NCBI GenBank assembly: GCA_904063045.1
Contig: CAJFCJ010000006.1
Coordinates: forward strand, 2,992,408-3,056,407
Length of the DNA stretch: 64,000 bases
Source of the DNA: Dimorphilus gyrociliatus
Lineage: Eukaryota; Animalia; Annelida
Direction: 5' to 3'
This document shows, in pieces, positions 1 to 64,000 of the stretch. Position numbers and translations under genes: made by a program. The notes beneath the pieces were generated by a model that did not search any database, was not told the origin of the DNA, and saw only the letters and a list, made by a program, of their open reading frames with translations. How positions within the stretch are numbered: the stretch's first letter is position 1; the number at the start of each line of letters is the position of its first letter.

Positions 1-688
1 AGCTCTTATCATCCTTTTTTCACGAGCTACATTTATCTTTTCTTTGATTGCTTCGGATTTTTTCTTCTCACTCAGATTTATTGCTGGTACATGAATATCA
101 TCCTTTAACGAATCTTTTTCCTCTGTAAAAAAACCAATTTTAATATATGCTTTATGTCACAGCATAGTCCTACCTTTCGATTTTTCAGCTGTTTGAAGAG
201 GTCGTAGACCAAGTTTAGCTCGTAAACGACTTAAAAAGAACATAGAGTTAGACATTAATAATTTGGCATATTAGTACTCACTTAGTTTCGTCTACGCTTA
301 GTGAAATATCTCCTCCAGCTGATGAAGGTGCTATATCATCATCTGTTTCAAAAATAGATTAGGTTAAATAAAACTGCTTATCGCTAAAAATGCAAGAAAA
401 CAAACCACTGTTAGACGCCCGTTTTGATCGTTTTTCTTCGTCTTTTTCATGGTCTTTGTTACGTTTTCTCTCTAAATCAGGATCCCGTTTGCTACCTTCC
501 CTTTCTCTGTCTCGTTTGTCTCCTCGCCTGTCTTCTGCACTAGGTTCTCTACGCTCCCTTTTCAAATTGTCGTCATCATAACTATCGTGGTCTCCCCGCT
601 TTCTTTTACGATCTCTTTTAGAATCTCTATCTCTTTCCTGATCTCTTTCCCGTTCCTTATCTTTGTCCTTGCGCTTCTTAGAACCCAT
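1..688 (-). CDS. SART1: U4/U6.U5 tri-snRNP-associated protein 1 (SART1/Snu66), 5' part; runs off the window start
   Basis: ATG at 688 (MGSKKRKDKD..., Arg/Asp/Glu-rich). Exons about 688-406, 342-282, 229-174, 122-<1 joined by GT-AG introns of 50-63 nt give GGDISLSVDETNRLRAKLGLRPL (the Snu66/SART1 HIND motif) followed by DIHVPAINLSEKKKSEAIKEKINVAREKR. Confidence 0.9.
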
Positions 689-1210
689 ATTCCTTAAATA
701 CTTCAAAGTTAGTAGAAAAACGTCTCTAGACCGAAGCGGAACCGGAAACGCAAATAATATCGTCTGCAAAGAAGTATAATTCCTTTTAAAACTCACATCA
801 ATAATTTCATTAATTGATCTTCCACACGGTGGAAAGTTTGATCTAAATTTATTCTATTTGTAATAAAGTCAAAGTATTTTGCATAATTTGATTTCTTCTC
901 TTTTAGATTAAAAGGCTTTCTTTTTAAAATCATTTTACTTTCACCGGAAGAAGAACTACTATAACTTTATGAAGTATTTCCTCAAATATATTCTCCAAAA
1001 CTTCTCATATTTTGGTGTTTAAACTCTACCACAGCTTCTTACAGTTTTTATTTATATTTGCAATGAGTTAAAGTATTTATCCGAAGGCAACCAATGAAAA
1101 AGTAGTATAAATACGAAAACAACCATACGGTGTTTCCCGAGAAAAAGATTTCACAAAAACATGATCGAAATGTTGGTTTTAACTATATTTATTTAATTTT
1201 CATTGTAACA
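689..1210. promoter_or_regulatory. Bidirectional promoter region between head-to-head SART1 and Pellino
   Basis: About 520 bp between divergent start codons; ETS-like CCGGAA cores near 743 and 944. Confidence 0.5.
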
Positions 1211-4049
1211 ATGCCTCAATCTTCCGAAAAGTAAGTATTCTAATTATTTAACTTATTTATATTTCTATGGAATTTTCGAAAACTTAAAGTCTTTGTTAAT
1301 TTTGCTTATCTTTGTTTTATTGTTTACCACAAGATAGTAATCGTCTGTTCGCAGCGTTGTATCATGTTTCCGCTGTCTTTGGCTCCTGTCCGTCCTTTTA
1401 TTTGTAAACAAGTCTTCTCCATTATGATAGAACTATCAATTTATATGTATTTGAAAAAAAAATTATTGTGTTATAATAAAAATATTCAGTTTCAATTAAC
1501 GGCCATGATCCTTTGTTTCAGCACTAATGAAAAGGAGGTAGCATCAACAAGTGTTGAACAGTCTCCTGAAGATTTAGAAGGATACGTCTATGGAGAACTT
1601 GTAGTGCTCGGATACAATGGTTCGCTTGGAAATGGTATGGACAAAGGAAGACGTCGTAATAAATTGTTACTAAAACGACGGTCCAAACCGTCTGGTGTGA
1701 AACCCTCTGTTAAACATGAAGTGAAGAATCCTCAACAGTGCGACCTGATTAAGAATACCTCTAAGCATTCTGTTTCCTACACTTTAAACAGACATCGTGC
1801 AGTTGTTGTACAGTATGACCACGATGAGAAAACAGATATGTTTCAAATTGGCCGGTCTTCTGAGCCCCAAATTGACCTTATTGTTATGGATACAATTCGA
1901 GGTGACGAAAGATCGAAATCAAAGACAGTTACTCAATCTACGATATCTCGATTCGCTTGTCGAATACTTATTGAACGAGAACCTCCTTTTAAGGCTAGAA
2001 TATATGCCGCCGGTTTTGATATATCCCGTAATATTTTCCTTGGTGAGAAAGCAACAAAATGGCAAACTGAAACAGACATTGACGGCTTAACAACGAATGG
2101 TATTTTGATAATGCACCCATCAAAGATACCAGGTAGAACAAGTGTTTGGAGAGAGGTGTCAGTGGGAGGGGGAATTTACGCACTCAGAGAATCAAGATCA
2201 ACGCCTCAAAAATCGAGTCTCATACCAGGAGAAGACAACGTACTGCAGGACGGTACGCTCATTGATCTCTGCGGAGCAACATTATTGTGGCGTTCATCAG
2301 CCGGCTTATACAATTCACCCAGCAGACGTGAATTGGAATCAAGGGTAGCCGAAATGAATGCCGGACGCCCACAATGTCCTGTTGGTCTGAATACGTTGGT
2401 TTTTCCAACTAAAGCAAATGTAAATAGTATTGATGGAGAACGTACGCCGCACGTTTATATGACCTGTGGTCACGTGCATGGTCAGCACAGCTGGGAAGCC
2501 GAGGGAGACGGAAAAGAAAGAAGAACGTGCCCAATGTGTAGAACGACTGGTCCGTTCGAAAAATTACAATTAGGCATTGAAACGACATTTTACGTAGATA
2601 ACGAACCCCCGACCCATTGCTTTTATCCCTGTGCTCATATGGCTTCAGAAAACACAGTCAAGTAAGCAATTTTTCATTAAAATAATATTTAATAAATTGG
2701 TATATTCGAGATATTTTTCTTCCTTACGAAAAAAAAAGAGATGCTAGGCCTGAAAGTTTTTTCTGTCTACTTTCATATTGCAATTTTTTTTATAACAGCG
2801 ATTCTTTTTTTTATGAACCAAATTTTCTTTTTTTTGTAAAACTATTAGCATATATGTAATTGGGGTAGAAATTCCATTGAAGTTAGATATCATTCTCTTT
2901 CCTTTAAGCTTTTACTCTTTGTTTTGTTTGGTTTTTTTTTTGTCTTTTTTTTTTTACTATCTCTTATATCACTCTTTATCATTCTTTTCCCGTTCTCTTT
3001 CCCCACCTTTTTTTCTTTTTTTACTTTCTACGAAAAATGATAAAAAGTGTATAGAAAATGTTTTATAAAAGATATTGTAACATTTGTTAAGAGTTGTTAA
3101 AGTATCACATTTGTTTAAGAATAACATAAGTATTGGGAAATGAGTAAATTATATGAAAGAAGCATTATGATTTTATCGATTAATTCTAACGTTCTACTTC
3201 ACTCGTCAAAAGCAATATCATAAAAATTAAGTAATTTACAGTAATATAGAGAATTAAGCATTTATTTTAATATATAAATATAGAATCTATTTATTATTAG
3301 TTTTTCAATTATAAACAAATACCTGTAATGTATAGACTTACGGTTATTATTTTTTAACTCTCCTTCTCATCTATATATATTATTATTTTGATGTTATTCA
3401 AGTATAACATGATAAACACTTGAGATAATAAAAACGTATATTTTTTTTTAAGGAGAAAATTTTTTTCTGCTTACCCTCCTCCCCCCACACCCCCTCCCTC
3501 TCTCTCTCTCGCACACACACACACATTTATATATACTCTCTCTCTCTCTCTCTCTATACTGCTCTTTCATTACCTGTTTAAAAATGAGGTCAATTATGTG
3601 TAATACGCCCTTCTTTATTTTACACCTATATTTAATATAAATCTATAGAAATTTTATTTTATATATCATGAAAATGAGCAGATTCTAGAGAAGGAGAGTT
3701 ACTTTTTTGGTTTTACTTACTTTTATCACGTGATATCGGGTTTATTTAAGGAAGACAATAGAGTAGGATGTTTAAGTTTGCTAAAGAAATAGGCGTACTA
3801 TCTTTGGATGTATGCTAATTTCAAATTGCTGAGTGAGTTAGATAGTTAATGAGATTTTTTTTGAAAGGTGTTTAGATAATAAATTAATCATCAAGTATAT
3901 TTTATTCTTTCTTTTTCTGCAGATATTGGTCGTCGATACCAATACCTCATGGTTGCCATGCATTTCAAGCCGTCTGCCCGTTTTGTGCGACGCCTGTAAA
4001 CTCAGAAACCGGCTACATTCGTTTGATCTTTCAAGATCATGTCGACTGA
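1211..4049 (+). CDS. PELI: E3 ubiquitin ligase Pellino (FHA + RING-like)
   Basis: Exons 1211-1230 (MPQSSEN), 1522-2661, 3923-4049, with consistent phases. Motifs YGELVVLGYNG, MFQIGRS (FHA), STISRFACRI, CPVGLNTL, CGHVHG, CPMC, and C-terminal YWSSIPIPHG..CPFC..GYIRLIFQ. Confidence 0.95.
3479..3560. repeat. Compound microsatellite (CT)n/(CA)n/(TA)n in Pellino intron 2
   Basis: ctccctctctctctctcgcacacacacacacatttatatatactctctctctctc is read directly from the sequence. Confidence 0.9.
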
Positions 4050-4228
4050 TTTTTTGTGTTGGCTAAAACGAAACTTTTTGCTTTTACTGTAGTTATTGTT
4101 TTCTCAGAGAAAACCAAAAGATACGAAAAAAAAGAGTTAATTATGACATTTTAAGATTTATTTTTTGTAATTTCATAAGCTATATTAATTTTTTATCCAG
4201 TCTTCCTCTGAAACAAAAAAAAATTTTC

Positions 4229-6229
4229 CTAAACTTTGTGAACATCGCATCCTTCTGCTCTTAAACAAGGTATTGAAGACAGGCTTATAGATCCTACTGG
4301 TTTTTCTTGATTTTCAGGTTTCTCTTTATCTTCTTCTCTTTTCTCTGTCTTATAACTGAACTCTCTATCTTTTGTTCCTTCATAATTTAGGCGCTTTTTC
4401 TCTTTCCTGATAGCGTCATATAGTTCCTTATGCAAGGTTACATCTGTGCACAGTGTTCGATGTTCTTCGGCTGTTATTTTGCACCTGAAACATTACGTCA
4501 AGTGTTAATTTTCTTGTTCACTTAAAAAGAACAAAGTTCTTTTTTCTAGAAATACGAGAACTGTCTGCAATTTCCTATCTCGATAATAACTACAATGACA
4601 GTCATTAACACAAATTAAGCAGGAGATGTGACACTGATATTTTTAAACCGAAAATCAATTTGGTATTTAAAACCTTTTTTAGAAATATCGAAAATACAGA
4701 AACACCAAAACAAATAAGTTTTTTTAATAATCCTATCAAAGACTCTTGTTTGAAGAGACCTGGATTGGATTTCAGGCTTTGAACAATTCAGTAGCCATCA
4801 GATGGCGCTATCCGAAAAATATTATTTGACAATTACCTGTTTGCCAAATCAGCAAATTCCTTATAAGGCAATATTTTTATCACTCTTTCACAGTAAGATA
4901 GACAAACAATTTTACTGCCTGTTTCCTTATCTCTAAGTAGGTCAAAGGAAATGTCAGCTGCAAATGGTGGCCATTTCGTTGAAAGTGAATCAAGACCCGA
5001 AAGCATAGTTGACAAAGTAGAATCATGAGCAGAGTATAAAAATAGCTTTTTATCCAGTTTCTCGAAGTTATTCAGGATAGTATCAAAAACTCTTCCAATG
5101 CCTAACTTTATACTTTGAGTTTTATATTCGGGTGAGGGTACTCTTATTTTGTTCATTGTTTTTACTACTGCTTCATCCATTTCGTCTTTTATATCTTCTA
5201 ACCAATCAAATATTGGAATATCATTGCCTTTCTTACATTGTATATTATCAAAACAAGCGAAGATAGGCATATCTGTCTTCAGAATTGTAAAACATTTTAA
5301 GCAATTATTGACTTTTCATTAATTTATACTACTTCTAATTTAAATTTGTCTTTAAGTAGATTTTCCAATTTTGTAAGTCCTTCTACTTCCTTAAGTCCAA
5401 CGATACCTAAAGTTTCAATTCCTTTTAAAGATTTACATCTATGCGATGCAGGATAAAGAAATTCATCTTTTCCTGGGGCAACAAAAAATTCCATTGGTTT
5501 TTCTAAATTTTTCCCCCAAATTCCAGCTGCAACGCATTGAAGGGTATCGATACATCGATTTATATTTGTTGATCTCATATAGACAAGCTGTGGATTAAAT
5601 TGTTCTGGTATAATTTTCCAAATATCCACATATTTCCTCTTCAGCCTTTGTCCTGGAAAGAAATCAAGTCTTGAATATTTTTTAAATAGAGCAATCTCTA
5701 TATTTGCTGAAAACAATGAGTATAATAATTGCTAATAAATATTTCTTTAGTATTAAAGTATCAATAATATTAGGTTTGGCTAAAGCGATGAATATCATCT
5801 ATTACCTAAACGAAAACCTTGTTCTCTTCCTATTTTTGTTAATTGGCCAGCATGGGTTCCCCCTTCGAACTTCCGTAATTCATATTTTCTTTCAATATTA
5901 GAAATAGGACGTGGACCACCATCCAGATCACGTATAAAAAAGGGGACTTCTGTGTGCGGTACAGATTGTAAAAGAGTTTTACTATCGAAACCAGGTTCTC
6001 CAACTGGTAGTTCTCTATTTAATGGAGTTCTAGATCCGTGTCTGAAAAAAACTTGAGATGCGATCATCTCATATTTTTCTGCCATTTTGTCCATCTTTTT
6101 CTCTTGAAGGTCATTTTCAATCAAAATTCTCTTTGACTTTTTAGTTCTTTTGCTTAGTAAGTACACTCCCAAACCAAGTGAAGATGTACCCAAAACTCCA
6201 AAAATGTAACTACGCTTAAGCCTAAACAT
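4229..6229 (-). CDS. ACP6: Lysophosphatidic acid phosphatase type 6-like histidine acid phosphatase
   Basis: Exons about 6229-5806, 5652-5333, 5276-4837, 4484-4229. Catalytic RHGSRTP and HD (YSAHDSTL) motifs, GQLT, RSTNINR, WPPFAAD. The N-terminus is basic/hydrophobic (mitochondrial-targeting-like). The last exon joins in phase (AG|G TGC). Confidence 0.85.
4795..4810 (+). promoter_or_regulatory. CTCF-like site CCATCAGATGGCGCTA in the last ACP6 intron
   Basis: Close match to the CTCF core CCASYAGRKGGCRS in AT-rich intronic DNA. Confidence 0.55.
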
Positions 6230-7248
6230 AATAGTTATCAGTTTCTTAGTTAGATATCCTTTAATTGAAATATTAAAATATCCCTTTTAGTCAAAAATGT
6301 TTAAATATATAGCAAAATGATGAAATTTCACAATATTGAGAAATCGACAAGAAAACGATTACTGAACGTTTTAAGTAAGAATAGCTTATGTAAAAAACGT
6401 GAGTTTTGAGCGAAAAGGAAGAAATAAATTCTAATAGACTGGTTTGAATTCCCGCAATAATTTTCAACAATAAATCATTGTTTCTTTTATCTGTTTTTAT
6501 CATTATTCTAATCAGCAATCAAATAATTGTCAAATATTAAAGAATAAAAGAAAAAACAATTAAAAATGTTGTCAATCGAATCAGTTTATTATTTTTGAAA
6601 AAATGCGAACATTTAAGTTATAAAAGTTATAATATTTATATAAATGAATATTTAAGTAGATATCTAACAAAGAATAGTAAAAAAAAAGAGAAATAGATGA
6701 AAAAATTAAAGAGAAAAAAATAGTTTCTAAGAATTCTCCATTAAAAAAGAATATATGTTAAAAGAATAAAAACAACTCTTTTTTAACATTATCAGGAAAA
6801 TTTTTTGGCAAATAGATGGCGTTGGTCTCTTATGAAACTTTACTAAAGTTAGTTATTTAAAAAAAAAAACAACGTAATATTAACTTAACTACCAAATTTA
6901 TGGATCTTGAAATATTCAATTTTGTAAAAATTCTATATATATATATTCCTTAATAGAAGATAACTTATAGAAAAATGTATTTTTGAGAATATCAAAATAG
7001 TTAACAAATGTAAACAAAGTTAAATTTTTTTTTTAAGCAGATCCTTGATATTCTAAAAGAGAAGTTATATTGATTAAACTCTTACATTTCATGCAACTAA
7101 GTATATATACAACTTTTAAAAAAAAATCATTATTCTAAGTCTTTAACTTTTCCTGATGCAGCAAAAAAAGAAAGGGAATATGTAAGTAAATGGAATGTCT
7201 TTAACATTATAAAGACGACTTTGTTACAAATACCATGCTGTTTTGTTT

Positions 7249-8959
7249 CTAACGTTCATGTTTTTGATTAATAAAATGTAAAGTGAAATCGTTTTTATCC
7301 GTGCATTGTTTGTCACAGATAGCACATTGCCAAGGAGATTCTGAACCATGTAAACTAACGTGTAAGAAGTACATAGCTCTCTCAAAGAATATGATATCAC
7401 AATGATGACATCTAAAAATTTTCCCTTTACATAAATAATGATCAATTACATCTTCTAAGTCAGGCATTGGTCCCTCCTCGTCGTCGCATTGAACGATAGC
7501 ATCGGTAGACGGTTTATTATTTACCTGTTGAATATGAATCGGTTGCTTCTGTTGTACTTGTTGCGGAGGAAGAGTTAGAGTAACTTGTTGCATTTGATGC
7601 TGTTGTTGATTGTTAAATCCATTAACCGGAGGAAGAGGATGCTTGATACTATTATTATTAACTTCCATAACGTGATGAACAGGAGCGGGGGTTGAATAAA
7701 CAACTTGCGTGTTACAAGGTGGAAACATATCGTGAAATGTTGGAAGCGGCTGCTGCACCGATTTTACAGGAGATTCCGTTGTGTCAGGGTCGGGGGGATA
7801 CTCGGTAGAAAACGTTGGTACAAGAGGTTTAACCTCGTCTTCTGGTTCGGGTTTTTCAACTTCACTCTTCATTCTAGCAGCATCTGCCAAAGTTGTAAGA
7901 TTATCTAATGGGTTAGGAGTAACGACTTGCCGTGAATGAGCCATCTGAGGTTGGATTTGTATCTCATTGTGAATATTGTGGGGCGGTAGTCCACCTATAG
8001 CAAAACAATAAAATTTCACGTTAACAAAATTATTCCGAATATAAAAGATAAAGAAGGCTTAAATTTCAAGTGTGACTATAAGCTAATCTTACCGGCATTG
8101 TGAGGAGGTTTAATATCGATCAACTGTGGCTTGTGTCTTGCTTCAGTGTGAGTCGCTAAATCTTGAGCTGTTTTTGCTCTATAGCTGCATAAACTGCAAA
8201 CGAGTGGTGGGCTTGGTGGATGGCTGGAAACGTGAGCATTTAATTCATCAAGCGTTTCGCACTTTTTACCGCACATGTGACACGTAAAAGTCTTTCGGTG
8301 TACGTTACGATGTTGAACCAAATTAGATCGTGCCGCAAATCTTTTATTACAAACCGGACAAGCATAAGGTCTATTTCCATAATGAAGATTTTGATGTTCC
8401 AGAAGAATATGCTTGTAACCAAATTTTCTGTTGCATATTGTACATTCGAAAGGCTTTTCTCCCAAATGTGTCAAACGCAAATGCCTTAAAAGGCCATTTT
8501 TGTACCCGAATTGTTTTCCGCATAGTTTGCATCTGAAATAGGTTAGGCCTTCTATATATATAGTAATAGTATTGAATTACGCGTACATTTGTACAATACG
8601 TAGTTTAACCTAGAATATTATCAATAAGTCATATTAAACTCTTATTAAACGTACATGTATTTTCCGTCGGGCGTTGGTATTTGATGTTGAGCTATTAGTT
8701 CTTTGGCGTGTTGTACCAGAACCTCCTTGTTCTCATAGGCATAATTGTTCCTGTTAGCTAAATGGTCAACGGTTTCTTCTATTTGTCTAGGCTCAACAGT
8801 CTCAGCATTTGTAAGTGTTTGGTAAGTGACTGTTTCGTCTACATCGATTGACGTGCTTTCTTCGATAAGACCTAGCGGAGTTGTGTGAATGTCATTGGAG
8901 ATTACCTCCGTCTCAATAGCTTCCTCTTGAATACTCTTAACGGCCGTTTCAATCTCCAT
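7249..8959 (-). CDS. C2H2 zinc-finger transcription factor: 5 N-terminal fingers plus a C-terminal Ikaros/Hunchback-type finger pair
   Basis: Exons 8959-8655, 8532-8093, 7994-7249. Fingers CKLC..HLRLTH, CTIC..HQNLH, CPVC..HRNVH, CHMC..HVSSH, CSLC..HTEARH. A Gln/Pro-rich linker leads to FRCHHCDIIFFERAMYFLHVSLHGSESPWQCAICDKQCTDKNDFTLHFINQKH. An acceptor just before the ATG suggests an upstream exon. Confidence 0.85.
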
Positions 8960-10774
8960 TCTAAAAGCAAAGAATCTTTAAAGCCCATATCAAGCCATAT
9001 GGTAACTAAAAAATCGATATTATCTATTCGAAAGAGGGTCATTCCCTGGGTGATTTAATGAAGCCAATCCTAAACATTAACCCTTTATAATAATCGAATT
9101 ATTGTTTGAGAATCTACGATAAAATTTAATATTTTGCGTTTTAGGTCAAATTCTTAACAGATATTCTAAGCTTATATATCTACATAAGGACAATAATGCA
9201 CGTTTCAAAACATAACAATAGCCTGTTTTCGATGAATACCGCTTTAATGCTCCGAATACAACGCGCCATGTTTTTTTTTACTTTATTGAGCCGTGGGGTA
9301 ATTTCAATACATAATTTAGTTACTATGAGACAAACTCTATGCGACTGTATTAGAAAATTATTAGTCTGTGTTAAGGGAAATAAATGAGCGAAATTTGCGA
9401 TATTTAATGCCGTAAAGCAAAATGGCGTATTTTAACGAAACTTTCCAAAAATGATCACAAACTATTTTAAATCTTTTTTTTAAACAAAAAGGAGTAGCTA
9501 TCGGACAAGACATGAGAAATGAATCTGATAGCTATAAAATCTTATAAATGATCTTTAGAAGCAAATGCTTATAAGCATTTTATATCGTTACACCCCAACC
9601 TCCGCCCATGGCATCCGCGTATGCAGACATGGCTTCCTTTTAAAAAAAGACTTTTTCATGTTCATGTAGATCATCTCAACGACATTAAATAAAAACATAG
9701 TATTAATAATCGTATTACACGATTTAGTACTTTGTTTTAAATGTAACTACACGAGTAATATATATTAATAAAGAGGCCAAGAATTATATGAATAATATTA
9801 TATTATACTAAAGAGATAAGGGGCCCAGGCAACAAGCCAAGTCTAGCCTTCTACAAAACAGTATGACAAACTAAACAATACTAAACAGAAAAAAGTACCA
9901 ATACATTATATCAGAGAAATACCAACTTTCTTGAAAATATTTACCTTTACGATATTCAGTAAAAAACGCCTTTTCCACTTTCGGCCTGTTTTTGCCTACT
10001 ATGCTTCGCTAAGGTGTTCCACTCACCTGTCCAACTGATTAGCATATCAAACAAGCTTCGACTGGTTGGTGAGTCATATCAAGCTTGGTAAAATTGTTTA
10101 GTATTGATAAGGCTTGAACAAAGTTTTCGTATCGATTATTTAGTAAAACAACACTTGGGTCTTCTTTAAAAAATGGCGGTCGGACGTCCAATATGGCGTT
10201 GTTTGTGTTAATAGGAGAGAACACTTTCCCGAAGCGGCCTAAAGATAAACTAGCCGGCGCGAAGGTCGCGTTATATAGGCCTAACAAGATCATAGGGTTT
10301 AAGAGGTCAAAAGCAATACATAACAGCGCCATCAAGCGTCTATAACTTTATCTAAACATTTCTTTCTAAGTAACATTCATATATCAGTTTAATACATGTA
10401 TAGTAATATTATAGTATTATTATTAATATTAATATTAATAGTATTTAACTATTTTTGCTATTTCTAATATTTAGTTAGTAATAGTTAGAAATTAGGCCTC
10501 CATCTACATTTTTTTCCTATACTAAGACACAATAGTTAATATTCTTTTTTTTACATAGAAATAGTATTAATTTAAATGAAATCATTTAGGGAATTGTAAC
10601 AAAAAAAACAACAACATAATATAACAAACTGAATTAAATTAGGAAACGTATAATCTTATAATATTGCATATAATAAACGTGTGAAAACGGTGACATTTCA
10701 ACTATATTATTGTTGATTAACAGAGAAACAGTTGATAGGAACTATATTTGCTTGTGATCATTATATTGATCGAC

Positions 10775-11894
10775 ATGTCTTTTATGTTGCTCTTGGAGCT
10801 GCTTCAAATGCGGTAACTAAGGCTCATCCTTGCTAAAGATTATTACTGCTATATAGTTGTGCATTCTGATATTGATACCTTTGTTGGATGATTTCTAATC
10901 GCTTTCAATGTTTAGAAAATTTTCGAGAAAACCGTGTGTCATTGAATACGAAAAATATACGGAAAAAGGATATGATTCAGATGAAAGAGCTCATCGAAAG
11001 TGTATTGAAGGTTACTATCGAGTATCTCAACCAGAGCGGTTTAAAGTTATAGGAAGTCGGCGATGGGGTGATGAAATTGATGCAAATTACAATCCTCCTC
11101 GGTTCACTGATTCCTCTGTCCTAATGGATCCTACAACAATGAAGAAGCCAATTTGGGCTGATTTACCAGAGAGTCAACTGTTCAATGTTCTATGGAATCA
11201 AGAAGACGAACTTGATGGGAGAAAAGTGAATAGAAAAAGCTTTGAATGCGATTACATAGTTGGACCAGCTTGTAAAGCTGATTTAGGACGATGTAATTTA
11301 CCATTGAATCCCAAAGGAAAAACGGGTATTGTAGGTCGAGGAATACTTGGACGCTGGGGGCCAAATCATGCTGCTGATCCTATTGTAACTAGGTGGAATT
11401 TAAAAAACGACGGGACAAAAGTTTTACAATTTGTAGCAATAAAACGGGGCGATAATGGCGAGTGGGCTATACCTGGTGGTATGGTGGAACCAGGGGAAAA
11501 TGTAAGTCAGACTTTAATAAAAGAGTTCTGCGAAGAAGCATTAGGAATATGGGAAGAAGAGAGTAAAGATATATCCTTAGAAACCAGAGAGGAAAAACGA
11601 ACAGAAATTGTTAATGAATTAAAAGAATTTTTCGAGGAAACTGGTGTTAAAATTTATTCAGGATATGTTGACGATCCAAGAAATACGGATAATGCCTGGG
11701 TTGAAACTACAGTTTTCAATTTTCACGAAACTGATTCTAAAACTGTCAGCAAATATAATCTAAGGGCTGGTGACGATGCTATCAATGTAAAGTGGATGAA
11801 TATAGATGAATGCCAACAATTGTATGCAAGCCATTTAGACTTTGTTAGAATGGTTGCAGAGAAACACGTCGTTCCAATGAATACAGATTTGTGA
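10775..11894 (+). CDS. NUDT9: ADP-ribose pyrophosphatase NUDT9-like Nudix hydrolase
   Basis: ORF 10908-11894 has PLNPKGKTGIVGRGILGRWGPNHAADPIVTRW, the Nudix box GGMVEPGE..KEFCEEALG, GYVDDPRNTDNAWVET and AGDDA. A phase-compatible upstream exon 10775-10812 is possible (intron 10813-10915). Confidence 0.93.
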
Positions 11895-12121
11895 ATTGTG
11901 AATAAGATTTCAGCGTGTTTCGTTTTTTGTGGCGAGTATTTAATTTTTAAATATCTTTACGGTTCCAAGATGAAGTTTGTCATAAAAATAAGAATTTAAT
12001 ATGAAACGGAAGACCCAGTCGTCAAACGTCATTTTAAATATTCATTGCTGAATTTAAAGTCTTTTCAATCGATCAAATTATCTATTAAGATATATTCAAT
12101 AGATTAACGATCTTTATTGAG

Positions 12122-13850
12122 TTAGGTAAAATTTCTGAATAGAGAATTATCTTTAAAGCTAAATATACTACAGGCAGCTCGATAGCTTTTGCATTTCAAT
12201 TCTTTTAAATATTGAAAATTGACAAATTGCCATAAAGTTTCTAATGAACATAATTTATCATTTTCTAAAGGTTTTCCTTTACAAAAGCCAATTTTTCTTG
12301 TTACATCCTTTCCATTATACAAAACTCTAAAGTAGTTCCTTTCATTATATTCGTACTGTTCGAAGATGATCCTAGAGGCGTACGGAGGCCATATACCCGT
12401 ATTAACCCCTAAAAGCGTCAATAGAGGATCTATAGTGGAATCGTGTCCAGAGTAAAGGAAAAATTTTTCAATAGTCTTTTCTTTCATGTTGGACGCTATT
12501 TCGTATAAAAGTGGAATCATTTTTAAATATGATACAACTTTCCAAAAATTCGTGTTGACTTTAGTCTTTCCATGAGAATTAACAAAGTTAACAAGCTTCC
12601 TAAACTCGACAGGATTTATGCAGTCTCTTTTGTACGAGGGCAGAAATTCATTGTGACAAGCTTGAACCATTGCAGTATCCATTATTTGTCGGGCAGGTGG
12701 TAAATTTGAAGCATCGACGTCAAATACATTGGACATGTGTTTATAAACAGAGTATAATTTCGGATGTTTATAAGAGTTAGCAGGCTGGTTAACACCAGAT
12801 GCCATTAAGTTCATAATGGCTTCTTCTTTTAAAGGTTTACATGCACATGGATGATTGGATTTCTGGTGGCATAAGCTGTTATTTCCAGCCTGGAATGTGG
12901 TTTTAAAATTACAAATAGTTGTTATTGAGACCTAGTTCTAAAGAATTGCACATTTCATTAATAATAACTGTAATAGTACTTTAAGTTAGATTTATAAGTA
13001 ATTAAATAACTAAAACCACATTCCTTGTCTATAGTTATCCTGTTTACAGTGAAATTTGGTAGAAAACCGTGGAGGAGAGCTAAAGCACTTTGAAAAGTTC
13101 TACGATAATAAGTACTTCTTACATAGACTTTGTTGTCGTATTGATCGTCCAATAGTTTGTGATTTTTTATGTATCTTTCATTTAATAATTTACCTATTTC
13201 TACATGTTGAGCTGCGCCTTCTGGAGTGAGGAAAGCTTGACCGCAAAATTCATCATTGGGGAAAATTGGGAAAGGTTTAAAACTATCTCCTTTATTCCTT
13301 AAATTCAATTTGACTTGTTTATTCATTGATTCTGTATAATTTTTAAAAGACGGTAGCTTCTTTTTAAGTTGAACATTATCTTGAGCTTTGCAAGACTCAG
13401 TCAAGTATTTATGATTTGGAATTGAGTGAATTGGAAACCTATCACCATGTCTAATAATAGTAAATACTTTTGTTAGTTTATACTTGGAACTAATTGAGCC
13501 TGGAACATATCAATTAGTTTTAAAGTAAATGTATTTCTTTCAATATAATAAATACACACCTTCTTCTCCATTGCCTATTTCTGTTGGAAAGTTGCAGTAG
13601 TAAAGAATATCGTCTTTCATTATCTTTTCCGATGGAAGAACTTTCTTGCAATTTGAAGAATATGATATTGTATAAGAATAAACTGAAATTTTTGGCGGGT
13701 ATTAAATATGATTGAAATATATTATTTCGAATTTTAACAACCTAGATATAGAATAATGCATGATACAGGAAAGGCTATAAAAAATGCTGGTCTCCATTTC
13801 AATCTAACGATCTTCATTCTTTCTCCAAATCCTGTTTTGCGTGAAGTCAT
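12122..13850 (-). CDS. PXYLP1: 2-phosphoxylose phosphatase 1 (ACPL2) histidine acid phosphatase, type II membrane
   Basis: Exons about 13850-13742 (signal anchor), 13682-13560, 13500-13024, 12889-12122. Motifs YCNFP, IIRHGDRFP, LTPEGAAQH, RTFQSALALLHGFLP, LYSGHDSTI, WPPYASRIIFE, RVLYNGKDVT. Confidence 0.88.
12892..13024. repeat. Perfect 14-bp inverted repeat (GGAATGTGGTTTTA ... TAAAACCACATTCC) bounding PXYLP1 intron 3
   Basis: Arms 12892-12905 and 13011-13024 are exact reverse complements, separated by 105 nt of AT-rich spacer. Confidence 0.9.
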
Positions 13851-14562
13851 TTAATTCATTCAACGTCACTAAAGAATTAAATTTTGCGTATTATCGTTCA
13901 TCAATGACATTCATTGAATAAGCCGAAAAATGTCAAAATTCACTTTGGGAGATCTAAAATTATTGAATAGCAATAATGATTTATCTGCAATGGATAACAA
14001 TTTGATTTTGTTAGGTTTCCATTTAAGTTAAGGAGACTAAAAGTTGTATCCAACGTATAAGGAATCGACTCACAAAACTGGTACTGATTTATTTATTTTC
14101 CGGTTCCTGTAATCGGATTGCGCCAGTTTTAAACTTGTCACTATAATAAATTAGAAATGAATGCCCGAAAATTAGCATTTTCAACGCTTTACATATCAAT
14201 ATTATAGAGGCTATATTTAATAAATGTAGAGTTTACTTGAAGTTATGCAGCTCATCTTTCACTGTTACTGAGATTTTTTTGTATAAAAAATTTTCATGTA
14301 ACGTTCAATATAATGTTTGCTAAAAGCACAATTTACTGTTTCAATACAAGCAGATATCAAGTTATTTCTTATCAATTTCCATTTCATACGATATATTATA
14401 GGTTATTTTCATTTTACCACAGCAGGCTAATGAACGTAACTACATTTCCAAGTAACCGGAAGCATTGACTAGTATTCGATTGGAAAATTGTCAACGGAAA
14501 TGGATGTCCCAAACCAGTTTTTACATGTCATTTCGTAACTGCCAAAAAAACGAAAAAAAGGA

Positions 14563-17448
<2,886 letters not shown>

Positions 17449-17617
17449 AGAGCAGTCGTTGTATTCTTAACCTCATAATCACAGTCATGGCGGGTTTGAA
17501 CTAGGCTATACTCTTGCCTTTTCTCGAACTCATTCTGTTGTGAAAGCAATGATTTCTACCCGTACATATATATATATATATGTATATACAGTATATATGA
17601 AATGAAAATACATATAT

Positions 17618-19914
17618 CTATTTATAGGATGTATTTATGCACATTTTTGATGGAACCTCGATATTTTCTTTGTTTATTATGCCTTTGATGGTCCGGACAT
17701 AGACCTCGGTAAACTCGTCGTAAATATTTTTACTTACTTTTCTGCATTGGAAAAGATAGATGATTCCTCTTCGAAATTTTCCATTCAATATACAGTAGAG
17801 AATTGGATTCTGAGCGGAATGAAAGTGACCAAGGAGTAAACAATATTTTAGAAGATTGGCTGCTTTAGAATCTTTTCGGAAATCCACATACAGAGAAACC
17901 ACTTGATAAGGCAACCAAGATATAGCAAAAAGAATAGCAATTGCCACAAGCATTCTGGCTAGCCGTCTTCTCGATTTTAAAATGGATGTTTGACTTCTTC
18001 TTAGGGATTGATCTTTTTTAGTTAAACCAGTCCAGGCCATGGCATAACAAAATGTAATTACAAAACCTGGTATAACGTATAGAATCAAAAACAAGCAGAC
18101 GTCAAATAAAGCTCGTCTTTGTTGTAGTACTTTCCAATCTTCACTGCATATTGCAATAGTTGTAAATTTCATAGGCGTGATTTGGGTTAACACTTCTATA
18201 TAGATTAGATTTCTGACCAAAATTAACGGTACCATAAGAAGGGATGAAATTAACCAAATTATCGCTATAGTGTACCTAATATTTCGACTTGTAGTGAATT
18301 TTCTAATCTATTTTGTGTAAAAGTAACGCCGTAGTGCATTTATACAGTCGTAGAGTCACTTAGGACAAATACAAACGAAAGTTTATATAAAATTTAAGAA
18401 TTTTATGGATACTTATTACGAGATTCTTTTATCAATATTTTTTTTACAGTATATCCTACTAGCGTTACTTTTATTGGATATAAGATAGCTAAATATCTCT
18501 CGATGCTTAAACACATCAGTGTTTGAATAGTACTAGCTAAAGACACACCTGTCAAATAACAATTAAAACATGGAAAAAGAATGTACCGTAAATCAATGGC
18601 AAAATATCTAACCTTGGAAATATGTTGTTGCTTTGCATAGAAACAAGCCGTGCGGCCAAGGTTTATAGACATATTCAGAAATCGTAAAAGGCATACAAAA
18701 AGCAGCAACTGTTAATAAGTCAATACTTTAAATACACCTTTTTAAAGGATAATTATCTAGATTATCGTCAATTTAAATTTAATTTCAGCATCATATTGTT
18801 ACTTTATATTCGTTAATAAAAAAGCTTACTACAGTATATCTGTGACTTCAATTTTTAATTTCAGTATTAATAACATTATAATATATCATGTGGACTAGTA
18901 TCAAATTTCTCCAACCTTTAACATATTATATTCAATTGAGCATAGTGTACAATACGGGTAATAAATTTAACAAAGACCAATTATCAATCGTATTGATAGC
19001 AACATAAATTATGACACAGATTTAACTCTACTATCTGTGATGCTCTAATAGCTTATTGTTGAGTTATTTCAGTTTTAAAACTGATTTTACACTATTTAGT
19101 CGATAAACGACTTTAAAGGGTAAGATAACTTTGAGATACATGCAAATTTTTCACTTAAAGGAATTATGAACGTTAGCTTTTAAGTGAAAAGAATCGAAGG
19201 TGATAGACAAGTACTTCAAATTTATTTATTTAAAAAATAGACTTGAGGCTATTTTGGAGAAAAGAACACTGGTAGGATAAAATAAAATAGGATTAATAAG
19301 TAGAAAAGAAGAAAAACACAGAGGAGGGATTGAGGGCGGGAGGAGGAGAAGAGAGGAGGAAGAGAATCTAAACAAAAATAATGGCTAAGAAGAAAACAAA
19401 TTCTATTTAGCAAACGCGAATAACTCGAAATGGATATTTTACTGCCCTACATATTTGCTCTTAAGGGAATTTAAAACATGGTAATTAAGAATCTCTTTGA
19501 CTGAAAAAATTACCAAAGGAAGGGCTATCCTATTCAGCTGCCTATGAATTACGGTTCTTCCAAGATTTATCATTTAGATGCTAATGTCTAGCAATTAAAA
19601 ATGCATCTATTGCTTTAGGATTTTATATTTACGAGAAAAACGAAAGGTTAGGTAAAAACCTAGGGTATTATATCAATAATTATTTACGTACCGAGAAGAT
19701 CGCTAAAAGCCAGATTAAGGAGGAAAAAGTTTGTAGAATTCTTCATGGATTTATGCATACAGATGACAATGAGAACAAGACTATTTCCTATTATGGCCAC
19801 TAAGAATATAGGAATGTATACGACAATTAGGAAGACTGTAGCCATGTCCTTTATAAGTAACGTATCCTTCATAAGGGGAATGGTGAAATTAGAAGAATTG
19901 ATTGCAAACTCCAT
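17618..19914 (-). CDS. Rhodopsin-family neuropeptide GPCR (orexin/allatotropin/QRFP-receptor-like)
   Basis: Exons 19914-19692, 18708-18613, 18548-18460, 18307-17618. Motifs GNSLV, TNFFLLNLAFSDLL, FCMPF, W..G.FLCK, SIERY, WLPY, HSAQNPILY. The exact ligand family cannot be assigned by eye. Confidence 0.85.
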
Positions 19915-20051
19915 TATATTTTTCTGTTTATTTTGTTTTAGTACTTATCTTTGCAAATAGGAAATTAATTATCATGTATTCTTGATAAAAATTTGTTTGC
20001 AACCCTCCCTGTTGGTGGTTGAGGAGAAAATGAATATAATGAAAAGTAGAG

Positions 20052-20066
20052 AACGCCCTCTAGTGA
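20052..20066 (-). promoter_or_regulatory. CTCF-like site TCACTAGAGGGCGTT about 140 bp upstream of the GPCR start
   Basis: Close match to the CTCF core consensus. Confidence 0.55.
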
Positions 20067-22834
20067 CGAAGAAACTGGGTCGGACGGTATTCAAATGTCT
20101 AGAAAGATAAATAGGCTTTAATTTATTAAAATTACATTAGATAGATGTTATTTATTGATAATAAAGGCTAAAGGAGAAGGAATATAGGTAAAAAGTGAGA
20201 AGATGGGATAAATGATAGCATTGTAGATAAATAAATGTTACCTAGCATTAAAATTATTACTGTAGCAATGAAGATGCAATAGTGAACTGATTTTTTCTCA
20301 AAGTAAACATTCAAAACATCGTTTCAATGCAATAATCTAAGAAACATTGCATGTAATCATAAAATTTGGCTTTGCAATAGTAGTTAGCTCAGTATTTTCT
20401 CTACCAGCTCGAAAGTTGGGCCTATTGTACAAATAAATGTTAGCCTTTATATAAAGTTGGGGAATCATAGTTAGAAATGATGTCTGAATGCGTTTTCTTT
20501 ATATATATATATGTATATTAGAAGTACTCGTTTAACAACTAATATTTCTTATTTAAATGAAAAAGCTATCCTTTTCTTTTCTGTTGAACTTTAGATAGTT
20601 TATAGAAGTTGTATGGTAATAATATATAAAGAGAACTGAATGAGTTTAATTTTAGCCAAGTTATGAAGGAATGAATGAGATTGTTGTATACAAGCCTGTA
20701 ATACGAAGAAATATTTGTCAGATTAAGGAGGAATTTGTCAAGAGAAAGAGGTTTCTTAACTTGATTCTATGGAAGAAAGATAAATCCTAGATAGTTTTAA
20801 CAGTAATACGGTCATTAAACAAAAAAAAACATTGCTTTCTAGTTTTATCTAACAATAACAAACTTGGAGAAAGAAGACTTAAATCTCGTACAAGATAGAG
20901 AAGATTCAACATAACCTTCATAGTTATGAAACTGATCGTAGAGTGAGATCTTATGCGTATAAGAATTCTCCATCATTTTGGTAATTCATCAACCAAAAAA
21001 TGCTTAATACTTTACGAAAAGGGCGGAATGTGTAAGCGAGGAACTACTTTCCCCTATTTATCGGATACATCTATTCAGTATATATCTAATATATTCAATG
21101 ATATAGACCTTTCGAATATTTGCACGAAATTCTCGCCCATATGAAACAAATATCATTGTTACTACAAGCCGTTAGCGAAATTGAGCAAAACTAAAAATTC
21201 ATTGATATTGTTTAGTTGTAAATGAACTAAATGCTATCAACAAGACACGACCCTAAGTAAGTTAAAACGCATGTGAATTTTTGCGATATCTAAATTAGTG
21301 CTTATCCCAAGAAGTCGTTTTGGCAGTGTAAATGCTCCTTAATTTTCAATTAACTATTCTAGTACAGACACATACGTATATTTATGTACATACTGTATAA
21401 CTTTTACTGTATGTTGCTCTTTGTAAATAAAGTAGATAGTAGAGAAATTTATTCAGAATACTTATACCAATGACTTTGCAATTGAGAATACAAATTTGAA
21501 AATGATCCTAAAGCCCAAAAATAGAAAATAGGAGAAAGTCAACATGTTTGTTGAACCGATTAATAATCTTTATTATCAAAAAATCTTAATATAATACAAA
21601 TAAGACAGTTTACGGTTATATAAAATGTTTGTTTGTTTAAAGGTGTAAAGATATTGGCTAATAGGCCAAATATGGTCAAATGGATAACATCATCGGGATT
21701 AGTTTGGTCGTAAATATTCATAGCCAGCGATTCGCTATCGTTTTATTATGCAATTCTACTCTAATTCTTCAATCAGAGTTGTTAATAAACTGTTTGATTA
21801 TATATAAATATTTCATAATTATTATATTTCTTTATCTTAAAATATTCATATAAAAAAAAACATATAAAAAACAAAAGAAATATAAATTCATAAATATTTA
21901 TAATGTAATTTTACCCAGAAAGAATCCTAAATTATATCATTAAGCTTTGAAATGAAACTTCTATTCTGTTAAAAGATAAGCTCATCATTAATATACAAGA
22001 GATATGATATAAACCCTCAATATAGACATAATGTATATATATATGCATATAAATCTATAACACAATATAGATCTAAACATAAGAAATATAGGGCCATAGT
22101 AACAGAACTGTCTTGTCCGTTTAAGTGACTGAAAATATGAATAAATTTGAATATATACAATGTTATTTATAGCGGTCGGATAAAATAATATATTTCTTGC
22201 ACAGAATCAGGACAAAGCAAAATCTCTTGACTACATCATGCTTTTAAGTCATCCTGAAAAAAAGAATAGCTCATTAGCTACTGTTTCTTCAAAAAATACA
22301 TCTTTTTTCTTAATGCAATTAGAATCACAGAAGGAAAACAATAAAATTGATTAAAATGATTGTTAATAATTAAATAATATGTCTATTTGTTAGTTTATTA
22401 GTTCATTCGTTTACTCTGATCGAAATATTTTTCAATTATCATTAAGAATAAGGGCAGTTGGTAAGAAATTAACTACGAAAATACTTATACAGTTTGCTGT
22501 AAAACATTTTAGGGGAAAGAGGCCTAATCAGTCTCTTCTCAATAGATATTTATCATTATATATGCAAGTAGTCGTTTAGCTCATCATTAGCTGAAAAGAA
22601 TCACTTAAATGATGATAATATGATTAAGTTGTAGGATTGGTCTTTATTTATTATTAAGTACTAATGAAAATTCTCTACAGGATCATAAAAATTCTATGAA
22701 AAAAGTTTAAAAATGATAAAATTCAAAAATAGGAACAACTTAAGTGCATGAAAAGGAAATTATATATATATGCATATCTCAGTTTGACAATACAGTTTCT
22801 GCTTATATCTTGATCAAGTAAACTTAAGAAATAG

Positions 22835-25030
22835 TTAAGACTTGTCCATCGCACATCCCTTAATACTTCCATCCCAGGCACTTCTGTTACTCTTTATTTC
22901 CCTTTTTTTTTTCTCTCTGGCTTCCTTAAGTCGTCTTCTTTCTTCATCCCTCTGCTCCTTATTGGTATTCCTATCAAGACCAAGGGCACCAATAACTAAA
23001 TTCCTTGCTATCAGCGCGTTCGTTTCTGGTCGTAACCTGCGAAAGAAAACAAACAAGTAAGATGTCTTTTATATCTCTACAAAATGTTCCTGAAAGAATG
23101 ATCGCTCATGCTCATTAATTCAAGATAGTGTAATTTTTATAATGTCTATGTACTGTTACTTATCTACTCATTATAAATATATTATCACAGAATAAGTATT
23201 ACATGACACTCAAAAGTCTTTACATACACTTAGAGAAATAGGAGTTATGTACTTACTGATGAGGTTCAAAAAGATCGGAACATTGTTGAGCTTTCAATTT
23301 TGTTTGCTGTGATGCTAGTGATATAGGTCTAGTTTTCACAAGTCCTCTATTCTGTTTTAAAGCGCTAATAGCTGCTTCTTTACATGTAAAAACACCAATA
23401 GCATGAGTTTCGTCAACCCATCTCAGATCGAAACCGCGTTTTAAATAGTCCCTGAATACGTTGATGATATCACCTGTGTTAGTTGTGGGAGGAAAGTCAT
23501 AAATTTCTATCAGGTGACTGCAATCTTTATCTCCTATATTCCAATCCGTTGCTGTTTATATCATTGATTTATTAAAATTAGAACGCGATACGAAAAATAT
23601 TATACAAATGCTCACTCTTTAAATTGTCGTAATCAAATACTGGCTTTTGAATTGTTACCTTGCCAACAGCCAGCGAGAGATCTTTGGCCGTATCAGCATC
23701 TAAGCAATTTCCGTAGTCGTCGTAGTGTTGGTCCCACGAGTCTCCTTCATCCTCCGAATTTTCATCTGTACTCTTTTTCTCCAATTCTTGAGTTTCTCTC
23801 TCTCTTTCTCTATTTGTTGTAGATTCTTTTTCAATTATCTTGTTTTGTTTACTTTCGTTGTTATCTTTATTTTTCTCCAAGTCTGACATTTCGTTAAAGT
23901 ACTTGTAGGTTTCGCTTTGCTCAGAGCGCCAATCGGATTTGAAAAGAGATCCTCTAAAACATGTGTAAAGTATTAATTGAAATTGAGTGAATTATATAAA
24001 ATGGTTACACGAGTGTCTAACAATTCATTTAAAAGGAGCCAAGAATGAATGTATATGTATTTGTTTTCCTCTTAAAAAACAGTATTAGATTTCTACGTGT
24101 ATCGTAAATATTAATATATTCAAATATATACATATACTGTATGTTTATATCATATTTTGTTTCAAATTATAGCGTTCCTATAACAAAAGTTAGATAGAGA
24201 CATTTAAAATAACTTAAACATAAAAGCCATATAATGCTACACAAAACAGGGCTAGAAACATTATATCCCATAGCGAATGAACTTTTATTGGATGTCTAAC
24301 TCTTTATTTATTGTCTGTTTGCTTAGTTTTGCCTAAAAATATGATCAAACTTTCACATTGTCATTTTACAGATATAGATGTTATATTCCCAACAGACTTT
24401 TCCTTTTTTTGTGTCTGTATTAAACGAATTCAAAAGTACTCTAATTGTTAATTCATAATTTTAAAATAGAACTGAAAAGTGTAGACATTATATCACGATA
24501 TAAATATTTTGGTAACGTTTGATACTCTTCTCTTTCTTACTAGAATAAAGTTAGTTATTCGTGGATATTAATTGTTCTTTAGTGATCATTTCTTGACTAG
24601 ACTAGTTTATTGGTTACATGATAAATTCTAAAGGGATAATAGTTTCTTTTTTTTTCAGTTTGATGGTACTCAATTGAAATAGTTACCTTGAAAGTGTTTC
24701 TTTGAGACAAACAACAGTTCGTCTAGATGTTCCCTGCCCAATAGAAAAACTACCTAAAGATTCAAATTCCTTGCAGGTAGCGTGAATCAGTAATCGATGA
24801 AAACCGTCCAAAGGTGGAAATAATAGAACCCTGGATTAAAATTGCATGTCTTAATTATTTATGTTATAATCCATTGCTATACGTATATATTATCTGATAA
24901 CTCAATAAAATAACCTATCAATTTGAGCAGTTTTCAAAAAAGCTCCAAAATCGGAAGTTAAAAATTGGATAAACTCGTTTTCTTTTGAACTAAGTGGTCT
25001 ATTTAATTGTATTTCAGCTTGATTTGCCAG
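22835..25030 (-). CDS. R3HCC1: R3H and coiled-coil domain protein (R3H + RRM-like + coiled coil), probable CUG start
   Basis: Exons 25030-24915, 24830-24687, 23953-23616, 23551-23257, 23036-22835, all phase-consistent. R3H: LSSKENEF..VLLFPPLDGFHRLLIHATCKEFESLGSFSIGQGTSRRTVVC; SWDQHYDDYGNCLD; RRM-like SHLIEIYDFP..WVDETHAIGVF; C-terminal RPETNALIARNLVIGALG. Confidence 0.85.
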
Positions 25031-25722
25031 TGTGTATATCTTCAATCTTTAATTTCAAACTGGCTTAATATAATTTAGTATCGCTTTACTAAGCTCCTCG
25101 ACTGATCATATCTTTAATAAAAGATTCGCACTAAATGGTGGGTACAGCTATATTGCGCTTGTGAAAAAAATAACAGTACATTGTCACTGTACAAACACTC
25201 TGAACATGAGCACCAATTTGAAATACCAAATTTGAACTAATGTATTCAATCATGAAAAGTCATTGCAGCTAATATTCGGCATAGTTTCAAAGATTGGAGA
25301 TGTATACTAGTTGAAATGGCTTTTGATTAAAAATCAAAAGTAATTGCTGCTACTCAAAGTGGACAAAATGAATAATTCTATTAAGGCACTAGAGTGGCTA
25401 GTTAACTTATGGAAATTTGTTTTGAAAAATTCACAACCAAAAGCTCTAAAACCTTACGTATGCTAGTTTGACTCTATAACCACTAGTGCCATCTTTAAGT
25501 TTCGTCGTGCAGAAAACTGGTATACTGCACCGGTGATGTAACAAATAAAATTATCTAATCTGTCAAGAGCTACTAACTCTCGCAAGATAGGCCTGCTTCG
25601 TTCATTAAACTTGAAAAGGCCTCCTAAACGTACAAAGAACAAGCAACCTTAAGGAATATCTCTTTATCAATGTGACATTGTCTGTTTGTCATTTTCTTAG
25701 CATATTAATCATTCTGGGAACG

Positions 25723-27629
25723 ATGCTGAAGCTGTTAGCCTATTTGTGCAAACGCGTTATTGATTTCGTTGGTGACTTCTCCCAAACAATTTTCGGAGTT
25801 CAACTGTTTAGATTGGATTCAATATCCGTTGTCACAAGCTTGAATGGAAGAGCTAGAAAAGAACTAGAAGAAAATTTAGATTTGCTTGATGGTCTAAAAG
25901 CCTACTGTGAAGGGTATAATAATGAAAAAGATATAGGGGTTACAGGACGATATTTAATGAATAACTTAGCACAACAAAATTTACAAGTTAGAGGAGATGT
26001 CCTTCAGTACATTGAAGAACATCCGGAAGTCAACGACATTCCTGTTCAAAGACCGGTGTTTATAGTAACACTGCCAAGAACTGGCAGTACGTATCTACAT
26101 TGTTTGTTGACAACCGACAAAAGATGGTGGGTACCAGAATATTGGCAGATGGCAGAGCCCCTTCCAGTGCCAGACTGGCCGAGAAATGAGCAAGACAGAG
26201 AAAGGATTAACAAGTTCCAAACATTTATAGGTAGGTAAACGTGTTGTTTACTTTTCATTTTGTATAAAATCTCCGTTCGAAAGAACTAGGAGAGTAAAGG
26301 TAAAGAGAGTTTTTGTATACGTGATAAATAGTTGAAAAAAGATGTTTGTTTCTCCAAAAAGGATGAGATGAAATAGTATCTCTTTTTTTATCAGAAGGTA
26401 AATAATTCATCTTAGATGAACGACAAACAGTCTACCCTACATACACTCATTTATGTATATACTGTGTATTTTTTTATGCGATATTGGACTGGGAAAACAG
26501 ATGGAAAGGGTAGTATTCTACATGCTCAACTAGACTGCTATTGATCTTCTCTATCTCTTTAGTTTATCCTTGTCAATCGATTAAAATTTTACAAATATTT
26601 AATAGTTATGTATTGAATATTAGTAAGCCAAGCTTTAATAGTAGATTAGCAATGTTATCAATAGCCGTTTCTACGAAATGGTTACAATTAAATGCGGGTT
26701 GTCTAGAGGGGCGGTAAGAGTTGAAAAAATAACATCACTTTGCCAAGAACAACCAATCATTACATAATCCATCATCATTCTTAGATTATTCTAATGAGGA
26801 AAAATACAGATATTTATAATGAAAGTTTTTTCTTTGTTTAGATATTATGAATGAATTGGCTGGATCTGATGATGTAAAAAAGTCTCATAGTGTTCACTCT
26901 ACTGATCCCGAGGACTTAATGATGATGTTGACGCGTTCCATGATATATTTTATACCATTTGCATATGAGTCTACTACTGCGTACCGGAATTGGCTACAAA
27001 CCAGGCCAGATGGATTCTGGGAGCATGCCTACAAGTTAGTGAGAAAGGAATTGCAAATAGCGCTATCTGGAAAAGGTGTTGGAGGACGACGAGTATTAGC
27101 TATGAATCATATTTGTTTTTCTAATCCGACTGCCCTTTTGGATGCTTTTCCAGACGCCCAAATGATTCACATTCATCGCGATCCGGCTAAGCTCGTACCG
27201 TCATTTTGTTCGTTGTGTAGAACCCTGAATGCAACGTTCCGCAAAGCATCGGACGAGGATGGTAGTCGAGTGATCGGCGAGCAAATGACTGATTTATTGG
27301 AAAGTTCCGCTATATCTTTAACGCAACTTCGTCAAACCGTTCCCAATATTAACATAAATATCCCAAGTAAACCTCAAAAGTTTATAGACGTCGATTACGA
27401 GCGTCTATTAGATGATCCAATAGGAGTTTTAAAAGCTGTTTATGAAGACATAGATATGGAATGGACGGACGAATGTGAGGCAGGATTTCAAAAGTTTGTA
27501 GATGAACATCCGAGAAATAAGTTTGGTTCACACGTTTACACTTGTCAAGAATTTAACTTAAATGAAAAAGATATTCGAAAAAGATTCGCTCTTTATATGG
27601 ATCTTTTCGGTGTCCGACCAGAGACTTGA
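25723..27629 (+). CDS. Sulfotransferase of the Sulfotransfer_3 / bacterial-like family
   Basis: Two exons (about 25723-26230, 26842-27629), phase consistent. PAPS loop VFIVTLPRTGSTYLH, FPDAQMIHIHRDP..VPS, and DVDYERLLDDPIG..VY..FGSHVYT. Confidence 0.85.
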
Positions 27630-29067
27630 TTGCAATTATTCTTATTTTGTCTCTTTGTGAAGCAAAGATTTTGGGTTTGATTATATTGATTTTTTTTATT
27701 GATTAGGTTATAAAGAATGAGAATAACCTGTTTATTTTTTTCATTTTGTCTCTACTATTTCTGCATATCATATGTGCTTTGTCTCAATTAGAACATATAC
27801 AGTATAAAAGATACCGTATATATATATACATGAATTAAAAATGACTAGTCAAATCTGCACGTATAGAGCATACACTTGGCTGATTTAATTAGCTAATTAT
27901 AAATCATTACAATTTTTTTAACATACAAACAGCTGTTTAGCACGGTAAGATAAATATGAAGGAAGAGCTTAACAGTTGTTTTTTATTGGTTAATTACTGG
28001 AATGTTGCCGGTTTTTTTCCTTCAAGTAAGCGATTCCATTTTTCAAATGTTTTGTTAATGCTTTAAAAATATGCAAAGCTCATAAAAAAATAAAACCTTT
28101 TCAACACAATCTCAATCTCTATTAATCTTTCTAGGAAATTGACTTAGAGTTACTCTCTTTCTCAACAAATCGTAATCTCAGATATCAAATGCTATAGGTT
28201 ATCATTATTTAAAAATATCGTTTATTTTATTTGAATGCATTCGGAATGTGTATGTGCATATAGGAATTGGAAACAACGTGTATTTATCATTTTTCTGATT
28301 TTATACGAATATTTCTAAATCCAAAAGAGGGCGTTTCCAATGCCTAAACCCTTATATCCAGGGCACTATAATGAGGTAAAAGAAGAAGATATTTACGAGA
28401 TAGTAAGATATTGCAATGGCTAAGAAGATGTACGAATTGGAAGCCTAGATTGATTCTATCAAACAATAATAGTCTCTAAGAATATTTTCCTACTTAATCT
28501 CCCAATCCCTGCCCTATATGTCTTTAAATCATTTATTATTGATAGATAGATTTTTAGTACATTTAAATTATTATGTAACGACAACTGTATACTGTATATA
28601 CAGTATATAAATATATATATGTATATTAGTATATATGTAAATTAAAGCAATAGTCCATAATCCAGCTCATGCATCATTTTTATATTTAATGTATATAGAA
28701 TCAGTTGAAATTTTCGCAGGTTGAATTACAATGAAAAAGATCAGGATATAGTTTTAATCTTTGAAAGGATAATCTGATATATGAAACAAATAATGCAAGT
28801 TCATCAGATTTTGTCGAAAGCTGAATGAACAAGATTAAACACAATATTGTAGTTTTGCTTCGTTACCAAAACTGATAAAACTGTATCTAATTTTAAAGAT
28901 AAAGTATATATTTTCTTGGCTAATGCTCTAAAATAGAGGAAGACCATCGATTTATTATTGACATTGCTATAAAAATTATAACGCGTAACTGTTTCTGTTA
29001 TTAGTTTTTGTTTGGGTAAAAGTAAACAATTAATTACACGGAGGAAGTAAGGTATAAAGTATAATTA

Positions 29068-30459
29068 TTACAGAGAATTATCATAATTATCGTTGTAGTT
29101 TTCATTATAATTTCCATCAATGCTGGAATCATCACCTTCAGCATCTGACTTGTCATTATTTTCTTGTTGTTTTCTCTCTGATAAAACGATTTTCCAAGTT
29201 TCATGACCCATATTGGCTGGAACGTAAAATTCTTGTGATTTGATTCTTTCAAGCCATTCTAGTACATTTGGCCACTTTCGAAAGTCGAATGATATTAATT
29301 CAAGCAAGGTGATGGTGGAGCAAACAAATAAATCAGCTAAAGTCAGAGTATCTCCGGCTAAATATTCGCTCTTTGTTAAAGCTTCTTCTATGATATCTAT
29401 CTCCTCGGACAGACAACTTTCTTTTATCTTGTCTGCCTCGAGATTCTTTGCTAACTGAGGATACTGAAAGGGAAACGGAACATATTAACAGCAACCGTAT
29501 CTTAATTAGAGTCATAAAATCTTTATAAGATAATCCTCTGGTAAGATAGGGCTTTAGAGAGTTATCATTAAGATTCTGAATATACAACGAAAAGTTCATC
29601 CAATTACTACTTATTGAATAATCCATCTGCTGATGACTTATTAATATTCATAACAATGACAAATTTACATATTCTCATAAGAAAAGTATCAAAAAGTAAA
29701 AAATAGGAACCTACCAAATAATCCGTAACGTCTGGATGTAGCGAATGGCTGTCGAAAGCTAGAAATTGCCTCATTAACGCCCTGATCCGTTTCGATTTTG
29801 GAAAGAGGCCGCAATCGAATTTTTCGTATTTTCCCACTAAATATTCAGCAATGGCCCGACTTTCCCATAGATTATAATCGCCATCGGTTAGGGTCGGTAC
29901 AGTGTGATGAGGATTAATCTGGGTAAGATTATACAATCATTTTATCTATATATAAAAATAGCGGTGTATAGATATATAATTGTGTTACTATTAACTATCT
30001 AATAACGCTACAATAGCTAACGACTACGTGCCCCTTTAACTACTTATTAGATCCTCTTCTAAATTATTAAGAAAAGATGTAGGAAAAATAACGCTATCTA
30101 TAAAAATGATACAGTCTTTGTTTCCCTCCAAACGATTTCCTATAATCTTTTTGTTTTTTTCTAATATCGACTTGTTAGAACAATGTATCTTTTTAGTTTT
30201 TTAAAATTATCGATCTTTGAATGGAACATACCTTTCGAAAAAAAGTAGTTAGGTGTTCGTCGTTAAAGATATCTATATGTTTGACGTTGACTAGAATATC
30301 CGTGATTTGAATAGTCATAAGTACAGCTCGACAAGGCGCGCTGGAAGGCCACACGTAGAGCATCGGAACGCCATGTCGATTTGGTTGGTCGTATTTCACA
30401 TGTCGACGTCTCTTTCGACGCACAACGCGTTCCGATTTCTTACTACCGCCGTTTCCCAT
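29068..30459 (-). CDS. Glutathione S-transferase, theta/delta-like, with N-terminal extension
   Basis: Exons 30459-30232, 29918-29715, 29463-29068. Motifs SAPCRAV (catalytic Ser), INPHHTVPTLTDGDYNLWESRAIAEYLV, YLAGDTLTLADL, WPNVLEWLER. Confidence 0.9.
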
Positions 30460-30636
30460 ATCTCTGTTTTCCTCTGTTTATACTATATTTTACTGTTATG
30501 GTATTGATTTCTGCACGACTCATTTGTTAGCCTGCCCCCCGTCTCATTCTCTATGTCTCTCTTTCACTCCTTATTATTCTTTTTTCTGGCTTATTCAATC
30601 AATTCAACGTTCAGAAGCGACTTATCTTATATAGAC

Positions 30637-30650
30637 GCGCCATCTGTTGG
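30637..30650 (-). promoter_or_regulatory. CTCF-like site CCAACAGATGGCGC upstream of GST
   Basis: Match to the CTCF core, about 180 bp upstream of the GST ATG. Confidence 0.5.
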
Positions 30651-31989
30651 GAAGTTCTGTGTTCTTTTTTACATAAAGTCTTGTACTAAAAAAGAACATT
30701 TTAAAAAAGTATTAATTAGCAGGTAAAAAGCGGTATATTAATCGAAATTTAATTAAAGTACGTACATCTAATTTAAAAGGCAACATTAAAGATCGCAGAG
30801 ATCAACAACTCTAGAGAGTCAAGTCGTTTGATTGAAATAGAAAAGAAAATGTAATTAAATTGAAGGTCATAAAAAATAAAAATGACCTTGACCGAAGGGG
30901 TTCTTAAAAGAATGTAAAAAACGTAACTAATATTCATCAAAGATATTTTATTACTGACTTTATTAGCAATACCTTCTTTATATAGTAATTTAAAATATGA
31001 CGGCCTCTGAAAGATTTCCTAATATGATATAGTCCGAAGCAGATAGAACTAGCCGAAAAAGTAGGAATAGACTGGGTAACATGAATTTTTTGCAATTTAT
31101 TTTTAAAAAAATTCCTCTATACTATATAAGAAAAAAAAATTCATAAATATCATTAGATGTCTAACATCTTGTCTTAAATCTCTTAATTTCATTGGAGACA
31201 GTTAATACAAGTACCGTCGTTATTATCGCGTGCAAAAATCTTATCCTTCCTTCGTCAAAAATCCTTTTACGTGTGAAATATTTATTTTACAGAATGGAAA
31301 AAAAATAAGTGAAGTATGAGAAGTAATACAATTTCTTTTAACTTTTCTTCTTCATATATATATATATATATATTTAAACGTCTACATATTCAGCCAAATT
31401 AGATCGATTGGCAGAATTTTCGGTGGTAAAGCGCAAATACTCGAGCGAATTTGGCAGTTGGAGACCCGCAATTGCTTTAGGCGATTGGCTTAGCTCTTAT
31501 TACACGTTCCGCTTTATAAAACGACGGAGAAGTTGAAAGGAAACGGATTAAACGGGTAACCAGAGGCGCATCTAGTGTCATAAATTTTTTTTGAGAGTAT
31601 AAAGAACATGGAATATCCCCGTATCGTTAACAAAACTTCGTAGCCTTGACACGTTCATTGACCTTTTCAACGAGAATTTCGAAATAAAAAGTTTTTCTTT
31701 TACATTTTCTTCAGGTTGAAATCATCTTAACTAGAAAACTTTAGTAGATAACTTTTAATGAATTATCTTTAGGCGAGTTAGAAAAGCTAATAATAAAGAA
31801 CACATCGTACATTTTGCAGTATACATATATATGCCATTTACCCCATATTTATAGTATATATTCTATTTCGTAGAACAATCTATCAATTGATCGAACGATG
31901 ATTCCGTCAGTTCCCCAATAAGTTCTCAGTTCCGGCCGTCTTATGAAAAAAAACTGATATTAATCTAAACCAAGAAGGACACGCCATTT

Positions 31990-32003
31990 ACGCCATCTGG
32001 TGA
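31990..32003 (-). promoter_or_regulatory. CTCF-like site TCACCAGATGGCGT upstream of nAChR alpha
   Basis: Match to the CTCF core; a second site (32376-32390) abuts an E-box. Confidence 0.5.
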
Positions 32004-32450
32004 AAAAATCCTGCTAAAAAATGAAGCAGATCGACGATGATAAATGTGAACCGACATTGGAATATGATCCGTCCCGCCGGACGCAATTCGTATTCATCTT
32101 ATCAATTTCCTTCGGTTTACTAAAGTCACTAAAATAATTTCCCATCCGAAATCCTAAACATTCATATTTATCACTTAGATATCACTTTTACATGAAATAA
32201 TTCATGTAATACAATGTTATTTCAGTATGAGCATTAAACATCTTTTAGACTTTATATCTCGGTTTTAGCTTTTATATCTTCTTTTCTACTTCTTAAAACA
32301 ATTTAAAAGAATTTTTTTTAAATAATTGCATATGTAAGTATATATATATAAAGATTTAAAAGCTTTACAATGAACGTCGCCCTCTGTCAATCACGTGACT
32401 TTTGGGGAGGGTGACGCTGCGGCAGTTTATGTAGTTCCACAGGCGGAGCA

Positions 32451-32954
32451 ATGCTGACTATTCTAACCTGCTGCCTTATTGGAGGTAAGATGTTAATTAG
32501 GTTAAAGTATTACTTAGCTTTTTTTGTATCCATTGAAAAAAGTGGCAGGAAATATGGCAAGAGGTCTTTGGGCGAATTAAGGTGACATTACGAGGCTTAT
32601 GTCAACTTTTTCTGTTGTTACCAAACGTTTCTTTTCTTTTAGTATTTCTCTCAAAAATAGAAGATGCTTTTTTTCCATTAATTAATATGGATATACACTC
32701 TTTGAAATTTATATTATAAGAGGAAGCATTTGTATTAAGACTTTTTATATTAATAACTGTATATATACATTATATACAAATAGAAAATTTACTTATGCAA
32801 TATAATGTATGGATAGAAACAGCATCTATACAGTATATAGTATTTTATATATGATACATAGGAATTTTAGCAAGACAATATAATTTTATATTGATTATTA
32901 TCAACTGTTCATTATCGTTCTTCTTTTCTATTTACTTAGGTTTTGTACTGTATA

Positions 32955-32993
<39 letters not shown>

Positions 32994-35900
32994 CCTTTAT
33001 GAGTTGCCTACCGTACAGGCTGACCCTTCAAGAATTTTCTAGAGAATATATAAAGAGTCATCAGTACTTCTTGGTTTTTTTATCGTTCTTTTGAGAATAA
33101 TTTCTTATTAACACCTTTTAAACATAGAGGAAATTAGATCTATGTGAATGATTTTATCAGTTAGGGTAACTTAAAACTTTTCATCGTTTTTATCTTATTT
33201 CCTCATCATGCAAATAAAATAAAACCTATTTAATTAGAAAACAGAGTCCTCTCTGAATAATTTCAGTGTTATGTGATTTTTTTATATACAAAATTATTGT
33301 CTTTTTTCATAGTAATATTTTACGTATACTGTTAAGAAAAGAAATACAGAACGAATTACAGGAAATAAAGAAGGAATAGAGAAAGAGAGAGGGGAGGGGA
33401 GCGAGAGAGAGGAGAAATAAAAAGACGTAGAAGGAGGGAACGCGCAACTTAATTAACCATTTTCGTTGTATTCGTTCTTGAGTTTATAAGTTTATTTTTA
33501 TCATCTCTTTTCATTCAGTCGTCCTCTCAAATCCGGATGCAAGGAAGTTGTACGAGGATCTATTTATCTCTAGCGGTTATAACAAACTCATACGACCTGT
33601 TGGAAATAACTCTGCTAAATTAACTGTTAAACTCGGTTTAAAATTATCACAGTTAATAGATATTGTAAGTAAAATTCTTTTTGTTTTATAAGATTTAAGA
33701 AAAGGGCTGGCGTGCTTAGTAATACAGTCCTTACACCTTTCATTGATCACGTGGCCGATTATTTTTACTATAAAGGTCTTTAATTTTTTCTTAATTAAGT
33801 ATATCCGATTGGTAGATTGTTATCAACTTATCAACTGTAACTTTTTATACTTAGTCGCCTTATAAAACAAACGTCAAAAGTGGGAAAATTTCTACTTGAT
33901 GTAATAAAAGTATAATCAAGTCTAATAATTCAAAAGTAGACAATAAATTAGTCTTTAAGATTCTACACAAGACTTTATCTAATTCTTATTCCGCTTACTT
34001 TCATATGAAATCTCGTATGCAAATCACTCAAATTTCAAATGGCCGAAAATTTAACTGTAAATAAGGGATATTAATATAAGAATACGCTCATACTATATAT
34101 TGGACTTGAGTCTTCTTTTAAAGTGGTAAGAGGAGTTGACAACTGAATGTAGCGTCATTCTCTTACATAGCGAAATTTTTCTGTCCGTTCATTCACGCAT
34201 GACATTCATATTGTATGATTGTCACACTAAAAAGTAAAATTATACAGCGTCTATATTTTTGGTAAGAGGAGGGGAAAGGGGAGGAGGCGAGGAGAGACGC
34301 AATCCCATAAAAGGTTGTCGGAAAAAGCTGGTCTAAAATTATCGCAGCTTATCAGCGTCTTTAAAACACTTTAGCACTAATCTAAGGAGACGGACATAGG
34401 GTGAGTCAAAAGATGGTCTTTATGTAAAAAAAAAAAAGAAGAAAGTTATACATTAGGTGCCTCGGAGAATTACCAATAGTTAATATACGTATATTTCCTT
34501 TTCCCGTTATTCTTCTCATTTTCACCTCTAAGGATACTTGTAATAATTATATCTAATAGAAATAAGGTGAATTATCTCATCAAGTCAACATAGTCAAATC
34601 AACGGAATATAATGTTTCATTCTTTTGTGAACTGTCTAGATTTTTGATCTTCGCCCTTTTTCTCTAACGTCTCATCTGGTGACAATTAGATGATGACAGC
34701 GATTTTATATCAAATATCTACCTTTTCAGGATGAAAAAAATCAGATTATGACTACTAATGTCTGGCTCAAACAGGTATCAAGTTATTTCTCTCTTCTTAC
34801 TCCTCATCCGTTCACAATGTACTTAACATGTAAATTCCTTATCCCATTCTGCTTAAAACCTCCTGTTTCATTTAAAAGGTTCTGGAAATACTTTTTTTTA
34901 TAATTGAATGTATTAATTATAAATCATCATCCAAGAGTTTCCTAATTAATATTATTACTTATTATTGGAAAGCATTCTTAATATTCTATAACTTTAAGGG
35001 TAAAAAATTACTCATACACACATACTATCAATTTATTTAATACATTGATCATTACTTATATTTTCTTTTTCTTTTTATTTGACGTCTTTGTGTTTATTTA
35101 TTTATTTTTTTCTACAAATGAATTAATCACGTGACCTTTCCTTCCTATTTTCCATTTTACTTTTTCTTCCCCTTTTCGTATCTCTAACAACTAGGTCAAT
35201 GGGAGGTAATCAAGGAGCAGTCTGTTAATTTCCTTTAAAGGCAAGAATAAATGATAGTCAATGAGAGAAAAAAAAGACCAAGTATAACACAATTTTGCGA
35301 AAATATACTATTTAAGTGCTCTAAGTGTATTATCTTAAAATGAAAACTAATATAGAAGCTTATTTAATGAGTTTGAAGTGGCACACTCTAAATTAAAAAT
35401 CAAATAGGCGGTACTAGATTATTTTAAGCTCTGAATAATTTAAAAACTATCAAAAACCTTAAGAGAATGATAAATTAAGCTTTATAGTAAACGTGATTTG
35501 GTATACATTTCCACGCAAATTAATTAGGTTAATTTTACATGATAATGAATAAAATCCATAGGAGACATATTTATGATAAAAAAGGAAATAGGATGGGACT
35601 AGGTATCTATTTAATAATGTGGTAGGGGAGTTAGGACGACATCCCAAACTAGTTCATGGGTTAAATTGTGTATAAAACGACGAAAATTACGTAAATAATT
35701 CAGGAATGGCAAGACTACAAGCTTAAATGGAAGCCAGCTGAATATGGAGGTGTCGAAACTCTCTACGTTCCGTCTGAGGAGATTTGGTTACCAGATATAG
35801 TTCTTTACAACAAGTATATATCTAATATATATATATATATACAGTATATATATATATATTCTTTTATAATTATAACAACACGGATTGTATTGAAGTGATT

Positions 35901-38759
35901 AAAGCTTATCACGTGACTTTTAAAGATGAAAGTGAGTGAATTACATAAAGCGTATTTTTTCTTGTATTATATATTACGAAAGTAAGAAATCACCGAAGGC
36001 ATTAAGGAAAAAAGGGAGAGAAATGAAATATTTTCATTCCTTTCTTATCTTTATGATCCCACTAAAATCCAAGGAATTTTTCATTCCATCGGATTCTGGA
36101 TTTTCGGATTTTCATCAAATCCATTGCGTCAAGTTTCCGATGAGAAATCATTTCTGAAGTTTTGGATTATTGGCTTAATGTCTTATATAACTACAAATTA
36201 TTTTGGCCCTTACAACGAAAGCTTAATACGGGAGATGAATACGATAAATAAAAAATTACGCTCTCAAGTATTTCTCTTATAGAAAATAGCATCACTCAAA
36301 TGATGGAATAACGCCTTCATCATATTTATCGTGCATTTAAAACAAACTATTCTGACTTGCATTTTCACCCTAACATCTTTGACTAAACGTCATACTAAGA
36401 AATATTACATTCCTATAATGTCGGATTAAATTGTATCATTCATTAAAAAGCTACTTAGTCGTTTTATTTAACGATTCCGAATAATTCTATTTTGATTTAA
36501 AAGAAACGAAGGAAAGAAAGTTCTCCAGATAAAAATCGATGGAAAAAAAAAACGCTTTAACGCCGAAAAAATTTCTCTGTTATAAACAATCGGCCTTCTG
36601 TCGTTTTTCTCACTTTATCTTTGTTTTTTTTGGAATGATTTTGCTTACAACAGATTGCCTTCGATTATTCCAAAAAAAAAAAAAAATTCCCGTCTGTATA
36701 AAGTCACGTGACGCTCTCCAAATACCTCAATGCAATATAAAGAAATTTTCTAAAGGGATTATTATCTAATCATTTTTCTTAGTAAACTTAGATGAATATT
36801 ATCCACAGTGCCGATGGTAATTATGAAGTGACCTTAATGACAAAAGCCGCTCTACATTGGACTGGTTTAGTTAGATGGGAACCACCAGCTATTTACAAAT
36901 CATCTTGTCTGATTAACGTCGAATTCTTTCCTTTCGACGAACAACTGTGTTCGTTAAAATTCGGTAATAATAATAAAAAAAGAAATAGTATAGTAGTCAT
37001 TAGTTTTCCTTTTGTAGGATAGACACATTTTAATATAATCGCAGTTTTATTAACTTAAAAAATTCAATATATTCAGCTGAAGGAATAAATATATAATACT
37101 GTTCAAACTGCAAAATTTTTAATATTGAATTATTAATTACATTCAAACATTTGTTGATATTTTCAATAAAATAAATATTGTTCTTATCTCTCTTTTTTTT
37201 ATTATTATGAATGAAAAAACCTTTTTAATGTCTTTTAAAAAACAAAACATTAACACAGGTAGTTGGACATACGATGGTCTTCAAGTGGATTTAACTCACG
37301 CTGAGCAAAAGGATGAAGATCCCGCTAAACAATTGGAGCCTATAGAGGATGGAATAGATCTAAAAGACTTTTATAGATCTGTTGAATGGGATATTTTAAC
37401 AGTTCCAGCTCGAAAAACTGAAAAACGATATCCTTGCTGTACGGAGCCATATCCGGATATCACTTTTCAAATAACTATGCGAAGGAAGACACTTTTTCAC
37501 ACCGTAAATCTTATTATTCCCTGTGTGGCTATCTCCTTCCTAACAGTACTCGTCTTCTATTTACCCTCGGATAGTGGAGAAAAGATAGCTCTATGTATTT
37601 CAATTCTCCTCTCCTTAACCGTCTTCTTTCTTTTACTTGCTGAAATCATCCCACCTACTTCGTTGGTTGTGCCGCTTATAGGTAAGACAAACATGTTTTG
37701 TTTACAATTAAAACCTTGTATAAAAATTGTATCTATCTAATTATAAATGATAGACTAGATGGTTAAAAAAAGGGTTCCGCGACTCGTAGGCTATGTTACG
37801 TCATTATCATATTCATAGCTTTCATTTGCTTAATTATACAATGCTTAATTTCGCGCGCCAATACTCGTATTGATGAACTGAATGCGCTTTTCAAATGAAA
37901 CAATTCTTTTAGGTTCTTAAGTATATTTATATAAAGAACGAAACAATGTATTCAACTTAATGTCACTGTAAGGATCCATTATTATTGGCTATTTAAAAAA
38001 TAAGTTGCATGATTTTATTCTAATTACTTTTTATTTCTATCTACTAGTGCGCCATCTACCGGTTTACAATAAAAATATTGTCGTACAAGAACCCTTTAAC
38101 TAATTGAGTTTTTGTAGCGAAATGATTGAAAGCTTTTCATTTATCGCAACAGGAAAATATCTACTTTTTACTATGATACTAGTTACTCTCTCAATTATAG
38201 TAACTGTTATAGTCCTTAACGTCCACTTTCGGTCACCATCAACTCATACAATGAGTCCATGGGTTAGAAAGGTCTTCCTTAATATACTACCTCGTCTTTT
38301 AGCGATGAAAAGGCCTAAAATGGACAAGGAATTATCAAATCATTTATTGATTCGATCTTGTAATGGTTTCGAAACCTTTGAATTATTCGAACCATTTGAG
38401 AAGACTTTAGAATATTCAAATAGATACTCGCCAGAAGTACGTAAGGCAATAGATGGCGTTCGATATATTGCAGAGCATTTGAAAAGAGAAGATGACGAAT
38501 CGAGTGTAAGAAAAACATCCAACAACATCCTATCTTATCTAATCAATATTCAATTTGCCATTAATAGATAAGAGAAGATTGGAAATATGTAGCTTTAGTA
38601 CTTGATCGTCTCTTTCTATGGATTTTTACAACAGCCTGTATAGTTGGTACTTTTGGTATAATTCTACAAGCTCCGGCTCTATACGATAACTCCAAACCCC
38701 TTAAAGCTGCTGGCATTGAAGGCAAATATAACTCTTACGACGAAATTATATCTACATAA
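32451..38759 (+). CDS. Nicotinic acetylcholine receptor alpha subunit (protostome alpha1-4/8-like, cation-selective)
   Basis: Exons 32451-32484, 33519-33664, 34730-34774, 35704-35813, 36809-36963, 37259-37681, 38153-38505, 38568-38759. Motifs [11 protein letters not shown], Cys-loop [23 protein letters not shown], loop [10 protein letters not shown]2 [15 protein letters not shown]4 [15 protein letters not shown]. Confidence 0.95.
32955..32992. repeat. (TA)n microsatellite in nAChR intron 1
   Basis: Pure TA run, read directly from the sequence. Confidence 0.9.
38049..38062 (-). promoter_or_regulatory. CTCF-like site CCGGTAGATGGCGC in nAChR intron 6
   Basis: Match to the CTCF core in AT-rich intron. 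Confidence 0.5.
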
Positions 38760-39220
38760 AATGTCGTTAAGGGATGGAGGACGAAGCGCACAAATACCAA
38801 GAAAGAAACAGTAACTTTCTATACTTTGTTGCGTTCAATATCAAACTTTTTTGCATCAAAATTTAATAAATATTTATTAAAAAAATGGCATTAAACTTAG
38901 ATAAAATATATCAAAATAGTAAAATCGAATATACTGTATGTATTGTACAGTATATAGTCATATATTATAGAACATTCGATTATACGGCTTATAAATAGTC
39001 TTAGCATTACCAAAGTTATTAGGTATAAGAATTCTTTACTCCAAAAAACTGTTTCTTATTACTGCCAATTACAGAGGAAATATTATCCCTGAACAGAAGA
39101 TTTCGAAATATTTTTCTTCTGCAATGTATTTTTAAACTGTTAGTATTTTTTCTATTTTGCTAAAGATAATCGTTATCTATTTTTCCACATCCCTCCTTCT
39201 TCACATCTCCTCGCCACTTA

Positions 39221-39222
39221 TT

Positions 39223-39254
<32 letters not shown>

Positions 39255-39275
39255 CGCTCACTCGCTCATTCGCTC
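39221..39275. repeat. (CT)n microsatellite plus ctcgctca repeats between the two nAChR genes
   Basis: Read directly from the sequence. Confidence 0.85.
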
Positions 39276-39907
39276 GATCACCTTCTATTTCTATTTCTCA
39301 TCTCCAATCTACGTATTGCAACTTTATACTATTTAAAGTAAATTTTTTATTCAAATCATGTAAAATTGCTAATTACGGATTCGAAAGATGCTCTTCTACG
39401 TCATTTAAGAAATAGGGCCAGAAAACTAGGAAACAGAGAGAAATAAAGAATAGGGAAGAGAATTAGTTTTTTTTTTCTAAGATGGAATTTTGTTTAAACT
39501 AAAAGAACCTCTCCTGCAGAGTAGGAAGAGAGCAAAAAGAAAGATCTGAACTAATAAGCTCTAAGACGTCTTTCTAGTTAGGGTAAACAATTTTTTCCCA
39601 AGATTAATTACAAGGTGTCTCTATTAATTATTGGCTTAAGGGATATTGAGTGACAGAGGATTAGTGATTTCCTTATTCTGGCTTATTCGTTATATCATTA
39701 AAATAAATAAACATGTACAATATCGATATCAATATTTTTTTATAACTAGATACACTGTAGCAATACCTTCCAGATGGCTCTACTCCATTGTTTGTCCCTC
39801 AACGACAGGGTTAGAGGGAAGAAATAGCTTCGAAATTTTTGGCAAACGGGCCCCCCGCCAGACGTCGCATCTATCGTCCGGGCAAAAGCAAACTGATTAG
39901 AGGCGAG

Positions 39908-42900
39908 ATGAAGAATAAGTGTACGCTTTTTTCTCTCTTTTATCTGCTATCACGTTTTCCAGGTTTGTTTTCTCCAGCCGCTCAATGATAAGCTTTCTTT
40001 ATTTTCTTCTCTTATTTCTTTATAAAATACTTTAAATTTATCATATCTCTATCTTTGTGGAAGTTTAATACAGCCACCTGAGTATACATTTCTTTTATTT
40101 TTTTTGCAGTCAAAGACGGCTCTTTTGTTGACAAAATAGATGAAATTCCCGAAGAGCAGAAGCTCTTAAATACTCTTATGAGTAAATACGAAAAGTCGGT
40201 AAGGCCTGTAAGAAATGCTTCGGAGACGGTCACAGTCAAGATGGGCTTAACTTTGGCGCAAATTTTCGATATGGTAAGATACCGATTATTGTTAAATTTT
40301 GTTTGTTTAACATTTTCCTACTACTCGGATTTGTATCGGTTGTATTGGTTCGTAGTCTTTGTCTTCATTCTCTTTCATGTTGTTTCCTTACAATTCGAAA
40401 GCGAGGTTGTGTGGGATAAGACCAGCCGATCGAATAGTCAATTCCATCGCCTTGACCTTGGCTCTAAAGAAGAAATTTTCTTATTTTTTTAATATCTATT
40501 ATTATATTAAAGTTTATGCATTAGGGATGAGCTGTTTATTGACTCTTGGTCGTCATACATCTCCAATTTAGATGGCTTATTACCATCAAATTATTCAGTA
40601 ATTTGATAATAAAAACGTTCATCACGTGACTTGAAAGATTTGTCAAGAGAGCAGGGCGAGGAAAAATAAATACAAATCTGCATTTTGCGCTCGTCGCACA
40701 CAGATTTGTACGGAATAATTAAGAGAATAAAGATTTTAAAGTACATTGACCTTTTCCTGTTGTTTCTATTTGAATGAGCTTGATTGTCTTTTCGACTTCT
40801 TAATCTTCTCTTTCTTCCCTTTTTTGCCCCATTTTTTATATCAATCATTAATCTCTTAAACTTATTTTAGCGAATAGTTTTATAAGCTTATTCATAAGCC
40901 ACGTAAAAAGCTACATATTTAAATATAAATGGAGAGAATAGGATAGAGATTTTCACAATTCTATTTGTCTTCTTCGAAAGTGGAAACATATTGGAAAACC
41001 AAATAGAAAAGTGTAAAAAAAAAATCAATGACAAATTTTGTGCCCCTGCAAACGACAAATCATTTCGTTTGTACATTTAGCTAAACTAAAGATTATTATA
41101 AATAGGAGGGAAAAGGATTAGAAATTAGCTCGTTAAATCTTAGCCCTGGAAAGACCCTTTAAAAGGTTGTAGTTTTGTTTTATTAAATTATCCATTGTAC
41201 TTTGTAAAGAGGATCAATCAAGTGGATTGTTGTTTTGCGGTAGGGAGAGAAAATCCCCCCTGCATCGTTAAATATGCCTTAACGATGAGAAGTTAGAAAT
41301 TCCTTTCCTATTTTTGATACGTAGTAGGCAAACAATTAACAAACTTTTGGGTGCGTGTGAAAATATGAAAACGAAGAGAAAATATAGTGATAGTAGCGAT
41401 TTTTCATTTTCTTAAACACCCTCATTTATTAAGCTTTTCCCGTAGGACGAAAAGAACCAAATCCTTGTGACGAACGTCTGGCTAGATCAAGAATGGCATG
41501 ATAAATTCCTAACTTGGAATCCTGTTGAATTTGGTAATCTGAGCATGATTCGTATCCCATGCCACATGATTTGGAAACCGGATATCGTCCTTTACAATAA
41601 GTATATATAAGCTATAAGCCACAAATGCATAAAAGTCGAGGCGTCTCTTTTTTTGCCCGTCGTCTTATTGATTTTTTTCTTTTCCCCCTCTCTTCCTGTT
41701 CGATTTAGTGCTGCCGAGTATACGAATGGAATGATGCCAGCAAAAGCCATGGTTTCCAGTACAGGAGATGTTTTCTGGCCTGTTCCCACAAAACTATTAA
41801 GCTCCTGTAAATTTGACGTCACTTACTTTCCTTTCGACGATCAAGTAAGGCTAAAAGCTCGTTTACTACTTAACATTTAAAGGGAGAAGGCGGTGTTATT
41901 TAACAGAGAAACTTAAAAGGTGGAGAGATTAAAATACAGAGTATAAGAAAGTAGAAAGTGAAAATATCGTAGCAAGTACGAAAAGACATATACTTATAAA
42001 AAAGCTAGAGGACTTTTTATTAATACTATTCGTACTTAATCGTATCATTTATCATGTATAACTAAGCGGTGACAGGTATTGGAATAACAATAGTGCTGTT
42101 AGGATGATAAACATCTCAATTTAACACCTTATACTATATAATTAATTTTAAGTAGGAAGCTTTTTAAACGCTCATCTTTAGTTTGATTAGCTTCTAATTA
42201 AGGATCTCCAACAATTTAATATTTCTTGAGATATCAAAAGGAAAAAACCTCTTCTCTTCTTCTACTGATTATGCAATTGTACCAGAAAAAAGAGAGACGT
42301 TGTCTTTCACGATATTAAGGTCTATTGTACTCAAAAGTCATTACGGATGAGTACAAACCGTGCAAATGGTAGGTCGACGCCTATTGTACAGCCTACATAA
42401 AGCAAAGACAGAAAAACGAAGTAGGCCTAAGTATTTCTTTTCTCTTTTTTTCCCTTTTTCGTTTAATTTCACCATATTTATCAATTCTTTATCAAAGAAT
42501 TTCTGAAATCCGAAGCTTTATGAGTAGTTTATTTTGACATTTTCTTAAAGCCAATAGAATAAAGAGAATACTGCACGCTTTTCTTATAAAGTCCGATTTC
42601 TTCCGCTATACGTGATAATCGGTTAATGACAAGATGATTAGCTCCCCCTCCAACGAATAAAGACATCTATAAAGGAATCCTACCTAAAAGCTAGGCCTAT
42701 TAGGAAAAAGATAGTAGAAATAGTGGCGCGACTTTATGACATTTGATACTATGAACACAAGCTGTTCGATGCTGTCTTCTCCGATGTTATTTATTTACGC
42801 AAGCTAATTATAAATAACACGATTGTAAAAATAACTTTGGGCGATTTATTCAGGTTTTCTATTAGGGATATTCATCAAGAAGATTTTCCTTTTAGCATCC

Positions 42901-45110
42901 CACTCAAACATAACTACGAAGATGGCAATAATGATAACGACACATTATTTTTTACATTAAGTAGCAACTGTAATAGGCATATCTTGAAGTGATATCGATT
43001 GTCTTTTCTCATTGTTAACCTACTTTTATAAGGAGACTACTAAATAACAATCACGTATTGAATGTAAAAGTGGCTTATATTGTTAATATACATGGTATAT
43101 GTATAAAGCACGTGGCTAAATTAGCATAAAATGATTAATCATAAAATATTAACTTTATATAAATATTCTATAAGAATTATCCTTATGTTCAATCTAGGCC
43201 TATTTGTCGATTGAATTACAAAAGAATTACTGTATATACCTTTTTAAAGCAAAATGTAAGAATTCTATACTTAGGAAATATGGATATAAGATTTCTATAT
43301 ATAGAAAATTGGTTATTAATGAACTATTAAGTCTCTGTCTTTCTATTGCCAAATAACTTTAGTATGCAATCATAAATCTCTATCGAAACAAGATCTTAGC
43401 ATTAATTAGAATAAGAAATGGGCTTCCTTTATTACTTTAGAATGCAATACCATATTCACTATGGAAGACATCCAAAACAATTTTCCTTTAAGATTAATAA
43501 CCTCAAAGCATTGTAATTTGTAAACAAACGCTGAGGCTCATGTTAAATTTTTTGTATAAGTCTTTTCAGATAGTTTGTCAATATTTAAAACGAAAAATAA
43601 CTTACTTTTTGCCCTTTTTATCTACTACTCCATAGAGTTTATATACTGCATATACAGTATGTATAAGTATATATATATATATATGAAGAATAATTCTACA
43701 AGGATAGTAATACCATTTTGTATAAATTAAATACTGTACATAAAAAAAGGTTAGTTTTAGCTAATTAATTGGTTTTTCTTCAAAATATTCACCTCCAATC
43801 ATTTTAAACAAAGACCTTTTATACTTTTTTTTATAGATATGATTTGTCTTAATTGAATTCCAGAAAAATGAAAAAAAAAAACACTGGAATTAGAATAAAT
43901 AAGTCGATAGAGGGCACTGTAGAAATTAGCTGTCTATTGTTTTATCTGTTCTAAAAGAATTGGAAAGTAATGGAACAGAAAATTTAAGTCCACAAGGGTA
44001 AAGACAGTCGTATCAAAATCGTAACCGATAAATAAATCTTGATAATTGTAAAGAAGACCCTCAGGCGTGGAATCTCCTAATTAAATCTATGAGGATTATA
44101 CGATTGCATTCGAAACTAAAAATGGAAGGAATCAATCATTTCGTTCTCTTTTTATTATTTCATCACCTACGGTAGAAAAGCCTTCAACGTAGTTTTTAAC
44201 CTTTTCTCGCTATCCATTAATCAATGTTAATTTAATTTACTTTACTAATTCTTTTCAATTTCTACAGTTCTGTAAGTTAAAATTTGGTAGCTGGACCTAT
44301 GATGGTTTTCAAGTTGACATGATCAATAGAACAACTCAAGTAGATTTATCAAATTATGTAGAATCTGGTGAATGGGAATTGATAGGCATCGAGATAGAAC
44401 GAAACGTTGTTTTCTACGGATGCTGTGACGAACCTTATCCGGACGTGACCTTCCGTATTCACATCCGTAGAAGGACCCTATACTACCTATACAATGTTAT
44501 CTTTCCCTGCATAATGATGTCGACCTTAACCCTGCTCGTCTTCCGTCTTCCGCCCGAATCGGGTGAGAAAGTAACAATGGGTATTACTGTGTTACTCGCC
44601 TTTAGCGTTTTTATGTTGTCAGTGGCTGAGCGTTTGCCCGAAACCTCCGAATTTATACCTCTTTTGAGCGTCTATTTAACGGTGGTTATGGCAATGACAT
44701 CAGTTTCCGTTATAATGACTGTAATCGTGTTGAATTTGCATTATAGAGGGCCGAAACAGCAAGCCGTTCCTCGGTGGCTAAAGAGTCTATTAAGAGTCTC
44801 CGAGTCTAAAAAATTATCGAACGACCGAATTGGCGTAAAGATTGAAAGGAACGGTCTAACTATTCCAGTAGATGGCTTGGCCCGCGAATTAACTGATGAG
44901 CTACCTGAATCAAGACAGGATAGGGTACTAGACGCGCTCAATCGTATTATTGATAGATACGAAAAAGACGAATTTAGAGAAATGATGGAAGACGAATGGA
45001 GGCAAGTAGCCGTATCTGTTGACTGTATACTATTTTGGCTGTTTCTTTTCTTCACACTCTTATCAACTGTCATCATTTTAATCATTGCTCCTCTAAGTAA
45101 GCCTATATGA
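39908..45110 (+). CDS. Nicotinic acetylcholine receptor alpha9/alpha10-like subunit
   Basis: Exons 39908-39962 (signal-peptide-like MKNKCTLFSLFYLL, phase 1), 40110-40273, 41446-41600, 41709-41844, 44268-45110. Motifs Cys-loop SSCKFDVTYFPFDDQFC, SWTYDG, FYGCCDEPYPD, PPESGEKVTMGITVLLAFSVFML. Confidence 0.92.
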
Positions 45111-46620
45111 AGAAATGAAAAGCATATACGTGATTTTCTTATCAAGAGAAGGATATTTACTTATTTATTTGATTACTTCGTTTTCCCTTTTTCAAACTCT
45201 TCCTCTATAGTTAATGTTGTTTTCTACGTTTGTTACGAATATATTTGTTCCAGACAGTTTATTGTCTATAAATATTTACATATATATATACTGTATATAT
45301 ATAGCTATACACGTTTAATACAAATTTATAAAAAATAAAGCTAATTAACTTTACGGTTAAATCTCTCCTCTTCGTTCTATACGTCTATCTATCAGTCTCA
45401 GTCTTATTCTCAACTTCCAATTTAAAAAAGGGAGAAACAAATCTCTATTGGACTATCTTGTTGTCTCAAAGTCTAAAAATATAGGAGAACAGGAAAAATA
45501 AAGAATTCTTTAATTAAAGATAGAGAAGAAAAATCACTTGCTCTTCTAAAATAAGAGAACTAACTAACTAACAAACTAACAACTCTCTAACTGTTAAGAG
45601 ATAAGGAGGAAACGAAATTTGTGATTTAAATAATAATACATAAACAGTACAAGCACTTTTATTCTCTATTGCTACATTGTTTTTTGAAAGCGATATAAAC
45701 TAAATGGGGCTCTTGCTCTCTCTCTTTTAGAGGATTAATTCCTATATTGTTACGTCCCTTATAAAAAGTAATTGTTACAATATATTGACTTTTTAATTAT
45801 AGAATGAAATAATAGGTTTTTAAATCAATATTTCGTCGAATTAAACAACAAAATAACAACTCTTACCATATACTTTTAGACGATTAATCATTTGGTTAAT
45901 ATTTTAATAGAATAAATAACCAGAAAAAAGCAAATATAGGCTTAAAGTTATATATTATAAGTACTAAAGTTTTGTAATTTTTCCTTCTTATTCATTATTA
46001 TGATAAATCTTATGACAGAAGATTATCAGATAAGCTAAATAAAATAAATAATATACTCTAGTAAAATAATATTAGGTTTCTTATATAATATACATTTAGA
46101 TTGTACCTTTAGTCATGAACTCTTAGTTCTGTTATATCCTACTACTCCAAACTACCCTATTGTACAAAGTAACTGACAAGTTTTCCATTTTTTGTCTCTG
46201 TCCTCTCACCATGATATTAATCTTACCATTTTATTCTTTCATCGTTCGTTAGCTAACGTACCAGAGAAGGTTTAAATTTCTAATGGGGGTAATACTAAAA
46301 ATACTTTACCCTGTTTTTTCTATTTTCTGTAATTCTAACTCTAAAAAAGCAATAGCAATTATATGCCAAAATTTTCCATAAAGAAAAACAATAGAACTAT
46401 AACAAATAACAACTTTGCATTTTTTTTTAATAAACAGGAATTTTGTATTAAACAAACTTCGTGAAGAATATTATTTTACATGTATCAGCATTATAGGAAT
46501 AATTGTAGATAGTATATATTAGCAATAGTCATTATTATCTTGTATACAACTGTAAATATATTTGTAAAGACGACAAGAAAATTAAAAAGATTTTAATAAT
46601 TCAATAAAGAATCAGTCTAC

Positions 46621-46750
46621 CTACCTCTCTCTCTGTCTCTGTCTGTCTCTCTCTTTCTCTCTCTCTTTCTCTTTCAATCTCGCTCTCTCGCTACATATAT
46701 ATATATATACTGTATATGTATATATCAAAATATTTATATATACAGTATAT
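46621..46750. repeat. Compound (CT)n/(CTGT)n/(TA)n microsatellite
   Basis: Read directly from the sequence; contains TACTGTA and TACAGTA interruptions. Confidence 0.9.
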
Positions 46751-47810
46751 TGTATTTGCTCAAAGAATTTATCAATGCTGGATATAAACAGTTCATCTAC
46801 ATTATAATGCATACATATTTATGACCACTTGTTGCAAAAAGCCACACGATTAATCACGCACGTCATGATATGATTAGTTTTATTGTTTCTACTATTTCGT
46901 TGATTTCCAACAGCCGATGAAACAAGTGTAATTTCAACAAGATGTCATCAAATTCTTTCTTACCTTTTTCTTCCAATTTTACATTTTCCACCCTTTTCTC
47001 TTCCCCTCTATTCTTCTTCGTCATTCTTCTTTTTATTGATAAAAAATGTGTTTATATTAAATTATATTAGGTACAACAAGATGTACGTTTCAATCAAAAA
47101 TAATTAAGAGCTAAATTAGCTTGATAGTATAGTTTTTTAGGGGAGAAAATGAGAAATAGATTACAAGAGATGAAGGAAAACGCTTATTGACCAGTACAGT
47201 CCCCCGAAGGATTGAAAATAACTAGTATTGCTAAAGGATAACATTTTCAATCAGTAAATAAACTAAAGGGGAAATAGTAATTCTTAAGCTTTTTTCCCTG
47301 CTACTTACATTGTCTATTTGCAGTTTCTTTATTTACCATCAATTTTTTTACGAGGGCATTTTTATAAGAATTTTTATGAACTGCTTATTCATGAACATTC
47401 AATTGCTATTTAGGCATAATCTCCTTCCTTCTAAATGTATTCTTTATTAATTTCTTTATAAAAACAATTTTTTTTTTATATAACAAACAATGGATTAAGT
47501 ATATTGGATTATGAAAAGAATAGGATACAAGATGAAATATTGTTCTTGGTTCTTTCATGATAAAAAAAAACCCATTCCCGTCTCTGTCGTTGTCCGCCCC
47601 CAACCATCCTGTTTTTCTACTTTGATATTTTTCACTCTCTTAATAGCAATTTAGTTATAAACTATTTTCAACGACTCTACCTTTACCGTTTTTCATCACC
47701 ATAAAAAACGATGCGACCGACTGACAAACGCAATTACTTTCGGCGCTTCGCTTATACAGAAAATAAAGGCCTATGTTGACGGATTAAACCAGATGTAGGC
47801 GTATATCAAG

Positions 47811-47982
47811 ATGGAGAGAAACTGCGGCGACAAACTCGACAGTTTGGTGTCGCTTCGAACACGTACATACGCCGGCGTCATTTTGAGGTTAGCTTAGTAC
47901 GAACAAGGTACGTGTTTTTCTCTATATTTATATATATGTACAGTATATATACTATATATATATACTATATATACTATATATA

Positions 47983-48019
<37 letters not shown>

Positions 48020-51014
48020 AGACAGTATATATACTATTTATATATATACAGTATACATTCATTTATACATCCATATTATTATTATATCTTTATGTTGTCG
48101 TTCTAAACTAATTAAAAAAACAACAGTTTCTTAAGGCTTTATATTTTAAAACAAACTTTTTTTTGGGAATATAAACTAGTGGCGAAAATATTGTGAATAT
48201 AAAAACTGAGTTATTAGGATATTAAATGCATATGGAACGTATAAAAGAGTAATCGATGATACACGACATCTCTTTGTTAATGAAAGTCAAGCAATATATA
48301 TATCTATATTTCTCTATTTATATATATATATATATATAGTTCAACCATTCTTTTGTACTTTGTAAGATTGTAACAACTTCCATAAGAAGAAAATAGTAAA
48401 AAAAGAAAGATGGTAATTGTTTGGTAATGAAAAAAAAGTTTTTTTCTTCTAATTCTATTATACCACATAATCCTTTTAGAAATTTATTCTCAATAGTTAC
48501 CCTTCCCTTTAATTACATCTATATTGTTTACTAAATCAAGCAGACTCGCTAATTTGTATACACATCAGTAAACAAATCATACGTAAGTTTTTCCCTCTCC
48601 TATTATAGTTCTATCCATCTGTATCCTTCAATCTGTTTGTCACTTTCTCTCTCTCTCTCTCTCTCTTCTTTTTTAGTTTACAGCTTCTTCATCACCCTTT
48701 AAATCTATATACCTCCACCCACACTGTTTTTTCTTTCTTATGTTATAAAGTATATCATCCATCATAGTTCTCAGTTTGTATTTAATCAATTAATAAAAGT
48801 CGGTAATACACTCTCTTTTAGAAGCGTCTTTAATGCGTAAGCTTATATGCAAGCTAGTGATTTCTTATGTGTTTAATCTATTAAGGATGTACAGGTAGAA
48901 GTATTTTAACTAGAATGCTATAAATGTTTTATGTATGAAAAAGATAAAAAAAATATCGCAGGGTTATCTCGTGCACGTACGATATACGCACTAATTCAAC
49001 CTTCTTTTTACCTGCCTCATCATTCTACTTAATGTTTGCTGTTAGAATTAGGCGTTGATAGTTACTACGAGTGCGAAAGAGAATATTATTATTTAAATGA
49101 TAATTGTTTTTATTACTGTTCTAATTTGAATTAGTGAATATATTAAATAGAAAAGATGGTATATTTAGTGTTAATGTACATTGATTGTAGAGACAAGAAT
49201 GAAAAAAAAATTATATTTTTCTTTTATCACTGGTACTCTTCATAGAATATTCTATCAAAACAGTTAATATCCATAATTTATCATCTGTTGCTTATACTTT
49301 TGTAATTTTTTTCCAACTAGAAATATATAACAAAGTTATAGCCTTCTTTCTATAGTTTTAATCTAATCGCCTATCTTTATCAATCATCTTCTTTTTCCTC
49401 GTTTTTCGTCCTCTCCTCTCTTCTCATCAAATTTTCTCCTTTGCTTCTTATTGAATATGATGATATTTGGCAGAACGTATCTATCTGTCGGACATCTGAT
49501 AATATCAAATAGTAATAAAGGAAACAAGTTTATTTTCTGTCTGGAACAATCTTAAAAGACAATATCATCTTTCAAGTCGATATAGAATGTACTGCTTTTA
49601 TGAAGCTAAAATAGACTTAGTAGCAATTTTTTTCACCTATTTTTTTTCAGGTGTAAATCAATGAAGCAAAAAAAAATAGACGTAAACAATTCTTTCTGTT
49701 AAAAGAGGCGGAGCGATCACTTTCCCAATTCCGCTTGACCTCCTCTCCTATTAATCAATTAAGCTTTTATTAAAGAAAAACGCTTACGTATATGTGTTAA
49801 AGTGATAATTTTAGCATATAATTTTTCTTCTTTAGTGAGTCTTATACAGTATATCATTAATTCGTGTTCTAAAATACTTTTTATGTAGGTTTTATTACTG
49901 TCTTTGTTGAATTGGGCCTATTTCCACTTAATTTCGTATTCGTTAAACGGAACGAGTGTAAAAAATTTTGTCGTTTGCTGTAGGTCGAGACGTGGGTAGA
50001 ATGGTAAAACACTCATTGACAATAATAACAAAAAAAAGGCGTGTAAAATGGTTTTATTTTGTATAAGTAAAAAAAAAAGGAAGAGAGAGAGAGTAAGAAA
50101 GAAAAAAAAAGCATTTTCAAACCACGCACAACGTGATCGAATAGAAATGAAATATTTCCACATAAACAACATAGAGGGAGAAAGAATATAAAAAGAATAA
50201 ATACGTTCGAAAGTTCGATAGTCGCGAATCGAAATTAGTTGGAACCTTACATACTCTTTTTTTTGTTTTCTCTGTAAGAGCACTAAAAGGTAAGGCTTAT
50301 AGATTTTTTCTCTTTGTGCCTTTTCTCCAATCCATATCACCCCCTCCCCTCCCTCTCTCTCTTCTCGTTCTCTCACTTTCTTTCTTTCTTTCTTTCTCTT
50401 TTACTCTCTCCTCTTTACTTTCTTTCTTTCTCTCCGGCTCACTCGTACTGATATTTTTTTCCATTATAACGTTCTATTCCTCTTCTCTTTTCACTTTCTT
50501 TTCTGCTACCGCCCACAATCATTTCCTCTTTTCGTATCGTAAGTCAAGATACATGCGTGTATATGTATATACGTGTAAATACAAAATATACGGAAGAGAG
50601 TATATTATGAAATCTATCAGTATATATACTGTATACTATAAGTATAGTCTCACTTTCTGCCATTCTTTCCACCTCTTCTAACTTTTCATCTAGTTTTTTA
50701 CACTATTCCAAAGGTCAATTAGAGAGAGTTAGCAAGATAAACTAAGTGAGACAAGACAGTTAGGAAGAGGGCAAAGAGAGGAGATAGAGAATAAGAATAT
50801 AAAACAATACAGGATGAGACTGTTTACGTACCATGGGAAAGAATATTTCTTATCATCAATAATTTCATATTGGAGTGCGTTTATATTCGATCGATTCCCG
50901 GAAATTTCTATAACTAGTTTAGTCAGGCCCAAAAAAATTCCATTTTGCATATCACGCCAAGTATATGCATATCTATAAAACATTTCAATATTTGATTAGT
51001 ATATATATATATTA

Positions 51015-51051
<37 letters not shown>

Positions 51052-54000
51052 ATATAGATATATATTAATGTATATAGATGGGTAAAATTAATGGATTTTA
51101 AAAAAATATGTATTTTCCTGTTTCTCATATCTCATCTATTTATTCTTTCGCTTCTTCTCTTTTATGATATAACATTTGGTGTTCTGTTAACATGATAAAC
51201 CTTAAAAGCTGCTGACTTATCCGCTTGTTTAAAAGGAAGAGAGTAAAAAAAAATACGAAAAGCTGGAAGGAAAGAAAATGGTAAGGGATAAATGACAAGA
51301 GTCGTGATGAAGGTTAAAAGAATACGAGTAACAGATGGAATAAATAAGCCCATGAGAGGGTAGAGAGAAAACTACAGATTTTTAATTTTCAATCACTCAC
51401 TGTCCCTTAAGCGGATTTTGTAATTATCCTTATTCTTTTTATTTGCATGAAAAGCGGAATTTATAGACGGACTAGAATTTAAATCACTTTTCACAAACAC
51501 ATCCAATATTATAGATTAGATATTTTTCAATATTCCTATATAAACATAATCAAATTTATATAAATATTTAATTATACACGTTACTATGAATACAATACAT
51601 ACAACTTAGCTTAATGTTTATAGAAATATGGATGTAAACAAGCCAATAAAAAAATTTAAATAGGATTTGTTTGTTTATTTTAAAACTTTTAACAAACTAC
51701 TTAAATGATTTTTCTTTCATTTTTAATATAATTATTATGTACTTTTACTTATTCCTATTATTCTTCTCCTTTTAAAAGCATTTATCAATATCTTGTCAAA
51801 ATGGCAAAGTAGTTTCTTACTTTAATTCTTCAATATGCAATTATTATAGACTTTTTAATAGCAAAGAGAATTTTTTAGCTAATCTTGTTGTTATATAAGT
51901 CAAAAGAACATTATTTTGAAAGATAGTACGCTATAAATGAATCTATAAATATATATATATATATACTGTATATACTGTTTTGTGCCAAATTGATTCTATT
52001 AATTTAACGACAACTAATCTTCTCTTTTTTTTCCCTTATTTCTTTAAAACAATTGCGTTTTTATTCTAAAATTTTACTTATTAGGTTAAATATTATAGAG
52101 TTTTGTTTGTTTGTCAAGTTCTGTTTCTATGATGTAGTTTTTTTTGTGTTATGAAATTTCCATCCTAAAATGTTATTACTATTATTATTATTATTATTTT
52201 AAGCTAACACAGCTTGCTTTTAGTCATTTACATTAGCTATACTATTTCAAATAACATCTTTTCTCTAACAATTAGGAAGCTATCATTTTTACCATCGTAG
52301 GTGGCGCCCTTTTAAAGCGGATTCGGGATGACTGTTTTGACGTCTCTTTAGTGGATAAGACTAAAAGGTCAGATGGTCTCGCTTAAAGTAATATAAAGAA
52401 ATCGACTTTAATAAATTTCGAGTTTAAATTGGGCACTTTCTACGTCCATTAGCAAATAGATAGCGATGACTGGGCCATCTATTGGGAAAATTAAAAAAGA
52501 GAGACAAATCTTTTATCAATTTTCTTATGATGTCACATTTAGAATACAGCTAATTAATGACTAGACTAAGACAGCAGGAATATGTATTTGTCATTCACCT
52601 TAATGATTGTATAATCAAACTACATTTGTATATAAATAGAACCCATTATGTTTAAGTATTTGCTTATCTTAAACAATTCTTTCTATCCGACAGGGGACGC
52701 TTACGGGGAATCATGCAATCGACAAATAGATTTATGGGTTCAGCAGGTAGCGGTATTCGACCTTTTGGACATTCAACAGCCGAGCTACGTATGCTGTTAG
52801 AAAATAGAACAGAAGAGCTCGATCGAACAAGACGTTTACTTAGTGAGAAGGAAAAGGAAATCGAAAGATTGGAGAATGAAGTTCAAAAGCTGCTCTCTGT
52901 ATTGCGCGAGACAAACAATGTAGAGATTGAACCGATCCTTAGAGGTGGTCAGAAACGGAGAGCCAAATTTGCCGTTTCGGGCGAAACATGGACGGCTAGT
53001 AATGCAGCTAATGTCGCCTTTGAATTAGTTCATCACAGAAAAGATTTCGGGTTAGATATTTAATATTTATTCTTTACTCTTTAATATGGTATAATTATAA
53101 TATCTTTTTTTTCATTATCTTCTCAAAAGCTCAAAGCAGTTAATAAAAGATGCAGTTTTGTGCAACGATTTCCTCAAGAATCTCGAAACGTCGCAAGTGC
53201 TGGAGGTGGTTGAATGCATGTACGAAAGGAAAATTAAACGCAACGACTACATTTGTAAGCAAGGAGAACCTGGGAATGCTCTTTACGTTCTCGCACAAGG
53301 TTGTATGGAGGTGATACAAGACGGTAGAAGACTTGGTTTGATCAAACCTGGTAGGGTGTTTGGTGAATTGGCTATATTATATAATTGTTCGAGAACGGCG
53401 TCTATCCAAGCTCTCGAAGATGGGAAATTATGGGCCTTGGATAGAACGGTTTTCAAAACGATTATGATGAAATCTGGTCTTGAGAGGCAAGATAAATACA
53501 TGAAATATCTAGAAAAGGTGGAAGTTCTCGAAAAACTCAGCAAAGAGCAGTTGGCTAAGATAGCCGATGTGATAGAAGAAGAACGCTATTACGATGGAGA
53601 GTATATAATAAGAGAAGGAGAAAAAGGCGACACCTTCTTCATAATTAACGAAGGCGAAGTAAGAATCGAAAAGAGGACAGAAAATGGAATCATGGAATTA
53701 AATAGGCTAGGAGCTGGCAAGTACTTTGGGGAGAAAGCCCTTCTAAGTGAAGACTATAGGACGGCGTCAGTTGTAGCTGTTACGACAGTTCTCTGTTTAA
53801 CAGTCGAAAGAAATGCATTTTGTCAATTAATTGGCGACTTAAACGAATTAAGAGAAGAACTAACAAACAGGAAATATGATATGCGACCCCAGAAAAAGTA
53901 ATAATGATAATCTAGTACTTTATTTAATTTTCACGCGATAATTAGTCTTTTTTTCACTTTATGCAGAGTTAGCACCAGCTCGACTGGTTCTGTATCTCCA

Positions 54001-54987
54001 GCGCATAAAATATCTTCCAAATACGCTCATGTTCAATTGGATCATTTAAATATAGTTGCAACTTTAGGAGTCGGTGGATTCGGTAGGGTTGAATTGGTTA
54101 CGTCACCTCTCTTCCCTGGGGAATCTTTGGCTTTAAAGTGCCTAAAAAAGAAGCACATTGTCGATACACGTCAACAGGAGCATATAAAATCAGAAAAGAA
54201 GATAATGATGGAAGCTGATTCACCTTTCATCGCTAAATTATTCAAAACGTTCAGGGACACTAAATATGTTTATCTTCTAATGGAGGCTTGTCTTGGAGGT
54301 GAATTATGGACAGTTCTTAGAATAAAGGGCACATTTGATGATTCGACTGCCAGATTTTGCGTTTCTTGCGTTCTTGAGGCATTTGAATATTTACACAATA
54401 AGAACATAGTTTATCGCGATCTGAAACCGGAAAATCTTCTTGTAGACTCAACCGGCTTTGTCAAGTTAGTGGATTTCGGCTTCGCCAAAAAGCTATCGGC
54501 CGGTAGAAAGACGTGGACGTTCTGCGGTACACCAGAGTACGTAGCGCCAGAAATTATCCTTAACAAGGGACACGATTTCGCGGCAGATTATTGGGCTATA
54601 GGAATTCTTATGTTTGAATTATTAACCGGTAATCCGCCTTTTGTTGCACCGGATCCCATGAAAACCTATAATATAATATTGGAGGGGATTGAGAAGATTG
54701 GTATGCCGAAGAAAGTTAGCAGAAATGCAGCAAATCTTATCAGGAAGCTCTGTAAAAGTAATCCAACCGAAAGATTGGGATACGGTAAGAACGGATTACT
54801 AGATATAAGGAAACATAGGTGGTTTCAGGGTTTTGATTGGAATGGCTTAAAAACTAGAACTATGCCCATTCCGAAAGCTATCAAGCCTTGCGTGAATGGT
54901 CCAACTGATACATCAGTCTTTGATCATTATGACAAAGACTCAAATATTCCCGAAGACGAACTCTCCGGTTGGGATGAGGACTTTTAG
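47811..54987 (+). CDS. PRKG: cGMP-dependent protein kinase (PKG)
   Basis: Core exons 52694/52713-53050, 53130-53897, 53967-54987. Leucine-zipper [14 protein letters not shown], pseudosubstrate [11 protein letters not shown], two cNMP domains ([30 protein letters not shown]), kinase [27 protein letters not shown], and end [11 protein letters not shown] putative upstream coding exon at 47811-47887 has lower confidence. Confidence 0.93.
47925..48060. repeat. Interrupted (TA)n microsatellite
   Basis: TA runs interrupted by CAG/CTA, read directly from the sequence. Confidence 0.9.
50340..50435. repeat. Pyrimidine-rich (CT)n/(CTTT)n tract
   Basis: Read directly from the sequence. Confidence 0.85.
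52294..52486. promoter_or_regulatory. Convergent pair of CTCF-like sites upstream of the main PKG exon
   Basis: ATCGTAGGTGGCGCC (+, 52294-52308) and CCCAATAGATGGCCC (-, 52472-52486). Confidence 0.45.
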
Positions 54988-55525
54988 ATAGATAGATCAC
55001 AAATTCAAAGAATTAAGAAAATAACAAAAAAAGTAAATATAACAAACAAAAAAACATGATAAAAAGGAAACGGTGCTGTTCTTACTCACACACGAAACTT
55101 GCCTATCAATTTCTTATACATTATATGTTTTACAGTAGTGTCTTCTACTTTTGCAACGCCATGTGTCTATTAAAAGTTATTATATACATTCAGTATGTTA
55201 GTTAAACATCTTGCTCTGCTATTGTAGGAATTATATTTACAATATTCTCCTAAAAATATCTCCCTCCCTTGCCTAAAGAGAAAAACAAATCATACGTACA
55301 ACATTTATCACATCGTCAGCGTTATTAGAGTGCTAGCTTATCGATTGGAAAAAACATAAAAACGCAGCTCCTTTCTATCTTACCTGCAAACCAACTTAGT
55401 GTCATAATTATGTTCTCTTTAAAACATTTAATTGTTTCTATATCTAAGGTGAATTAGAGACGTTCAATAGGTTAAGATATATTTCAAGTTTTTGCAAAGC
55501 AGAATTCATAACGAAAAAATCAATT

Positions 55526-58013
55526 TTATTGTTTTTTTAACCGGTACGTTATATACTTCAAAAGAATACTTATTATTAACAACAAAATAGAAGCTATATA
55601 TATCCATTTTTTCACTGCCTCTGAGTCATAAATCTGGCAGAAATTGTCTGTAAATATTAGAATATTATAATAATATCAAGATAATGTCGAAATTAAGCTT
55701 TTACCTGCGGGACACTGATAAGATTTTGTTAGACAATAATAATTTACTACCTTTTGATATACCAAAGGCACCGGTATCCATACTATTTTATATAAATAAA
55801 TACTTATTAGAAAATATTTTTGTTGAAATTATAAATAAAGTTGTTTACCAAATAAATTTGTCAAAAATAAAGTTGTGGTTAATGAGGCACAAGAAAATCC
55901 TCTGTTGGCTAATCTGTAATTAATAATTTATTAATGTATTTAATATAAATAAACATATATATATATATATATATATATATAGATATTGAAAGAACACACT
56001 TCATAGTAACATCAATTGAAACGATTCTGTTAAGTATCTCAATAATTATCAAAAGAAGTGTGAGCGTTATAAAAGCTTCGGAAGGACAGAAACTTTTATC
56101 ACATAATCCTTGTTTGGCAGTTTGTAGATGCGATTTAATACATCCGCAATTCGAAAATGTCTATAACAAACATTAATAAATCATTTTATAAGTGATATTA
56201 TTTAATTATGCTTTTTTTTTATTTACAATATTATCCGTTGTACATCCAGCAAAGCAGGCCGAAAAATAATTATTTCCGTCATCACCGCATACAGGTTCGA
56301 AATTATTCAAACAGGAACAATTTGAATTACAATTCTGGTGTAGGCTAATAAATACATAATGAGATATAAATAATTGATAATGTTACACTTTAAGAAGGTA
56401 TACCCAGCTGTTTTATAGTTGTTTATACCAACAATGTGAGTTTTTTCACACTTTAATTGGCTTAGAACTAATATACCAGCTAAAAATATAAAAGTTGAAA
56501 ATATTACAAGGCGTAATAGATTCTTAAATTCAAGTTTGATTCTCTTTAGTATGATTCCTGAGAAAATTCCAGTAAGACAAATGACTGACATATAAAGAAG
56601 AGCTGTAAATCATTTCATCATGAATAAATTATCAGTTTTAATAATTTAATTATAATTTCTTACTCAAAGGAACATTTTTCAAATTTGTAAAACTTCCATA
56701 ATCATCATATAAAAAACTTAAAACATCTAACAAAATAATCTCTAATGAAAAATATTTGAATATCTCAGATATTATAAATAGAAAGAGAGGAATGTTTGTA
56801 AAATATCTTTTGAGATGAATCTTTAAATCTGTCCGAAAGAAGAATATATTAAAATAATAAAGAATAGATACAGTAACATATAATTATGTATTATAAATTA
56901 TATGTACTGTATACATTATTCAATAATAATCTCTATCATTCAATAAGAATTTACCATATTTATCTCTAGGAAGAGACTTTGCTTGATTGCATTCTGTTGC
57001 AAAGGCGATTACATTATTGTTTGTTGAATTGAACTGTCTTCTATTTGAAATATCAGAACCGTTTCTTACTTTACGGAATGATACAAATGGAACAATTAAT
57101 GCTCCGATACTCAATGAGAATATAATAAATCCCAACCACCAAGCTCCTTCATTGCTTTGGTTTTTGTGTATTACTGAAAAAAAAAGGTGGGGCTATATAA
57201 TGGTATGGCGAGCATGCTCTATTGAACTAATGCAAATAGCTTTCTATTCATTGTAGACTATTCCTTATATTATTATTTAATGTCACATATTTCTATATAT
57301 TAATAGAAAACAAAGGAAATACTTGACTATTTCATATTAACTTACTCACCTACTAAAGTTTCTGGTAACTTCTTTAATAGAATAACCAAATATTTGGCAA
57401 GAACACTTCCAATAGTCTTCCAACATATTACAATTCCAATGAATAAATAGTTCCAACCATTTTTAGAATTTTCATAAAAATGCGATAGTCCTAATGGTAA
57501 TAAGCCACCTTGTCCAAAACTGATAAATATTCTAGATATAAGAAGAAAGGAGAATGAAATTTTGCCTTTTAATTCTCCTACTACATCTTCTTTACATGAG
57601 ATTTTATTTACTTCGTCGTTAGGATGACAGATCTTACGTTCTTCTTCGGAAAATTTATCGTCTTTTGAGAATGATAACCCAAAGATAAAAAATGGAAGAA
57701 CAATTATTATGTTTCCAATTGCTAAACTAGCACAGCAAACTCCTAGTACTTTGGTTTTTTGCTTTACGAAACTAAAAATAATTGTTGTAAGGAGAACGAA
57801 GGATGCAACCCAGTGAATTTGTTGACCATTGAAAACAAGACGATTCTCTATTGTAGGAAAAACCTTCTTATAGTACACTTCAGAGAGATCGTAGAGGAAT
57901 ACAGCCAATGAAAATAGTCCTATATATTTAACAGAAACAAGATTATTTTTTGGTGGAATATTTTGGTCATTTTCTCTTATTTCATCACGTTCTTCTTCAT
58001 GATCGGATGACAT
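55526..58013 (-). CDS. Divergent organic anion transporting polypeptide (OATP/SLCO family)
   Basis: Multi-exon model. TM pattern; extracellular CHPND..C loop; GAWWLGF; Kazal-like CNSNCSCLNNFEPVCGDDGNNYFSACFAGC; FSNCGC; WIPVPLVY; C-terminal C..YD. Stop at 55526. Confidence 0.8.
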
Positions 58014-58290
58014 ATTTTCTTAGCCATTCGATTTATTTCAATTCCTTTTTTAGCTAATTGAATAAGGCCCTTTGAATCCAGACTCTCATAGGTAATTTTG
58101 ATTAGAGTGGTATGACGTTGTCATGTTGCCCTAGCAAGTGTTGGGTTAGCCAGTCTTCCAAAACAATCATTTCAAAGAATTTAATGTTCAAGGTTAGTGT
58201 TAGAAATACCTGCACAAATGAAGCGCGGAACATGAGACCCTCATTCAAAAATTAACGCTCGGTGATTGGTTGTTAATCGAGCCGGTAAAT

Positions 58291-61200
58291 ATGGCGTCGA
58301 TTCGAAAACGCAAGAGGACAATGTTAGAAGATATACGTCATTCAACTTCAAACTTTGATATTTTGAGGAAGATGACCGAGAATAAACGGAAGAGAACAGA
58401 AACAAGTGACGGAAACGATTCCAAGGTATGTTTATTTTGCTTAAAAAACATGTTTATTTTGAGCCGGGCAACCGGTGAATTATGTATTTACATTGTGGTA
58501 AGTTATCATTCAAAAAATGCAAATAGATAGTCCATAGAATTGTGAAAAGGTCTATTTAAACCACTTAAAAGATAAAAACCATCAAATTCAAGCAATCCGT
58601 TTATCACAAATTGTTTTAAATTGTTTGATAAAGAAAATCTCATTAGTTGATAAACAATAAACAGTTCACTATTGATATTACTTAAACTCACTTTCCTTTT
58701 CTACCAACTTTTAGAAAAGAAGACATTCTACTGATCATGTTCCATTTAAACGAACATTCAGCAGAGTTTCAACAAGGTCAAAATCAAGCGTGAAAACGGA
58801 AGATAATGAAGACAATAAGAACATTTTTAGTAATATAAGAGGAAGTATACGACGCTCCTTAAGGCTTAAAGTTCATAACAAGCTACAAGTTTGTAGATTA
58901 TTTCTCTTTTGCGGTGAATTATGAATTTCGTTTACATCAAATTATTTCAGAAAACAGCAATGAAAGGACAAGAAGATTATAACTTACCAAATTTGGAAAA
59001 TGATTTGCAATATATGAGATTTATAAGTGCGCAAAAGAAGAAGAGGGGAACAAATCTACCAAAGGTAAGATATATTTTTTAAGCTTTTTCACTTTTAGCA
59101 AATGTCATGAGATGAGATTAAAAAATATCTAGGTCATATCATGTTAAACGACACTGGCACCTGGCCTTTTTTAAGGGGCATCTAGCACCTGTCGAATTTT
59201 CTATTAAACTTCGTAGTAACAATGTCATGGAACATCTGTCTCGAGATTTTCAAATTAGACTGTTAAGATCATATTTTATTTTTCAAATTTATCCTTTGAA
59301 GTGATTCTTCTTCCAATACATTTGTAGTGTCAATAAACTTCCTTTGAAAGCATGAAAAAAAAAATCACCTGTCGGATATTTCAATCGCTTAAAAGCCGCG
59401 AGGCCTATGAATATATATCGTTTAACAATTATACCTCCCCTGTTAAAAGAATAATGCATCTTATACCTTGAATATAAGAACGTACTTTTCAAAGAAAATA
59501 TTAAGATTCTGCTGACATCTAATCCATTATTATAATTACAGGAAATTGCTTTAGAACAAAAAATTGAGCAAGAATTAAAACTACGCAATGGTGCAATAAA
59601 ATTACTGTCAGCGTGTTCCAAGCAAAGTGAAAGTCAACAGTCTCTAGAAGCAGCAAAGTCGCTTTTTATGTCAAATATGAGAATGAAAAGCCTAATGGAC
59701 AAACTTCGAACAGAGGAAAATCGTTCTTCAGCTTGCCTCGGTAAAGTGAGTGTAAGTTCAATTAAAGTTCCTCTTTTGTGGCGTGAGAAAGAAAATTTAA
59801 AACCTGGTAAATTTACGGGAAGAAATTTTGTTGCATTCGCTGTTTTAAAAATCGATTCGGAAGTATTTGACACACAATTGGTGTACGTTACACCAGAGAA
59901 TAATAATTTAGCCTTTGAGGATATTTGTGTATTGTAAGTAAACTATTACATAATCACTTTTACAAGCAAAGACTAATGACAGTTTTTTTACTGTACTTTA
60001 CTTTTTGTTAGCCCAAATGTCAGCTACAATTTTAATTGTGAATTAGAAATTTATTGTCACCGACTTGGCTATAATGAACTTCCATCTTCAATAACGACAA
60101 GCTCCACCGCAGCTAGCACTCCAAGGAAACTAAAAAACCGACTATCAAAAATATCAGATTCCATAACCCGGTCTTTCAGTCGAAAACTGTCAACTATGGT
60201 GAAAATTGAAGAAAGTGATGGAACTATGATAATGTAAGAACATGAAACCATTTCCTCTGCTGACTTTCTCTATAAAATTATTTTTTGTACTTTTAGCGGA
60301 CCAAAATTCGATTTGTTGGCGTCAACAACTTTAACTTTACAAGACGTCTGTGAAAAAGGAAAGACTTTAGATTTGAGACTAGAAGATTCGGAAAACAGTA
60401 AATTTCGATTTTTTTAATGTTGCTATTACAATAATTTATATTTTTCTTATATTAGATCCTGTAAATAAACTGCAGCTTTTTGGTCATCTGGTTTGCAGGG
60501 TAGCTGCGATACCATATTGTTTAACAGATGTCACTCTAGTTGGTTACCTCTCAATAAACTGCAATAGGGGTGGTGGATGGTGTCCATACTTTTGTGAATT
60601 AAGATCTATGCAATTATCTTGCTGGGAAGATAAATCAGACGTGAATAAAATGGCTCCAGTTTTGACAATCCGTATAAACAAGGTTAGAGAAAGAAGATGC
60701 TTCTTCGTTATTTTTTTTTATACAAGCTTTATTTTACATTAATGTATCCGTATGAAATCCATCACATGACATATTTTGACAAATGTAACCGAAATATGAT
60801 AAGAGCGAGAGGAAAAAAAAGCAGTTTGCTATAGAAGAAAATATAACACATCTGTAATACATTTACTATTAATCATTTCAGGATGTACAAATAACTCAAC
60901 TCCCAGAAACTTCTAATTCGACCCTGCCAGGCCATTGTCGAGATTCTTTGCTCATTAACACTGTTGATGCTAGTTTTGAAATACTTGCCGCTTCAAACAG
61001 GGAGTTAAGAAAATGGTGGAATGCTTTACAGCAGCATCTTGTTGATCAAGGTATTTAAAAAAAAATACAATTTTCTTATTATTTTACGAACTAGGAAAAT
61101 AGAACATTATTAACTGATAATTATTTCCGTCTTTTGACAGCTCTGTGGCAGCATGCATGCGATTATCAAATGAGCATGGAACCGACTTTAGATTTAACTG

Positions 61201-61456
61201 ATTCTGAAATTCGCCCGGTCACAAAATACCGACGACGTTCATCTACTGCCCCAACTCTTGGTGTTCGAGCTCTTCTTCACGGTAGTATACAATTAAAAAC
61301 AAAAAATGTTTATTCTTACAAGTCATTTATTTTGTATTAGATACGCAACAAGATTCCACCCTATCTCCAATGACTAAAGTTCTTAAGCGATTAAACGACC
61401 AAGAATCTCATGGAAATCAACTTCAATTATTTAATACTGTAGAAACTATAGTATAA
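58291..61456 (+). CDS. RTKN: Rhotekin-like protein (HR1 + anillin-homology + PH)
   Basis: About 10 canonical GT-AG exons. HR1 LEQKIEQELKLRNGAIKLLSAC..QSLEAAKSLF, AH GKVSVSSIKVPLLW, LFGHLVCRVAAIP, PH ..RELRKWWNALQQH, C-terminus ETIV. Confidence 0.87.
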
Positions 61457-61757
61457 ATGCGGACTCCCCTGTAGAAAATGGGAGACTAGTAGTAGATGTA
61501 ATAACGAACTAAATAATATTTTATATACAAAAAAGTATAAATGCTACTTCTTTTTATAAGGATATAATGAACACGTTTTGTTATCGACTTATATCGTCTT
61601 TCCGTTAATTATTCTTTTGTTTTTTTATAGTATATTTAAATACAGATTTCTGAGTGGTTCGTTAAACTAATCTCCGCTTTTTCTAGTTGCAATATTTTGC
61701 CGATCAATTGGTCAAAAACAAAACCGGTATCAGTAGCAGACGACAACGCCCAGAAAG

Positions 61758-64000
61758 ATGGCGTCCGGGGCGCTCCTAAAGGAAGAATTTGTTTTTATCA
61801 TCAATCTCTGTATCTTTATAGAAAGAATTGGAGCATATAATTTAGATGTTAATACTGTATTAGCTAACAAAGGAGATGATAACTCAGCCTTCGGGTATTC
61901 TATAGCACAACACTGGGATGGCAAAAGAGCTACGTAAGTTTTATAGGCTACTTTTTATCTCATTATTTATTAGAAGTAAGCTTAACTATTCTATATATTT
62001 TAACAAATCAATACTTTTTAAATAAGCTATATCTGTGAATATAAATCTTTTTTATGGGGGCCATTTCCGGTCGCATACTTTCTAGCGGATTGATAGACAC
62101 TGGCTGTTTTTTCTCCAGAATTTTTATTGCATGAAGGGCTCCTATCAATTCTTTGTTTGACAAGCTTTATACAATACTGAACGTTGACCTAAATAAATTA
62201 ATAGTTTTCTGATAAAATTTGTTAGGTTTTTGTTCTAAAAAAAAAAAGAAATACTTAATTTAAACTATTCATTGTTCCTTTAATGTTTTATATTTTCCAA
62301 CGCAAATCATTAAACAAATTTTTATGAACAGTCTATTTTTAAAAAATAACTATTTTAAAGTAAAAAATAATATACTTAACAATAGTTTTCTCATTGTTTG
62401 ATGATTATTCATCACGGATTGTAATCTCCAAAATATCCGGTTGCTGAAAAACACACTTTATCAAATACTCTTGATAGAATGTCTGTTTTTTTTTAAAAAA
62501 AACTTTCCATTTATAAAAAGATCTTATGTTGACAATGTTTATTGTTCAGATCCGAAAATTTGATAAGAATCTTTTTGTAGTTTGAAAAAGAAAATTGAAA
62601 AGGATAAAACGAATTATTATGTTTTCTTAACTGTTTTACAGGTGATAAGTTTTATTGCTTGAGGGCAACAGACTAAAATTAAGTAAACACACTGGAACAT
62701 ATTTTTTATCCAGATGAAATGAAAACACCGATCAATTGTGATAAACTGTTTATTATACAATAATTTTTTTCCTGTCAATTATCACTTATTTTACAGACTA
62801 TATCTAAAATTAACTAATCTACATTTAATGCTTGATACCCCTTTTTGTGAACTAAATTATAATTAGGCCTATTCTAATAGTACAACTTGTTTTACAGGCT
62901 ATTAGTTGGTTCGCCATTGCATTCATCTACATATAATAATGAAATTGAGGACTTTAGCTGCAAACACTCTTCATTATTAGAAAATGAGTTATATAGAAGA
63001 AAACCTGGCTCAACCTTTCAATGTGACATCGAAGCCACTACTAAACAGTTAAACAATTGTTCCTACTGGATTACCGGATGGGAAACTTGCCTCCCAACGG
63101 CGTTATATAAACTAGAAGGACTAAAACCCAATAGTCCTTACAATGTTCAAGAGAGCCGAAGAGGAATGGGCTTGGGAACAGTTGTTCATTCGTCCTCAAA
63201 AGATCGAAGTGTTGATCCACTTAAGTATGAATCTCTTGCCTGTGCCCCTTTGTGGTCAACAGTGTTAAATACTGAGGAAAAAATGTTCACCATGGGTACT
63301 TGTTTTCGTGAACCAATAGAGGTAAAAAAAATATTTGTGTTGTAGTTCTAAATCAACAGGCAAATTAAATTTTTCAGACACCCCCGAGTAGAAGAGCCAA
63401 AGGTTATGATTGGTTTACTTTCTCAAGACCGGCCAAATTAAATCTTGACAGTCGCTCGGATATCCAGGATATTTTTCAATTTTTTCATAACTCAGCCCAA
63501 GGATTCTCAGTCGATAGTAATAAAAAAAGTCAAGTTCAAGTTGCGGGAGCACCTCTAGCCAATTTTTTCAGAGGTGGATTTATTATATCCTTAATCGGTG
63601 ATGAAGAGGAGTATAAAGGGAAAAACAATAGGGATGAAACTGCTAAGGTTGGACGATATGTCTTACATTATCCAACAGGAAATAACCGCTTGAAGAGATT
63701 GGATAAAATACATTATTCGGGTATGTTGGGATATTCTGTAGCTCTACTTAGTGTTACAGATCCTAAAGATCCACGCAGATTTGATGATAAATATCGCACT
63801 AGCTTTACTAAGTGTTTGGCATATAATAATTCAAATGACTGCAGGCATGATGAGAGAATGAAACTATTTAAGAAATGTTCAAAAGGTGACTTTGAGATAT
63901 GTCGGCTAAGCACACTGGAATTAACGCCACATTTTTATAGCAATGTTGGTGTTGTTGCTGGAGCACCAGCTCTCGAAACGTCTAGTGGCGCATTAGTCCT
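61758..64000 (+). CDS. Integrin alpha subunit (no I domain), 5' part; runs off the window end
   Basis: Signal peptide then YNLDV..SAFGYSIA (61758-61933), LLVGSP..GLGTVV..ACAPLW..GTCF (62899-63321), and an open exon 63378->64000 with QGFSV, VAGAP, MLGYSVA, VVAGAP FG-GAP repeats. Confidence 0.9.

Follow-up and report, generated by a model that had tools for sequence, protein, structure and literature searches.

Dimorphilus gyrociliatus is a tiny marine worm. The stretch of its DNA analysed here, 64 kb long and called the window below, carries on the minus strand a putative PXYLP1-like gene whose third intron has perfectly complementary ends and a donor that is read as GA instead of GT. The locus raises two questions: how such a segment is removed from the transcript, and whether it was born from a transposon, as an earlier note made from the letters alone had proposed, or descends from an ordinary intron. 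According to the genome paper (PMC7854359), introns have a median length of 66 bp, transposons are few, MITEs of the mariner type are present and gene regulation is otherwise conventional. In a full-text literature search, no report of non-canonical major-type introns in D. gyrociliatus was found.

The host gene is assigned by homology as a PXYLP1-like (2-phosphoxylose phosphatase) gene. Its exon 4 is 100% identical to the public D. gyrociliatus model DgyrCDS4933, for which the UniRef name is 2-phosphoxylose phosphatase 1, and exons 3 and 4 match the Pfam family His_Phos_2 (exon 3 at 3.8e-20). The start of exon 1, MKIVRLKWRP..., is also conserved, as MRIVRLKWRP... opens the sequence of the relative described below. 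Counted from the coordinates, the four transcript-supported coding pieces amount to 1440 nt (480 codons). The exons and introns are placed as follows, except for intron 3, which is given separately.

13742 to 13817, minus strand: exon 1, coding part (MKIVRLKWRPAFF...), with a hydrophobic signal-anchor-like start; the transcript contig extends to 14140.
13683 to 13741, minus strand: intron 1, 59 nt, GT-AG, phase 1, with no terminal pairing.
13500 to 13559, minus strand: intron 2, 60 nt, GT-AG, phase 1, with no terminal pairing.
13024 to 13499, minus strand: exon 3, 476 nt, with the RHGDR catalytic motif and RRTFQSALALL; its last 8 codons are VNRITIDK.
12125 to 12889, minus strand: exon 4, coding part, 255 codons (AGNNSLC...RNFT), followed by the stop codon at 12122-12124.

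On the sense (minus) strand, intron 3 and its borders read GAC AAG/GAATGTGGTTTTA ... TAAAACCACATTCCAG/GCT GGA, where slashes stand for the splice junctions. A repeat search returned a terminal inverted repeat of 14 nt, 100% complementary, with arms at 13024-13011 and 12905-12892 that are 105 nt apart; the acceptor AG (12891-12890) follows immediately after the 3' arm.

12890 to 13023, minus strand: intron 3, 134 nt, taken to run from GA to AG, with a possible shift of the register by -1 to +2 nt.
13011 to 13024, minus strand: GGAATGTGGTTTTA, the 5' arm of the repeat, made up of the final base of the exon and the first 13 bases of the intron (+1 to +13), the GA donor included.
12892 to 12905, minus strand: TAAAACCACATTCC, the 3' arm of the repeat, lying at -16 to -3 of the intron, the usual place of the polypyrimidine tract.
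12890 to 12891, minus strand: acceptor AG of intron 3, in the context ttccAG/G, as in intron 2.

The earlier description of these letters, including a 14-nt repeat that spans the 5' junction and reaches the acceptor AG at the other end, was right in every detail that we checked. The repeat is not a product of chance, which is ruled out by the shuffle counts together with the folding z-score. Perfect, non-low-complexity inverted repeats of at least 14 nt with a spacing of 30-400 nt occur three times in the window, against a mean of 0.21 in block shuffles; among the repeats of at least 14 nt in the window, only the one of intron 3 flanks a gap that separates two long open frames. Folded with 4-5 flanking bases, intron 3 reaches -28.3 kcal/mol (z = -3.1; none of 200 shuffles was as stable), and the 14-bp stem is present in the centroid structure. 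Folding of introns 1 and 2 gave no structure beyond that of shuffles, which agrees with the remark in the earlier note that the other introns it resolved were GT-AG and free of such a repeat.

The arrangement appeared only once in the window. The 14-mer has no third site in the 64 kb, even when up to 2 mismatches are allowed, and Rfam gave no match anywhere in the window. A scan for inverted repeats of at least 10 nt bounding gaps between open frames of at least 40 codons found no further end-paired introns in the window; its other match, at 44411-44473, lies inside one continuous ORF and is not an intron.

The two remaining perfect 14-nt repeats have other settings. The repeat AAGTAATGTTTAAG (17062-17075 and 17321-17334, with 245 nt between the arms) has its left arm in the final codons of a plus-strand ORF ending at 17117 and its right arm past the end of that ORF. 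The repeat TAACTCTCCTTCTC, at 3355-3701, encloses 319 nt rich in CT/CA simple repeats, is seemingly non-coding and could represent a small inverted-repeat element. Inverted-repeat searches of the window are swamped by a long, TA-rich tract of low complexity at 47929-48340.

A transcript places the boundaries of the removed segment to within 3 nt. A contig of the public run X2 (record 4, 1690 nt, no mismatch) aligns to 12198-12888, 13023-13498, 13559-13682 and 13742-14140. It joins 13024 to 12889, so that exactly 134 nt are gone, and introns 1 and 2 are gone from the same molecule. The library type of X2 is not on record; its contigs lack introns and therefore represent cDNA. This evidence comes from the assembly of a single run, as a contig and not as raw junction reads, and minor isoforms would be invisible in it. 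None of the X2 contigs extends over any part of the 134 nt, at an exon depth of 402, and the depth in the bin across the intron 3 boundary is exactly that expected from the exon share. The mature transcript does not contain the 134 nt: they form a genuine intron, which is precisely removed. The join is the one that had been predicted from the sequence, 13024 to 12889 with the loss of 134 nt, and no join of 13048 to 12889 was found.

A second run, X1, is a coral metatranscriptome; it confirms introns 1 and 2, and its transcript stops at 13139. The spliced X1 transcript of the PXYLP1-like gene (13139-13948) differs from the genome by 3 bases and a 1-base gap over 690 nt, a near-match indicating that the coral sample contained this worm or a strain very close to it.

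Two GT dinucleotides upstream of the observed junction might have served as donors.

13046 to 13047, minus strand: unused phase-0 GT, ACT/GTAAAC; its use would remove 8 conserved residues.
13121 to 13122, minus strand: unused GT, TAT/GTAAGA; it is the donor in the public model DgyrCDS4933.

No joint from either of them exists among the X2 contigs. Both are ruled out as the true donor by the X2 contig and by the conservation of the residues that would otherwise be deleted; for the GT at 13047 it had been foreseen that 8 aligned residues would be lost, and these residues are indeed conserved in orthologues. The GTs within the 5' arm, at 13019 and 13016, are in phase 1 and meet a TAA past the acceptor, just as had been argued from the reading frame, and reading through intron 3 leads to an in-frame stop. 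The public model DgyrCDS4933 (401 aa; 12122-13817, minus strand) reads ...DNKVY/AGNNSLC, in which 33 residues are missing, RRTFQSALALL among them; moreover, it takes an ATG inside exon 2 as its start and does not include exon 1. As the X2 contig is continuous over 13122 and the lost residues are conserved in orthologues, the model is wrong at the intron 3 donor, and it is wrong at the start as well.

Could the 134 nt be missing from the contig without having been spliced? Reverse transcriptase might have skipped the hairpin by switching from one AGG repeat to the other, or the DNA of the animals used for the transcriptome might have lacked the segment. Template-switch artefacts, which PMC7072748 names as a caveat for GA-AG introns, classically arise where a stable stem is bordered by short direct repeats, as in intron 3, and the transcript evidence consists of contigs only. 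However, a retained loop would appear with random priming, and coverage of the 134 nt in X2 is zero. The X2 contigs show no mismatch to the genome over about 4 kb, pointing to the same strain; retention would place a stop codon in a gene under clear purifying selection; and a related worm carries an intron at exactly the same site. We regard an artefact or a DNA difference of this kind as extremely improbable.

The exact cut has a small ambiguity of its own. Because AGG stands on both flanks of intron 3, the junction has a 3-nt ambiguity of register, and the ends can be written as AA..GG, GA..AG, GG..CA or AG..CC. Only GA..AG, the pair named in the earlier note, has an AG acceptor; that call stands as the sole register of the four with this property, while the cut itself is fixed to within 3 nt. 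The donor, AAG/GAAUGU, keeps 7 of the 9 positions of the consensus MAG/GURAGU in our own comparison, including G+1, A+3, G+5 and U+6. Its context, AG/GA followed by A (AAG/GAATGT), is the same as in GA-AG introns of Eurytemora and Oikopleura (PMC7072748). A U12-type (minor) intron was considered and rejected, the donor GAATGTGG being unlike RTATCCTT. Given the normal acceptor ttccAG/G, the donor consensus and the AG/GA+A context, the cut is probably GA...AG and would be made by the major (U2-type) spliceosome.

A cut guided by the stem rather than by the usual splice-site rules deserves comparison here. The nonconventional introns of euglenids have non-GT borders and pairable ends, have no AG acceptor or donor consensus, and are the dominant class in a protist. 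Intron 3 resembles them, by these features, in its non-GT border and in the ability of its ends to pair; it differs in keeping an AG acceptor and a donor consensus. If removal were directed by the paired ends instead of the dinucleotides, as in the euglenid introns or in Fritillaria, the register could be GG..CA or AG..CC. The 3-nt ambiguity leaves room for this, and in two of the four readings the cut coincides with the base of the stem. Nevertheless, intron 3 keeps a normal acceptor context, ttccAG/G, and the donor consensus at +1, +3, +5 and +6. In other animals the ordinary spliceosome removes GA-AG introns (PMC7072748), and splicing in this species is otherwise conventional according to the genome paper (PMC7854359). 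A stem-guided cut is less economical than a U2-type GA-AG intron, in view of the acceptor and the donor consensus, and we consider it unlikely.

The history of the intron was examined in a relative represented by the Logan genomic contigs L001 and L002, with about 70% protein identity in exon 4. Its junction reads ...ATC GAT AAG/gtagtc...atttcag/GCA CAA (ITIDK/AQNNSLC) in L001, and the same in L002; the intron is a 97-nt GT-AG intron at the codon boundary and in the phase identical to those of intron 3 of D. gyrociliatus. No paired ends were found in it, and its fold (-7.5 kcal/mol, z = +0.8) is no better than that of shuffles. AGG..AGG flanks are present around this GT-AG intron as well. The exon 3 alignment of the two species spans 158 codons and has no gap; 61 codons are identical, 57 differ only synonymously and 40 are replacements. 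Approximately half of the residue-keeping codons have thus changed, which argues that the intron position is old. In the last 8 codons of exon 3, VNRITIDK against VNKITIDK in the relative, 7 of 8 codons but only one residue have changed (codon by codon, ssNssss=). As the changes are almost all synonymous, these codons are translated in both lineages, and the comparison indicates that the end of exon 3 is under protein-level constraint and that the exon reaches the AAG at 13024.

Wider comparison agrees with this boundary. Distant orthologues, from insects and from eukaryotes in metagenome assemblies, align colinearly over the junction, exactly or to within one residue, so that the colinearity first argued from a human sequence holds against the relative and the distant proteins alike. 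An intron at this site is absent in more distant orthologues (Sitophilus, a eukaryote and several metagenome proteins); therefore, the position is not universal among animals. No third dinophilid orthologue came from word searches that used either exon 3 extended by its read-through tail or the 105-aa ORF of the relative.

The downstream neighbour of the gene is shared between the two species. An intronless NUDT9-like gene (328-aa ORF, 10908-11894, plus strand) converges on the phosphatase gene and is covered by one unbroken X2 contig. The order phosphatase to NUDT9 is kept in the relative, whose NUDT9-like gene lies at 3963-4955 of L001 and which also has a MYST-type gene upstream. Beside the phosphatase gene, at 14703-14898 on the plus strand, there is a transcript with two GT-AG joints of 61 nt each (X2, record 6).

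These data bear directly on the proposal that intron 3 is of introner or MITE origin, i.e., that an element with terminal inverted repeats was inserted, duplicated an AGG target site and was spliced by means of a borrowed AG. Its architecture invites the idea. In Amoebophrya introners, an inverted repeat of 8-20 nt joins the intron ends, a direct repeat of 3-5 nt is present and the donor is not GT (PMC7789003), and intron 3, with its terminal inverted repeat and its 3-nt direct repeat over the boundaries, fits this description. MITE-derived introns of Fritillaria borealis have the same architecture, with paired ends, a boundary direct repeat and a non-GT donor, as presented in a review (PMC11282704). 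Mariner-type MITEs do exist in the D. gyrociliatus genome (PMC7854359), and intron 3 is about twice as long as the median of 66 bp.

Against this origin, the relative has a canonical, unpaired intron at the very same site, in the same phase and between AGG..AGG flanks, so that both the intron and its flanks are older than the repeat. The test suggested in the earlier note, that the intron should be absent in relatives, came out the other way, as both L001 and L002 carry it. AG on both flanks had been taken as a hallmark of a transposon-derived intron; since an ordinary intron in the relative has the same flanks, AGG is not a target-site duplication and belongs to the splice-site and exon consensus. 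Furthermore, neither the arms nor the intron body have a second copy in the 64-kb window, the TA duplication typical of mariner elements is absent, and an AGG duplication would leave unequal arms of 12 and 14 nt. Finally, insertion would require the old intron to have been lost precisely before the element entered at the same phosphodiester bond. The introns of Amoebophrya, in contrast, form repeated families at species-specific positions (PMC7789003). Those of Fritillaria are likewise repeated and species-specific (PMC11282704), while the position of intron 3 is shared and its direct repeat is the splice-site consensus. Birth from a transposon is, in our judgement, highly unlikely.

The explanation we prefer is that an ancestral intron became GA-AG and end-paired in place and is still removed by the major spliceosome; we assign it a probability of about 0.72. 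The direction of change from GT to GA is suggested by a comparison of two species. The repeat most likely arose in place, and a single local event is favoured, as the 14-nt repeat is perfect and undecayed. In such an event, for example a template switch, the reverse complement of the 3' end would have been copied over intron positions +2 to +13, and this one act of copying would both destroy the GT and make the stem. The 3' arm agrees with the end of the relative's intron at 10 of 14 positions, with all differences C/T; judged by hand against another intron end, this is not clearly above the likeness of any two AT-rich intron ends, and the comparison was set aside.

What the stem does for intron 3 is a separate matter. 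A 14-bp stem burying the donor and the region of the pyrimidine tract would be expected to hinder U1 and U2AF, so that a helping role is not obvious. Conversely, the stem might hold a weak donor beside the acceptor and could stand in for a poor pyrimidine tract. Analogies are available: zebrafish (AC)m-(GT)n introns are spliced without U2AF2 (PMC4691745), and pairing of the 5' splice site with the branch point occurs in yeast introns, as cited in the same paper. Like the zebrafish introns, intron 3 has a complementary segment near each end, and the pairing of the two is predicted to draw the splice sites towards each other, with the 3' arm at the place of U2AF2 (PMC4691745). The zebrafish segments, however, are AC/GT dinucleotide repeats accompanied by canonical splice sites (PMC4691745), whereas in intron 3 a unique 14-mer includes the donor itself. 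We give assistance to splicing slightly less than an even chance; alternatively, the stem would be a tolerated by-product of the copying event.

Among animals, GA-AG introns of the U2 type are known from Eurytemora affinis, Oikopleura dioica and human FGFR genes (PMC7072748). With those of Eurytemora and Oikopleura intron 3, if read as GA..AG, shares the GA donor, the normal AG acceptor, the exon end AG, the A after GA and RNA support (PMC7072748). The introns of these two species are a frequent class with no paired ends described (PMC7072748), whereas in D. gyrociliatus a 14-bp stem surrounds the donor; intron 3, as set against them, has a GT-AG orthologue in a relative. Intron 3 joins two known kinds, the GA-AG intron and the end-paired intron. 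The locus contributes the transcript-proven junction and the canonical, stemless orthologous intron.

Several wider points can be made. First, the look of a transposon (paired ends, a short flanking repeat and an odd donor) can arise without a transposon at an old intron position, which is a caution to surveys that call introners from these three features alone. Second, annotation pipelines restricted to GT-AG would repeat the donor error of DgyrCDS4933 wherever such introns occur in the genome. Third, the two species offer a natural pair in which rescue of a weak donor by end pairing can be tested, with GT and no stem in one and GA and a stem in the other. Finally, D. gyrociliatus, slowly evolving and otherwise conventional in its splicing, could possess a whole class of introns in which perfect, intron-specific end stems let the ordinary spliceosome use non-GT donors, these introns having arisen in place from GT-AG introns by local inverted-copy mutations and not from transposons. 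We hold this broader idea tentatively and consider it rather doubtful; were such a class real, the present locus, with its transcript-proven junction and its canonical unpaired orthologue, would be the clearest case of it.
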